A DNA stretch of 64,000 nt, from the NCBI GenBank assembly GCA_010015585.1, contig ML975160.1; one strand, written 5' to 3'. This DNA is from Eremomyces bilateralis CBS 781.70 (lineage: Eukaryota). Shown here piece by piece: positions 1-64,000 of the stretch (its first letter is position 1; each line of letters opens with the position of its first letter). The notes below the pieces were generated by a model. It saw nothing but the letters and a program-made list of their open reading frames with translations, had not been told where the DNA came from and made no database searches. Both the position numbers and the translations under genes were made by a program.

Positions 1-371
1 TCGCTCGAAGAACTTCTGAATGACCTCCTTTTCTGCGTGATTTACGCGAGCAGCCTCGATTGACCTTTCCGACCATGGCTTTTCCCTGAAGATTCTGTCG
101 TGAAACGCTGGTGGTCCAACTTTGCCGCAAGGAGTATCATCGCCATTTTCTTAGGCGATTGTATTAGCACATTTATTGATAGAATCAAATTCTCCGTCCT
201 GAACAGCTTGTATAGCAAGTTCTATGGCGTTTTCATTGATTTTAGGCATTTTCACCATATATTTTGCATTGGTTGAATTGCTTCGTATATTTCAAACCAA
301 TCTATCAATCTATCTAGATTTCATGGGGGCTGCACGGAAAGGGGGGTTCACGGGAACTGGGGTGGTTGACT
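1..371 (-). mobile_element. Degenerate Fot1/pogo-family (Tc1-mariner superfamily) DNA transposon end: terminal repeat plus 5' fragment of transposase; continues off the left edge
   Basis: Minus strand reads TA|AGTCAACCACCCCAGTTCCCGTGAACCCCCCTTTCCGTGCAGCCCCC (371-325), with TA at 372-373. This resembles Fot1-type TIRs (start AGTCAA, doubled C-rich motif). ATG at 249 gives MPKINENAIELAIQAVQDGEFDSINKCA..*ENGDDTPCGK..SIEAARVNHAEKEVIQKFFER, resembling a pogo HTH N-terminus, with a stop at 151-153 and an apparent internal deletion and frameshifts. Confidence 0.75.
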
Positions 372-1693
372 TATAATGCGAAAGAAGAGCCAAAGATGTG
401 AGCAGTGGAAAATGGCCGTTTGCAGAAACGTTGTTTGACATCACAGAAGCAGGGAATGATGAGGGTGGATTTAAAGCCGATGGCAAAATTGTTTGCTCAA
501 GTAAAGCATGATCACCCCGTTTCATCGGTGTCGTCTAGCCCCTCGATGTGATTGCTTCGGATATTCCTAGAGCCAATGATACCTGTAGCAATTTGTTTGC
601 TACCCTGGTAGCATGGGGAACAATAAAGAGAACAGAAACGTGGTTGTTCGGGGGGCTGATGGAGATCAAACGCCAGAATTGTGAATGTAACACTCGTGAC
701 TGCTTCTGAGGGTTGAAGATTCCTGGTTCTTCTGGCCAAGGAATCAGAGTAGGATCTAAATTGAAACCATTGAACAATTGTTGGAGGGACTTGCACGAAC
801 AAGCTTAAACCCAACGCCCGATGGATTCACCCAGTCCATTGGAATGAGCACTCATCTTGAAAATAGCCACATTCTCCTGGCTGCTCCCCAATGCCTCTCT
901 ATAAGGGAAAATGTCAATGCCAACTCGCCGCAGCTTCGCTAGAGGTTGGGCGAGAGGAACTCTTCTTGCCCCGCAGTACCCGGACAAGAAATTCCAATAT
1001 AACGGGGTGGAGTTGGCCCCTCAGCTCATTCAGTGCAATGGATACGTCAGGTTCAACAAATTATACAGGCAAAGCACTTCCAGACTGGAGGGGTACTGTA
1101 GAGTGAGCAGAGATGAAAGTCACCACCGGACTTTCTAAGAACCAGACTAGACATTGCCACAACAACAGCAATGGGGGACGGCCAAAACAACGATACAAGT
1201 TATAAGAGTGAACAGAAACCAAAACCGAAGTCCTTAAACTTCCTAAAGGCTGGTAAGAACTTTGTAGAAGCTGAACAGGCCATATAATTAACGGAGAAAT
1301 ATTTCAACCTGCTGGACTGAATGGAAGCCAACAGGCCATTCGTATTATGACAGGTATAAGGGATAGGCTTTGGATGGAAATATCCGCACAACTCTTCACT
1401 CTGAGATACTCTCAGCTCAGGGGAAATGAGAAGTATCAGATCAAAATCCATGAGGGCGACAGGAGAGGTCATGACAAACTGAAGTGAAGTTGAAGTTGGG
1501 GATGTGTGGCTGCGTGCTTGAATGAACTGTGGCTGGTGTTGACACCTAAAGTAGTTACATGATTGACCAGCATCTCTTTACTGTTTTCCCGAACTTCAAC
1601 CGCCGGAGTTAACTCGGACCTATTCCTATCTCCAAAATTCAACGACGCCACAACGCCACAGCAAAAATCCAGCGCCATAATTGCACCGCCACA

Positions 1694-3422
1694 ATGACTC
1701 CTCCAATCCCCAACCGCGAATTCGACCTTGGAGATGAAGACCCAGATGATATTCCAGACTACCCAGACGTCTGTCGGCGTTGTCAAGGAAATCATCAAAC
1801 AAACGAGCATAGAGATCAACCAGTATTCGGCAACATTATGGAGAACCCTCTTCCCGACCCGCGACCTCCGGGATCCGGTCCTGATGCCATCATGGTCCCT
1901 GCCAAGCACTTCTATACAGAGGCGCAGATCCAGCTTCGGTTGCAGCAGATCGGGATGGATGAGGCGAAGGATATGCCGGCCAGGTTGCAGGGAATCAGCA
2001 TGTTGGATGATGTTAGAAAAGCACTTTTGATGTGAGCTGCCCACTCCACTTTCCACTGCTTCTTGACTTTCATCGGCGTCAAGCTCAGTCCTTAGTCATT
2101 CATCGATTCAAGGGTTCAAAAGTACACAGAATGGACAAGGAGACTAATATTTCATAGGCCCCAGAGAACTCTCAATACAGCGATCCAGATCTTCCACCGT
2201 TTCCGTCTCCTTCATGCAATCACAGTGGAGAGCGGCTACGTCCTCATTGTACGTGACATTCATCTCAAACCATCAGTCACAGGACTTGACTAACGATATG
2301 TCTCAGGAGGTCGCCTGTGCTTGCTTGCTTCTGGCAGCTAAAATTGAGGACACTCTCAAGAAGCCCCGGGAGATTGTGTGTGCCGCCCATAATATGGGAA
2401 AAGCCAGCTCTGAGCACATCAACTCCGATGATCCCGTAGGTAGCAACCCCATCGCTCTGACCACCCCCTACCTGACCTAGAACCGTGTTCTAACCCCTCT
2501 AGATCCTCGAGGCATCCTCCAAAAATATCGTTGCTCTCGAGCGGCAGATGCTGGAAGCCATCGCCTTTGACTTCAAGTTCAAGTCGCCCCAGGCAATCAC
2601 CACAAAGTTCGGCAGGAAGTACTGTGGGTTTACGAAGGAGGACAATCAAACTTCATGGCACCTCGCGGTGGATATCTACCGCACATGGGGCCCGTTGAAG
2701 CACACATACACGGATATTGCCCTCGCGTGCTGTGAACTAGCGGGTCGTCTTCTCGAGAAAGATATGACCGTGTATGAGACGGAACACCGGGCAAAGCTCT
2801 ATGGGAATTACCAGTGTAGCCGGCTAATTGTGTTGGGTGAGTTCAAGCATTCCGCGAAGTTCCCGTCACCGGTTCAATCTTCAAACCCAAAGTATGACGA
2901 CAAGATACGGAACGTTTGCTAATCAACCCAACAGAGATCCTCCTTGACCTGATCGACCTCTACCAACACCATCGAAACACCACCAAATGGGGCCAGAAAT
3001 ATCCCCCCGAACTCTGGACATCCATCCAATCCTCCCTCGAATCCGAGCGCGCTGCCGCCAACCTCCCACGCTACCGTCTTTCGCCCCAAGAAGCCGAGAA
3101 CCTCGCCGCCGCCCGCGAGAACCGTGAGCCGCGCAACTTCACCAACCCCGGCCGTCCCATCGGCTCGCAATCCCAATCGGCCGCGCTCATGGCGGCGATA
3201 GGGGCGCGGAGCCAGACGGGGACGGTACGGTTCCTGTTCAACTCGGAGGCGGCGAGGGAAGAGGAGCGGGTGGTGAGTCGGTTCTTCGAGGACGTGTATG
3301 AGGAGGTGGAGGTGGAGATCGACAGTGATGGGAATGAGATCCCGGGGACGGAGAGGCCCGTGAAGCGGAGTCGGTTGGATAGGGGGAGTGAGATGGGGCC
3401 GTCCGGGACGAGGGACGAGTGA
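1694..3422 (+). CDS. CTK2: Transcriptional cyclin, CTD kinase subunit beta (Ctk2/cyclin K-like)
   Basis: Five exons; introns 2032-2157, 2249-2306, 2436-2502, 2837-2934 restore the frame. Cyclin-box motifs PQRTLNTAIQIFHRFRL, LLLAAKIEDTLKKPREIVCAA, LERQMLEAIAFDF; C-terminal GTVRFLF. Confidence 0.8.
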
Positions 3423-3727
3423 GTGGGGAGGGTGGAGGGGAGAATAACTCTCCTCTATGGTGGCTGAGATGGGTTAAGGAGAAGACTAGGAGATGAACCG
3501 GATTATCTGGATGACGAAAGGAGTAACGACTGGTGGAGTTTCACGGATTTGCTTTGTACGATTAGATACCCTATTCGGCCGCGTTACTCGGATTCAATTC
3601 CTTGAGTGACGTCTGAGAAGGCCGAGATCTGGCGCACTTGCGCCAGCAAAATCCATGATAATTACTTCCCACGGACGGGCGTATCGCCAGCTAGCTGCAA
3701 GAACCCATCAAATGTCGTTTATGACTG

Positions 3728-6614
3728 TTATCGACCGCCTATCACCCCATCTTCCCCGTCATCCACCCCACCCCGTCCTTCCCCCACCCCGTACCTCCCC
3801 CCCGGCGGGGCCATCTCCTCCAACCCATCCTCAATCTCACTCATCCTCAGCGCCTCCTCCACGCTGCTCACGAAGTGTTTCCGGCCGCCACACTTGTCGA
3901 CGATCCCGCTCGCCACGAACAGCCGCCACACCCCGCTCCGCTCGCTCGGCACGCGGCAGAAAAACACCCGCACCCCGCGCGTCACGTACCCGTCGATGAT
4001 CTCCGAGAGCACCTGCGCGCCCGCGCCGTCGAGGCTCGTCACGCCGTGCACGTCGAAGATGATGTTCCGGTTGTGTTCTTCCTTGCGGATGCGCGGGAGG
4101 GCCGGGTGTGCGGTAACGGTGCCGTGCGCCTCGAGGCGCTTCAGGCGGCCTTTGAGATCACCCGTGTTGGCGAACGTCAGCGGCTCGGGGATCTTGACAA
4201 TCAGCGCGCCTTCGATGTTCTCCAGGCGCCCCGGCTCAGCTTCGGCGTTCTCGAACTTGTCGGTGGTGCCGGGAACGCGGCCGAGGATCTGGATGCGGGG
4301 GCGTGTGCTGTGGCGAAGGACGCGGAGGAGGGAGACGCCGATGCCGACGGCGATGCCAATCTTGAGGTTCCAGAAGACAGTGGCGAGGAAGATGAGGAGC
4401 ATGAGGGTGAGCTCGGACCATCCACGGATGCGGAAGAAGAAGCGGAGGTCGTGGGGGGCTTCTTCGAGGAGGGAGTAGGCGACCACGGATATCATGGCGG
4501 AGAGGACGCCTTTCTGTCGAGGAGTTAGCAAACGGTATCGAAGCACTATTCCTATATTTGGAAATGAGGTACGAAAGCTCGAGCTTACAGGAAGGTAGTA
4601 GAAAGACGGCAGGAGGAATAAAATGCAAATCAGCGTGATCAGGCTGAGAAAAACACTACTCATCGGCGTCTTCCCGCCCGTCGACGCGTTGACTTTACTC
4701 CTCCCATACCCGCCAAACGCCGGCAGCGACATAAACAGCCCCCCAACAACATTCGCGACGCCCAGCGCCACCAGCTCTCGATTCGCGCTAATGTTGACGT
4801 TCTGCAAGCCGTTTTGGCCCCGACTATCCGCGATGCCCAGGCTCTTCGCCGCCACCGACGACTCGAAGAAGCCGAGCAGCGCGATGATAAACGAGGTGCT
4901 GAATGCATCGGAGGCGTACTTCAGGTGTGGGATGTCGGTGGGGAACTGGACCTGGAAGGGGGCGCCGTGCGTCTTGATGTTGCCGAGCACTTCGAGGCCC
5001 TGCTCGTCCCAACGGAGTTGCCAGGCGAGGATGGCGGAGAAGACGACGATGACGAAGCGGTCTGGGATGTATGCGACATTCGGGTAGCGGGGTTGGAGGC
5101 GCTTTTTGATTTCTCTGTGACTCGGTTAGTGATATCTCATATGTGATTATTTGGGAAGGATTTCACGGCATACCTGCACGCCATGATGATAGCGAAGGCT
5201 CCAAACGACACCGCGGTGGTCAACTTATGCGCCTTATCCATGTTCCGAACCAGGAAGACCACCTTGTCTATACAACTTCCATGCTCGACGCCGCCAACTT
5301 GTGTAGCTAGGTGGCTCAATCCCATCTCGGGGATCAGTTGATCAACGAAGATGACGATGCCAATTGCGCTGATGAACCCTCTCAAAAAAGGGCGACTGAG
5401 CACATTATCCAAGAACCCCAGCCGAAACAGCCCCGCGGAAAGGATGACCGCGCCCGCCATCGTCGTCACGATCCCAGCGATCTGGGCTTGCTCAATCGCA
5501 TTCTCGTCTCCTGTCTTCCCATTTTTGATGTTGTCGCGGACGACTTGGCCGGTAAGCAAGGATCCGGCAGCTTCGGGGCCGACGATCATAAGCGGGCAAG
5601 TTCCGAGCATGGCGTAGATGATAGGGTTAAAGACGAAGCTGTAGAGGCCGTTGATCGGGGGAATGTGGCCGAGATTGGAGGCGTAGGAGAGTGCCATGGG
5701 GATGTAGATGGAGGCGACAGTAAGGGCGGCGATGAGGTCGCCGCGTAAGTATATCCATTTGTATTGGCCGATCCAATTGAGGAAGGGGATATAGTATGAG
5801 ATGTACCTAATATCATTAGCGATCCTTGCAGACAAACCAGAAATGAACTTCAGGTGCGGGTATCCACTTACATTATCCGCCGATTCTTCACGCCATACTT
5901 ATTTGCCAAATACTTCGTCGTTCCCGTATTCCTTCCCGGCCCGCCCCCCAACAACTCATCCGTCACCGCATCCCCCAACAACCGCCTCGTTGGATCCGCC
6001 GACCCATCCATCGACTCCCGTGTCCCACCCGGTTGTCGACCACGAAACCCACCCCCGCTCCTCTCCGACCCAAAGCTGCCATAGCTCCGTACGCTCCCCG
6101 GTCGCGGCGACTCCGCGCGAGGAGAGAATGCCCCGTGGCCGCAGTTCTCGGATCCGCAGCCTGACGCGGCGTCCCAGTCGGGGTGGTTGATTGCACGAGT
6201 GCGGAAGTGAGGGGTCTCAAAGAGGCCGAAAACGGGGGGACCGGCGGCACTGGGGGATGCGGTGATGGTTGTGTCGTGGGTGGAGGGGTGGATGCCGGCT
6301 TGGTCGACTTCGGGGTGGCTAGGGCTCGCGTCGGCGGAGTCGTGAGTTGGGGGAGGTGCGGATGCTGTTGGGTCATCGGTCATGATTTCGGGGGACGGAT
6401 CGACGCGGCTGGTGACTGGAGATAGGGACGGGAAGTGGGATTGCCGTAGATTACTCGGGTTGGAGGGGGCATGATGGTGTTGCTTGTGAGTCGATCCGGT
6501 GGAGGATTTGCTGCTTCCGGCTCGTTGATGTGCAGAGCTTGTAGGCGAGGTGGGAGGTGACCATTCGGTTGGACTGAGAGGATCGAGGGGTTTGCCCTCA
6601 CGTTTGTCGGACAT
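3728..6614 (-). CDS. SulP/SLC26 anion (sulfate) transporter with C-terminal STAS domain
   Basis: Introns 5871-5807, 5173-5115, 4588-4514. Motifs GDLIAALTVASIYIPMALSYA, NRELVALG, FGGYGRSKVN and STAS region PLTFAN...IIFDVHGVTSLD. Confidence 0.92.
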
Positions 6615-7519
6615 TGGAGGGCATTCGGCTTTTCAGCAAGGAATGATAGATGTAGTGGAGGGGTTGGAGGGATTCGGCTTCGGCAATGCTGCTGTGATAT
6701 TGAACCTGGTCGTGAGTTTCAGATCCCTTTAAACAAGTAGTCGAGGTTCATCTAGAGGCAATTGTCAATTGCGATTCTCTATATGCATTTTAGAATCCTG
6801 GATGATGAATATGGATTATTTACCCCGGAGATTAGCGGTGTTGTGAAGTGGATATCGAGATTGTCTGGAAGGTCTGGTTCAAGTCTGTGGGACAAGCTCT
6901 TGAACAGCAGGGATGAAGATATCATTCGTTCCGCGATCAGGTAGTTTGATTTACGATCGAAGTGCGAAGTACAGACAATGGCATTCTTCATTATTAATAC
7001 CAGAACAGTGCTGTATCATAACTATCTCTCGTTCACGAACGTGAAACAAAAAGTCTTATTATATCGTGTCTAGCTATCTTTCCTTCAAACTTCTCGACTC
7101 ACTTAGTAGAGCGTGTTCCTCAACAGCTGGAGTCCATATCCATCTACACCCAATAAGGCCAACACCCTCAGAACAATGGCATGGTCCTCCGGCTTTGATA
7201 TCCCTCCGCCCTACGTTAGCAGTACTACATAAGTTGCCCAAGACATCTCACACGATACATTGCTATATTAAATGTAAAGACAGCCAGGAAATTATCCGAC
7301 CAACTCGACACCGGCCACCATTGCCCTCGATCACTTTTCTTGACTACACAGCGCCAAAGTTAATGCCGACAAACCTCAACACCATCAGTGGACTCTACAA
7401 TAGGCCAATCAGCCTGGAAACAGTCCCGAGTGTGACGAGGTCAGATCCTTGCGGATAGCATAGTTCAAATCCCCCGATACCACCTTCCCCGGTTGGCGCG
7501 AACACAAAACTCGAGATCA

Positions 7520-8330
7520 AATGCCAGTAAAACTTGACGTTTTCCCGTAGATCACGACGTGGTGTCCCCAGATACTCACCGCCGTATCGTTATAGGAGAT
7601 GGAAAAGCCATTGATCTCCCGACGTAGTTCTTTCTCGCAGTCAACCAGCTAGAAGAGTGTGTACAGACCGCGCAAGCTGACCCACTGAGCGTACACATTT
7701 TGTCGATCCACAATGTCGAGTTCGCCATCGCTGCCTTTACCTCGCTCGTGAGAAATGGAAAAATACATCCGATCCGTGGCCGCAAAGAACGAGGCGCTGG
7801 CGAGAAGGTCGGCAAGAAACGGTTGGAGCTTTTGCAGCTGTCCGGAATGAAACGCATCTCGGCAGAATCCCAGTCCGAAATCGGCTGCGGTCGCAGTCGG
7901 AGGAAAGAAGCGGCATTGGAAGCAGGAGGATTGATGAAATGGATGGCATTCTCCCAGGATGCATTGGTAGTCTCTCGGAGAATGGCGAGGTGGTCGGCTC
8001 CAGTGTCAGCCAGTATCTGAGCCGACGGAACAATGAGGTGCGCAATATCGCGGACTACTGGTGTCTTGTTCTCGCCCTGGATTCGTCGACACGCTTTCTT
8101 GAACAGTTCATTGTCAGAGAAAAGGGTCCAGAGAGGCTCGGGTTGAGCTTTCGTCAAGAGCTTCTGGCACAGTTATTGGCTTTCTCAGGTAGTGTCGAGT
8201 TGGTAGTCATCCATAAAGCTTCCTAACTCTTTCAGTTTGAGTTCAAATAGTGGGTGCTTATACGGGACACACTACTGATTATGCGAGATGCTGCTCGTAC
8301 TCTGGTTCGGAGTTATTTCCGAGATAGAGG
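7520..8330 (-). pseudogene. Pseudogene of a widespread uncharacterised Pezizomycotina family (DUF7924-like)
   Basis: Family-like blocks are split across frames: PYKHPLFELKLKELGSFMD..*..*LCQKLLT, RDIAHLIVPSAQILA..GADHL, RPQP, DFGLGF, MYFPFLTSEVK, DIVDRQN, ELRREINGFSIS. In-frame stops near 8173-8187 and at least two frameshifts. Boundaries approximate; family name from memory. Confidence 0.6.
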
Positions 8331-9182
8331 CGTTCGCCCGTTCCAGGCTTGGGGATCGATTTCGTGCACGCGTAGGGTTGACAAGCTCGATATCAGGTAT
8401 ATTCAAACCGTACAGGTTTGGAAGGATATCGCCAGGTCGGTAACCATGGCCTTCTCACCCGGCAACCGATTTGATGCGGTGTGAAGGCTTAACGATATCG
8501 ATGGTGTTAAGGTCGTGATTGTGAGTGGTATCAATGCATTTCCGACCTCGTTCGAGACGGACTCGAACCAAAACCCCGTCGCGGCGAATTTCAGTCCCAT
8601 GGAGGAACTTCAGACATTTGATCGCCTGTCGAATCTTCTTATTCCACACGCCCTTGCCTTGGGGCTTTTGTTGGCCCGGAATAAGCGACACAACAATCGC
8701 CAACGGAGAAAGGAATAACCATCGACCATCTTAAGGGAATCGGCGGATTGATGTATCCAGACATTCAAGACGGAGTGCCAGTACAAATAATACTCCTCTG
8801 CTGAGAGCACATAATCTTCCTCCATCTTAAAGAGTTTCTCTCTCCATATTGCCGCGTCGGAGAGGGAGACCGCAGCGGCGGGTGTGGAGGAGAGACCGGC
8901 AGATACCGTCCAGGCGATCGGAGGCAAAACACCCCCGAAAAGTGGCGATAGGTGTTTTCCATACAAATTAAAAGCTTCATGTTTGGCGTTCCATTCACTC
9001 TAGATTTGACCGAGGCAAGATGGGTGAATCGCGGGACCTGGGATCCACGTGACTGACGAGGGCCCCTCACTGTTGAATGTTAATGAAATTTTACGATCTC
9101 TGCGTGATCAGACGCCATTCCGTAATTAGGCGATATCTGTACAGGAGACGAATGTATTCATAATCTGGAGTCCAGGCCTTAT

Positions 9183-9814
9183 CTAAGGATTCCAAAGTGT
9201 CAATTGAAGATATACGGTATCAATCCTGTCTCTATCAGCATGCATCCAAGCCGTTCTCATCCAAAGCCGTACCATTGCCCATGCTTGTGCCCGACTTGCT
9301 TCAGATGTCCAACCTGTTTGAACCCGAAACTTTCATAGAACCTCGCCAGGCCCCATCCGCCACCTCTCCCAGTCTCGTTCAAGGACATGCAGGCAATAAC
9401 CTGCCGGATCCGAGTATCCTCATCGCGTGGGACGGGGATATACTCGGGAAACCGTTCCGGATTCTTCAAGATGTCAATGAGCTGCGTCAACAGCGCGCTG
9501 CCAACTCCTTGTCCGATGTGATCGGGATGGCAGAACAGTGTCAGCTCTACCGTGTGCATATAACCGCCTTTTGCACCCCGAAATCCGGAAACGGAAGCAC
9601 AGCCTAAGTTCTTCCCATGTGCATCGATGGCAACGATGTATGGAAGTCCACTCGCTATCACGTTATTGTACCCTTGACGAACCTCGTCCTCGGATTGGGC
9701 TTCCAGGCGGAATGTGATGAGAGTGTTATGCACATAGTGTTCCAAGATCTCAGTAAGGGCTTCGCAGTCCGATTCATTGGCTGGTCTCAGAGTAAAGTCC
9801 AGCTTCTCTGCCAT
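9183..9814 (-). CDS. GNAT N-acetyltransferase, phosphinothricin acetyltransferase (Pat/YncA)-like
   Basis: LRPANESD..ILEHYVHNTLITF, HTVELTLFCHPDHIGQGVGSALL, FYESFGFKQVGHLKQVGHKHGQW. Intron 9272-9226 yields terminal WIDTVYLQLTLWNP*. Confidence 0.88.
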
Positions 9815-10339
9815 GTTTCTGGGAATAATTATAAGGATGAGGAATAGGATCACTCTCAGATAAACAATAGAATCAGGATAGAATTGAGGAATGAATCACA
9901 GCCTAAGGAAGCACTTGCGTAGGTAGGACACAGCGGTTATCTTTTATTACCTGATGTGAATCCATCTCCGTAATCCGAACTGATTCGCTCCTTGTATCTG
10001 ATTGGCAGATAAGTTGAATGCGGACTTTCATGTGTTCAGAACTGCAGATTCCGATCAGCCACGCCAAGTTGCTGGAATTAAATACGGGCTGTTCCGCCGA
10101 TACTAGTTTAGTTAGTACGCTGTACGGAATATCAGCAAAAGGAGCCAGAAGAGCCAAAAGACATGGGGTCCTCCGCTTGGAATATTTTCCTCTGCGTTCC
10201 CAGACTCCCTCACCTGCTCTCTCCATTATCATTCACCAACCACCAGCTCTCTCCCTCACACTCATCTGATGCATCTTCATGATCTAATTGTCTATGCCCC
10301 ACCAATCCACCCTCTTTAAATTCTTTGGTGAAAACCAGA

Positions 10340-12236
10340 ATGCGGCAGACTCAGATATTCTCTGGGTCGTCGCACCCGCGCCTGGTTGAGGATATCTGCG
10401 ACTTGCTGGGCCAAAAACCCGGTGATGCCACGCTAGGAAAATTCAGCAATGGCGAGACGAGCGTCCGGATACGTATGATTGCCATTGTTCCGCCTAAGGC
10501 ATGAGTGGTATATGGACGGTTGGCTGATGGATGGACAGAGACTTCGATACGCAATCAGGATGTGTTCATCGTGCAGAGCGGAAGTCAGAAGTGCGTGGCT
10601 GAGCTCGTGATGCGCTGCCAACCATTGAAGCTGACGACAAGTATAGGATCAATGACAGCGTAATGGAATTGCTGATCATGATCTCCGCCTGCAAAGGCGG
10701 TTCCGCCCGCTCCATCACCGGTTTGTCGTTCCTCCCCTTCGTAGACCATCGATTGAACCCGGCCTAACCGTCCTTCAGCCGTTCTACCTTACTTCCCCTA
10801 CAGCCGGCAATCCAAGAAAAAATCCCATCGCGGCGCCATCACCGCCCGTATGCTCGCCAACCTCCTCCATATCGCCGGCGTCAACCACGTGATGACAATG
10901 GACCTACACGCCAGTCAGATGCAGGGGTTTTTCAAGTGTCCCGTGGACAACCTGGTGGCCGAGCCATTGATTGCGAGGTGGATAAAGCAGAATGTGGCTG
11001 AGTGGAATCAAGCGGTGGTGGTGAGCAAGAACCCAGGAGGGACGAAGCGAGTCACGAGCCTAGCAGATGCACTAAAATTGAGTTTCGGGATCGTCACGAC
11101 GGATCGGAGGAGGTTTAATACAAGTATGTGGACGGATCAGAGCATGACCGGAAGCTTCATGCTGGAGAGACTCGTCGATGGGGAAGATGGGCAAGATGAC
11201 GAGAAAGACGAGGAGCAGCCACGATCCAATCCGATGTCACCCCCTGTTCTCCCGCTATACGCACCCGATCGAAAACCTGAAGGGGCCATCAATGCACGAA
11301 GACCCCCAGCCCGTATGCCAGGCACTCCTAGCAGAATGCATGCGAACCGCGATTCCGATGTCCCCAGCTCCCCCCTCGCCAAATCCACCCTCCCATCCTC
11401 CTCCCACAGTTCTGCTTGTCCGTCACCGTTGATGCGTAGCCAAACCGCGCCAGCGACCGGGACCAACTCCCCACCATCTGACCACGAAGAAGAATTCATC
11501 GACGAGGTAACCATCCCCCACCACCTCTTCGCATGATACGTTCACTCCGAATGATTAGAGTATCGTCACTAATATACCCAACCTTCAGCGGGCCCGCGAC
11601 GTCATCCACGGCCGCTTCATCCACGGCCACATCGTCGACGACGACGACCCCTCTCCGGCCTTCTCCGCCACCTCCCACAGCAACACCCCCTCCCGCCACC
11701 GCGCGCTCTCCGACCTCCGCGACGACGACCCCATCCCCGACCACATGATCTCCTCCACCCTCTCCGTCGCCAGCAGTATTTACCCGCGCGAGCGCGACCC
11801 GCACGGCCTCGGCGGCAGTGGCGACGCGGAGGCGTCCTCGGAAGAAGAAGAAGACGAGCTGCGCAACCCGGAGCTCGAGACGACGATCACGCTCGTGGGG
11901 AACGTGCGCGATCGCCCGGTGTTCATCGTCGACGATATCATGGACAAGGCAGCGAGCTGGGTGGCGGCGGCGGAAACGTGCGTGAAGCGCGGCGGGGCGA
12001 CGCGGGTGTACTGCATTGCAACGCACGGGATCTTCGGGGACGAGAGCCTCGAGGAGATCGAGGCGTGCGAGTGCATCGATAAGGTGGTGGTGACGAACAC
12101 GTTCCCGATCACAGAAGAGCGGGCGCGGCGATGTAAGAAACTGGTGCAGTTGGATGTGAGTCGGTTGTTGGCGGAGGCGATCCGTCGGAACAAGCATGGG
12201 GAGAGTATGAGTCGGCTATATATGCATTACGATTGA
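10340..12236 (+). CDS. PRS1: Ribose-phosphate pyrophosphokinase, Prs1-type subunit with long non-homologous insertion
   Basis: Introns 10473-10538, 10591-10646, 10721-10778, 11507-11588. Motifs KFSNGETSVRI, PYSRQ, HRGAITARMLANLL, DLHASQMQGFF, SKNPGGTKRV, IVDDIMD, THGIF. Confidence 0.93.
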
Positions 12237-14205
12237 TGAACGGGAAATACAAGAGGCGGGAGAGCAGGCGACGAAGATCGCGATGTGGTCAATGATGCGG
12301 AGATGCATTTCTCCATGACAGCATAGCGAGGTGTCTCCGGCGCTGGCAAACCTTGACTTCAACCTTCCATGCGGTTTAGACGCTGACTGGCCCTCCGATT
12401 TCTCTAGATGCATTTGCTGTTAGATGCAAATCACGGAACTGACGATTGATATGCCTCCCTGCCTTCCACCTTGCCTTTCGTGCTCCCGTACTGATTCAGG
12501 TGGTTTCAGGCATCTGCCGCAGAACCATGACACACCAACGATGCAGATTTTTAGATCTGCAGGGACCTTTCATCAATGAGAGTCGTCCTTAACGGAGCGT
12601 TGGGAGATTGAAGAGGCGAAAGTTTCTTTCACTTGAGATTGTTCATTTCTGCGCTGTCATTCCATTCATGGACTGCGCAGGCTTAGACGACTCATACATC
12701 CATTTATGTTTAATTAACTTCTGGTCCGGTTGTGCGCATGTCAGGGATTCAGTGCTTGATACCAGTGGGGAGTTGAAGTCCTATCATGCTATCTATGCAA
12801 TAATGCGATGTACCATCCCTCGGGATGCCTTTCTGTACCCACCGCCACCTATTCCTAAATACAAATCTTAAGTTTGATTCGAACGGCTGCGATTGTGCCC
12901 TGATGAAGTTCACTGTCAACCAGTCTGTTGAAACAGATATCTGGCCGAAGTTGTCTACGATGCACTGAGCGTGGCCTCTCAGCGTAGGTATATAGTAGAA
13001 TGAGAGGTCAGGAAGATGGTATGCGGTGTATTTTGGCAATCTTTTGGTCTTTGGCTGATGCGATGACTGGCATTGGTATATATCACGCTGGACCTGGCTT
13101 CATTGCGACCTGTACTTCCCACATCAGGGGACTGCATGCTGGAGAGATTCTGATATTAAATTCGGCTGACTCATTGTTATAAACTTATAATAGTACATGT
13201 TTACTATACTGAGAAATAGAATGCCCCTCCTGATATCTGTATATCCATAATTGTGTAGTACCGTCTTCCAAGTAAGAGATACAACGAAGGGAAACGGTCC
13301 TTGCGGAGAAATTCGAATCTGAGCGAATGAGTATGAAACGAAAAGTTATGGATGCGCCAGTTCCTTAGTCCTCGCGGACAGTCCGTATAGAGTATATGAC
13401 GCCCAGCAAACATATAAACAAGAGGCCCGTCGGAGGGACACGATATATCAACGGTACATGTGTGATGAGAGTTGAGCGTGGCCTCCAAATACTATCAGAT
13501 ATTGATTGACCTCCTAGCCATAAGACTCATGCGCCAAGATCCTTCGACGTCCTTCCACCCAGTCAAAGTGGTAAAAGTCGAAACAGGAGCAGAGGAAACG
13601 CGATTCTTCATAGAGGTATAGAAAGGGAGTCGTATATCGCTTCTCAGAACGCGATTCAACAAACAGGAAATTGAACGGGGGGGAGACGTTTGGCATAATA
13701 TACGAGAAAGGGGAATCAAGATCGTGGGAATTATGGAATTCGTCTGGTTGCTTTTGCAGCACGGTCAGTGAGACCAAGTCCAATTTACCGTTAACTCCGT
13801 TCCGTCCTGCCCAGCAGAAGAGAAAACAATTGAGAAAGCGCTGTGGAAACGAGAGCGCCTGAATCATAGAGAGTCCATTGAGTCGTGCGAAATCAAGGAT
13901 GTGATGTAAGATGTTGATCGAATGGGGTCGGGATGGCGGGAAGCCGAAGGTGGGAACGTTGCCATGGAACAGGGAGAAGGGCCGGCCGGGATTGAACGCC
14001 CTGGTCGCACGCGTAGCCCAAGCGAGACATGGCTGCATTGTCGATCCTCGCATGGGGAATCCGCCGAAGACTCGAAACCAATTTGGGAGCCCGCTGCAGG
14101 CAGTCCTTCATCGTGGATTCATGGGATTTTTCTTTTCTTTTCTTTTTCGCTTCAAATCGTCCCGAACACCGTGCGGGGGCGTATCGTTTTGGTGGTTCTA
14201 ATGCG

Positions 14206-14428
14206 CTGCAAATCGCCGTTAGCGTGAACTGCGGAAACGTCGATGATTTCGAGGCTCGCATGAATGGGATTGGCGTGGTGCATGGAAAACCGACTTCAGC
14301 GTCGATCTGGATCTTGCATCGATGGTGCCATGGTGCAAGCGGCGGGTAACGCAGAAGAAAGGGCCTGCAGCGGGACGTTGCAGCAGCACAACCAGGAAGA
14401 GGACGAACAAGGAATTGGTGGTACGTAC
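14206..14428 (-). other. Predicted 3'-UTR intron of the microprotein gene
   Basis: Donor GTACGT at 14428; branch GCTAAC followed by GGCGATTTGCAG acceptor ending at 14206. Donor lies 49 nt after the stop at 14478. Confidence 0.6.
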
Positions 14429-14477
14429 CGACTGTCGATCTCGAACGATTTTGGCTGGGGGATCGAAGAGCAACAGC

Positions 14478-14648
14478 TCATGCCTTTACAGAACATGGTC
14501 GGCAAGCTTTGAATTTGCATTTGGTGCATTCCCAAATGTACCAATGTGGTCCAGAGTGACACAAGTTGCAATTCCAGAGGACGATGGTCGTGTCGGATTT
14601 GATCATAACGAATTCATGCGAGCAACTTGCAGAATGGGCAACCGCCAT
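14478..14648 (-). CDS. 56-aa Cys/His-rich microprotein, stand-alone C1/ZZ-like zinc finger (absent from the ORF track)
   Basis: MAVAHSASCSHEFVMIKSDTTIVLWNCNLCHSGPHWYIWECTKCKFKACRPCSVKA*. Pattern CxH..CxxC..H..CxxC-x4-CxxC; strong start context (ATCATGG); upstream TATA box and long AUG-free leader. Confidence 0.8.
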   Translation of the reverse strand: MAVAHSASCSHEFVMIKSDTTIVLWNCNLCHSGPHWYIWECTKCKFKACRPCSVKA

Positions 14649-14775
14649 GATGCCGTGGGATGGATTGGTTTGAGGTATGAGAATTAAGGGGCAGGAAATC
14701 GTCCTCTGCAGAATGATTTGGATGTTTGCTTTCCTGGATAGAAAACTCCGGAAAGCAGGCCTCGCAACTCGTCAT
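14614..14775 (-). other. Overlapping out-of-frame uORF (53 aa) in the microprotein leader
   Basis: First AUG of the predicted transcript, weak context (TTCATGA). Encodes MTSCEACF...HHGGCPFCKLLA* and overlaps the first 35 nt of the main ORF. Confidence 0.5.
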
Positions 14776-14837
14776 GAAATTCCAATTGTTTGATAGAGAG
14801 CCGCGTTGACGCAAATGACGAGGGGTTGGCGAAATAC

Positions 14838-14906
14838 CTGGAATGGCAACCAACTTCAGTTCAACGAACGTATAACAAAGTGATATATATTAAAATAGAG
14901 ACTGAC
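14838..14906 (-). other. Predicted 5'-UTR intron of the microprotein gene
   Basis: AAG|GTCAGT donor at 14906, AT-rich body, CCATTCCAG acceptor ending at 14838 (69 nt). Branch point imperfect. Confidence 0.5.
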
Positions 14907-15624
14907 CTTCACAACTGCGTGCACCAACACTTCGGTCGTCTTCTCTCCGCTCCTAGCACAAGTGCTGGACAATTGGTTGAACTAATCAAAAGAAAATTCA
15001 CCGGATCCCGCCTCAAGAAACGTGCGTGGCTCGATGTCGATCGAGGCGGTCGAGGAGCCGTTCCACTGGGGGAGGAAAGCTGGAAAGGCCCAAAAAACAA
15101 TGCGAGAACTGAAGCCACAGAAAAGGACTGCGAGTCAGCACCACAGCTGCAAGGTCTCAGTCGCAAGGACGGGATTTAATAGCCAACGAATAGGATCGCG
15201 ACCGTTTCTCTCTATCACCAATTGTCCCTTGACAAGGCTAGTGGAGACCGGGAGTAGTGAGGAGCAGAGGGCTGAACGATTCAAGCACGACACTTGAATG
15301 GGTGAGGGCGGTTCGTGCCAACAGCAAAAGAAATGACAGCTGCACAACTGCACAGCGGATTTATTTGGGGAATTGGATCAAATGTCGTTGGCGTGTGCCG
15401 CGCTGCTTTAAATCTTCTTTTCTAATAGAACGGAACCCAAATGGACCGGTCTGAACTGTAATGGAAGTTTGACTTGGATGCGAGGAGGCCTGGAGGCTGA
15501 TTGGTCCACAGCAAATTCCCTGAGAATGGACTGGGTAGAGGTCGATGAGGAGAAGATGGCGGACGACGAGGTCAGTCAAAACTCGGTTTGATCGAGATTG
15601 GAGAAAGAGGACATTGGTATGGAG

Positions 15625-15633
15625 CTTTATATA
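15625..15633 (-). promoter_or_regulatory. TATA box of the microprotein gene
   Basis: TATATAAAG on the minus strand, followed by a CT-rich initiation-like tract. Confidence 0.6.
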
Positions 15634-18600
15634 TCAGACCTTCCCTATACCTCAGCCCTCCGTACGTCGGTGGCCCAGGTCGATCGAAGGACAACCGTAG
15701 GTATGAAACTGTATTCGTCCAAGGCCTCCATTTGGATCATCAAAGACCGGATCCCCGAAACGCCACGATGGCATCGGGTTGACACAAACCGAGCCTCCCC
15801 CATCCTCCGGTCTTCCAGAAGGGGTTCTTCCATCTCTCCCCGGCCCGTCTTTCTATGCAGAGTGCCAGTCTAACAAAGAACATCCGTCTGTGCCGTTGAG
15901 GGTACAGATAGAGGGGTGAGAAAGCAGAAAGAGGTTAATCATCACCCTGTCGGGGTGGTGCGTGCGCGGATGTAGGCGACAGGACTCAGGACTGTCAGGT
16001 TTCTAGAAAGAAAGTGCTAACTGCTAAGTCAAACGGGAATGTGTGGATGACAGGGCGTTGACAGATCCGGAAAACCGTCCCACTTCACAGCCCAGACCAG
16101 GGCCGAAGCTTGGGTGGTCATACATTTAATACTGAGTACGGTACCTTAACGGCATGAACCCTGCTCCAATCTCCTTGTAAAGGGGGCCATCCTGGAAGGA
16201 GGTCAGTCTGGGGTCAGGACAGGAGTCCACGGCCAAAGCAGATCAGAATAAACAGGAACTGTCGTTTACGGAAGAAGACGGCTATCGAGAATGATTCAAG
16301 TGAAGTTGAGGCAGTCGGTCGAACAACCAGGGGTTGGCTGATGGCTCAGAGACAAAATGTCCCATCAGCCGCTGCATTGGGTTGCAGACTTGCAGGCTTG
16401 CAGCTCCAGCTTCCAAGTCGTTGATCCTTGTCGAAATCGTGCATTCGTTAAGATCTATGGTTACGTTCCTTGTCTTCGACGAGCCGTCAAGCGCCGTCCC
16501 CATGTTGTCAGTCATCAGTCTTGCTGTCAACTCTAGTCAATCCCTAACAAAGGCAAAATGTTCGATTTCCACCGGTAGGCGTCCTTTTCATCCGATACCT
16601 CCTCGCTGATGATGTTGGTGTGACAACAGCTTCGCTTCAGTCCAAGATGGAGGACGATCAAAAAGGAGAGAATCGTGTAGTGGACGAGTTTAGTGGGCCG
16701 TCAAGGATTGACCCTCAAGAGTCAAGACTTCTTTGACAATACCTGCATGACAGCATCCCATTCCCATTCTGCTTCCTTTTGCTGCTCTCGTGCAGTGGGA
16801 ATCCTGCTCGTGTTCTCCCCGCTGTAGGCCAATCGGGAGCTTCGGGGAAATGATATAAGAATACCAAGTACCTTGTGTTGGGTATCTCGAGTTCACACCG
16901 CCCGTTCGATACGACGGATCAGGCGCCGAATCAAGAAATGCCCTGAGTGTAAAGGAGTGAGGATGGGCTGATCCGATGGGACGGTGGCGTTCAACGGCTC
17001 CAACCAGAATGGCCGAATCGCTAGCCAACTCGCCATTCGGGAACACCACTAACCCGGTAGTGTGGAACATGGAAAAGGGCTTGAAGAAGCATAACTGCTA
17101 ATACGAGATATAAATTTACAGGCGCATAATTTGGCGATGAATCGCCGTCTGGTGGATGTGTAAGTTGATATCCTCAGGTGGCTTAGGCCCCAATCTCACA
17201 TCATCACCAGACCTCATCACATCAATTGACTTCAACGACGACCAAGGCTCAAACAGTCAAGCTAAAAGTACTCCATGTCACAGGAAAATTTGCCCGTCTC
17301 ATCGACACTGTACGTGATCGCGTTGAATTCTGTTCCATCAACTTCGGGTTTCGGCAAGCATCCGCTAAATAAACTGTGTTAACTTTTAACTCTACCCCTT
17401 CTCAACACTGTTTCACCCTCAGTCCCTCACTTTCTGATCCTCGATTGTAATAGCGAGGAATCTCACACTCTCTGAATCTCCGATATCTTACCGTATGGTA
17501 TTTTGTCCCGCTCTCCAATCACATTTAAATCCTGGATGGCGGAGACTTGAATGGCTCTAGGCATCGAGAAGAGCTCGGATCTCGCTACCCCGGCCCGTGT
17601 GGCTGGTGGTTGTGCTCTACATGCAGCGACATGCAGAAGCCGCTGAAAATGTGGGCTTGCCGGCTCATTATCAAGCAGCACAGATTCATTATGCACTCGG
17701 GGCTTTGCCGCTTTGGAGTCGTCAGCAGGGCGCGGTTCCTACCCGTGAGACATCGGTGGATTGGGTGGCTACTGCGCTTGCAAAGGACCCAATGTTTGCA
17801 ATCAGGGAAAGATCGGAGCCTCACGGTCAATCGGATATTGCAGAGAAATCAAGACCTCTTGAGAGCAAGTATTGTACTCCTTCAACCGCAAAGTACGACG
17901 TATATCATGATCGTTACTAAACAATTTAGCATGCGCGGTTCCGATTAAGTACTCACTCTATCTCTATATGGTTCAAGATGGACGTTGTACGACGAATGCA
18001 TTCGCTACACAATCCTAGAGTCACCTAACCGATCCAACGTGTCCTGTCTTCGAACACACCACTGCTCAAACCCTGTGCAGATCGTTTCTCATCAGTCACT
18101 GGGCCAAAATCCGTTTTGTCACTATCAGGGATGATTCAAGCTAGGTGAATCGTTTCTTGCCATTTTGCCAAATGCTCGACCCACGATCGTCGACCACTAT
18201 CAGCAAGCCAAATGACGGTTGTAAGCGAAAAGCAGGCAAGACATTGACCATTGGAGACTGGAGCAGATATGCTTGGTAGCAGCAAAGCTATCATTTCGTA
18301 TGGGATGAGATCAGCTGCCCATGGCCCTTTTTCGTTCCGATATCGTCGGGAATCTGGGGAGGGCGTTTCCACATGAAGTGTCCAACATATGCCATCCCTG
18401 CCACTTCTTCTTAAAGGAGCTAATATTTGGTCAAGAAGCGGAGATGCTTCCTTTGTCAGTCGTACCGTGAAGAAATTGACTCACCTCGATCACTAGAATC
18501 CGGCGAACATCCTCAATATGTGGACAGTTATCACGCCCCCTTCTACGACCCTGGAATGCGGAAGTTACCGTTAGTATTTGGTCCGCAAGAGCATAGTATA

Positions 18601-19964
18601 TCTGATCTAATATCACCCGCTGGGATCAACCTCACCATATTCAGACAGGAGAGATGCGAGGTAGGATCGAGGCGTGTTTAACCACCGCCATTGAAGTCGT
18701 ACAACGATTCACTTTTTTTTTTTCAGGCGCAGCTCGAAAACTAAGACATGATATCGGCCACTCAAGCCCCTCTCCGGATACAAGGTCTTGAGTTTCGGAT
18801 TGATCTACAGTGCGTCGGTACATTCCTCCATTGGAGCATCGGAGAGGCATCTGATGTCCCTTCGTGCTGTTTTATGCAATCTGAGACTGTTACGGCGTTC
18901 TGAAACGTACTGCTCGGCCCCCACACACTTTGAACTTACACTGAAGAGTATGTAGATCAACTACGGTTAACAAGATCTTCAATTAAGAGCAGCGATTGGC
19001 ATAGTCTAAGGCGCCCCAGAGGGAAGCAGCGTATGCATCTGGACGAAGATTGCTCGCTGAATACCAACAGTGTGACAATGTGTCGTTTTTCTTGTCATGT
19101 GTTATTTCGAGGGTGTTTGAAGTCGTTTATTCCCTGTCCAGTCTTGTTATATTCGGTTCTCCAGGGGAAACTCAAATCATTCGCAAACTATGAGCCTTCC
19201 GTCACAGTGAGCTCCATTTGCCCCACCTCGATTTTCTTCTCGTCAAACATATCACCAAGGAGAATTTCATCTCAACTGTTCAACACGCTGCTTCGAATCC
19301 AGGTCAACCCTTGTCCGAACCCCGCCACAGTTACACAGCATGGTCGATTCAGGCGGTCCACAAATGCCAGATCCATGCGGCGACGACTTGTCACATCGTT
19401 GTACGGTGAGACGTCGGCAACCGGCAGCGAGACGCTGTGTGCGCCGAATCTGCAGTAATTTCCCGGTTCGCGGTTGAGTGGCGTGGGACGGAACGGTACG
19501 GCGCAGGATGGACATGCAGAAGGACGACCTGGTGCAATCGACTAGGGCACGGCGCTGGTAAGGTGATATGTCATTAATCATTATGCTATCATTGGACTTC
19601 GGTGCGATCCGAAGAATCTGAACTGAGGTAGGACCGGCATCTATGTCGGATGCGATTGGGGTCGGCAGATATTTGGAGCCTCGATCCCTCTATCTATCCG
19701 TGCTGGACGACGCAACCCAACGAATCGACAGACTCTCGGCATTCTCATCTTTTCTGCCCATATACAGGCACTCAAGTTCTGCCACTGTCATTTCTCCGTC
19801 CCGCGGGATTCCCTAAGATCTGCTCTGATCTTGTCATTTCTTAGACTGGCATCCTCAGAGAACGTCCGACATCAAGCCAGCACAGCCGTCCACCAAAGTT
19901 CCCGGCTAGCCTAGCTCTCTCATCTCATGGTCCATTCCGACCCAATATCCACGGCCTCCACTTT

Positions 19965-20288
19965 TCATTGAGCCCCAGGAGCCGTACGGCTGTACGACCT
20001 CCGATGCCTAGAGATCCCGTCGCCCTCTACGCGGAGTGTCCCCACCTCAGACATATCGCAGGTGGCGGGTGTATCGCAGGTTGTGCCGGCACTATGGTAG
20101 CTCGATTTGCATTTGGAGCACTGTTTGGTGAACGTTTTGGAGAAAAATGACGTGATGATGGGTCCCAGGACGGAGACGATGTAGACGGTGGGGAGAGGGA
20201 GGGGGAGGGAAGTTCGTCGATGTAAGGGACGGTTTGGGTTTATAGGCGCATAGGGAGCCGATGTCTGAGATGAGGGATTGGAGTACAT
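19965..20288 (-). CDS. Hypothetical 107-aa protein with a hydrophobic segment and a four-Cys cluster
   Basis: MYSNPSSQ...PTVYIVSVLGPIITSFFSKTFTKQCSKCKSSYHSAGTTCDTPATC...; candidate 5'-UTR intron (GTAAGT at 20474 to CAG at 20405). Confidence 0.5.
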   Translation of the reverse strand: MYSNPSSQTSAPYAPINPNRPLHRRTSLPLPLPTVYIVSVLGPIITSFFSKTFTKQCSKCKSSYHSAGTTCDTPATCDMSEVGTLRVEGDGISRHRRSYSRTAPGAQ

Positions 20289-20336
20289 TTCTGGAAATTT
20301 TGATGGAAGCTTATGTGAGGTAATATTGATAGGAGG

Positions 20337-20395
20337 ATTGAGATTTAGATGACTGAGATTTGGATGGTTGAGATCTGGATGATTGGGATTCGATA
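20337..20395. repeat. Degenerate 15-bp tandem repeat, about 4 units
   Basis: gattgagatttagat / gactgagatttggat / ggttgagatctggat / gattgggattcgat. Confidence 0.7.
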
Positions 20396-21623
20396 TCAAG
20401 GAGTCTGATGCGCTTTGTTCGGGTTTGATAATGTTTATCGATCATCATACAAATGCCTTCACTCTTATACTTACCTCGAAGGTCAATCACCACTCCCTAT
20501 TTCTAGTTTGACGTCCGAGTTCGTCCATCAAAGGTTCGGCATCATGTTTGTTAGCCTATCCTCCCCCGACGCCAAGATTCCTCTCGCGGTTCTTTCCCGA
20601 TGGAGCTCAAAATGCAAAATACATATATGCCGGCACATCAATGTAGATGGCAGTACATCGTCTCAAAGATTCCTCTCGCGATGCTTTCCCAAAGGAGGTC
20701 AGACTTGCCAACGCGCCTCGAAGCCGGCGTATCAGAGCTCCCGCTAGAGGGAGAAATATGCACAAAAATAGCTTTTGGTAGGGGATGGACCCTGGAAGCG
20801 GTAGAGTAGCTTAGGCTATTCCACATCCTGCCGGGCGTAGTCCGGACGGCCCCCAAATTCGATGCATGGATTTTTGAGAAGCGCGCTTCGAAAATCGAGA
20901 TGCATTGAGACGCAGGATATATGTGAGGTGATTCCGTTTCGTTTTACCATCTAAGCGAGATGCTCAATGACGATCCAAATTCTAATTTCTATTGTTAGCA
21001 AATCGCAACACTTGGACTCACGCTTGGAGCTGCTTGATGTTGTGTTGCAAATGCTGTTTTAGCCCTTCACTTTCAGCCTTGTTGATCATGACGCTACGGA
21101 CTGTATGGGGCGCAGCCAACACCGTAATTCTGGCCCCTTCTGACCTCCACACTACAACACTGCGTTCTGCGAGGCAGAATGCTGGGCGAACACTGTTAGG
21201 AAGAAATGAGGCTCCTTTTCATGAGGCTCAGCATGTTGATTGGGCCGCGGAGGCGCAATTCACAAGCGCGAGGTGGCGTAGATGTCTCGATCAAGCAGTA
21301 TGTCGCGCTCGTTTCGTGAGGATGACTGATTACCATTGACCGTATAAGAAACGACCAGGTCATTGGTAAGCTGGCAACACGGGGAATATGATAGATAAGG
21401 AGTTTCTGCCCATCTGAACATACAGAAGAAGGGATATTACCTTAAGTTTATACTCCTCGATGCGACAATTGCTTTGCATCCCTCAGTCTCTACCATTGTC
21501 GACAATATTCATCCGCGGTCTCTAGAGTATACGACAATTACAACTTCCCGTCTACGAGATCCAACAAGCATCACGAACATCACCTATCGAGTCCCTCCTT
21601 TCCCTCGACGATCGACAACCACA

Positions 21624-22328
21624 ATGCAACAGCTCCCCCCCTTCCAAACCATCTACATCTCCACCTCCCCCTTCGACATCCACGTCTCCCGCCCGCGCCC
21701 CCTCCTCCTCACCTTCCCCCAACCCCAATATCCCTACGCCCCGCCGCGCCCACCCCCCCCCGTCTTCTCCACCTCCTACCCCTCCTACGGCCGTCCCTTC
21801 TCCAGCAAACCCACCGTCGCCATCCACCGCGGCGACCCTTCCGGCCCCGTCATCGGCACCGGGCACGCACCTACCCTGGGATCTACATGGAGCATCGCCT
21901 TCTTCGGCCTCGGCGGCGAGGGGAAGATGAGCTCGGAGATGTTCGCGCAGAGCTACACGGCGTTTCTACCGGCGGCGCCGCCGTCGGTGGGAGGAGGCCT
22001 GGGGTGTTTGACGTGGAAGCGCACGAAGCAGCAGGGGAAGGGGATGAAGTGCGTGGACGAGGGGGGGAACGTGGTGGCGTGGTTTACGAAAGCGCGGGGG
22101 ACCTTGTGGCGGCCGAAGGAGGAGATGGGGACGCTGGAGGTGCGGAATGGGTTGAGTGCGGCGGTGTTTGAGGCGATGGTGATCTCGTGGATCGTGGTTG
22201 GGGAGAAGATGCGGAGGGAGAAGAAGGGGCGGGAGGCGGGGTTCGANNNNNNNNNNNNNNNNNNNNNNNNNNNNNNNNNNNNNNNNGGAGGTGGAGGTGG
22301 AGGTGGAGGTGGAGGTGGAGGGGAGTGA
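21624..22328 (+). CDS. Hypothetical protein, DUF6593/tubby-C-like, with Gly-rich tail interrupted by an assembly gap
   Basis: SSKPTVAIHRG..GPVIG, LTWKRTK, MKCVDEGGNVVAWF, GTLEV..AMVISWIVVGEKMRR. Ns at 22247-22286 precede (GGAGGT)n, so the C-terminal frame is uncertain. Confidence 0.7.
   Translation: MQQLPPFQTIYISTSPFDIHVSRPRPLLLTFPQPQYPYAPPRPPPPVFSTSYPSYGRPFSSKPTVAIHRGDPSGPVIGTGHAPTLGSTWSIAFFGLGGEGKMSSEMFAQSYTAFLPAAPPSVGGGLGCLTWKRTKQQGKGMKCVDEGGNVVAWFTKARGTLWRPKEEMGTLEVRNGLSAAVFEAMVISWIVVGEKMRREKKGREAGFXXXXXXXXXXXXXXGGGGGGGGGGGGE
22247..22286. other. Assembly gap (40 N) next to a (GGAGGT)n microsatellite
   Basis: Run of n in the sequence. Confidence 0.99.
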
Positions 22329-23406
22329 GGAGGATGAATGGATGGTGGACCGCGGATGGTCTGCGAGTTTATTGAGGAGAATTTCCAGGGCGGAAATGAT
22401 GGATACATAGATTGTGGGCTGACCGGCTGAGCGCACATGGATTGAGCCCGGGGAGTTGACGTCGAGGGCGCACAGGAGCGTCAGAGTTTGGGTTTGCTTC
22501 AGGTTGATTGTTATGAGCTATGATCTGTGTCAATATCAGCTGTATGATACGAATCCACTTCAGCGAGACTGGACGGGTGCTTCCGCCCTGCACATCAATG
22601 CGGAATGTGATGCAAATACTGTTGAGCATCAAGCGGGGATGCCCTCTCTTGTCTTGGTATTGTTGTTGGATAGTGGAACCCTTTCACAAGACAAGCTCCG
22701 TTCATTTGAGGAAAGAAGGGAACGCAAGGGTCGATCACCGTGTCTTCTGGCGATGTCGGAAACATGTGAACGTGAGGATTTTCGACCGCGCGACATCAGA
22801 CAACAAGACTGCTGCAGCTAGAGCCGCGTCAGGCCACTCGAACCTCCACCGAAGCTGTCTGGACCAGTCGGCGGAGGTGATGCGTAACCCCTTCGCTAGC
22901 TATGTACCCCGCGAAGCTCCATCGTGGAGAGCTCTACACTAGAACCTGTCATCAAGGCGCGCTCCTCGTCAATCCCGGGCCTTCTCATTTCGGGATCCGG
23001 CAAGTCGGGGATTCAAATGAAGGATCACGCAGCGGAGCGAAGGACGGCATGGCCAAGTCACTGGAAATTAGCAATGTCCGCCTTCTAATCCCCCGACGGC
23101 GGCAGAAGCATCGTATTGCATAGATCACTACCCCTCCACGACCGGGGTACGACGATATGTGAAGCGTCATAAGGCCCCTTAGCCCTCATGTAACGCACTG
23201 AGGAGGGGTAGCCTAGGTTCCGAGCGGTAGCGGAGGGAACGGAACACAACTAACGCGGGGAGATGAGACGTGAGGAGGAGTATAAATACCGCGATAGATG
23301 CTCCTCAGGGTAGAGATTCGACTGCAAGAAGAGTTCAATTCAAACTGTATATAAAAGCATCAACCCAACGAAAGCGCCCAATCAACCTACCATACCATCA
23401 CTCACC

Positions 23407-23779
23407 ATGGCAATTGAAGTCGTCGCTATCCTTACCCCTCTCCCGGGCAAGAAGCAGGAGGTTCGTAACCCGATCATTCCACAGTGAATGTCGTGTCTGA
23501 CTTCGACGGATCCAGGTCATCGACGGGCTCAAGGTCCTCGCCGACGCGGTCCAAGCCAACGAGCCCAATTGCGAACGCTATCAACTCTCCGAGGTGGCCG
23601 GGGAGGACGAGCTCGTCTTCATCGAGAAGTACGCCTCCGAAGCCGATTACGAGACCCACCGAAACTCGGAGCATTACAAGGCAGCCATGGCGGAGGCCGC
23701 GAAGCAGAGCGCGCTCGCTGGCGCACCGAAGATCAGCGTCCTGAAGCCGACCGGCACGGGGTTCAACCGCAAGGATTAG
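23407..23779 (+). CDS. Antibiotic biosynthesis monooxygenase (ABM, dimeric alpha+beta barrel) family protein, about 105 aa
   Basis: Exons 23407-23460 and 23516-23779: MAIEVVAILTPLPGKKQE|VIDGLKVLADAVQANEPNCERYQL..LVFIEKYASEADYETHRNSEHYK. TATA-like TATATAAAAG near 23348. Confidence 0.85.
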
Positions 23780-24953
23780 AGGGTGGTTTCGGCCCGTCGA
23801 CTTGAATCGGGAGGACTTTCTTCGATTCATGGCCAGAAAAGCGGATGATATATAGTATATTAAACACGACTGGATATGAAAATTGAAAAGTTTGATCAGC
23901 CAGCAAATAAAACGGGATCTCTGAAACGTGATAATGTACAGGCCTGAGGTACGGAGTCCACTTCGTCGTTTTGCAGTCCTCATCTCCGATTTTCCTCATT
24001 TCAGGTCCACCCACAAGGATCAGTTTGGGTACCAACGAATACGTGTCCGAGTTTCACGAGGACCACTGTTCTTGATCACAATCGCCTCCTTGTATCGACC
24101 GAAGAAAGAAACGGAGGGAAAGGCTGATGGAGAGTCCAATTGCGTATTGGTAATTGGTGTATATATGGTAGGAGGGAGTTCTCCTGAAAACATACCGACT
24201 GGTCTTGTGAACGTCCGTGCCAACAACCTTCAGCAGCATCAAAACAGAAAATTCAGCGTTCTGTATCACAGATTACACCACGATTGGAGATCGCGCACAG
24301 CCTCCCTCAAACGGTCTAACCACAAAAGATGGTGATCTGCCCAATTGCAGGCGATTTATTGCGTGTCAAGCAGTGGATAAACTGGATATAGAGTTATAGA
24401 CCCATTCTTTGCATGTCCAATGCAGTAGCGCTGCCGCGTGTACGTGCTTCCCGCCGAACCCTGGGCAGTCTGTAATTACGCTTCAGAGCCTTAAGCCTAG
24501 ACTCTTATGTTTTATCATGATCGACGAAGTTTCAAACACCTAAAATTCATCGAATTTCTACCTCCAAAGCCGCTTGGGTTGGGACTGGTTGTGTCGTGGG
24601 GAATGTTGTGATTGATAATTACTGGGAGAAAAATATATTCTCGTCCATTCGCTTTGCTGGAAGTCTGGAACGGCTGGAAAAACTTCCATTGGAGGCTCCA
24701 AACCAACGACAGAGTGACGTTTGTAGCTCGACCTGGAAACTCCTTCCATTCTCCCTTATCCCCTGCCTTCAGTGCCTTGCCATTGGGTCAACAATTCGAT
24801 TTCTCCTCGATTCTACCGCCCATTTTCGAGGTGCATGCACTTGCTGGTGCGCAATCGCATGGATCTGGCTGTTTCCAAGACGCGGACTCGAAGATATTGA
24901 GGCTGTCGTTCGTTTTCCGCAAACCAGGACTTGACTCTCCCGACCTCCCTTAG

Positions 24954-27900
24954 ATGTGGCGACCTTGGGGGTCGACCAACGACGATGCGGACGCGCAATC
25001 TCGAACCCCAGTTGACAATGATGCCGCGCGACGAAACCCAATAGAGTCGCGACCAGATACTGCACCTCCTTCTATACAATTGGATGTCGATGCCAAAGAT
25101 CGAAGAAGACAGGTCGATGAGATGGGTCAGACGAAACCACGGTTGGGCGACGGAATCCAACCCGTAGTGGAAGGAAAAGAGAAAATGGCGGACACCAAAA
25201 CCGGGCTGATAGGCGACACGAGGAAAGCGGACAAATCGACGATAATACACCCCAGGACGCGTGCGCGTTTACGCAACCCATGGGCGGTCTCGCTGGTTGC
25301 GTTGTTGACGTTGCTGTCAGCGATTGCGCTCCTGTTCGCAATCGTCCAGTCATTCCTAACCAAGCAATTGGATCCGAAGGGATGCTCTATGTCGTATATG
25401 CGCCCATCGTTCGTGCACTTCTCGGATTTCGATACCGAACACACCAGATTTGCGACGAAGTATAATTTGTTCTTATATCGGGAAGGCGAGATTGATGAGG
25501 ATCCACGGGTATGGCACAGCATACGAGAGTGTTCAATGAGTTGAATTGCTAAGACATCGCAGGTCAAAGGCGTCCCCGTCATCTTCATCCCCGGAAACGC
25601 CGGTAGCTACAAGCAAGCCCGCTCCCTCGCCTCCGAGGCGGCATACCACTTCTACAATTCCATCCGACCGGATGACGATGCGATCAAAGCTGGGAAGGCC
25701 CCCCTCGACTTCTTCTCCGTGGACTTCAACGAAGACATAACCGCATTCCATGGCCAGACGTTGCTCGATCAGGCCGAATATCTCAACGATGCCATCGCCT
25801 ACATTCTCCGACTATACCATAGCCCTTACCGCTCCATCCGCGATCCCAACCTCCCTGATCCGAGCTCCGTCATACTTGTTGGTCATTCGATGGGAGGTAT
25901 CGTAGCTAGGACGATGCTCAGCATGTCGAACTATCAGGCCAATTCCATCAATACAATTATAACCCTCTCCGCTCCTCACGCACGACCGCCAGTCACCTTC
26001 GACGGTGCGGTCGTCCGGATATATAACGAGCTCAACGACTACTGGCGCGAAGCGTACTCTCAGAAATGGGCGAACGACAACCCACTCTGGCACGTTACAT
26101 TGATCTCCATCGCGGGCGGTGGTCTGGACACCATCGTCCCGTCGGATTACGCCAGCGTTGCTTCTATCATCCCGGAAACGCACGGGTTTACGGTTTTCTC
26201 ATCGACCATTCCAGAAGTTTGGACCGGAATGGACCATCTTTGCATCACATGGTGCGACGAGCTGCGGAAAGCCGTCGTCCGAGCATTGTACGACGTTGTG
26301 GACGTGAGCCGCCCAGTGCAAACGAAGCCGCGAGCGGAGAGGATGCGCGTCTTTAAGAGGTGGTTCCTGAGTGGACTGGAACCAATAGCAGAGAAAACCT
26401 TGCAGCAGAAGGAGGCTCATACGCTGTTGACGCTGGATGATCCGAGCATCGCTTTGGCAGCCGGAGATCGTTCGGGGTCGACGCTAATGGACCCCACTGG
26501 TCATATGAAGTTGCAGTTACTAAGTGTACCGCGACGGAGCTCTGCAGCGGGACAGCAGTTCAAATTCCTCTCAACCCATCGGATCACCGATAGTCAAGAA
26601 ACGAAACTCCACGTTCTTGTCTGCAGCGTCTACTCCGCCCACCCCGGCCGCGCCGCGGCATTTTTTACGAGTACGTTCGAATTCTCGAAAGACCCCTCTC
26701 CTAAAACACGCCTGGCCTGCAAAGATGCCGCTGCAGATGTTATCAAGCTGCCAGCCTCGACGGTGTGGTCGAAGCAATCTTTCGAGAAACAGGAACCGTT
26801 CAATTATCTGCAATACAATGTGGAGGAGCTGGGGGATGTGCAATTCATCGCGATCGTGACTCGTGGCGGAGAAAATGAGGGGAGGGATGAATACCTTGCT
26901 GAAATTAGTAGGAAGGAAGAGGCGGAAATCAAGGTTGATACTGGACTGCGGGAGCTGGTCCTGCACGGTGTCAGTGTCAAATTCCCAGAACGAAGACCCC
27001 TTTCCGTGGAGGTGAAGATCCCGGCGCTGCGATCAAGCCTGCTCGCGTATAAGCTCTCCTTGACAGACCAGTCTTGCACTGGAACGCAGCCAGAATTATT
27101 CCGACCATTGCTCCGTCAGTATGTTACGGACGTCTATGAGTCGCGGTTCTTCGTCAATGTGAAGGACATCGACATCAACCTCCACGGCGTGGCACCGTAT
27201 CTGCCTCCATCATACATGGTGCACGGCACCTCCAACGGCCTTGCCCTGCAGCTCTGGTCCGATCCGACGTGCGGCAGCCCGATGGAGATCCGGCTCCAAG
27301 TCGACATCCAGGGCAGCCTGGGCAAGCTCTGGATGCGATATCGCACCGTGTTCGCGGCCTTTCCGCTCGTCATCGTCGCGCTGGTTCTTTGGGGGCAGTT
27401 TTCATCGTACGATGAGACGGGGATCTTCATGAGCTTCGCGGAGAGCATGAACCAATCCTTCCGTGGATCGATCCCGGCATTCGTCCTCGGACTCACCGTC
27501 CTCACGCTCGCTCTATCCACGCTCGCTCTATCCACTCCGTCCACTCCCGCGTTGAGCGCCGCATCCACATCAACCGTCTTCGGCTCCCCATTCCTGACGG
27601 CGATATTCCACCCCTTCCTCGCCGCCACGCACAATAACCTCCTCGGCCTCTCCGACCCCTTCTTCTGGTTCCTCGTCCCGCTCTTCGCCCTCATAAGCGC
27701 CGGTCTCTGCATCCTCATCAACTACACCCTCTCCCTCCTCACCCTCGTCCTGTCCTTCATCTACGCCAAGTTCCACTACCCCCGCGCTGACGACAGCCGC
27801 CGCTCCGCCACCTCCTTCGCCGTCACCACCACTCGCCAGCGCCTCGCCACCACTGCCGTCCTCCTCCTACTCGTCTCCACCGCCATCCCCTACCAATTCG

Positions 27901-28516
27901 CCTTCCTGGTTCTGTGCATCGTGCAGCTCGCCACGGCGGTGCGCGCGGTGCGGTTGGCGCGGGACACTGCGGCACGGGTGGAGGGAGAGGGGAACGCGAA
28001 TTTCTCGAACTACGCGCATAGCGTCCTGGTGCTGATGATCTGGATCCTGCCGATCAATGTCCCGGTGCTAGTGGTGTGGATTCGGAATCTCGCGGTGCAG
28101 TGGATGACGCCGTTCGCGAGCCATCATAACATCCTTAGCGTGATGCCGTATATATTGTTGGTGGAGACGTTGAGTACGGGGCGGATGGTGATGCGGATCT
28201 CCTCACGGTATGTTTGCCCTCTCTCCTTTATTCTCCCCCCTTCTTAGAACAGATTCGACTTGTATGAGACTTGATTTGCTGACCCTCATCCAGCCTCAGC
28301 CTCGTCACCAGCGCCCTCCTCTTCTCTCTCGCGCTCTTCGCCGCCATCTACGGCGTCTCCTTCGCATACATGTTGCACCATATCGTCAATCTTCTCTGCG
28401 CGTGGCTTGCGCTCGTCCATTTCGCCGCGACCGACTGCTCCAGACAAGGTGTAAATCGACTGTTCGGAACCACCCTGAACGTCGCGAACGGCCCGGTAAA
28501 AGAGCGCCCGCAATAA
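24954..28516 (+). CDS. BST1: GPI inositol-deacylase (PGAP1/Bst1)
   Basis: Introns 25509-25562 and 28208-28293. Motifs GCSMSYM, VIFIPGNAGSYKQ, lipase GHSMGG, GMDHLCITWC; multi-pass C-terminus. Confidence 0.93.
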
Positions 28517-29102
28517 TCGCGGCGCCGGTTTCTTTGTGTTTATTCTGTCCTGGTACTGCGGGCGGGAACGGGGGATATCTGGGACGGCGTTCGATCGGGG
28601 CATCCGCATGTTCGGGACATGGTATCGAATAGATTCGGGGGTTCTTGCCTGCTAGGCCGTATGTACGATTGCGACAGGAGAACTGCATAAATTTTGTTTT
28701 ACTGCAGCGGACGGTGGCAGCTAGTGCGGGGCTTGAGCCTTGAGCTCTTTGGCAGGGAATTCCATGGAGGTGTAACTTCGGGTAGAAGGAATGAAACTTA
28801 ATGGAAGAGGATCTTGCTGTGGACTCATGACTTTTCGTTCGTTTATAGCCTTTGAAGTTTATCGTCATCTCGCTGCCTTCTACGTCTATACTAATGCCAC
28901 CGGAGGTTCCAGGCCTTACGCGAGGCCCTGAGCCGCTATTTATCTTCTCATCTGCCTTGATCCTAACGCTTTTGCCTTGTTTTCATCCTTGGTTTGTTTT
29001 GCAGTCAAGTTACTGTGCTAGGGATCGAACTACCTAAGGGCAAGGAATCCACCACGGAAGGGTTTGCCAGTCCACGCGCATTTTGATATCATTCAGCAAC
29101 CC

Positions 29103-31286
29103 ATGTCTTCGAGCCAGTTTCAAGGCGAGACCCGCGATGCCGCCGGTCAGAGTATTGAAGTAACTAAAGGAGCCGAACAGGCACGGCTATGCAAAGCATG
29201 CAAGAAGATCTTCCAGACGGATCTGCCAGGCTATCAGAACGGGATATCGAAACATAAATGGCGCGAGGACCCGCACCACCAAACCAGCGAAAATTTCAAA
29301 GATGCAATTACGCACGGGTGCTGGATCTGTCACCGCTGGTTCCACACGGTTCTTGTTAATCAGCGTTATAGCGGGCAATCCGGTGCTTCGGTGGCCGCGA
29401 TATGGGCCAGATGGCAAGAGGTCGATGGCCAGAAACAGCCACATGACGACTTGGGGTTCGGTTTCTCGGGGTACCGTGGTGACCCTAGGTCTGGGAGCTT
29501 TTTTTTATTCCTTGATGAGCGGTACTCCTCGCGTGACTACCGATACCTGTACAACCTCACCTTCTGCTGTACGTATTCCGATCCGCGAATGCGACAAAAT
29601 CCCGAGCTGACATCAAGGTGTGCAGACACTCACGATCCAGTCCGTCATTATACCCCCCAATCGGGTTTCACGGGCTCGGAGGAGTGTCTCGTTCAGGCTA
29701 AGAGATGGATTCAAACTTGCACCCAGTCGCACAGAAAATGTAACAGCGCTGATAAAGAGGACTGGTATCCGACAAGGCTCCTCGACATTGGAAACCAGGA
29801 AGACCCTTCATTGCGTCTTGTCCTGAAATCAGAGGAACGGTTTCAAGGCGGATACGCCTCCCTAAGCCATTGCTGGGGCAAGTTTCAAATTGCTCGCCTG
29901 CTCAAATGCAATTTGGGCGCACTTCGCAAGAGCATCGATCCCAAGACGTTATCAGAGACTTTTCAGGAGGCTATTAATGTTACTCGTTTTCTCGGGGTGC
30001 GATACATCTGGATCGATTCCCTGTGTATCGTTCAGGATGATGATATGGACTGGATGCAAGAGTCAGCGCAGATCAAGGATGTGTACAGCAGAGCACTCAT
30101 AAATCTGGCAGCATCAGCGTCGACAGATGGGTCAGGAGGACTTTTTCGAAGCCGGCGTCCAGATCTGCTGCCGGCGTTCACGACTGCCACATCCTGGCCT
30201 GGTAAAGAGCACATTTGCGTCTGGAATGATACATGGTCAATGGAAGTCCGAGACGCCCCTCTGAACCAACGCGGCTGGGTGTTACAGGAGCAGCTCTTGT
30301 CTCCTCGCATCCTCCACTTTGGCGAGAGCCAGGTATACTGGGGGTGCTCTGAGATGGACGCGTGCGAAATATTTCCGAATGGCCGGCCACATCATGTGGT
30401 TTATGAATGGGGGAAGAACCGGGATAGTTTCGCTCCTCACTTGAGGAAGAGTAGTCCAGAGGAACTAACCGACACTGACCGCCATGCCGAGCTCTCATAC
30501 CGATGGCGATCGTTGGTTGAAACTTACAGTCTCTGCCATCTAAGTTATGAGGACGACAAACTCGTTGCCTTCAGCGGTATTGCCAAATACTACCAATTCG
30601 AAGGGAACAATGGTTACCTCGCCGGTCTCTGGCGATCGGACCTGCTGGTGCAGCTTCTTTGGGCTGCCAACCATGAACGTCACTTTATTTCTACTGAAGG
30701 TCCCGAGAAACCAAGGCAATATCGTGCGCCGTCATGGTCCTGGGCTGCCGTTAACGGACCAGTCGTTTACTACGTTGCTCGGCGAATCTCGGAAGGCTTA
30801 GAGGTGTGGATGGAGATCCTAGAGGCGTCAACAACGGCATTGTATGGAGGCGACCTGTTCATGCAACTGTCAGGTGGATATATCGTCGTTAAAGGCGTAC
30901 TGTCTACAACCAGTACCACGCTCAAAAGGTCTGGCACACAGTTTGCACTCCAGCAGGAAGAATACCCACCGACGAGGGATGAAAGCCGCCGAGCCTTTAA
31001 CTTTGGCTACATGGATGTTGCGCATGGTATAGAGACAGTGACAGGCGTGTATTGTTTGCTCGTGACAGCGAACAGCGATCCGACGGACCCAGGCGTGAAG
31101 TGGCGAGGTCGATATCTGCTTCTCAAGAAAGCGTGTGACCAACCTCAGGGGTATTATGAAAGAGTCGGTGTTTTGTTTTCCGGAGGCACCCCATTTCGGG
31201 ATACCGCTCGAGGCTGGAAAGATAGCATTAGCAGTCAGCCGCAGGATTACTTGGAGGGCACGCCCGGAAACATCGTCCTGGTATAG
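29103..31286 (+). CDS. HET (heterokaryon incompatibility) domain protein, intronless
   Basis: WIQTC..H..C, PTRLLDI, YASLSHCWG, TFQEAI..LGVRYIWIDSLCIVQDD, PLNQRGWVLQE, DKLVAFSGIA, YRAPSWSWA, YERVG. Confidence 0.93.
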   Translation: MSSSQFQGETRDAAGQSIEVTKGAEQARLCKACKKIFQTDLPGYQNGISKHKWREDPHHQTSENFKDAITHGCWICHRWFHTVLVNQRYSGQSGASVAAIWARWQEVDGQKQPHDDLGFGFSGYRGDPRSGSFFLFLDERYSSRDYRYLYNLTFCCTYSDPRMRQNPELTSRCADTHDPVRHYTPQSGFTGSEECLVQAKRWIQTCTQSHRKCNSADKEDWYPTRLLDIGNQEDPSLRLVLKSEERFQGGYASLSHCWGKFQIARLLKCNLGALRKSIDPKTLSETFQEAINVTRFLGVRYIWIDSLCIVQDDDMDWMQESAQIKDVYSRALINLAASASTDGSGGLFRSRRPDLLPAFTTATSWPGKEHICVWNDTWSMEVRDAPLNQRGWVLQEQLLSPRILHFGESQVYWGCSEMDACEIFPNGRPHHVVYEWGKNRDSFAPHLRKSSPEELTDTDRHAELSYRWRSLVETYSLCHLSYEDDKLVAFSGIAKYYQFEGNNGYLAGLWRSDLLVQLLWAANHERHFISTEGPEKPRQYRAPSWSWAAVNGPVVYYVARRISEGLEVWMEILEASTTALYGGDLFMQLSGGYIVVKGVLSTTSTTLKRSGTQFALQQEEYPPTRDESRRAFNFGYMDVAHGIETVTGVYCLLVTANSDPTDPGVKWRGRYLLLKKACDQPQGYYERVGVLFSGGTPFRDTARGWKDSISSQPQDYLEGTPGNIVLV

Positions 31287-32223
31287 GCTGCCAAAGCGGA
31301 GAATCGTATCTGCTCCCTAAACCAAAAAGGAGATCATAGCGGAACTTTAATTTCACGGGGAAAGACGGGGTGCATACTCGCACGGCGGAGGTGGGACTGA
31401 TGCAGAGTCAATAACGAGACCTGCAACGCCTACAATTCCAATAGAATCGACGGCGTTCCACCATATGTTTTGGACCATACTACAGCAATACCGATTTACA
31501 TGAATCTATCCTCGGGACGCTTCTCTGTTAACGCGCTACCGCCGCACGAATTTTGGTTGAACGGGTTGATTGTCGCCCGGCGGGGATTTATTACTTGAAT
31601 GAAGGCAGCCATTTTCAACAAGTAAACGACTGAATGATGCTGCTCGAGAGTCGAGAGTCGCCACACGAGAAGTGCACCCGCTCAAGGACTACTGTGACTC
31701 TGGCGTCGGAAGACTGCATGCGCCGCAAGTAAAGATCTCTATCATATTCCAGATTGGCCCTTCCACTGGCATACAACCCCGGCCAAGGTAATGAGACTAA
31801 GAAGATAGCCTGGACAGTCGTCCGTAGGACTATTTGGAGGCTAGACTGAGAAACATCGTTCTGATATCGCGCCTCTGATGCCCACCTCAGAACACTTGCA
31901 GAGCTGAGTAAAAGGCGTCTGGATTAATGTGCTGTCGTTCGTGTTGAAATGAATGACTTGATAATAGACCATAAATTCATTTGACCACATATTTGAATCC
32001 AATAGGCACCCACTGTTGGTGATATACTTTATATCTGGAACATGAACGTGTGAAGGATGGAGGTGAAGTCTGAATCGCAGATCGGCCCCACTCCAATGCA
32101 CGGACCAGCAAATTTTGACATCTCGCCGAGAAAAAGTTCGACCAGATTTCCTGCAGACACCAGTATTGAATACGCCTATCGCAACTGTTTCAAGCCCTGT
32201 TTAGAGTTGCAAACGTGTCCAAG

Positions 32224-34662
32224 ATGGCCATCGATGATGATTTCATCCTGACAATCTCCGATAACGACGAGGACATTCTCGTGGCGGACGAGGAAGAGAC
32301 CGCGGAGCCTCCAACGGCACCCACCACTTCACGGAAGCGAAAGCACGAAGAAGTTGCCGGGAAAGCGAACGGGACGAAGAATGTGAAGAAGGCGAAGAAT
32401 AAAGGCTCAAAGAAAACCAATGGAGCGAAAGGCAAACCGCAGCCGGAATCTTCAGATGAGGAAGAGGACGAAAACCAATACTGGGCGGATGGAGGTGAAG
32501 ATGACGGAGCCATTGACTCGGATTTCGAGTTCCAAGTTGGAGACGGCGGTGTTACAATCGATGATGAGTTTGACGGCTGGGGACTGAGTGCGTCGAAAGC
32601 TACAACCGATGCGAGTGTCAAGAAAGGTGTCGACCTTGACCAGATCATCGAGCGGAGAAGACAGGCGAATGGAGAGACCAATGGAGACCCTGAAAACAAA
32701 GGCGACGCTATTGGAGATGAGGACGCGTCCCCTGTAAGCGATGGCAGCGACGAAGACAAGGAAGAGTTTGGAGGCTTCAGCGAGGAGGAAGATGTTGACC
32801 CAGCCGAGTTTGGCGCCGCACTTTCGGGCGCAGCAAATGGGCATGACGACTCCGAAGACGATGAGGAAGAGGATGAAGCCCTTGATGGAAATTCCGAGGA
32901 AGAGTCAGAGGCAGAGCCTATGGCACACCCAGACGATATCTCCGATGCCTCCGATTCCGAACCCGATGCCGAAGAACAGGCCAAGCGGACAGCATTCTTC
33001 GCCCCGGAACCAAAGGCTGCAAAGGGTGCTAAAGGGGACAAAGGCAAGAAAGAGTCAAATGGTTTCCAGGCAATGTCACTCTCGCGTCCAGTTCTTCGAG
33101 GTGTCGACGCCGTTGGTTTCACTACACCTACCCCCATTCAAGCGAAGACTATCCCCGTCGCGCTGTTGGGCAAGGATATTGTCGGTGGAGCTGTTACGGG
33201 TTCCGGAAAAACTGGTGCATTCATCATTCCCATAATCGAGAGACTGTTGTACCGACCGAAGAAGATCCCCACTACGCGAGTAGCGATTCTCATGCCGACT
33301 CGAGAGTTGGCAGTACAGTGTTTCACCGTCGCGAAGAAGTTGGCCAGTTTCACCGATATCACGTTTGCGCAAATTATCGGTGGATTTAGCCTCCGAGAGC
33401 AAGAAGCTGTCTTGCGTAGTCGGCCGGATGTGGTGATCGCCACGCCGGGTCGTTTTATTGACCACATGCGGAACAGCGCCAGCTTTAATGTAGAAATGTT
33501 GGAGATCCTAGTGCTGGATGAAGCCGATCGAATGCTTGAAGACGGATTCGCGGATGAGTTGAATGAGATTCTTACGGAGATTCCGAAAAGCCGCCAGACC
33601 ATGCTCTTCTCAGCCACGATGACCCAGAGCGTTGATAAGCTGATCCGAGTCGGGATGAACCGTCCGGTTAGACTTCTAGTGGATGCGAAGAAGCAGACGG
33701 TCTCCGGACTCGTGCAGGAATTCGTCCGCTTACGACCGGGCAAGGAAGACAAGCGTCTAGCGTACCTCCTGTACATCTGCAGCAACCTCTACACGAACCG
33801 CGTCATCATATTCTTCCGTGCCAAGAAGCTCGCCCACCGCGTCCGCATCATCTTCGGTCTCTGCGGGCTCAAAGCCGCCGAGCTACACGGAAGCATGAGT
33901 CAAGAGCAGGTAAGCATAGTTTCCCCCGCTCATTTCCCCAACCGATACTAACACCACCAGCGTATCCAAGCCGTCGAGTCCTTCCGCGCCGGAACCGTCT
34001 CTTTCCTTCTCGCCACCGACCTCGCCTCCCGTGGTCTCGACATCAAAGGCGTCGAAACCGTCGTCAACTACGAAGCGCCCCAATCGCACGAGATCTACCT
34101 CCATCGAGTCGGACGAACGGCTCGTGCCGGCCGTACCGGCCGTTCGTGCACGCTCGCCGCAGAGCCCGATCGCAAGGTCGTGAAGGCGGCGGTCAAGTCG
34201 GCACGGGAGCAGGGTGCCAAGATCACGAGCCGGACGATCCCGCAGGACGAGGGGGATGCATGGGCGAAGAAGTTGGAGAAGCTGGAGGAGGAGGTGGAGG
34301 AGGTGTTGCAGGAGGAGAAGGAGGAGCGGGCGATGGCACAGGGGGAGCGGGATATGAAGAAGGGGGAGAACTTGATGGAGTTCCAGGAGGAAATTATGAG
34401 CCGGCCAAAGCGGACGTGGTTCGAGACGGAGGCGGATAAGAAGAAGGCGAAGGAGGCAGGGCTGAAGGAGTTGAATGGGCCTGGGGAGGAGAAGGGGAAG
34501 CGGGTGAAGAAGAAGTTGAGTAATAAGGAGATCAAGAAGGCCGAGGCGAAGGATCAGAGGAAGGGGGAGAAGATGTGGAAGAAGGGGAAGGACGCTGGGC
34601 AGGAGAGGGTGGTGAAGACGGGGAAGAGCGCGAGGAGGAAGACGGGAGGAAAACGAAAATAA
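32224..34662 (+). CDS. DRS1: DEAD-box RNA helicase Drs1/DDX27 (60S biogenesis)
   Basis: Q-motif [38 protein letters not shown]-terminal SRPKRTWF. Intron 33910-33960. Confidence 0.93.
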
Positions 34663-34946
34663 TTCAATTAGCCTTGTTTGGTTGATGCAGTAGTTTTGGA
34701 TATACCCAGTGGTCTTGATAGACATGAGCTGAATGCGATATCTGCTTGCCTCGATCCATATCGTACATTCCGTGTCTCGAGTTCTCGTGGTAAAGCATGA
34801 AGCGTCACCTACCAAGACTCTTACAAAAACACCTGCCGAGAAAAGCCCCGGGTGATCATACAAGACGCCCAATCGAACCCGAATTCAAGCAAAGCTATCC
34901 TACCCATGCTAACCAATGCAGGTCTGTCGCATCTCGTGCACAAGCA

Positions 34947-37900
34947 TCAATCCCTTCCAAGACACACGCCAACAGCAGCGCTCAATCCCAGCACTTTGAG
35001 CCGACCCTTCACCGCCGGTGCACCACCAAACGCAACCCCATCTTCCCACCCTCGGACGACGTCCTTCAGATCGCGCGGGAACCCTTCCAGCACCACGGTG
35101 CCGACAGGGACGAAGGGGCGGTCATCGACCGACACCGCGAGGATGCTGTAGTCGTATGCGAACTGCAGCGCCGCGGTGAACAGATGCGGGGAAAATTTGG
35201 ACGCGGGGCCGGGGAGGCTGTGAGGATTGTTAGCATATCGAAGGATAGTGATAGACGAGGACGTGCGGCGACGAGAGGAGAGGAGCAACATACACATAAA
35301 TCTCACACCACCCATCCACCACCCAAACGCTCTCCGCATCCCAATCCCGCACCAAACACGGCTTCAACTCCCTCACCTCCACCTCCCCCCTTCCCACCTC
35401 CCCAACCCGAAAACATCTCACCCCCCACCGCTCCGCCAACGGCTTCTGCCGCCAACTCTCTGTCATCCGCGGCAACAGCCGCCGCACCCGTTCCACATCC
35501 CCCCGCTCTCTCGCCCACTCGTCAAACACGCTCAGAAACCGCCCGTCCTCCTGGCCCCCTTCCACCTCCACCACCTCCGCCCCAAGATCCATCGCTAAGT
35601 CCATCGCAATCAACCGCGCGCATCCTACCTCCTCCGCATGCGTGCCCTGGCCCTTCCAGAGAAACAGGGTTTTCACGGTCGGCGCGTGCACAACGTACGC
35701 GAACCCGTTACACAGTTTCCGCACGCTGATCGGCGCCGTCTCGTCGAACGCCACGTGACCGAGATGCCGTCGTGCGCAGAGCACGAATGGGCCTTTCTTC
35801 ACGCCGACAGCGGGGTCAACGGCACCGTCAAACGAGATGACGACGCCGCCCAGCGCGGCGAACAGCGCGGGCGGCTCGCGGCCCTGGGTGACGACGGTGA
35901 GAGGGGTGGCGTCGGCGCCGCCGAGCTGGCGGACGGCGGTGCGGGCGAAGAGTTGGACGTCCTCGGCGGTGGAGGGGGGAATGGCAGCGCCGAGGTGGAG
36001 GAAGGCTTCGAGGAGGGTTTTGGGGGAGGAGGGGGTGGTGAACCAGTGGAGGATGAGGGAGATGGAGGTGGAGGAGAGGATGTGGTCTTTGCCGGGGGGA
36101 GGGGTAGTGAGTTTGCCGGTGGGGGAGAGGAGGGCGACTTTGGTGTGGTGGGTTCTGTGGGGGGAGGGGGGGAGAGGGTCGGTTTGGAGGAGGGTGAGGG
36201 CGTCGATGTCGGGGTTGGTTGGTGGGGAGTGGGGGAGGGTGCCGAAGAAGGTGGTGAGGAGGGTCGAGGCTTCGGCGTGCGCTTTTGATGGGGAGCGTTG
36301 CGGTTGTGGGTTTGGAGATGGTTGGGAGGGGGTGGAGCGCGCGGGCGTAATGAGCTCGGTTGATACGGGTGGTTTGTGTGGAGAGGGAGTGCGCGGTGGT
36401 GGTGGTCGCATCTCAGGGACCGCTGTTGGTCGTGAGAAGTTCCTCCTGACTGTTGGGCTGAATTGAGGGAGTACTGGTTCGCTACTCTTCGATTTCGTCT
36501 CCCTGTCCTCGCTTGCGCGTGACATAGTTGAGTTGAATGGCTGTGCAGGTGATCCATCCACTATACCTTTTGGCTTCTCTGCTTGCGGTTGTATTGGCTT
36601 CGGTTTCGACGTCGGAGATGCACTAACCGGTTCAATCTGCGAGGCACGTTTCTCGAACACTCCCACGCGACCCTTCACCGGACTCTGGCGGCCGTTAGGA
36701 GGCTGACCGTCGCTCATCGAATGCCCAGGTGCCTTGCCATTGTTCTCAGCAGTGTCGATCTTCGCAGACATGGTCATGATTGGTTTCGGCGAGATAGCGG
36801 GTCTATCGACACTTTGCGGCTTCTTAGACTCCACGGGCTTGAACGTCGATGGCGATAAAACCTTTGGCGACGATGCCGGAGGAGTGGCCATTCCGGACGC
36901 TATGTTCTTCGCCCGGTCTGCGACCATCGCTCCGATGGAGAAGGAACTTTTTTGCGCGGGGGTGGGGGCAGTGGGCTTGGTGACGCCCCGTGACGCCTGT
37001 TCTGGTTCTGCGAATTCGGGCGACTTCGCGAGCTGCTTTGCGGAGCTCGGCGTGTTCGGCATCGCGTCAACATCGGCCTTCTTTAGCGGTTCCTCCTTCG
37101 CCGCCTCGGTCTCAGCGCTTGGGGTTGGGTCTTGATTCCCCTTGTCCGTCGCACCCGTCTTCGGCGCCCTCCTCTTCGGCCCTCGTGCCCTCCCCTTCGT
37201 CATATGCGTCAACCCCGTCTCCTTCTTCGCTTCAGGTTGTCCACCCGGCCCCGAGTCGCTGCTGGATCCAGGGGCTCTATTTGCGGGCGGCGGGCCGCGA
37301 GCTAACATCGCTGCAAGACCAGGATTGAACCGCCCTGCGAGCTTGGATGCCGGCTTCGCAGTCGCCGAAGAGGATGAGTTTATCGCTGATGGGGTCGGCA
37401 GAGTCCGTGGTTCAGGAACGGATCGCGACTTGAGGAGAACAGGCATCGATTCTGTTTCCGTGTCGACCTTCGCGGGGACGTCTCTGGAAGCAGGCTTCTC
37501 TGTGGCGATTGTAGCAGACTTCGAGGTGATAGCGGGGGGGCGAGCAGGCTTTGAATCTCTCTGCGCCTCCCATGACCGCACCGGGGCTACCGTTGTTACT
37601 GGCTTCTCCCACGAGTTCTTACTCCTGATCGACGGCTTCGCCTCCTCCCTATTCTCCTTCTCCCCGCCGGTCTTCTCCTTGCTATCCCTCTTCCACGTCC
37701 CTCCACTAACACTCCCACCTCTCCCCAACCCTCGCCCCACCGCCAACGCCTCCGGCGTCTCCTCCCTCTCCGCCCTCTTCTCCTTCTCCGCATTCCGCAC
37801 ACTCCCCTGCTCCTCGACTTTCTGCCGCATCTCGTCCTTCTTCCGCAGAATGTCCTCCTTCAGCTCGTCCTTCCGCTCGCGCGGCTTCGGCCCCCCCGTG

Positions 37901-39961
37901 ACGGCCAGCCCGGATTTTCCGCGCAGGATGTTGTTCCGGAAGGTGTCGGGGGCGACGTAGTTCTTCGTCTCGGTGCGCTTGAGCTTGAAGGCGGCGGATT
38001 GGAATTCCGAGAGTTGGGAAGTGGAGGTGGAGGTAGAGGGGGCGCGGGTGTTGCGGGATTTGAGCTGGGAGCGGAAATCGGTCGGGGCGGGACTGTTGGA
38101 CGAGGGGGGGGGTTTGGGGGAGGTGGAGGGTTTGGGTCGGGTGGGTGGCGGGGTGGAGGAAGTGATTGAGGTTGGTCGGGAGGGAGGGGAGTTGCGCTGG
38201 GGAACAGGGGATTCGGGTGACTTTGCGCCGTCATTGGGTAGTTGTATGATCGCAGAGTTGGAAGTCGGTACTGGCTTCGAGGCCGGCACTGGCTTGGACG
38301 CCGGCATCGGCTTCGAGGCCGGCACTGGCTTCGAGGCCTGCACTGGCGTCGACGTCACCGAAGCTTTCTGCTGCTTCGCCTTCGCAATCTCCGCCATCCA
38401 CGCCGGCTGCGCCTCCTCCTCCCTCACCTTCGGCGACTCCTTCCTCTCCAGCGCCGAATCCAGCCAACTCGCCTTCGTCGGACTCCACCGCTTTGACGGG
38501 CTCGGCGGCGGGGACCTCTGTTCCTCTGCCTCTGGCACGGTCGTGGAAACCGTCGCTACGGGGGCGCCGTAGCTCGAACTCGGCCGAGAATTGCTCGCCG
38601 GCTCCGGAGGAAACCGAATCTCGCTCCGCGATGAGGACGGCGCGTGGCCGAGCGCAGGGCGGCCGGTGGCGGAGGCGGTGGATCCGGTGCGCGCGAGCCC
38701 GGGGGTGGCGCTCCAGCGTTTGCTCACGGAGTCGGAGCGCTTCAGCATGGCGGACTGGACGAAGCCGCCGGCGCCTTTGGTGGGCGAGGGTGGGCGGTTG
38801 AGAAAGTTGCTGACCGTCTCGGCGGTGGAGGGGGGGGTGAATTTCTGGGCGGAGAGGGTGGGGAGGGGGGAAGCACGCGATGGCCGGTCGAGGATGGATT
38901 CTTGGCGGATGGAACCGGCGCGGGAGGGGGAGGGCGAGCGGGAGGGGGGGATCGGGGGGGGAGATGAGGTTCCTGGGTCGATTGGGGCGGTGGGAGATGT
39001 GTTGCTGGATGACATTCCAGGTAATCGGAATCGTTCTGAGCCGCTGGTCGCCGTTTTGGTGCGGGTGTGTTCTTCGTTTTCCTGTCCACGGCGAAACGCC
39101 GCATTACCAATCCCACGATCCGAAGTCTGCTTGAACCAGGTTGGATCTTTCGAGCCCAGCGACTTTGCAATGTCCTCTCGAGAGATTTCCTTCTCGGGGC
39201 TGGACGGTGGAGGCGTCCCTAGCGGAGAGCCACTTGCCGGCCCCGCAGTGGACTCGGTCGCTGCCATGCGCAGTGAGAGCGGTCGTCGTCCATCTCGTGA
39301 AGAAGGCCGTTGCTGCCATGAGAGCGTACCGGATCGTGCGAGCGCGACACTGCTCATCCGCTTGATATCTGTATGTCCGTCGCCTGAGGTTTGGGAATAG
39401 GAGGAGGATGGCCGTGCTGGGGGAGGCATCTCGCCCGGGCCATTGAGGCGGGCAAGGGCTTCGTCGACGGCCATCTCACGCGTTTCTTGCGGTTGGGTCG
39501 CGGGGGTAGGTGCGAGGATCGGCTTGGAGGATTCGGGACTTGCGATTTTGGATTTGATGGATTGAGGGGTCGTTGCTGCGGATGATTTTTCGGGTGAGAG
39601 GGATCGTGCACGCTCTAATTCATAAGTTGGCTTGCGTCAGTGAGGTTCTGGTTCAATGGTTCAATATGTTTTGCACAAGGCGGGTTTGAAGACGAAAGTG
39701 GGAGGTGATGAGCAAAGTGAAAAGAATCGTGAACTTTGTCGCGTCTAGTTGCGTCCTGGGCGTGTTGCATGGAAAAGTATTCCCCTCTAACACGTATAAA
39801 CGCCTCCACTCACCTTGTCGTCGAGCCAATCGTTCACTTCGATCCTTTGCAATCTGTTCCTCTAACTTGCTGAACCGCTCTGCGTCTTCCTGGTCCCGCT
39901 TCTCACCCAGCTCTCGAATCTTCAGCAGGAAATCGGTCGGGTCCAAGTCGTTGTCCGTCAT
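34947..39961 (-). CDS. DUF4045-domain protein with long Pro/Ser-rich region and C-terminal gelsolin/villin-like repeats
   Basis: Exons 39961-39814, 39614-35294, 35217-34947. FLLKIRELGEKRDQED..R, GTLSWQQRP, KDPTWFKQT, GGFVQSAMLKRSDSVSKRW, LTHMTKGRARGPKRR; gelsolin-like QGREPP.F, LFLWKG, EVEGGQEDGRF. Confidence 0.85.
38266..38340 (-). repeat. 18-bp coding tandem repeat (ASKPVP-type, 4 units)
   Basis: Translation ASKPVPASKPMPASKPVPASKPVP. Confidence 0.8.
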
Positions 39962-41396
39962 TGTTTTGGAACCAAGGGAGGTAAACAGACCAACAAGGCG
40001 ATGTCTGGTACTCGGATCCGGTATCTATGGGAGGACCGGGTGTTGTTGCGTGTGGGAATAGGATAGATGCTTGGATCGGTCCCAATGGAGGTCAGGGGGA
40101 TTGATGTGGGCTGAAAACAAGGATTTCACCGCCCGGTGGAACAACGGAGATGCGGAGCGATGCTGGTGCATATGGATACTGGACGGTGATGGAGGATGGT
40201 CGGATTGCACAACAGCAACACGAACCTTTGTGCAGCAATTTTCTCCACCACTTCCTAGAGATAGTCTAGTGCATACAAGAATCTTACACGTCGTGTATTA
40301 CCGTCTTACCGTATCCTGTATCACCAGTACTACAAGCATTTGCTGAGTGATGCTCTTCACGATCGCGTGTTGTTGTCGCCTTATTCGCCTGAGGCAACCA
40401 TTTCCATTGCCGGCGCCACGCAGCACTTAGTCCGTCACGATGATCAAGGCGGAAGAGGGCATGGTGTTTGTCAACTCAGTTCAGGGTCTAGAATCGAAAT
40501 TATACCCTTTCCCATGTAATCTTGAGAATTGTGCATGATATTTATATTGGGAGCGTTGACACTAGGACTCCCACCCGTAGAGCTCGATGGTCGACCAGCC
40601 AGACAAGGAGCGAATTGTAATTACAGCACCAAAGCAGCCGACGAATCAAAGCCCTGGGATTTCAACCTCCGATGTCTCTCTCCTCTGGTTGTTAACGAAC
40701 AACATACCGAGCCAACTCCTAACTCCCAATTCCTTTCCAGGTCTCTGGTTCCAGTATTGACCTTCTCTTGATCAGAGGGGTTGTTGGTTAATGCCTCTGC
40801 ACGAGGAGGGACTTGGCATCGGACCCTCTCCGTGGATGGACTTCTGCATCGTGAGGACTGGTAGCGTTGTACAGTCAAGTTGAACGGCAACCACCCTCAA
40901 CAGCCTGGATGGCTTTCATTATCTGCATTCCTTATGCTTATCGATACATGATTTCAAAGGATCCTAACCGTGCCATGATGAAAGGCCATGCTGTTCATCT
41001 TCCCGGCATTCACCTCGAGGACAGGTCAAGGACGAGATCGGGTTACAGACATAGGTATTAGTGAATGGAAGCAAGTGAGGTGAAGAATGTTAATGTGTTA
41101 TCGAAATTACCTAATTATTAACTGGCCACCTGTACTGTCCTCGCGGATCGCCAAGTTTGGTAGGAGGCCATTCACTCAGTGCCGACATATAAATTATTTC
41201 CATCTCCCATAACACGCACAACTTACCTTCCTTCTCTCACATCCTTACATTTCTCTATCTCTAGATTCTGCACCGCATAAATCTGGAACTTTTTCGGTTA
41301 TTTTATTTCCACTGTCTACTGCATCGTACCTTCCTAGTACCCCTCATTCTTATCGAAGTCCAATTCAGTCGACTCACACACTCAGTGGCCTAAGCA

Positions 41397-41485
41397 TCTC
41401 TCGGCGTGTTAAGTAACTCTCAGCACTCCACGGGTGGAGAATTACCCAGCGGGTTGAGAGTCTCTCGGCGTGTTAAGCAACCCTC
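41397..41485 (+). repeat. 25-bp direct repeat pair in the predicted 5' UTR of the large GNAT gene
   Basis: tctctcggcgtgttaagtaactctc (41397-41421) and tctctcggcgtgttaagcaaccctc (41461-41485), 23/25 identical. Confidence 0.85.
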
Positions 41486-41587
41486 GTCCATTAACTGCCC
41501 TTCACATTGCTATTGATTGCATAGGTACTTTCTGATCTCCCCTTATAGTCTATTATCCATCTGACTTTCTTCGCAAGCACAACAGTG

Positions 41588-44052
41588 ATGTCACCAGTCA
41601 GCAAAGGCGAAGGTGGCCCATCCGATCCAGGAGGCAAGACCAGCCGGTCGATCACCCCCTCACCACTCGCCCAGGTCGTGTCTGCGAGTTCGTTGTCTCC
41701 GTCTGGATCCACTAGTAAGGAAGATGCGAAGCCTAGGAACACGGCCACCAATACCATTACAGGTTCCACGGAACTTTCTAGTGCACCTCCCAGCACGAAC
41801 AAGTACATCAGCCGCACCCCAGCCGAGTTTATGGCCTTCCACTGTGGTCAGAAACTGAACTCTCTCAAGATTTCGTCAACTGGGAGTGGTCAATCAAGTG
41901 CAGGGGCCCAGAACATGGACGCTTCAACAGGCACTGTGTCAGTGACGCAACAAGCCACACCACCCAGGTCCGCCGCATCTACTGGAGAAATGCCTCCTTC
42001 CAAAGGAGCAACGGCTACCATGAACACCAAGAGCATCCAATTTGTGAACGGAGGGCAGCTCAAATCTGTGGAAATTGTGAATGTCCCATGGGATAACAAG
42101 TCAGCTATTGCGGGGGAAACGACCAAGAGGTACGTCTTTCACGTGATCCCATTCTTTTGAAATCACATTTCACTACCATGAGTCACTTCTAACATTCACA
42201 TAGCCTCCCATCCAGCCAGAACACCAAGAAGTCCAATGACAGGCCTGTCAATCCTTGGGCGAAGACCGGTTACTTTTTCTCGCAGCCGGTAGCACTTGAC
42301 TCCGCGGCCCGTTCACCATCTGGTAATCGATCGCCAAACGGATCTAGCCCGGGTAAATTCATCATGGCCAGACTCGATCCAAAACTCAAGGATGCCTTGA
42401 GCGAAGAGACTTGGACGGGCAATGCTCCTAAGTTCCACGTCGAGAGACAGACCCCGTACCACAATGAGAATGGCAAGAAGCGAGACAGTCGCTTTGCCAA
42501 GGTTCCGGCCCACAACCCGCGGCTGGAGAAACTTAAAGAGCTGGGGAAGCTGAGAAGCGATCGGGACTACCCGCGTCATCCAACCGATGAAGAGATACTC
42601 GAGGCGGAACGGAATCGCACGCCTTCCGAAATTGCCTTTGAAGAGGAGCGGGGCATTAGACGGGAACAGATTATCTATGAGGCGCCCAGTCAGCCTTGGA
42701 CTGGTGAATTTGGGGGCTTCGAGCCATTCCCCGTCGTGTCGGACTATCGAATGGAGGGTCGGAAACTCATCCTACCTACCCAATGGGAAACCCGACCCGG
42801 ATTCTCTGGCTGTGTTGATGCTGAGATCATGGACTGGCGGAAGGTCGTTGCAGAAGTGTGCGGCGTGTTCGTGGTCCCAATCCATCAAAAGGGTTTCCAT
42901 GGAGAGGTCAATCTTGAGGTTGCATGTAACCTTTGGGTTCCCAAGGACATTGATGGCATGGACCCCACGGAATTTTGGTCCTGTCATGTAGTCAGCGAAT
43001 TGGCCGCACAGTGCGATGTCGCAAAGACAGATCGCCCATGGTGGGAACTCTTGATCGACAGCAGGACCCTCCACGTGATGCGTCCTTGGATCCAGCCAGA
43101 AACCGTACTCGATCCACTGGATTCCAAGTATGCGGCTGCACGGGCGGAAGAGAACACGTCGGAAGGCGCGATCATGCATGCACTCAAGCTTGAAGCAGAA
43201 CGACAACAGGCCAAGGATGCTAAGATGGCCAAGAAGGCAGAAGAAGCGAAACGGATCCGTGAGGAAGTGGCACGAATCCCCGAACGGCCCCCGAACCCAA
43301 ACACACCGAAGGCCAATATCTACATTCGTCCTGCTCTCGTCACCGACCTTGTCCAAGCAGCCGAGATCTATAAACACTATGCAAAGAACACAGTCCACGC
43401 TCCCGATCTCGATATGACCCCAGCGAGAATGCGGGATATCTTCGACGATGTCGCCCAATGTGGCTTGCCTTTCTTCGTCGCACTTCTCCGCGGGAAGTCC
43501 AAGAGTCAGCGTGCCAATCGCAACCGTGATCCCAACTACGCCGAGAAGTTAGTCGGATTCTGCTTCGGGCAGAGCCATTCTACTGGAACCACGGTCTATG
43601 GTATCACAGCTGATGTACAGATCTACGTGGAGCCCAAGTGGCTTCAAAAAGGCATCTCAAATTGCCTGATGGACCGAATGCTATGGGGCCTTGATAAGTC
43701 CTACCTCCCGCGCGATGGATACCTGTGGGAACACAACCACGATACCGGCGAATGGACCATGCCCGGTGGCAACGTCGAAGTTACCAACGTCGTGGTGAAG
43801 GTTCTCTATGAGAGTGATTATAAGACCAACCAGGGAGCCGATATCTGGGCCAAAGGCATTGAGCACGTTCCCGAGGACATCCCGGTTGCGGAGAAGATCC
43901 GCAAGAAGGTCCTCGCGTCATGGCTCCTCAAGTGGGGTTTCAAGAAGGTTGGCGAGACCGACGGCATCGGGTCCAAGAAATTCGGCGGTAAGGTCCATGA
44001 GGTGGGCGAGTCCGTCTATCGTCTCCGCACTGGGGAATCGAAGTGGCGTTGA
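41588..44052 (+). CDS. Large protein with low-complexity N-terminus and C-terminal Pat-like GNAT domain
   Basis: Intron 42130-42203 joins ORF 41585-42160 in frame to ORF 42364-44052. GNAT region IYIRPA..D..AAEIYKHY..GLPFFVA..VGF..IYVEPKWLQKGISNCLMDRML. TATA-like near 41188. Confidence 0.8.
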
Positions 44053-44343
44053 TGGCGAGACGCGATCGGATTGCAGTGCGGGATTCGATCGACGACATGG
44101 CGAGACGCACGGGTTCAAGAGAAGAGACAGATACATGATGTTAAACAGGCGATGATTGCGGATACGAATGGTGCGATGCGATACGGTTTCGGTTTCGGTT
44201 CTGGTTTTAGTTCGATTGCGGGTGTTTTGTTTTCTCGGTTTTCCTTCCATTGTCGGCCAGTACGCGCTCAATACACGGAAATCCTTCACTTATCGGACAT
44301 TCTTCTCAAGGTCATGTGTGGCCTCTGATTACAGGATAGAGAT

Positions 44344-44876
44344 GGTGCTTTTCAGCACTACTCGGTCGCAAATTCACGGTTCACGATTCACGGTTCTCAT
44401 TCCCCTTCCATTCAATCACCAATCAAAATGACCGGTCGGGTGCTTTTCAGCACTAGTCGGTTGCAAGCTTTCACGGTTCAAAGTTTTCATTCCCTTTCCA
44501 TTCAATCACCACTCACAATAACGGGCCATGCATGTGCTGAAGGTCTTTTATGATGACCTTGAGGCACTATCACTCCAACAAGGTATTTGCGGTTCGATCC
44601 TTTCCTATTTCCATTTGTTTCCTTGTGTTCTCTGCTTCTCAACCGATTTCCCCCCTTTCTTAACAAAATAAAACAAAACAAAAAGCGATGTGTGCTTTCC
44701 GTGGTCGGTCGCTTCCAACGATCGTTCAAAATCATAGAGCACTTCATCTGGTGCGTCTGGGTTTCATGAGAAGGGTTCTCTCTGGGTTTCGATCTTCCTT
44801 CACAAAAAACGATACCTCCCAAGGATCCGTCCTCGGTCGATTCCAAAGATCGTTCAAATCCACGGATTACTTCATC
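44344..44876. repeat. Two pairs of diverged direct repeats in the convergent intergenic region
   Basis: About 80-bp units at 44344-44425 and 44439-44515 (ggtgcttttcagcacta...ttccattcaatcacc); about 44-bp units starting 44705 and 44833 (tcggtcg.ttccaa.gatcgttcaaa). Confidence 0.8.
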
Positions 44877-45401
44877 ATGGTTTATCATGGTTCATCGAGA
44901 TCATTGCAGATTTCATGGGATGCGTTGTGATATGGGTTTTGATCTTTCTCTCCACTCATACAAAACTAGAAAACATTTGGAAAACGGAAAACTACCAAAA
45001 AAAGATCGAGATTCAATCTCAAATAAAAATGGTTTCATGGGTATCATGGGTTAGCAGTCTTAGAAGACCATCGATACATAGAACATGGGAATATCAGAGA
45101 ATTGTGTATAAATCTGCTCGTACATCTCGTCTATATGTGCTTGCTGAGTGACGATAATTCATTAGGAACGTGACTACCGGAATTTCCTAGACTTTCCATG
45201 GGGTATGTCATACAGAGCTTCATCTACTCTTCTTACATTTTTAGGTGATCCAATAAACACTGGACATTCGCCTTCGATCAGCTCTGCTTCCCATATCCCA
45301 TTCGTTTCAACTTTCCAAACTCCCAACGGACAACCAGGGCACGCTCAGCGACCACCGGAAACAAGCCTACACCACGGCCGACATCCACATGCATCCACAC
45401 C

Positions 45402-48400
45402 TCATCCGCCCAGCCCAGCACCCACCTCAATCCCCCTCTCCACTGCCACCCGCACCCGCTCCCTCGCCACCTGGTTCCCACACTCCACCTCCAAATTCTC
45501 AAGCCACACCTTCGCCGCGTGTCCGCCGACCGTGATCTCGATGCCCGGCACGGGGATGCCAAGCGCATGGAGCCGTTGGAGCTCGTGTTTCTCCTCCGGG
45601 GAAATGGAGAGGGGGTCAGTGTCGGGGGATGGGGGGGGTTTGGAGGGTGGGGTTTCGGTGGAGGGGGAGGGGGGGAGGCGGGGACGGGCGATCGGGGTGA
45701 TTGCGGAGGAACCGAATTGGGATTCGAGGAGGAGGAGAAGGCGGGAGAGGCGGGTGGAGGAGGAGGTCGGTGTAGATGGTTGGGATGTCGAGGTCGGCGC
45801 GTGGGAATGGGAATGGGCCTGAGAGGAGTCTGTAGATATGTTAGCGTAGATTCGGATGCTTGAAACCTAGAAAAGCCACGACAAAACTAGCCTAGAATGG
45901 TGGACGATGGGATTGTTCGTGCAAGAGAAACTTACGCTTCACCGCGGCTGGGCTACTCTCCACCGTCAACAACACCCCCACAACTGCATCCGCGATCCCA
46001 TCATTGACCATATTCCCCTCCCACTCCACAACCACCTTCCCTTGCGGCCCACCACACTCCACCCGCACGCAATCCATCACTTCAAACACCGTCGTGCGCC
46101 CGACCTCCTCATCCGCGACCTCCATCGCCCCATTCCCATGAGCATCCTGCTCCTTCTTCTTCTCCGCCGCAAAGTCCGGCGTAACGATCTTGATCCCACC
46201 AAACGTCCCCTCCAGCGCCCAACGAATCAGCTCCACGCCCGCTGTCGGCAGTGCCATCTGCTGGCGGCAGGTGATCTGCGTCGTCGTGAGACCGGCGTAT
46301 TCGCGGAGGTCCTCCGGAGCCATCAAGCTCATTTTGAAGTCACTCTGGACCAACACCCCTGTGATCAACTGCGGCTGCGTTTGCTCCTCCGGCGCGACGT
46401 CTTTCATTTCTTCGTCCCCGGAGACGTCTTGCGGTCGGACAGTGATGGGTTGCGGCGCGGTGATCTGCGCGAGCTTGCCGACGACTTTGGCGAGCTTCTC
46501 GGTTTTGAAGGGGATGCGGAGGGCCTCGCAGTTGGGTGGGGAGAAGACTTTGATGGGGTTCTTGCGCTTGGAGTTGAGGCCGAGGAGCTTGGATTTGAAG
46601 CGTGTCATTTGGGATTTTTCGCCGTGGACCAGGATCTATTACGTAGTTAGCTTCGTGAGACTCTCTGTGACTGCATTGTTCATGACTTGGACTTACGACG
46701 ACAGACGGGTTGACCTCCTCTACGAACTCGCGGTTCTCGGCGCCATCAACGTGGGCCGCGAACGCAAATTCGTTGACGGTACAGCGCCGTGGAATCTGGA
46801 CCTGATCATGCTGTCCAGGCACCTTTCCTCTGCTCGCCGTCGCTGCGCCTCTCGTCATAATCGCGGGAATGAACTCCGGTTCGGTCATGATGATCTTTGC
46901 CATGGTCCCTTCAACACTGTAGCCGGTAATGACCACCCCATTCCTCTGATCCGGGGCCCACCGCTCCAGCAATTCTCGCGACACCCCACTCTGCATCATA
47001 CCAGGGCTTGCCAACATCACGCAGCTCCCAATATCGTCGAAGCGTTCTAGGCTCTTGAGACTTCGGATGTATCGGAAATCCCATGGGCCGGCTTTGGACA
47101 CCTCGCCTGTCGATTCGGCTTCCGCCATGCGTTCGCGGAAGAGCCGCTTGATGTTGTCGTTCATGGCGCTGATGTACGTTTGGTAGACGACCATGCATTT
47201 CCTCGCGAGGTTGCTGGCATAGTATATTGGGACCTTTTGGTACTCTGGATGCTTCCCCCAATACTCATCGAGGATGAGGAGCAGTTCTTGGGCGCGTCCC
47301 AAGGCAAATACCGGAAGGAGCGCTCGTCCTCCTCGGTTTAGGATGCCGGTGATGGTCTTCATGAGCATGTTCTCCCTCTCCACTCGCGGGACGTGGGTGG
47401 CAACACCGTATGTGCTCTCCGTGATTAATACGTCGACCTTGACGTTTTCTGGCGCTCTAGCGGAGATGAGATGTCGGTCCTCTTCCCGGGAGTAGTCGCC
47501 AGTGAATAGAATCTTGAGGCCGGCAATCTCGATGAGAAACATTGCAGCGCCCAAAACGTGCCCGGCCGGATAGGGGGTTATTCGAATCGAGGAAATAGTG
47601 TGTGTGGTGTAGTAATCGATGGCTTCGATCTGGGGGAAGGTAGAGAGGTGGTCGGCTTCGGTATAGAGTTGGATCTTCTGCTCGGCGGAGGACGAGACAT
47701 TCCTAGATGGTTGTTAGGTATGCAATATCCACACCGGAGGTGTACCCTACCCAACGCGAACGCTGTCTTGTATGAGCCATTTGTAGATGGCTTTGGTGGG
47801 ATGGGTCATGAAGACCCGACCTTTGAAGTTCGTCTTCGCAAGAACATAAGGGAGGGAAGCTGCATGGTCTATATGGAAGCTGGCAAGCGTCAGTCCTACT
47901 CCCCAGTGAGACGAAATATAGCAGTACGGCGAGGCTATCGGCATTCGACGAGACGTCACAGCATGGTAGCCATTAAAATGAACATGGTGCTTTCATTGTT
48001 TCTCATATACATGAAGCTGCTGTGTGGAATACATGAAACGGCTCCTGAATATCATGATCGTATTGCTGGAAGCAGAGGAAAAAGATGAAATGTAAGGATA
48101 TGAGTTGACAGTGAACAAAATCCGGACGCCCTTGCCAAATGCCGATGCCGTTCACCTCTAGTGCTCTAAACTTACTGGCTTATGAGTAGCACGTCAACTG
48201 TGCTCAAGTCATATTCGTCGTAGAAGGGGAGGGAAGAGATCCCTTCGTATGCGGGCGAAGTACCAGCATCCAACTTGAGGTATATCAGCGAACGAACCTT
48301 AGAATCATACACGGACGAGCTTACCATAACAGTCTTGCCTTTGTACCTGATGATGTGACATGATCTTCCCACTTCATTGCATCCTCCGAGACCGAAGAAC

Positions 48401-48462
48401 TCCAACTCATCAGCAGGGTCGACATCGTCATCTTCTGGAGAGAGTTTCCGTTTCGACGCCAT
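45402..48462 (-). CDS. YSH1: Pre-mRNA 3'-end endonuclease Ysh1/CPSF73 (metallo-beta-lactamase/beta-CASP)
   Basis: Introns 48324-48274, 48175-47880, 47750-47703, 46696-46636, 45935-45830. Motifs [58 protein letters not shown]. Confidence 0.95.
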
Positions 48463-48673
48463 CTTCAAATGCGACTCCTCATCCCAGTGATACGTTATCA
48501 GAAGAGTTGGAGAAGGAAGATTAGTACAAGGTGAGCAGCTTTGCTTCCTCTATTGAATCCACATGAGGGTTGAGAGCAAGGATGGAATTAAGGAATGAAT
48601 TGAAGAGGGTTAACTTGCATTCATCGGCGCAATGTTTGGATTGGAATATCTCAACGGATCGCGAAAGTTGATA

Positions 48674-48695
48674 GTCACATGATCGCAACACGTGA
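48674..48695. promoter_or_regulatory. E-box (Cbf1-like) motifs in the divergent YSH1/TAF4 promoter
   Basis: GTCACATGA (48674-48682) and CACGTGA (48689-48695). Confidence 0.4.
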
Positions 48696-49151
48696 GCTGA
48701 AGGCCCGTGCGGGATGGGGACGCGCCACAGCTCTCCATCTTTCCTTCTCCTCACTCTATCACATCACAATCATCGCGACATTCAGCCCTGTGCCAGTCCT
48801 CCAACAACCGTGAGCATCTCCGGAAGGGTTTCAAATACATGTATTGAAACCATAGCATGCCTCACTCTTGGTAAAGGAGAGAACAGTCTTCCGCCGTCCG
48901 GCGCTGCTGAGCAGCAACAACCTTCCAACCCGCCTCCACCTCCATCCACCTCGGACATCCCATCGTCATCTGCTACGAGCTCCTCCGCAGGAGATAACGA
49001 CTCCGGATCTCACTCACAGCGGCCGACCCCATACGCGTCTCCTTACGCGTCTCCTTGAACATCCCCTTGGTTCTCCTCAAGCAGCCCTTGTCCCCTCACC
49101 CCAGCGCAATTCGACGACCAATTCGACGACCGGCGGCAAGCTACTTCAAAC

Positions 49152-50883
49152 ATGATGGCTACTTCTATGATGTCCCCCGGCTCCATGCCTCCGCCTAACT
49201 CCGTGGGCCCTCCGAACCACATGCCCCCGCCGAATTCCATGCCTCCACCAGGCTCTATGCCACCCCCGCAACGACCAGCCGAGAAGACCGAGAAAGAGAA
49301 GCGATCGGCGACCGATATCAATGACCTCAGCGACATCGTCACGGCAGCGGGTGTTGACATCAGGGCCGAAGAGGCCGCCTTGGCACAGACGTATCGCAGC
49401 GCATCGGATTTGGCCTCGCAACAAATAAATGGCTCGTTCGTCTCCAATTCTCAGTCCACGGCCAGCTTCTCGCCAAACCAGAGCTTCGGGTATCCACAAG
49501 GCAGCTTTACTAGTTATCCACCATTTCCAGCATCTGGAGCTGCCAGCCAGTCCCCGGTTGCGCCGAAGACGGTTGAAGAGGAGCTCTTTGAGAAGCACAA
49601 GAAGGCGGCGCGGGATCATGCCGAGCGGAAACAGTTTCACCTCAACAACCCCTTCTTAAGTACCAACTGCTTGCGCCAGAAGCTGGACAAACACACTCGG
49701 AGCAACGGGGTTCGGCTGAATGTGGATGGTCTTTACGACCAATCTCCTCAGACGCCACAAGGGGTCAACGCGATGCGGATGACTGGAAGGGACGGCATGG
49801 GATTCGTGGCGGCGAAGGCGAGCTCGGTCGTTGAACACAATGCCGCGTTTGCGGACGTTCTCGCGCTTGTTTCACTGGCGGCGAACGAGCGATTACGTGG
49901 TCTGGTGGAAGATGCATATGCTCTTTCACGTGGACGACGAGTCGGGGCAGACGGGGTCGTACCCCCAGACTTTCAGGACCTGGCGACTGGGACGGGAGAT
50001 CCGAAACCGATTTCTGCCGTGCCACAGTCCATTACCAACTCGCCATGGGACATGCCACCAGACAGTGCCGTGTCCCCCATGACGGTTCCACAAAAGGGTC
50101 AGCGCGTTATGCCCAAATTATTGTCGCCATCTCGCTAATATCGTGAATTCAGACCCCCTAGATGCCTCCAACCGCCTTCCTACACCTCCGACTGAGCCTC
50201 CGTCAACACCCGTATCCACCCAATCCTATCCCCCAACCCTAGCCATCACACTCGACAGCATGTACGACCGCGATCTCGCCTATGAACAAGCACGCGTCGA
50301 AACGCGTCGGAAGCGCCGCAAACTCGCCGCCGAGACCGCCGCCTCGCAATCCGTTTCCGCCGCCGAGTCACCGGCCCCCGGCACCCCCTCATCGGCCGGC
50401 GGTCCCATCGACGGCAAAGCACCCGACCTGATCCCTCCCATGAAGATGACCAAGAAAGAGCGCGAGAAGCTGGCGAAGTCGTCCGCGACCGAAGAGGTGC
50501 AGCACCGCGCCGCGAACACGACGGCCTCGATGGCGCTGGGCGGGCTCGGAAAGAAGAAATACAGCTGGATGACATCCGGGACGCCGGTCACGAAACCGCT
50601 ACCGAACATGCGGGTGAATACTTCACTGTCGGGGAGCAAAAGCACGGGAGCGGCGGGTGGTGGGGCGCAGGGGCCGCCGCCAGTCGATCGGTTGCTGCAG
50701 GCGGTGCATCAGAAGAAGCTGGGGGAGTGGAAGGAGGACAGCGAGAAGGGGCGGGGCATTCAGTTGCGGGATTGGATCGCGGCGTTAGAAATGGACGGGC
50801 GGGAGAAGAAGGGAATGGTGAGGGCGGCGGTGAAGCGGAACTTCGATAAGCTCGAAGAACAGGATAATGGGCCGCGGAAGTAA
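49152..50883 (+). CDS. TAF4: TFIID subunit Taf4 (start codon uncertain)
   Basis: DINDLSDIVTAAGVDIRAEE, HLNNPFL, LVSLAANERLRGLVEDA, HRAANTTASMALGG..KKYSWM, GIQLRDWIAALEMD. Intron 50098-50152. Confidence 0.88.
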
Positions 50884-51324
50884 TTGGGGGATTGGTTCGG
50901 TTGGGACGGACCGCGACATTGCATGCATAGTTCAGACACGCGATCCACTACCGGCGTTTTATGGGAGCAGATCGACGGCATTCACGTCGCGCTCTTGATG
51001 GATATGCATATTCGGCGCTTTGGGCAGGATTCGCGCTGATTGCTTCGCCTGCTCGACGAACGGGCAGGCGGATTGAAAAACATTAGGCGGCTAGTCATCC
51101 CCGCTAGAGATGAAAAATGGCCTCGAACACTGCTCGAGAGCAGTCGAACGAGGGGGATATTTCATTCCGCACTGTACACTTAGCTCCAGGCGTTTTGAAA
51201 TGAAGAACGTTGAAGAAGTTGCATATCACATTGCTATCTTACATCCCAAGAGTGATATATCTCGATGCCCATGTCCCACAAGACGCCGGAGACCCATGCA
51301 AACGCTCAAGCCATCAATCCGCTT

Positions 51325-54300
51325 CTACAGTTCATCATGCGTTTTCTCCGTCGCGCTCTCCTCCGGCTTCTTCTCCGCCGTAGCCTTAGCCGTACTCGTA
51401 CTCTTCCCCTTCTTCCCCTTCGCCTTACTCGTCTTCTTTCCCTTCTTTCCCCCACCACCCTTCTTCTTCCCCCCAAAGTTCGCCATCTTCCGCCGCAACA
51501 TCGTCATCAGCTCTTCCTGCAGGTGCCGGGTCTTCTCCTCCAGCTCGGACGTCAGCAGCACCGGGTCGTCCGTGGCGGATAGCGTCTCCTGCAGCGCGAG
51601 CTTCTCGTTTAGCCAGGTTTTGATCTCGTTGTGCGCTTTTTGCAGCGAGCTGATGTCTTCGGGGGTGTAGGGCATGACGGGTTCGGTCGGCTCGGGTTCG
51701 GATGGCGGGGTGGTCGTGGTGGACCATTCCGCGGCGCTGAGGTCGTCGAGGTCATCGAGGTCGTCGGATTGGGAAGAAGAGGCGGGCGCGGTTGTCTCCG
51801 TATCCGCAGATGACGAGGATAGCGCAGATGAGAGTAGCTCGGACGCCGCCGAAGCCGCTTCTTCCGCGGACTTCGACGCCGCGGCCACGGCGCTGGCGAC
51901 CTCCTCGTCCATCCGCTCGATCATCGTCTGCGTCTGCTCCAGCGCGTCTTGCAGCGCCCGGACCTTCATCGGCCGCTCGGTGACCTCCAAGATGCGCTTC
52001 TTGATCGGATCGACCAGTGCGTTCAGCTCGTCGAGGCGCGCTTTGATGACGTCGGATACGGCGTCCGCGCCATCGCCGTAGAGCCACTCAGAGACGGTGG
52101 AGAGGAGGGAAGAGATCTGCTCGCGGATGGCGGAGGTGGACGCGGCGATGAAGGGGGGTTCGGTGAGGAGGTCGCGGGTGCGGTAGGTGGCGGCTTCGAG
52201 GGTGTTGAGGAGTTCGGAGCGGAGGAAGCGGTCGCGGTCGGAGCGGTCGAAGGCTCGGAGGCTGGAGTGCGGTTAGAAGATAGGTTTGATTTTGTGGTAG
52301 ACGGGAGACTTACCGGGAGTGGATACGGTCCATCTCCTCTTTGGAGAAGGATCGGATACCGGCTGGCGTGGTTGTGAAGTCAATGTTGATCGAGACAGTT
52401 TTCTGCTTAGTACCCTGGGGTTTCGCGGCAGCAGAAGGAGACGCCGAAGCCGAGGATGAAGATACAGATGACGAGGACGTCTCTGGCTCTGAAGCACTCG
52501 ATGTAGATGACGATGGCTCAGTTTCCTCCTCCAGGACTTCTTGGTCCCCATCCTTCTTCTTCCCGAATCCGAAAAGATCCTTGACACCCTCCATGAGATT
52601 ACCTTTCTTTGTATCATCAACTTCGCAGCTGACGGACCCGGAGACAACCGTTGGAATTCCATGATCGGAATCAATGCGGACCTTGAACGCGGTGGTGATG
52701 TTCTCCGTCGCGCAGCCATACTTGCTGACCAGCTCGGCTACAGACGCGGTCAAGTTGTTCGTCTGAACTGTGCTGACCGTTCGATCAACCACCGCTGATC
52801 CATCGGTCGTTGGCACCTGCTGGAACAGCGAGAAAGAGAAGTCGGTTTGCAGCTTCAGCGGCACCTGTTTCGCAAATCCCGCCAAAGAAGTCGGTGTGAA
52901 CAGCTTCTGCTGCCTCTCTTTCCCATCGTTCCACTTCAGCCCCGCGGCATAAAACGCCAGGTCACTATCCCGGATCTCCTTGACGCGGAATGAAGGACTG
53001 AGTTGAGCGCCCTTAAACGTAGCGCCCAGTACAGCGGCTTCATCGGCGTTGACATTGCCTCGGAGCTTCGATGCGCCTCCTGCGAGCGACTCGAGACGCT
53101 TTTGCACGAACGGTGTGCGCGTGGCGCCGCCATGGAGGATGATCGAGTCGATATCGTCCATCGTCAATTTGGCGGCTTCCAGCGCTTGCTTGGCAGGTCC
53201 GTCCAGACGCTGAGCGAACTCGGACGCGAGCTTCTCGAACTCTGAGCGCGAAATCTTGTATTTGAAGTCGACGTTCCCATACAGCTCCTCAAAGCTGGCA
53301 GCAGTATCAGAGTTGGCGCTCAGGACTTGTCGATGTCGCTCCGCATCTTTCCAGAGCTTAGCCATGGCGCGTCCGTGGGCTTTGACGTCGGAGGCCTGAA
53401 CACCGAGCTTCTTGCCTTCTGAGGACTGCAGAAACTTGTTGACCATGTCATCGACGACCAGCGTGTTGAGCGCATCACCGCCGAGAGACTTATCCCAACC
53501 AGCTCCCATGACTTGGACTTCTTGAACGGTCTTGTTAAAGCGACCGATATCCTTAACAGTGCGTCCCTGGAACTTCAAAATCGTCGCGGTCGTGTGACCG
53601 GCACCCATGTCGTAGACCATATTGTATTCCGGCTTTCCACCCTCATTGACCGTAGGGAATTCTCGTGTCATGGCGTAGTTCATTCCAACCGCCAGCCCAT
53701 CAGATGTCAGCGCCATCACATCCAGGCCGGCCAACTCAGCCGCCAACTCCACCGCCCTCTTCTCATCCGCAGTGTAAAATGGCGGCACCGTAATAACCAC
53801 ACTGTCGATCCGATGCTGGTCCCCTGCCATATTCTGCCCATTCTCCTTGACATTCATTAGCTCCATGGCCAATAGCTCCTCGACCGAGAATGCTTCCGCT
53901 CCCTCGACAAAGCTCTTGCTCTTGAATCCCACCGTCCCTCGTCCCTCCATAGCTTCCAGCACCAACGCCGGGTACCGACCCTTATATGTCTCCACGACGC
54001 TCGCCAGCCCCGCATCATCATGTATCGGGATCCCCAGGAGCTGTTTCAAGTTCGGATATACATCATGGGGAAACCTCCCCGCGAGGGACAACGCATCGCC
54101 GCCATACAAACGTTCGGGAAAGGATCCTTCGGTGGGAACGGTACCTCGAGCCGGCTTGAAAGCGATCGCGGAGGCTTCTTTTCGTTTCGAGTCTTTGCTG
54201 AGGACAATGTCGAGGGGTATTCCGGGTTTCACTAGAGCGGCCTTGATATATTCCGTTCCCAGGTCAATTCCGAGGACTGCGGAAACGGCGAACACGGACT

Positions 54301-54364
54301 GAGTGAAGAAGAGAATGGCGCATAATATAGCCCCTAAGGAAGGTAATATCGATCTGCGAGCCAT
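51325..54364 (-). CDS. LHS1: ER-luminal large Hsp70 (Lhs1/Grp170/HYOU1)
   Basis: Signal peptide, GIDLGTEYIKAALVKPG, HGGATRTPFVQ, VNADEAAVLGA, C-terminal HDEL. Intron 52313-52262. Confidence 0.94.
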
Positions 54365-54616
54365 GGTGAATGTGTAAAGGCGAATGTGTAAAGGTAGTGT
54401 GGGGGGTATGGCTATGAAGTATAAGGGAGCTCGACTAGCATCAAAGGAGTACGAGGATGCGCTATGCTCTATTGACAGACACGGAATGGAAGAAACAAGT
54501 CTGGCATGATCCAATGGGTATTCTGACCAACGGTCTTGACAGCCTTGGGAGCAATTGGTAAAATAGTCGAGGGTATGGCGGGTATTTGAAGCCGGGAGTG
54601 TTGAACAAGTGGCCTT

Positions 54617-54624
54617 ACACGTGG
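54617..54624. promoter_or_regulatory. Possible UPR (Hac1/HacA) element upstream of LHS1
   Basis: ACACGTGG about 250 bp upstream of the LHS1 ATG; short motif only. Confidence 0.35.
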
Positions 54625-54999
54625 ATGGGAACTTTTGAGACGGTGAGGTCAGTGGTGTGCCTTACTGCCTTGTGCCTTGTGCCCCCCGGCACGGGAGGAA
54701 GAAATTGAGTTACCCTGCTTGGCATTCCCTCAAGCACAGCTCCCACGACCTTAACCAGAACGTGGCGGAGGATTCACTAAAACAGACCTCTAGTAGTCGC
54801 CTAGTTAGGAAAATAGTATACTTTTTGATATTATGCTGTTTTTGAGCGAATTGGGCTGCCTATGATAGTGATAGTGGTAGTGATGGTTAGGAGAATGCCA
54901 AGACACGTAACTCAATTTCTTCCCCTGGAGGTGACCTTTCCAGTTCTGCCTTGTTCCCTTATGGACACGGCAGCGGGGCCTTGGCGTTCTAAAAGAACC

Positions 55000-57765
55000 C
55001 AGGTGGGTCCAGGCAGGAGACTTGAGCGAGTTTGAGTGTACTCCAGTCTTACGTAATCGAGTCGCCCGGCTCTACTCACTACTCAGACGTCTCAGACTCA
55101 TCAGAGTCTGTCCGAGTCTCCGACACTCGCTACTCACACTCGTCTATAAGAACCTTGGTGAGTGTACCTGACCTGTAATTGCGCCAACCAAATGAAGTTC
55201 CAACTTTCCTTCCCGCTTATGTATAAACAGAGATTTCGTGGTAGTGAAGATGATGAGAAGGACGATAATCCATATTATACTACTTATCTACATAGCCTCC
55301 ATAAACGCCTGATGATAGATAATCCTCTCGAACTCCATATCACTGATAATCCCTTGCTTCAACCAATCCTGTAAGCAAATCAGTCTGTTCAACGTTTTTC
55401 CCTCCATCCGTGACCTTTCCGTATCAAGGAGTCTCCCACAAGCGGACCAAATCCGCTCCATATCAGCGGCTGAGGAAGGAGACGCGAAGAGGTCCAGAGC
55501 GATCTGGTATAGAGCGGGAAACCGCGTGCGATTAGCTACCCACCACGTAATAGGCGTATCAGTTTCCTCAGGGGGGTCTCGTAGATAGTCGGAGACCTTA
55601 TCGGGCGTGGAGATATTACGTGGTTCAAAATGAGGCGCGAGGGCCGCCTGGAAGGCCTTGTAGACCCTTTGGCGATCACCAGCAGTGGTCTCCTTCGAGG
55701 CCTTCGGTGCATTCTCTGCACCCGAATTGTTATCCCGTATCTTGGCCACGTCCTCGCGGAGTCTGCGTAGGAGCGCAACAGTCTTGTTGCTACTAGCTTC
55801 GGATTCGTCCAACCACGCCTTTTTGTATTTTGGGTGGAGGAGAAGGGCGAGTCTGTACGCAGGAATATCCTCCATCTTAGACCGGTATTCCCCCGCCTTA
55901 ACCAGGGCCGCTTGTATGGCACTTAGGAGCTCCTGGAGCTCCTGATTCCGTGAAAAATCCGCGAGGAAATCCTCCAGAGCCCGAATAATCATGAGAAGCA
56001 ATGGATACGCCTCCCAAAGGGCTCCTTTAGCACCATGGCCCGCATTCCCTTCCAGGATCCAGGTCGCATGCTTCATTGGTTCGTACAACTCGATGAGCTT
56101 CTCAAGGATACGCCAATCGTCGACGGTAAGACCCTGAAGGTGCTGATACCGCTCGCAGTATTGATCAACAGCGGCACGCAGCTTAATGGCTCGCTGGATC
56201 GAATCGTACCGCGAGTTCCACAGTGTGGCGTTCTCACGTACGATTCTGAGGGGCCGACCAGTCTTAATGGACTTTTCGTTGCCCGTCATATTCTCAATAA
56301 TATCAGTCTGTATCGCAAGGAACTCTTTCTCCTGTTTGGGACTCTTTTTGATATGACCAATGATAGCTTTAAGCTTGGCAATGGGTTCTATATCGGTATT
56401 GGTAGGGAACCCAGAATCGAAATCCGCGTAGCCTTCAGCCCCACCAGGTCGTATAGTATCAAGCCCATTGTCATTGTTGGCTTCGGTATCAGACGAGCGG
56501 TTCCTGGAAAGCTGCTGGCAAACTAAATTCACGATGTGGGTACTACAGCGTAAACACCTTCCCGACAAAGTGAGATTTAGGAGTTTCCCAAGCTCTTCAA
56601 CCGCGGTAGAGTTGTTTTCCGCATTATTAGACAATAGGAACGCAATCCTTGTCTGCATCTCGAACGTTTGGACAACCTTCGTAAGGAGCTGTGCAATATT
56701 GTCGCCGGTATGGGCACCTTCGATCTCCTCTAGCTGTAGGAGGATATTTTGTTGACGCGGTATTCCTTCCCCGGAGATGAAATGCGCCTCGACCCCAAGG
56801 AAAGAAAGGTCGTTCCCAGAGGTCCAGATGTCAAAAGACAGTGAAACATTGCTAAGACTCCGCGAGATCTTATGAGAAATGAGACAACGACATTCCTTGT
56901 ATGCGTGATCAATTCTTTTGCGCACAGACTTATGGTTGCGTACTCCCATCTCAACCTTTCCACCACTTAAAGACTCCATCAGCGCGTTGAAGCTGTTTGA
57001 CGAAGCCTGACGAAAAGGCACTCCATCAACCACTAGCCATTTCAGATAGGCTGTACGGGCGTTGAGGAAGGACCTCTGACGGTATCCTGTATAATCCTCC
57101 CACGATTCTGGATGACCTGGAGGGATAATCTTCGATCCATGCCTGAGAAAACCGTGATCGTTAATGAGATGTCGACGGGCATTAGAAGTAGCTGATATCG
57201 AATACATCTTGATATCGTTGATCGATTTCACTTGAAACCAGCATTTACGACAGACCCAGTACGGTATCTCTTCCTCTGTGTCGCCCGTTTTCCGTACTGT
57301 AAACCCCCAGTACCATATGGAGCTTGTTCGGTGTTTCTTCCGCATCGCTTGATGCGTTGGAGGAACGTCAACCGCATGCAGACCGTATTTGTCGAGCTGA
57401 TCTCGCAGGGGGACAAAATCTAGCAATTGGTCTGTTTCCATGGTATACGGGGTCTCCGACGCCGGGGTCGAGGAGTACGAGTCTGTATACGATGCCATAT
57501 TGATGTTATCCATGATCAGAATCTCGTTATTTTGAAATCTCACGGACTTTTGGTGAAACCGGTCCAAGACACAGACTTGAATTTCGGTGTTGAGCCACTA
57601 TACATTTGTGACATGAGCAATGAGCATCGAATTTCGACATGAAGCCGTCATTCCTATGTAATTCATACGGTTTTATAGCCATAACGAGCAAATCTGAGGT
57701 CCAAGTCGAGCAAGATTGGTAGACATGTATGGAAGAGGATTAGCGGGAGACTCACGACCCACCTG
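55000..57765 (-). mobile_element. hAT-superfamily DNA transposon
   Basis: Perfect 10-bp inverted repeats CAGGTGGGTC (55000-55009) and GACCCACCTG (57756-57765); dense GAGT/ACTC subterminal motifs at about 55015-55165; encloses a transposase ORF. No 8-bp TSD. Confidence 0.75.
55288..57513 (-). CDS. hAT transposase (BED finger, RNase H-like core, dimerisation domain), probably catalytically dead
   Basis: WVCRKC..RRHLINDH, LSFDIWTS, HTGDNIA, RCSTHIVNL, LLHPKYK, WWVAN..FPALYQIALDL, ERIWS. The DNA motif reads NNA and TRWNS reads TLWNS. Confidence 0.9.
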   Translation of the reverse strand: MDNINMASYTDSYSSTPASETPYTMETDQLLDFVPLRDQLDKYGLHAVDVPPTHQAMRKKHRTSSIWYWGFTVRKTGDTEEEIPYWVCRKCWFQVKSINDIKMYSISATSNARRHLINDHGFLRHGSKIIPPGHPESWEDYTGYRQRSFLNARTAYLKWLVVDGVPFRQASSNSFNALMESLSGGKVEMGVRNHKSVRKRIDHAYKECRCLISHKISRSLSNVSLSFDIWTSGNDLSFLGVEAHFISGEGIPRQQNILLQLEEIEGAHTGDNIAQLLTKVVQTFEMQTRIAFLLSNNAENNSTAVEELGKLLNLTLSGRCLRCSTHIVNLVCQQLSRNRSSDTEANNDNGLDTIRPGGAEGYADFDSGFPTNTDIEPIAKLKAIIGHIKKSPKQEKEFLAIQTDIIENMTGNEKSIKTGRPLRIVRENATLWNSRYDSIQRAIKLRAAVDQYCERYQHLQGLTVDDWRILEKLIELYEPMKHATWILEGNAGHGAKGALWEAYPLLLMIIRALEDFLADFSRNQELQELLSAIQAALVKAGEYRSKMEDIPAYRLALLLHPKYKKAWLDESEASSNKTVALLRRLREDVAKIRDNNSGAENAPKASKETTAGDRQRVYKAFQAALAPHFEPRNISTPDKVSDYLRDPPEETDTPITWWVANRTRFPALYQIALDLFASPSSAADMERIWSACGRLLDTERSRMEGKTLNRLICLQDWLKQGIISDMEFERIIYHQAFMEAM

Positions 57766-58381
57766 ACTTAAAACAAGTCTTGAGCGAGTATATAGGTAAA
57801 CTAAGTGCGTGGCTCAATTCAGGAGAGAAAGATTTCTCTTGGATGAAAGTTTACAAGAAAAGGAAAGCTTTTGGGTATCTAAAAGATTCTGGAGGACTAA
57901 AATAGCTTCATTTAGAAATGAAAATGTGGTTGTGCATATCCTCCGGCATTCCTCGTCCTCATAGACGCCCTACACAAAGAAGTACCAGAGAGACGCTCGA
58001 CTTGCACGTTTTAGAACAGCAATTATTAGTGCCAAACACGCTGAAATGAAAGACAAACAGTGGAGCTGGATGACTTGTACTGGAACAGGGTTTGAATGGA
58101 AATGTAGTAAAACCTCAGTATCCAGACCGCAATTTTTTCCGTCCACGGGAAGCTTCACAGATAATTCATCCCCAGTCCAGGCGTATATCCAATTCAGTCA
58201 TACCGAATGTGCTCTGTGCTCTTGAGTAGCAACCATTACGTCAGATGCCCGCGTGAGTCCTGTTAAACCATGCCCATTACCATGACTCATAGGCTCAAAC
58301 ATTCTTCACTCCTATCTTACCCCATATCCCACAATTCTCCCTCAAAACCTTCCCATTTACCCTAGCAGGATGCGAAACCCC

Positions 58382-58864
58382 CTACGCCACAATCCTCCCC
58401 CTCTCCAACCACCACCCCACCACTGTCATCGACAACAATACTGTATCCAACATCGGCTGCGGCGCCTCACTCATCTTCCACGGATTGTTCGGCGGATCCA
58501 CCAAACTACTCCCCGGATAAAACGCCGCACTCGCCTGCGTCACCCAATACAAACTCGCCACCACCGCCGCGGTGTCGACATCCATCTTCCGCTGCTGCTT
58601 AGCGAGCTGCTCCTCCGCGGTGGCTTTACCCTTGGCGGAAGGGACGGCGAAGGGGAGGTGGGCGGAGCGGAACTGATAGTAGGCGGTGAGGAGGCCGAGG
58701 AGGAGGCCCATGGACATGGTTTGGCCGTTGTGGAATTTGGCATGGGGCGGCCAGCTGGGGTTGTGGATGTGGGTTTCGTTCCAATCGGCGAGGTAGCAGC
58801 CGGTGGAGGTGAAGAGGGCGACGAGGGCGAGGAGGATGTTGCCAGGGGTGAGGTAGGGGGCCAT
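58382..58864 (-). CDS. Small membrane protein, DUF6640-like
   Basis: YLADWNETHIHNPSWPPHAKFHNGQTMSMG motif plus several hydrophobic segments; family name from memory. Confidence 0.8.
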   Translation of the reverse strand: MAPYLTPGNILLALVALFTSTGCYLADWNETHIHNPSWPPHAKFHNGQTMSMGLLLGLLTAYYQFRSAHLPFAVPSAKGKATAEEQLAKQQRKMDVDTAAVVASLYWVTQASAAFYPGSSLVDPPNNPWKMSEAPQPMLDTVLLSMTVVGWWLERGRIVA

Positions 58865-61088
58865 GCTGAGGCTTATTTCGACTTCTCCTTCACTTCGTGT
58901 TTTGGACACAGGTTCGCAACGCTGGTACTGAATCTGATATGCTAGGTCTTCAGATAGGATCGGAATCGGAATGATTTTTGGTGTTGTTTGCTCAACGACA
59001 GGTGCTTCGAGCATCCAGTTTCAGGGGCTCGGCTTTTGTTAGTCGGATGCTGAAGATTTGGGAGTGCAAGAAATCCTAAATATAAGGCTTAGTGCGGTTG
59101 CCCGCCTTCTTCCGCGATCTGCAAGCTTCCGGTTCATCGGTTACACAGGGTTGGTCATGGTCATGGTCTCGATGCGGCCCGGTTGTACAGTCGGGACCGG
59201 GGATGTCCGTGCATTAATAATAAGGATAAGTTAGTTAACTAAGTTAAGTTAAGTTAATAGTAAGCACTAGTTAAGCCACTCCATCCCTGAGCTGAATGAA
59301 AGGTTTCCTATGATGTTATGCCGGTAACCACTGGACTGTTGAGGAAACAGGAACCTTGCTAATACTTCAATATATGTCATTCTAGTAGCATCGGAAGTAA
59401 GTTGAATCAGAAACTAATAATACCGGGGACGTCTGCTCAACTTCAAGATATTCGAATGCACACACCTGAAACACTCTTCTCCAAAACGGGTATATCGCAA
59501 TTTGGTAATCGTAAAGGAACCAAAGTAGCCTACCAACGTTATTCCAAAGTTGTTTAGCTCATGATAAATTTCAAAGCCATCTGTCCATGCCACTCATGGA
59601 AGCACTCCCCCCTGATTGTCATCGTGTATCGCGGAAGAGGGCGCCAGAGTCCAATACTGGTGAGTTCCATCAACCTATGATTCCATGAAATCCGAGAACC
59701 GTTCGGGATGGAAAGATCGACACAATGCCATCCAGCTAGAAGCTCGTTTCCAGTCTTACTAGGCATTCCGCGACCGTTGATGACAGTTGCTGTCAAGCCA
59801 TAAGCATCATGCCACTCTGTAGGTCTTCCAGGGTATATATTCGATGCAGGAACAACAAGCCTTGTTTGTTGCTAAGAAGGATCCCGAAGATCATTCTCCC
59901 TTGATCCTGGTGCGCTGTGGACTATTAGCTTCAAATAGGTCGCGCCTTGTACGCTATGAACAATTTGCGTTCTTCGGGGAACTTACCTTCGACTGGAGCC
60001 GGCAAGTTGTACTCCACACCTCGACCATCGATCTAGCGGTACGTAAACCAGGAAAATCCTGGCCCGAGTGGAGTTCCATCTGTTGGCGAACACGGTCCCA
60101 CACGACAGAGCCAGCATGTTGAAACGCATTCTTGGCTATACGGACGGCATCTGGTAGATTCTCACCTACCATGTTCACAGAAGTGTGGCTGTCATGTACC
60201 AATCGGTCCCCATCACCCTCTAGCTCGGAGATCAACTCCTGAGCGCCTTTGACCAGGGGATCGTGGTCGTTATGAAATTCCATGTTTGCGATACTGAAAG
60301 AGGAGGGATTGTTCATTTCTTGCTGAGAGAGATGAAAGGTGACCACCAGTGCATTAACCACTGCAAAAGGGAACGTAAGAACTGCATCCTGAACCAGCAA
60401 GCTGCAAAGAAAACAAATGAGAGATGACTCGCAACCAAGTATTGTAGGGCGCTCAGCGTTTGATTGCAACGAAAGTAACCAGATTCAATGAGATAAAAGT
60501 TGCCGAATGGAAGTGTCGTTGGCGAGACCGGTAGAACATTACGAATAGTCGTCCTATACTTCGAGGCCCAACCCCTCTAGCCTACTCCCGAGATCAATGA
60601 GATAGAAATCAACACCCATCATGATCGAAGACAGGTCAAACCAGAATATAATGCGAAGAAATAAAACTTCAGACAAGAACAGCCTCCAGAGAGTCGTGAT
60701 CAAAGATGTGAAGTCGGTGATTCTACGCTGCATAGTCATGATCGAACATCCATAATGTACGCACTCTCGGGTGGGTTGCATCTATGATGCAAGTCAAACT
60801 GATACAACCGGGGACTTGAAACCTATTTCCTTCTACTCATCTGGTGAACCAGGGACAATCTCTGGCGTCATAGTTGGAGTCATTAAGGGCGGAGAAGGCG
60901 GTTCCATGAGCTCAACAGTGTCACCAAGACCGCACAGCTCAGGTTCGGAATAGCGGTTGGTTACTTGGTTTTCGAAACCGAGTTGATTGGAGATCTCGGA
61001 TGTCTTCGGCGCTGTTTCGTGTCGCTTTGTTAGTGATCTGTTATTGTAAACATCCAAGCCTTTGTGGGGTTGATCAGGAAATGGTCAA

Positions 61089-61193
61089 CACGTGATGGTT
61101 ATCACGGGATGGCCATCTCGTGTTCGACAGGGATATCTCGTGATCCAGGCTGACGTCGCCTCTCATTGGTCGGGCCGCACTCCAGTGACGTGA
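61089..61193. promoter_or_regulatory. E-box and CRE-like motifs upstream of HSP104
   Basis: CACGTGA at 61089-61095; TGACGT at 61151 and 61186. Confidence 0.3.
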
Positions 61194-61412
61194 GACGACT
61201 TGGCACTTGGTGGAGGGACTTGGTGGAAGTGACTGGCACATTCCCGTCAACTCCAACTTCGTCAAGTCGCATATTATTAACCCTCGATCATACCACTTGG
61301 CACGAGCACCTTCAAGTCTTTTCCGTGGTTCGACGTCCTCGAGAATAAAACCACTTGTCCATGTATCTCACTTTCTCTTCGACCATCTTATATTTACAAT
61401 ACCACAATCATC

Positions 61413-64000
61413 ATGGCTCATGATATGAAGTTTACTGACCGGGCTCAAAATGCCCTGGTTGATGCCCAAGACCTGGCGAAGGAATACGCCCACACACAAC
61501 TCCAGCCTCTTCATCTGGCCGTTTCACTCATCGGCACTCAGTCAGAGCCGACGCTGTTATGGCAGGTGGTGGAGAAAGCCAATGGAGATCCACAAGCCTT
61601 CGAGCGAGCACTAAAGAGAGCCCTTGTTCGGCAACCCTCTCAAGATCCCCCTCCAGACACCACGTCGATATCGCCTGGCTTTGCGAAAGTCCTGCGATCC
61701 GCCAATGACCTCTCGAGAACGCAAAAGGACAGCTTCGTCGCTGTCGACCATCTCATCCAGAGTATGGTGCAAGACGCCAGCATCCAGCGATGCCTTGCAG
61801 ATGCGAACGTGCCGAAAACCGGCCTCATCGACGCTGCTATTCAGCAAATCCGAGGCACGCGAAGGATTGACTCAAAGACTGCCGATGAGGCAGATTCTAG
61901 CGAGGGGGAAGAGAACCTGAAGAAGTTCACCATCGATATGACCCACTCGGCACGAGAAGGCAAGATTGATCCGGTCATCGGTCGAGAAGAGGAGATCAGG
62001 CGAGTCATCCGGATATTGTCACGAAGAACGAAGAACAATCCCGTCCTTATTGGTGAACCGGGCGTGGGAAAAACAACAGTCGTGGAAGGCCTGGCTCTCC
62101 GGATCGACAAGAAAGATGTTCCAGCAAACTTGGCGAACTGCAGACTGCTCTCATTGGACGTCGGTGCCTTGGTTGCTGGCAGCAAATACCGTGGAGAGTT
62201 CGAGGAGCGGATGAAGGGTGTTTTGAAGGAGATTGAAGAGTCAAAGGACGTCATTGTTCTCTTCGTGGACGAAATTCACCTCCTCATGGGTGCCGGTTCG
62301 AGCGGAGAGGGCGGCATGGACGCAGCCAACCTGCTCAAGCCCATGCTGGCTCGTGGTCAACTTCACTGCATCGGCGCCACTACCCTTGGCGAATATCGAA
62401 AATACATCGAAAAAGACGCGGCCTTCGAACGACGTTTCCAACAAGTTATGGTCAAAGAACCTACCATTCCCGAGACGGTCTCCATTCTGCGTGGGTTAAA
62501 AGAGAGGTATGAGAACCACCACGGTGTCACTATCCTGGATGGTGCCATTGTCTCAGCGGCTACATTAGCAGCTCGATACCTCACCCAACGACGACTCCCG
62601 GACTCTGCCGTGGATCTCATCGACGAGGCCGCTGCTGCTGTCAGAGTGACCCGCGAGTCGCAACCGGAAGCCATCGACAACCTCGAGCGCAAACTTCGGC
62701 AGTTGGAAATCGAGATCCACGCCCTAGGCCGCGAGAAGGATGAAGCGGCGAAAGCTCGTCTGGCTGATGCGAAACTTGAGGCCAAGAACGTGCTCGAAGA
62801 GCTCGAACCTCTTCGTGCCAAATACACGAAAGAAAAAGGGCGCGCGGATGAGATCCACCAAGCCAAGTTACGACTCGAAGAGCTGGAACGGAAGATGGAA
62901 CGAGCGGAGAACTTGCGCGACCTGGCTCAGGCTTCGGATTTGAAATACGGAGCCATCCCTGACCTCAAGGCCCGGATCGCAACGCTTGAGAATGAGAAGT
63001 TGAAAGCCGAGGCGGAGATGATGAGCCATCGTGGCACAGGAGGAGGGGAGCCACTCCTGGCCGATGCCGTTGGGCCGGAGCAGATCAACGAGATCGTCGC
63101 TCGCTGGACCGGCATCCCCGTCACCCGACTCAAGACGACGGAGAAGGAGAAGCTGCTCCACATGGAACAAGTTCTCGGCCGCATCGTTGTCGGCCAGCCC
63201 GAAGCCGTCAAATCAGTTTCGAACGCCATCCGACTGCAGCGATCCGGCCTCGCTAACCCGAACCAACCCCCCTCTTTCCTCTTCTGCGGCCCCTCCGGAA
63301 CCGGTAAGACGCTCCTCACCAAAGCTCTCGCCGAATTCCTCTTCGACGATCCCAAGTCCATGATCCGCTTCGACATGTCCGAGTACCAAGAACGGCACTC
63401 CCTGTCCCGCATGATCGGCGCGCCCCCTGGCTACGTCGGCCACGACGCCGGCGGCCAACTCACGGAAGCCCTCCGCCGCCGCCCCTTCTCCATCCTCCTC
63501 TTCGACGAGGTCGAGAAAGCCGCCAAGGAAGTCCTCACCGTCCTCCTCCAGCTCATGGACGACGGTCGCATCACCGACGGTCAAGGCCGCGTCGTCGACG
63601 CCAAGAACTGCATCGTCGTCATGACCTCCAACCTCGGCGCCGAGTTCCTCGCTCGCCCCAGCCGCCCTGACGGGAAAATCGACCCCACCACCAAAGAGCT
63701 CGTCATGGGCGCCCTGCGGAACTACTTCCTCCCGGAGTTTCTCAACCGCATCTCTAGCACCGTCATCTTCAACCGCCTCACGAAGCGCGAGATCCGCAAG
63801 ATCGTCGACGTCCGCCTCGTCGAAATCCAGAAGCGCCTCGCGGCGAATGGCCGCAACGTGCAGATCGACCTCAACACCGAGGTGCGCGACTACCTCGGGT
63901 CCGCGGGCTACTCACCCGCGTACGGCGCGCGGCCACTGGCGCGGCTGATCGAGAAGGAGATCCTGAACCGGCTTGCGGTGCTGATCCTGCGCGGAAGCAT
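61413..64000 (+). CDS. HSP104: Hsp104/ClpB disaggregase, 3' end beyond window
   Basis: MAHDMKFTDRA.., GKIDPVIGREEEIRRVIRILSRRTKNNPVLIGEPGVGKT, GSKYRGEFEER, second Walker A GPSGTGKT, GAPPGYVG, PEFLNRI, YGARPL. Open to position 64000, which probably explains its absence from the ORF track. Confidence 0.96.
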   Translation, partial: MAHDMKFTDRAQNALVDAQDLAKEYAHTQLQPLHLAVSLIGTQSEPTLLWQVVEKANGDPQAFERALKRALVRQPSQDPPPDTTSISPGFAKVLRSANDLSRTQKDSFVAVDHLIQSMVQDASIQRCLADANVPKTGLIDAAIQQIRGTRRIDSKTADEADSSEGEENLKKFTIDMTHSAREGKIDPVIGREEEIRRVIRILSRRTKNNPVLIGEPGVGKTTVVEGLALRIDKKDVPANLANCRLLSLDVGALVAGSKYRGEFEERMKGVLKEIEESKDVIVLFVDEIHLLMGAGSSGEGGMDAANLLKPMLARGQLHCIGATTLGEYRKYIEKDAAFERRFQQVMVKEPTIPETVSILRGLKERYENHHGVTILDGAIVSAATLAARYLTQRRLPDSAVDLIDEAAAAVRVTRESQPEAIDNLERKLRQLEIEIHALGREKDEAAKARLADAKLEAKNVLEELEPLRAKYTKEKGRADEIHQAKLRLEELERKMERAENLRDLAQASDLKYGAIPDLKARIATLENEKLKAEAEMMSHRGTGGGEPLLADAVGPEQINEIVARWTGIPVTRLKTTEKEKLLHMEQVLGRIVVGQPEAVKSVSNAIRLQRSGLANPNQPPSFLFCGPSGTGKTLLTKALAEFLFDDPKSMIRFDMSEYQERHSLSRMIGAPPGYVGHDAGGQLTEALRRRPFSILLFDEVEKAAKEVLTVLLQLMDDGRITDGQGRVVDAKNCIVVMTSNLGAEFLARPSRPDGKIDPTTKELVMGALRNYFLPEFLNRISSTVIFNRLTKREIRKIVDVRLVEIQKRLAANGRNVQIDLNTEVRDYLGSAGYSPAYGARPLARLIEKEILNRLAVLILRGS

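Follow-up and report, generated by a model that had tools for sequence, protein, structure and literature searches.

In the 64-kb window analysed here (the whole stretch of Eremomyces bilateralis DNA, 64,000 nt long), the minus strand contains no ATG over 836 nt lying directly 5' of a small ORF of 56 codons. The locus raises the question of whether this emptiness marks an mRNA leader kept clear of start codons, or whether it reflects a chance gap, a hidden coding region or part of a much longer transcript. An earlier note on this DNA had read the stretch as the selected, TATA-driven leader of a microprotein gene. We consider it probable that the 836 nt make up the greater part of the 5' untranslated leader in an mRNA encoding a 56-aa, C1-like zinc-finger microprotein. 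The evidence comes from one RNA run, from orthologous loci and from the sequence itself.

A conserved microprotein gene

The coding sequence (14478–14648, minus strand) specifies a conserved 56-aa Cys/His microprotein, its limits following from relatives, a profile search and the context of the start codon. The protein is 65–67% identical to relatives in named Dothideomycetes; named members also occur in Sordariomycetes, and all are annotated as hypothetical. A profile search with the 56-aa sequence retrieved 218 cluster representatives at E ≤ 0.001, with 109 at E ≤ 1e-10. Seven cysteines and one histidine are conserved in the family. The AlphaFold model has a mean pLDDT of 82.6, and its best matches in the PDB are C1 domains (Munc13-1, the RAF CRD and PKC), the matches being weak (E-values 0.02–0.6, TM about 0.6). 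The ORF thus encodes a microprotein conserved in Pezizomycotina, for which the model predicts a C1-like fold. It is conserved in its own right, as judged from the relatives and the profile search, and the claim in the earlier note that the leader independently backs the gene is borne out.

All relatives keep a Met-Ala start, also internally in over-extended gene models. The in-frame sequence upstream of it is unconserved in 24 orthologous loci, where stops often occur within 3–10 codons, and the spliced RNA of the window has an in-frame stop 41 codons upstream of 14648. Because Met-Ala is conserved, and the frame upstream is unconserved and carries stops, the start of the coding sequence is assigned to 14648, where an A at −3 and a G at +4 surround the ATG. 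Pfam assigns long ORFs elsewhere in the window to sulfate permease, GNAT, PRPP synthetase, PGAP1, HET and DEAD helicase families, a set that points to a filamentous ascomycete; no ORF reaches 200 codons between 12.2 and 21.4 kb.

Database models of the family are often 60–140 aa longer upstream, running through the AUG-poor leader with unrelated N-termini. Over-extended or fused models are found for proteins P0005, P0010–P0013, P0016, P0018, P0019, P0024, P0027 and P0034. In the Aureobasidium uvarum model, the microprotein is fused to a neighbouring CT20-domain protein, the internal Met-Ala being kept. AUG-poor leaders let gene models run far upstream or fuse with neighbours, so that the family is mis-called by predictors.

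The spliced transcript

Over the 19 kb examined, run X3 contains 11 canonical joints (GT..AG or CT..AC), among them those marking introns in the genes for sulfate permease, GNAT and PRPP synthetase; runs X1 and X2 contain none of these. Because the canonical spliced joints are absent from X1 and X2, X3 is RNA, while X1 and X2 behave as DNA; the spliced joints are the sole basis of this identification, and X3 is a single RNA run in the form of contigs. Such contigs show neither 5' ends nor local abundance, and merge overlapping transcripts under one depth each. Contig 19 (9224–12883), for instance, combines the minus-strand GNAT gene with the plus-strand PRPP-synthetase gene, CT..AC and GT..AG introns occurring together; since it joins genes on opposite strands, X3 contigs evidently merge neighbouring transcripts.

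The whole 836-nt stretch and the coding sequence lie on one spliced minus-strand X3 contig (record 20, 3703 nt), which covers 17159–14907, 14837–14429 and 14205 to about 13165. Its lower end is inferred from the length of 3703 nt and agrees with the depth bins. Both joints of the contig point to the minus strand, and the X3 depth bins correspond to the contig minus its introns, so there is no intron-retaining contig. Minus-strand transcription of the stretch, as postulated in the earlier note, is thus seen in RNA, and the intron it had proposed at 14906–14838 agrees with an X3 joint to the base.

This leader intron (14838–14906, minus strand) is 69 nt long, begins with GTCAGT and ends with CAG; its joint is present in X3 and in neither X1 nor X2. 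Together with the leader body it makes up the ATG-free stretch (14776–15611, minus strand). The leader part of exon 2 (14649–14837, minus strand) contains the sole uAUG of the proximal leader. A second intron, also with an X3 joint, interrupts the 3' UTR (14206–14428, minus strand, 223 nt); its donor, GTACGT, lies 49 nt past the stop codon and it ends in CAG. Exon 3 (about 13165–14205, minus strand) adds some 1.04 kb of 3' UTR, which is thus long. Upstream of the ATG-free stretch, RNA cover continues over 15615–17159 (minus strand) at normal AUG density.

Promoter region and transcription start

The sequence TATATAAAG, which the earlier note had reported at 15633–15625, is present there (15625–15633, minus strand) and is the candidate TATA box of a proximal promoter. 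The box, TATATAAAGCTCC, stands at −985 from the start codon and resembles the box TATATAGC(T/C) of the orthologs; the minus strand has no other TATAWA from 14890 to 18500. Of 19 orthologous loci, 16 (representing 11 of 14 independent clusters) have all sense TATAWA sites of the 1500 nt upstream at −246 to −519, as one sense TATATA that mostly reads TATATAGC(T/C). These positions support a TATA box as a conserved feature of the family, and in this form the proposal of a TATA-driven promoter stands.

The ATG-free desert begins 11 nt past the end of the TATA box. The last ATG before the gap (15612–15614, minus strand) is found 19 nt past the T that opens the box and is probably upstream of the transcription start site. 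Taken together, the position of the TATA box and the AUG boundary would place a proximal start near 15530–15600. A proximal start at a second TATATA, inside the leader intron at 14889, is conceivable; this element is 241 nt before the start codon, just below the −246 to −519 range of the orthologs, and the intron is without any X3 contig cover.

A different account, which we regard as rather unlikely, places the transcription start at or beyond 17159, with transcription reading through the TATA region. The locus would then produce one very long mRNA, or two isoforms in the manner of the LUTIs of budding yeast: a form with a leader of about 2.4 kb and 27 uAUGs, poorly decoded, and an AUG-free form from the TATA box that would be the second, translatable isoform, or would be absent altogether. 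The X3 contig is indeed continuous from 17159 to 14907, without a break at 15600, and some transcription crosses the proposed proximal promoter, since X3 cover reaches 17159. The 5' extension contains 26 ATGs (in 1548 nt, the ATG at 15614 included). Only 46 nt free of RNA separate 17159 from the adapter-marked end, at 17206, of a plus-strand contig, with a plus-strand TATAAA at 17109, and LUTIs are described in budding yeast (PMC8153250). However, the continuity of a contig demonstrates neither a single molecule nor its abundance, as the merged opposite-strand genes of contig 19 illustrate, and there is no minus-strand TATA near 17159. A sole start at 17159 would also leave unexplained why AUGs stop exactly at the TATA box and why the leaders of the orthologs are depleted of them. 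The cover of 15615–17159 may represent a 5'-extended, AUG-rich isoform, or else a separate RNA, divergent or arising by read-through, that was merged into the contig.

The ATG-free stretch

The trinucleotide CAT is missing from the plus strand over 14776–15611, exactly as the earlier note had stated, leaving 836 nt without a minus-strand ATG between flanking plus-strand CATs at 14773 and 15612. Neither strand of the window has a longer gap free of ATG or CAT, and ATG is the only one of the 64 trinucleotides with a count of zero inside these 836 nt. Above 15611, the density of minus-strand ATGs is one per 60 nt over the 1548 nt considered, against none in the 836 nt below; the 500 nt upstream of the start at 14648 contain one sense ATG versus ten CATs. 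The composition of the stretch leads one to expect 9.6 ATGs from dinucleotides or 10.9 from mononucleotides, rather than the 13 or so that had been derived from a frequency of 1/64.

None of 20,000 dinucleotide shuffles of the 836 nt was devoid of ATG (minimum 1), a test biased by the fact that the stretch was picked for its emptiness. As a window-wide extreme-value control, dinucleotide shuffling in 1-kb blocks was performed in 1000 trials, of which 73 contained a gap of at least 836 nt somewhere in the window. For this reason the gap by itself is suggestive, not decisive; its place and the relatives of the gene decide. Almost all shuffled gaps of this size arise in the skewed region at 33–40 kb; outside it they were obtained in 3 of 1000 trials for positions 1–33000 and 1 of 1000 for positions 40001–64000.

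That the gap is a functionless product of the pyrimidine-rich composition of the minus strand is very improbable. The strand is 58% C+T, which is in keeping with the lowered expectation of 9.6, the window-wide control reaches 836 nt in the 73 trials mentioned, and a whole fungal genome offers many more opportunities for such a gap. Against this, just 4 of 2000 half-window shuffles outside 33–40 kb reach this length, and the gap is on the sense strand, directly 5' of a conserved coding sequence, inside its RNA and with its beginning at a TATA box. Fourteen independent orthologous lineages, moreover, exhibit the same strand-specific depletion of ATG, and chance is already disfavoured as an explanation.

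Leaders of the orthologous genes

A metagenome scan yielded 44 loci with a microprotein ortholog (L001–L044), forming 19 clusters by upstream sequence. When positions 12000–19000 of the window were compared with these loci by blastn, the coding sequence alone aligned and the leader did not; the leaders were therefore compared by statistics, not by alignment. In 14 lineage representatives, 35 sense ATGs were counted in the region from −500 to −1, where dinucleotide content predicts 84.4 and where CAT, the ATG of the opposite strand, occurs 169 times (Wilcoxon p = 0.0009). The depletion in orthologous leaders, which had been put forward as a check on the original proposal, is thus present. In the nine representatives with long flanks, the window included, ATGs are always fewer at −500 to −1 than at −1500 to −1001 (p = 0.004). 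The density in the orthologs is 0.07–0.43 ATG per 100 nt at −100 to −400 and has recovered to roughly 2 per 100 nt around −900. These counts support the view that the leader is kept AUG-poor by selection, visible across fungal classes.

The longest ATG-free gaps in the orthologs measure 246–603 nt, versus 836 nt in the window, whose proposed leader exceeds those of the relatives two- to threefold in length. Between a point 30 nt past the TATA box and the start codon, 17 leaders contain 19 uAUGs, 12 of which fall inside short predicted introns before the AUG; several are the ATG of a GTATGT donor of these predicted introns.

Most orthologs have a predicted intron of 50–80 nt ending 0–45 nt before the start (L002, L005–L009, L011, L013, L014, L025, L027, L033, L036, L039 and L044), while the leader intron of the window ends 189 nt before it.

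Coding potential and folding of the leader

No protein-coding signal was detected in the leader, as judged from stops, tblastn and the unconserved upstream frame. It is hardly credible that the stretch is read from a non-AUG codon, as an N-terminal extension or a separate conserved ORF: N-terminally extended family models do exist in databases, but they retain the internal Met-Ala behind unrelated N-termini, the upstream frame is interrupted and unconserved as described above, stops are abundant in all three leader frames, and tblastn of 430 window ORFs (from positions 1–30000) against the loci matched only the coding sequence and its shadow frames. Seven small ORFs of the transcript gave nothing above threshold in Pfam. 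The longest ORF of 15615–17159 (126 aa) has no relatives among proteins of 69–221 aa and no Pfam match.

Regarding RNA structure, the earlier note had pointed to small hairpins. The 7-bp hairpin it named, ATTCAAG-n7-CTTGAAT with a 7-nt loop, can be read at 15299–15279 (minus strand), but folding of the 836 nt as a whole is at chance level (z = −0.03), 8 of 20 shuffles folding as well. Rfam gave no matches at E ≤ 1 for positions 13000–17400, and there are no direct or inverted repeats of at least 14 nt in 14400–15900. Tandem repeats in 13000–17500 are limited to three trivial ones.

The upstream AUG and the proposed translation

With the start at 14648, the ATG at 14775 becomes the uAUG of an out-of-frame overlapping uORF of 53 codons (14614–14775, minus strand), which has a T at −3 and stops 35 nt inside the main ORF. 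Conservation of the uORF frame was not detected by tblastn against the orthologous loci. The earlier reading of the stretch as a leader therefore holds as regards selection and AUG depletion and not as regards extent, given that the leader continues past 14776 to the start at 14648 and that 14775 is a uAUG.

In the leader reading that we prefer, the translated mRNA would begin some 30–100 nt past the TATA box at 15633, giving a leader of about 885–955 nt, or about 816–886 nt once the 69-nt intron is removed. Ribosomes would load at the cap and scan the entire leader, and because they must do so, selection would have purged AUGs able to capture them on the way. The remaining uAUG at 14775, in weak context, out of frame and opening an overlapping uORF, would divert some ribosomes and act as a brake, while others would leak past it to the AUG at 14648, which is in strong context. 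Weak-context AUGs are described as leaky in Neurospora and Cryptococcus (PMC7049704). For this mRNA, the start site, initiation by scanning, leakage past the uAUG and any regulatory role, including the translational control suggested earlier, are what we infer. The AUG-depleted leader is independent evidence for cap-dependent scanning translation of the microprotein, as proposed here.

The 3' untranslated region and a possible family architecture

Three features meet in the microprotein mRNA: a uORF, an intron 49 nt downstream of the stop and some 1.09 kb of 3' UTR. The exon-junction rule for NMD, established in mammalian work, sets the limit at about 50–55 nt past the stop, and the junction in the 3' UTR, 49 nt after it, lies at the edge of this range. 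In Neurospora, a uORF, a 3' intron near the stop and a long 3' UTR trigger NMD, the intron in an EJC-dependent way, according to PMC7746235, which cites Zhang and Sachs 2015.

Donor-like sites (GTACGT, GTAAGC, GTATGT and the like) are found 0–50 nt past the stop, or overlapping it, in about 17 of 20 lineages. In L040 and L042 the sequence is GCA TAG|GTACGT, and in L033 the donor overlaps the TAA. An intron beside the stop seems to be typical of the family; the 223-nt one of the window is spliced in RNA.

A bicistronic arrangement, in which a second coding gene would follow immediately on the microprotein in the orthologs, was considered and rejected: 22 downstream ORFs belong to no Pfam family, and cross-lineage matches within about 1.3 kb downstream are multi-frame, reflecting DNA-level similarity of close relatives. 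A conserved gene downstream of the microprotein is encountered in the orthologs only at about 1.3–2 kb.

A wider interpretation, doubtful as it stands, is that the TATA box, the AUG-cleared leader, the UTR introns and the long 3' UTR constitute a family-wide architecture for expressing a very small coding sequence, jointly setting the dose of the microprotein. The leader would measure several hundred nucleotides and contain a 5'-UTR intron, ending in most orthologs 0–45 nt ahead of the AUG, whose GTATGT donor would hide a would-be uAUG. The second intron would lie at or just after the stop, so the 170-nt coding exon would be bracketed by splice junctions. Scanning load, exon-junction marks and NMD might together set the amount of microprotein, and in the species of the window a distal AUG-rich isoform may act as an off state.

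Comparison with known long leaders

The 5' UTR of Candida albicans WOR1 is about 2 kb long, has no AUG-started uORFs and lowers translational efficiency, according to Guan and Liu 2015 (PMC4552353); EFG1, CZF1 and UME6 also have long leaders in C. albicans. Like the leader in the window, that of WOR1 is fungal and, in the wording of that paper, without AUG-started uORFs, and in WOR1 its length is far above the norm of the species. WOR1 differs in that it belongs to a yeast and encodes a large protein, a master transcription factor, whereas the gene in the window is a 56-codon coding sequence in a filamentous ascomycete. Unlike the WOR1 leader as described there, that of the window is spliced and has one overlapping uAUG, and an effect on translation was demonstrated for WOR1 only.

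The leader of Neurospora cpc-1 exceeds 700 nt, and cpc-1 and yeast GCN4 are controlled by uORFs (PMC5487733). The likeness to the window lies in a long leader and in translation that is set by what scanning ribosomes meet, as proposed for the window. On the account given there, however, cpc-1 and GCN4 act through conserved uORFs, whereas the leader in the window is almost free of AUGs and its single uORF is unconserved. With the LUTIs of budding yeast (PMC8153250) the window shares RNA cover that extends 1.5 kb above the proximal promoter through an AUG-rich stretch. It differs from them in that this RNA is seen as one contig, and not as two separate isoforms, switching or repression.

A literature search for AUG-free fungal leaders under such wording returned no relevant report. 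Long fungal leaders without AUG-started uORFs are already known from WOR1, and the microprotein leader is a further case, which reveals no new mechanism. Particular to it are the tiny coding sequence, the family-wide architecture and a length two to three times that of its relatives. What looks like a gene desert here holds a 56-codon ORF embedded in an mRNA that seems to be kept for a purpose, with a leader five times as long as the coding sequence. With its leader, one uORF proposed to be leaky and overlapping, and UTR introns, the locus offers a compact case for the expression and tuning of fungal microproteins.

Other features of the locus

The conserved blocks CTGTCACTGGCTG, GCATAAAGGA, ATGGTATCAC and AGATCTTGC of the orthologs precede the TATATAGC box at fixed distances. 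Such promoter blocks, 40–200 nt upstream of the TATA box, were found in L004, L005, L007, L008, L009, L011 and L033, and are absent near the TATA box of the window. Block CTGTCACTGGCTG, searched for in the window with up to 3 mismatches, gave 12 matches versus 16.6 expected, none of them near the TATA box. A scan for bacterial-type promoters and terminators was uninformative.

The 9-mer CATCCCACG is shared by 5 of 16 lineages, in whose leaders its distance from the AUG varies: it stands at 14662–14654 in the window (minus strand, −14), at −197 in L001, −128 in L004, −273 in L021 and −175 in L040. Variants with one mismatch are present in L008 and L033. The 9-mer may be a protein-binding site in DNA or RNA.

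The runner-up among CAT-free runs of the window measures 769 nt (35640–36408) and is in a region of compositional skew. It falls within a 1468-codon minus-strand ORF (35230–39636) with strong AT and GC skew, and is probably a Met-free low-complexity region of a protein.

On the plus strand, a spliced RNA contig of 4055 nt extends over 17206–21297, with an intron at 17869–17929 (GT..AG) and no ORF of at least 200 codons. It begins at the adapter-marked end at 17206, 97 nt after the TATAAA at 17109, and runs toward a DUF6593-like ORF at 21399–22328. Divergent in orientation from the microprotein locus, this RNA may represent a further leader of great length or be non-coding.

Follow-up and report, generated by a model that had tools for sequence, protein, structure and literature searches.

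The YSH1 gene and its second intron

On the minus strand of the window, i.e. the complete 64-kb stretch of DNA that was analysed, lies a YSH1/CPSF73-like gene (Table 1). Pfam matches to Beta-Casp and Lactamase_B_6 are located on exon 4 and a match to CPSF73-100_C on exon 5, while the HxHxDH motif spans the joint of exons 2 and 3. By these domains and this motif, the gene is predicted to encode a core cleavage/polyadenylation factor. Its introns 1 to 5 comprise 51, 296, 48, 61 and 106 nt. The second intron, which occurs as a single copy within the window, begins with a consensus 5' splice site (GUAAGU) and cuts a histidine codon (CA/C) within the sequence ..LLISH/FHIDH. An unspliced reading that continues past exon 2 stops at once with CAG UAA.

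A previous reading of the window, which was made from the sequence alone, had singled out intron 2 as unusual, and all its sequence statements were confirmed. The intron is indeed much longer than the other four (48-106 nt) and splits the metal-binding motif at SH/FHIDH. The pyrimidine tract TTTCATCTTTTTCCTCTGCTTCCAG exists and ends in an AG at 48067-48066, and joining 48176 to 48065 on paper results in a tail of about 25 residues with a stop at 47995-47993. Also the element TTCATGTAT is present twice in the intron, at 48037-48029 and 48015-48007.

Table 1. Coordinates of the YSH1 gene, of elements in its intron 2 and of the intronic RNA contig
Feature	Position	Strand	Remarks
YSH1/CPSF73-like coding region	45402..48462	-	start ATG at 48462, end of stop codon at 45402; 6 exons, 832 aa; gene model, Pfam and RNA-contig junctions
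YSH1 intron 2	47880..48175	-	296 nt, GTAAGT..CAG; joint 47879/48176 in RNA contigs
Helix 5' arm	48122..48165	-	intron positions 11-54; also in the MFE fold
Candidate internal acceptor CUUCCAG	48066..48072	-	in the sequence; unsupported as splice site
Upstream second UGUA	48030..48033	-	inside the first TTCATGTAT copy
PAS-like module UGUAUAUGAGAAACAAUGAAAG	47990..48011	-	UGUA/UAUAUG-type upstream element and A-rich element; AAUGAA at 47997-47992
U-rich stretch UGUUCAUUUUAAU	47972..47984	-	close behind the end of the contig; candidate downstream U-rich element, a role suggested by the fungal PAS layout
Helix 3' arm	47920..47961	-	intron positions 215-256; also in the MFE fold
Branch-point consensus CUGAC	47889..47893	-	9 nt upstream of the 3' splice-site AG (47881-47880); seen in the sequence
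RNA contig record 3	47986..48205	-	220 nt, colinear: 30 nt from the end of exon 2 followed by the initial 190 nt of intron 2

For comparison, 66 related fungal loci were fetched, nine of which were truncated and left out, and in the remaining 57 both flanking exons were found. The related loci form 22 clusters at 90% amino acid identity, with a minimum pairwise identity of 60%. An intron at the same split codon is present in all 57 assessable loci, and it always has a length of 246-420 nt. Intron 1, in contrast, measures 48-76 nt or is absent (12 loci), and intron 3 is missing in at least 14 loci. The size of intron 2 is thus conserved in evolution. A global MAFFT alignment of 48 of these introns is mostly unalignable except for the splice sites, the branch point, where a CTRAC block is aligned, the central module and the helix arms.

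A poly(A)-signal-like module in the loop of a long-range helix

The 22-nt module UGUAUAUGAGAAACAAUGAAAG near the centre of the intron shows 77% identity between lineages, as compared to 23-31% in six flanking windows of 22 nt. A single copy of the pattern GTA[CT]A[CT][CG]AGA is found in 9 of 37 representative introns, invariably at a relative position of 0.38-0.56, and the 11 nt that follow it, which are not part of the pattern, are 68% identical between lineages. An OOPS-EM motif reached an information content of 15.2 bits, whereas all ten shuffles gave 9.3-10.1 bits. A central UGUA with one of the published fungal PAS hexamers no more than 30 nt behind it was found in 20 of the 37 introns, while 300 shuffles averaged 1.0 and never exceeded 4. 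By hexamer or pattern, the module is present, according to our own reading, in 18 of the 22 clusters. The other four (L047, L055, L058 and the L048 clade) possess a different conserved core (UACAUAGC..UGUAU) that contains none of the listed hexamers. In 28 held-out loci, the locus-wide top match of a nine-lineage PWM (both strands, about 7 kb, of which the intron makes up 2-10%) coincided with the intron centre in five cases and not in the other 23. An nhmmer search with the nine-lineage profile recovered the training loci and no significant held-out match (best E 0.45), and with the module of the window alone only weak matches were obtained (best E 0.0021).

The elements of the module are familiar from fungal 3'-end formation. 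According to the relevant passages of PMC3111234, AAUGAA leads the hexamers that are over-represented at 10-30 nt before the poly(A) sites of A. oryzae, where UGUAU and UGUAUAU are among the top upstream words, and the corresponding part of PMC5869017 describes AAUGAA as the most abundant PAS hexamer in Neurospora. These parts of both papers also place fungal cleavage mostly at CA and count AAUCAA, AAUAGA, AAUACA and AAUAUA among the fungal PAS hexamers; these same variants are found in the orthologous modules. In the window, AATGAA is present just 23 times on the minus strand. The order of UGUAUAU, AAUGAA, CA and a U-rich stretch corresponds to the filamentous-fungal layout, and at the sequence level the intron thus appears to contain a poly(A) signal upstream of an essential domain. 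The UGUA motifs had already been pointed out in the sequence-only reading, and one of the two sites, together with the A-rich stretch behind it, is indeed conserved between lineages. The repeat of TTCATGTAT by itself, whose two copies are the only ones on the minus strand of the window, means little, because about 0.17 repeated 9-mers are expected by chance within 296 nt (our own arithmetic).

The module is framed by two complementary arms, one close to the 5' splice site and the other close to the branch point, which is the arrangement of a zipper stem. In the window, these arms form 37 pairs and pair better than chance (z 8.4, none of 40 shuffles as good), with a duplex energy of -48.3 kcal/mol. 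The z-score of the whole-intron fold is only -1.11 and its overall stability is ordinary, so that the signal comes from the specific long-range helix and not from overall stability. Arm pairing across introns was scored by a pairing Smith-Waterman procedure against 40 shuffles. In 18 of the 37 representative introns the helix score was not reached by any shuffle, and in about ten (e.g. L001, L006, L010, L015 and L033) it was no better than shuffles; the helix is conserved in some of the lineages, with arms whose sequences vary from one lineage to another. In one clade 97.1% of the cells are paired, compared to 30-53% with the partner slid, and within-clade covariation is thin with one covarying pair. 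An RNAalifold run on 11 sequences, in which the 5' arms of L047 and L055 were misaligned, was left out of the pair counts.

RNA contigs at intron 2

In the RNA contigs of one run, all five YSH1 introns are skipped with GT..AG ends, and this run therefore contains spliced RNA. The junction 48176/48065 is absent among these five joints, with the note that contigs can drop rare forms. In addition, record 3 of these contigs enters intron 2 unspliced. It contains no other letters and has no loose end, and it ends at 47986 (..AAAGCACC, with AUG as the next bases), 6 nt after AAUGAA at CACC/A. On its exon 2 side it misses the 31-letter bridging rule by one letter and does not count as a formal bridge. 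Measured from the start of AAUGAA, its end is 11 nt away, which is at the short limit of the published range of 10-30 nt. The contig of the normal YSH1 3' end reaches as far as 45140, which is 18 nt behind a further AAUGAA (45163-45158), and poly(A) letters were seen neither there nor at the end of record 3 in the contigs of this run. No RNA contig of the run lies on the remaining intron part (47880-47985), across which the spliced contig joins, and we regard this as a weak hint.

The contig depths are 1788 for exons 1-2, 603 for the 5' part of the intron and 219 for the spliced contig (exons 3-6 plus 30 nt from the end of exon 2), which is suggestive only, because contig depth cannot rank parts of one gene; the depth bins over the intron are fully explained by records 2 and 3. 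As evidence of an RNA 3' end, a contig stop that comes from one study rates below a weak hint. In the reading put forward below, the stop at 47986 would be a poly(A) site.

Proposed intronic cleavage and helix-assisted splicing, and known self-regulated factors

Considering the anatomy of the intron, the conservation of its length and module, and the contig that enters it unspliced and stops just after AAUGAA, we think, with slightly better than even confidence, that intron 2 is a conserved regulatory intron, in which intronic cleavage/polyadenylation leading to a composite terminal exon competes with helix-assisted splicing, with a putative feedback on the endonuclease. The UGUAUAU upstream element, the A-rich AAUGAA, the CA and the U-rich stretch would constitute a yeast/fungal-type poly(A) signal that is presented in the helix loop, while the helix would bring the stretch immediately behind the 5' splice site together with the one directly ahead of the branch point. 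As the RNA is being transcribed, the signal would emerge about 30 nt ahead of the helix 3' arm and about 100 nt ahead of the branch point. If cleavage and polyadenylation come first, the transcript would end about 190 nt into intron 2 as a composite terminal exon. The resulting short RNA would contain the spliced exons 1 and 2, make no use of the 5' splice site of intron 2 and stop with CAG UAA right after exon 2, and it would be unable to encode the metal-binding site. If it is the helix that comes first, 5' splice site and branch point would be effectively about 40 nt apart, down from about 286 nt, and the intron would be spliced out together with the signal; the helix would in this way aid splicing. 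As the gene encodes the cleavage endonuclease itself, the competition of splicing and cleavage would result in a negative feedback on the endonuclease level, i.e. in an autoregulation of YSH1. The view that an early 3' end is formed before the active site, which the sequence-only reading had expressed, is therewith retained, as it agrees best with the comparative data and has some help from one RNA run, albeit without the exon route via 48066.

As alternative to this competition, intron 2 could be subject to regulated or inefficient splicing without any polyadenylation. The helix would then be needed for splicing, the module would bind a protein (Hrp1-like, PUF-like with UGUAnAU, or another), the unspliced RNA would be unproductive, and 47986 would be an assembly or coverage break. 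Indeed, the helix and the conserved length fit a splicing enhancer of the zipper-stem type, the unspliced reading ends at CAG UAA, UGUAYAU presumably resembles PUF-type sites, and contigs from just one run are no proof of where an RNA ends. However, the conserved A-rich block consists of exactly the published fungal PAS hexamers and follows a UGUA/UAUAUG-type element, the contig stops behind AAUGAA at CA much as the normal 3' end follows another AAUGAA, and the 3' part of the intron is found in no contig, though its 5' part is deeper than the spliced contig. We consider this explanation unlikely. It is still less probable that a constitutive long intron is merely kept spliceable by the helix, and that its conservation and the short contig are neutral retention or noise without regulatory meaning. 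The spliced junction in the RNA contigs would agree with this, but a neutral intron would not hold its length range in 57 of 57 loci while neighbouring introns vanish, nor would it keep a 22-nt core 77% identical amid flanks at random level.

The long conserved helix with its conserved loop could also indicate that another product is processed from the intron in the pre-mRNA, either a stable structured non-coding RNA or a hairpin that an RNase III-type enzyme cuts. Against this, Rfam stayed below threshold in the region of the window (best E 0.89) and gave no match in 17 related loci, visual inspection revealed no arrangement of C/D or H/ACA boxes, and the contig has 30 exon 2 letters at one end, while its other end lies in the loop instead of the stem or the helix foot; we regard this explanation as very improbable. 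A snoRNA in intron 2 was dropped, as there were neither boxes nor an Rfam match, and a U1A_PIE match in Rfam (E 2.1) is located on the opposite strand and far below threshold. Hardly any credence can be given to the original proposal that the internal 3' splice site at 48066 generates a poison or terminal exon with a tail of 25 residues and an intronic poly(A) end. Pyrimidine tract, CAG and an open frame to 47993 do exist, and the poly(A)-like signal does lie downstream of 48066, but there is no CTRAY branch-point consensus upstream of the AG at 48067-48066. A branch point, pyrimidine tract and AG upstream of the central module were found in only one of the 37 related introns, as compared to 5.6 on average (sd 2.0) for 200 shuffles, which means that such an acceptor is, if anything, avoided. 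Moreover, the intronic RNA that was seen is colinear with exon 2, and the corresponding joint is missing from the contigs, though rare forms may drop out. The acceptor is consequently disfavoured as a splice site. The comparison of intron 2 across relatives, as it had been suggested along with this acceptor, thus revealed conservation of the length and of the central module, whereas the acceptor itself is not conserved.

The closest parallel to the proposed competition in YSH1 is provided by CstF-77 (CSTF3) and its Drosophila counterpart su(f). As described in passages of PMC3708835 and PMC7614891, these are also core 3'-processing-factor genes with an early intron of conserved size, which contains a conserved poly(A) site and gives rise to short, non-coding-looking mRNAs, and a sensing of cleavage/polyadenylation versus splicing activity has been proposed for them. 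For CstF-77, the respective part of PMC3708835 reports that intron size and pA strength are conserved and that pA use responds to the CstF-77 level, whereas for YSH1 such a feedback is what we propose. Unlike these cases, YSH1 would be the endonuclease itself, and its fungal signal is of a degenerate AAUGAA type. The intron has about 300 nt and not tens of kb as in CstF-77, its signal lies in the loop of a long-range helix, and its 5' splice site is a consensus GUAAGU, while that of the CstF-77 intron is weak. Similarly, a 3'-processing factor limits its own full-length mRNA via an early poly(A) site in the case of the intron-1 PAS of PCF11 and of RBBP6 iso3, as stated in passages of PMC6458999, PMC6428223, PMC7614891 and PMC11331416. 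These are vertebrate genes, and the passages concerned describe no helix, in contrast to the helix around the signal in YSH1. According to the part of PMC11331416 on RBBP6, iso3 encodes a functional competitor, whereas the short YSH1 RNA would encode just 78 residues of the beta-lactamase fold plus Q.

In the literature searched, the only alternative processing found for a fungal YSH1 concerns the alternative 3' splice sites of YSH1/SYC1 in Saccharomycotina (PMC7491326). As described in the relevant passages of this study, that intron starts in the 5' UTR and use of the distal acceptor leads to a Syc1-like C-terminal protein, which differs from YSH1 intron 2 in the intron, in the outcome and in not involving polyadenylation. 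The helix has its counterpart in the zipper stems of S. cerevisiae, for example in RPL7B, where, in the passages on them, complementary segments immediately behind the 5' splice site and ahead of the branch point bring the two effectively closer to each other, and where the structure is the target of autoregulation. Zipper stems are described there to act via inhibition of splicing by the gene's own protein, whereas in YSH1 a poly(A) signal lies in the loop and the role in splicing is presumed. A composite terminal exon is also used in the secretory/membrane switch of the IgM heavy chain. As in the mechanism proposed here, a 5' splice site competes in that switch with a poly(A) site just downstream, and the outcome is set by the level of a 3'-processing factor (CstF64; passages of PMC7614891), but the IgM switch gives rise to two functional proteins, and the gene concerned is not one for a processing factor.

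With the proposed competition, YSH1 intron 2 would join the autoregulatory intronic polyadenylation of the CstF-77, PCF11 and RBBP6 type. The part of PMC7614891 on self-regulated factors names Pcf11, CstF77 and RBBP6 alone and does not list CPSF73/Ysh1; the terms 'autoregulat' and 'feedback' appear nowhere in the text of PMC11331416, and 'intronic' and 'autoregulat' nowhere in that of a 2025 review of fungal APA. In the literature searched, no report of a poly(A) site within an intron of a fungal YSH1 was found. A more far-reaching generalization, which we put forward tentatively and with less than even confidence, is that YSH1 may be controlled widely in filamentous ascomycetes by a structure-gated attenuator, in which the poly(A) signal is displayed in the loop of a helix that forms co-transcriptionally, and every transcript is either cleaved by the gene product's own complex or rescued by helix-assisted splicing; in one RNA sample, most transcription may end there.

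The steadiness of cleavage/polyadenylation activity has been explained for a few subunits, namely CstF-77, PCF11 and RBBP6, and not for the catalytic endonuclease. If the proposed mechanism is true, intron 2 would represent the first autoregulatory circuit for CPSF73/Ysh1 itself, and it would serve as a sensor that weighs cleavage activity against splicing and the speed of elongation. For annotators, there is a warning in that the 5' part of the intron would be transcribed into stable RNA. The element might also be portable as a sensor or attenuator in fungal expression systems. As a conserved and compact element of about 300 nt, it would lend itself as a simple model of how splicing and 3'-end processing compete, and it could show how RNA structure gates the use of a poly(A) site.

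YSH1 and its second intron

On its sequence the gene is an orthologue of YSH1/CPSF73 of the filamentous-fungus type, since Pfam matches place Beta-Casp and Lactamase_B_6 on exon 4 and CPSF73-100_C on exon 5. Introns 1 to 5 measure 51, 296, 48, 61 and 106 nt. A sequence-only reading had proposed a poison or terminal exon in intron 2, reached through an internal acceptor, and the elements it named are indeed present: a pyrimidine tract with AG at 48067-48066, a frame as far as the stop at 47995-47993, and two copies of TTCATGTAT (48037-48029 and 48015-48007). This 9-mer has no further copy on the same strand of the window, and a repeat of its size is not rare within 296 nt (about 0.17 expected by our own arithmetic).

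Positions of the YSH1 features discussed in the text
Feature	Position	Strand	Description
YSH1/CPSF73 coding region	ATG 48462, stop ending 45402	minus	six exons, 832 aa
Intron 2	48175-47880	minus	GTAAGT...CTGAC...CAG; splits the His codon of LLISH/FHIDH
Central module, 22-nt core	47990-48011		poly(A)-signal-like
Helix arms	48165-48122 and 47961-47920	minus	intron positions 11-54 and 215-256
Record 3 (RNA contig, 220 nt)	47986-48205		colinear: final 30 nt of exon 2 and initial 190 nt of intron 2

When metagenome contigs were scanned with exon 4, 66 fungal YSH1 loci of 64-86% identity were recovered. In 57 of these the two flanking exons could be located, the remaining nine contigs being truncated, and all 57 carry an intron of 246-420 nt with GT..AG ends at the same split codon. 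Intron 1 has 48-76 nt or is missing (12 loci), and at least 14 loci have lost intron 3, so that exon 3 directly adjoins exon 4; the losses are spread over several lineages. Thus the neighboring introns are gained and lost, whereas intron 2 is always retained and long among the assessable loci. Of the distinct introns, 45 come with a long exon-4 match; they form 22 clusters at 90% amino acid identity, and pairwise identity among these loci is at minimum 60%, with a median of 72%.

A conserved central module and a long-range helix

Global alignment of 48 distinct introns left them mostly unalignable. An unsupervised EM search with one site per sequence in 37 representatives found a 24-nt motif of 15.2 bits, compared with 9.3-10.1 bits in 10 shuffled sets; its relative position in the intron is nearly always 0.4-0.55. 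Nine lineages have (U)GUAYAYSAGA as the core, and AAYCAAUGAAA-like sequence comes next; the core pattern occurs once per intron at a relative position of 0.38-0.56, the 11 nt past it are 68% identical, and the entire 22-mer shows 77% identity between lineages against 23-31%, the random level, in six flanking 22-nt windows. A central UGUA with a published fungal poly(A) signal hexamer at most 30 nt after it is found in 20 of the 37 introns (shuffle mean 1.0, maximum 4, 300 shuffles). In 5 of 28 held-out loci a weight matrix trained on the nine lineages had its best locus-wide match, both strands included, at the intron centre; among the 23 where the centre was not top, several rank it 2-8. A profile nhmmer search placed no held-out locus under E 0.45. 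One related group (L048 clade, L047, L055 and L058; 4 of 22 clusters) has an alternative core, UACAUAGC..YUGUAU, which is invariant across about 25 nt inside the L048 clade. Near their 5' end (alignment columns 45-64) the introns of this clade also carry a second conserved block, GCATGC..GCATGGCAAAA, with a small predicted hairpin, and in L047 and L055 a similar place holds CACCATGGCAGA.

In the window the module runs UGUAUAU, 7 nt, AAUGAA, 5 nt, CA and then UGUUCAUUUUAAU. A study of A. oryzae describes an A-rich zone that precedes poly(A) sites by 15-30 nt and in which AAUGAA leads the over-represented hexamers; it ranks UGUAU and UGUAUAU high among the upstream words and places cleavage mostly at CA with U-rich flanks (PMC3111234). 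For Neurospora, AAUGAA is likewise named as the most abundant motif, besides AAUCAA and AAUAGA, with the site usually between C and A (PMC5869017). At the sequence level, the order of the window module is that of the published fungal layout. Orthologous modules vary in the A-rich hexamer (AAUGAA, AAUAGA, AAUCAA, AAUAUA, AAUACA or AAUAAA). Rfam holds no fitting family for the intron 2 region or 17 related loci; a sub-threshold match to the U1A polyadenylation inhibition element (47954-48015, 16.8 bits with gathering at 50, E 2.1), which overlaps the module but lies on the plus strand and so antisense to the gene, is taken as chance.

Segments upstream and downstream of the module were compared by a pairing Smith-Waterman search. 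The window helix has 37 pairs (z 8.4, 0/40 shuffles as good, duplex energy -48.3 kcal/mol) and is also found in the MFE fold; the whole intron fold is not unusually stable (z -1.11). It begins 10 nt past the 5' splice site, stops 30 nt ahead of the branch-point A, and by forming would shorten the path between splice site and branch point from about 286 to about 40 nt. The 3' arm begins 29 nt past the module, and 10-30 nt past it in several other introns. No shuffle out of 40 matched the helix score in 18 of the 37 representatives (z 18.9 in L047, 9.8 in L051, 7.7 in L036, 6.3 in L014), 1-5 of 40 were as good in about nine more, and about ten scored no better than shuffled sequence. Arm sequences vary between lineages, with a GGCAG/CUGCC-like core common to many. 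In an eight-sequence clade the pairing of a 17-pair helix amounts to 97.1%, compared with 30-53% once the partner is slid, and only one pair covaries, so that the arms show conservation and not covariation; in a three-sequence group both sides have changed in 9 of 36 predicted pairs. The 3' arm often carries GUGAUGUG(C) (L008, L014, L036, L001, L006, L038), which resembles a box C, fails RUGAUGA and lies at the opposite end from that expected in a C/D snoRNA.

RNA contigs across the locus

Contigs of one public run, whose RNA label was initially a guess, were compared with window positions 45000-49200. All five YSH1 introns are skipped, the ends being CT..AC, which reads GT..AG in the orientation of the gene, and the run therefore contains spliced RNA; removal of intron 2 is confirmed by junction 47879/48176. 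Record 3, which runs from exon 2 into intron 2, has zero mismatches and zero loose ends, its exon portion being 30 letters where a bridge counts from 31. It ends in ..UGUAUAUGAGAAACAAUGAAAGCACC, 6 nt past AAUGAA and immediately before an A; a contig stop seen in one study alone counts for less than a weak hint. At the normal 3' end of YSH1 the contig reaches 45140, which lies 18 nt past a separate AAUGAA, and AATGAA occurs only 23 times on the gene strand in 64 kb. All depth bins at 47880-47985 are accounted for by the spliced contig, so in this run neither the 3' part of intron 2 nor any other YSH1 intron has a contig of its own. Exons 1-2 have a mean depth of 1788, the 5' part of the intron 603, the spliced contig (final 30 nt of exon 2 and exons 3-6) 219 and the 3' UTR 102, depth being a single figure per contig in one run.

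The data do not support the proposed internal acceptor. Its joint, 48176/48065, is missing among the contig joints of this run, where rare forms can drop out, and no CTRAY branch point lies upstream of 48066. Of 37 related introns, 1 has branch point, pyrimidine tract and AG together upstream of the module, where 200 shuffles give 5.6 +/- 2.0; it therefore looks as if internal acceptors are avoided and not conserved. Instead of a spliced-in exon we infer a composite terminal exon, record 3 being colinear from exon 2.

Some observations concern the surroundings. Illumina adapter sequence follows the end of a low-depth contig at 45085; with the YSH1 3' UTR contig ending at 45140, YSH1 and transcription from the opposite side may end about 55 nt apart. 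At 45754, beside a C-rich run in the final exon, 18 loose G letters are attached to a contig, probably as an artefact of sequencing or assembly. The divergent plus-strand neighbor is covered by a 2347-nt RNA contig (depth 376) and has a long open frame (49059-50138) with a Pro/Ser/Met-rich beginning. Its contig starts at 48788, about 220 nt from the YSH1 5' contig end at 48565, which suggests a shared promoter region.

A proposed mechanism and its relatives

The poly(A)-like signal is transcribed ahead of the helix 3' arm, the branch point and the acceptor. Cleavage at the signal would yield an RNA that consists of exons 1 and 2 plus 190 nt of intron 2 and meets a stop codon (CAG UAA) immediately past exon 2. 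Helix formation would favor splicing and remove the signal. Because the product is the cleavage endonuclease, more cleavage activity would leave less full-length YSH1 mRNA. It is possible that control is exerted purely via splicing, or that the long intron is neutral and carries a zipper stem, but both explain the poly(A)-signal-like make-up of the conserved core, and also where the contig stops, less well than premature polyadenylation does.

The proposed polyadenylation mechanism mirrors that of CstF-77, for which conserved intron size and poly(A) site strength and a site use that responds to the CstF-77 level are reported (PMC3708835), and those of Pcf11 and RBBP6 (PMC7614891). In the literature searched and the passages covered, no intronic poly(A) site or self-regulation was found for YSH1/CPSF73; the only alternative processing of a fungal YSH1 found there is the alternative 3' splice site of YSH1/SYC1 in budding yeasts, in another intron (PMC7491326). 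We file YSH1 intron 2 as a candidate case of the known intronic polyadenylation in genes of 3'-processing factors, and the enclosing helix is possibly a new twist on that kind of control.
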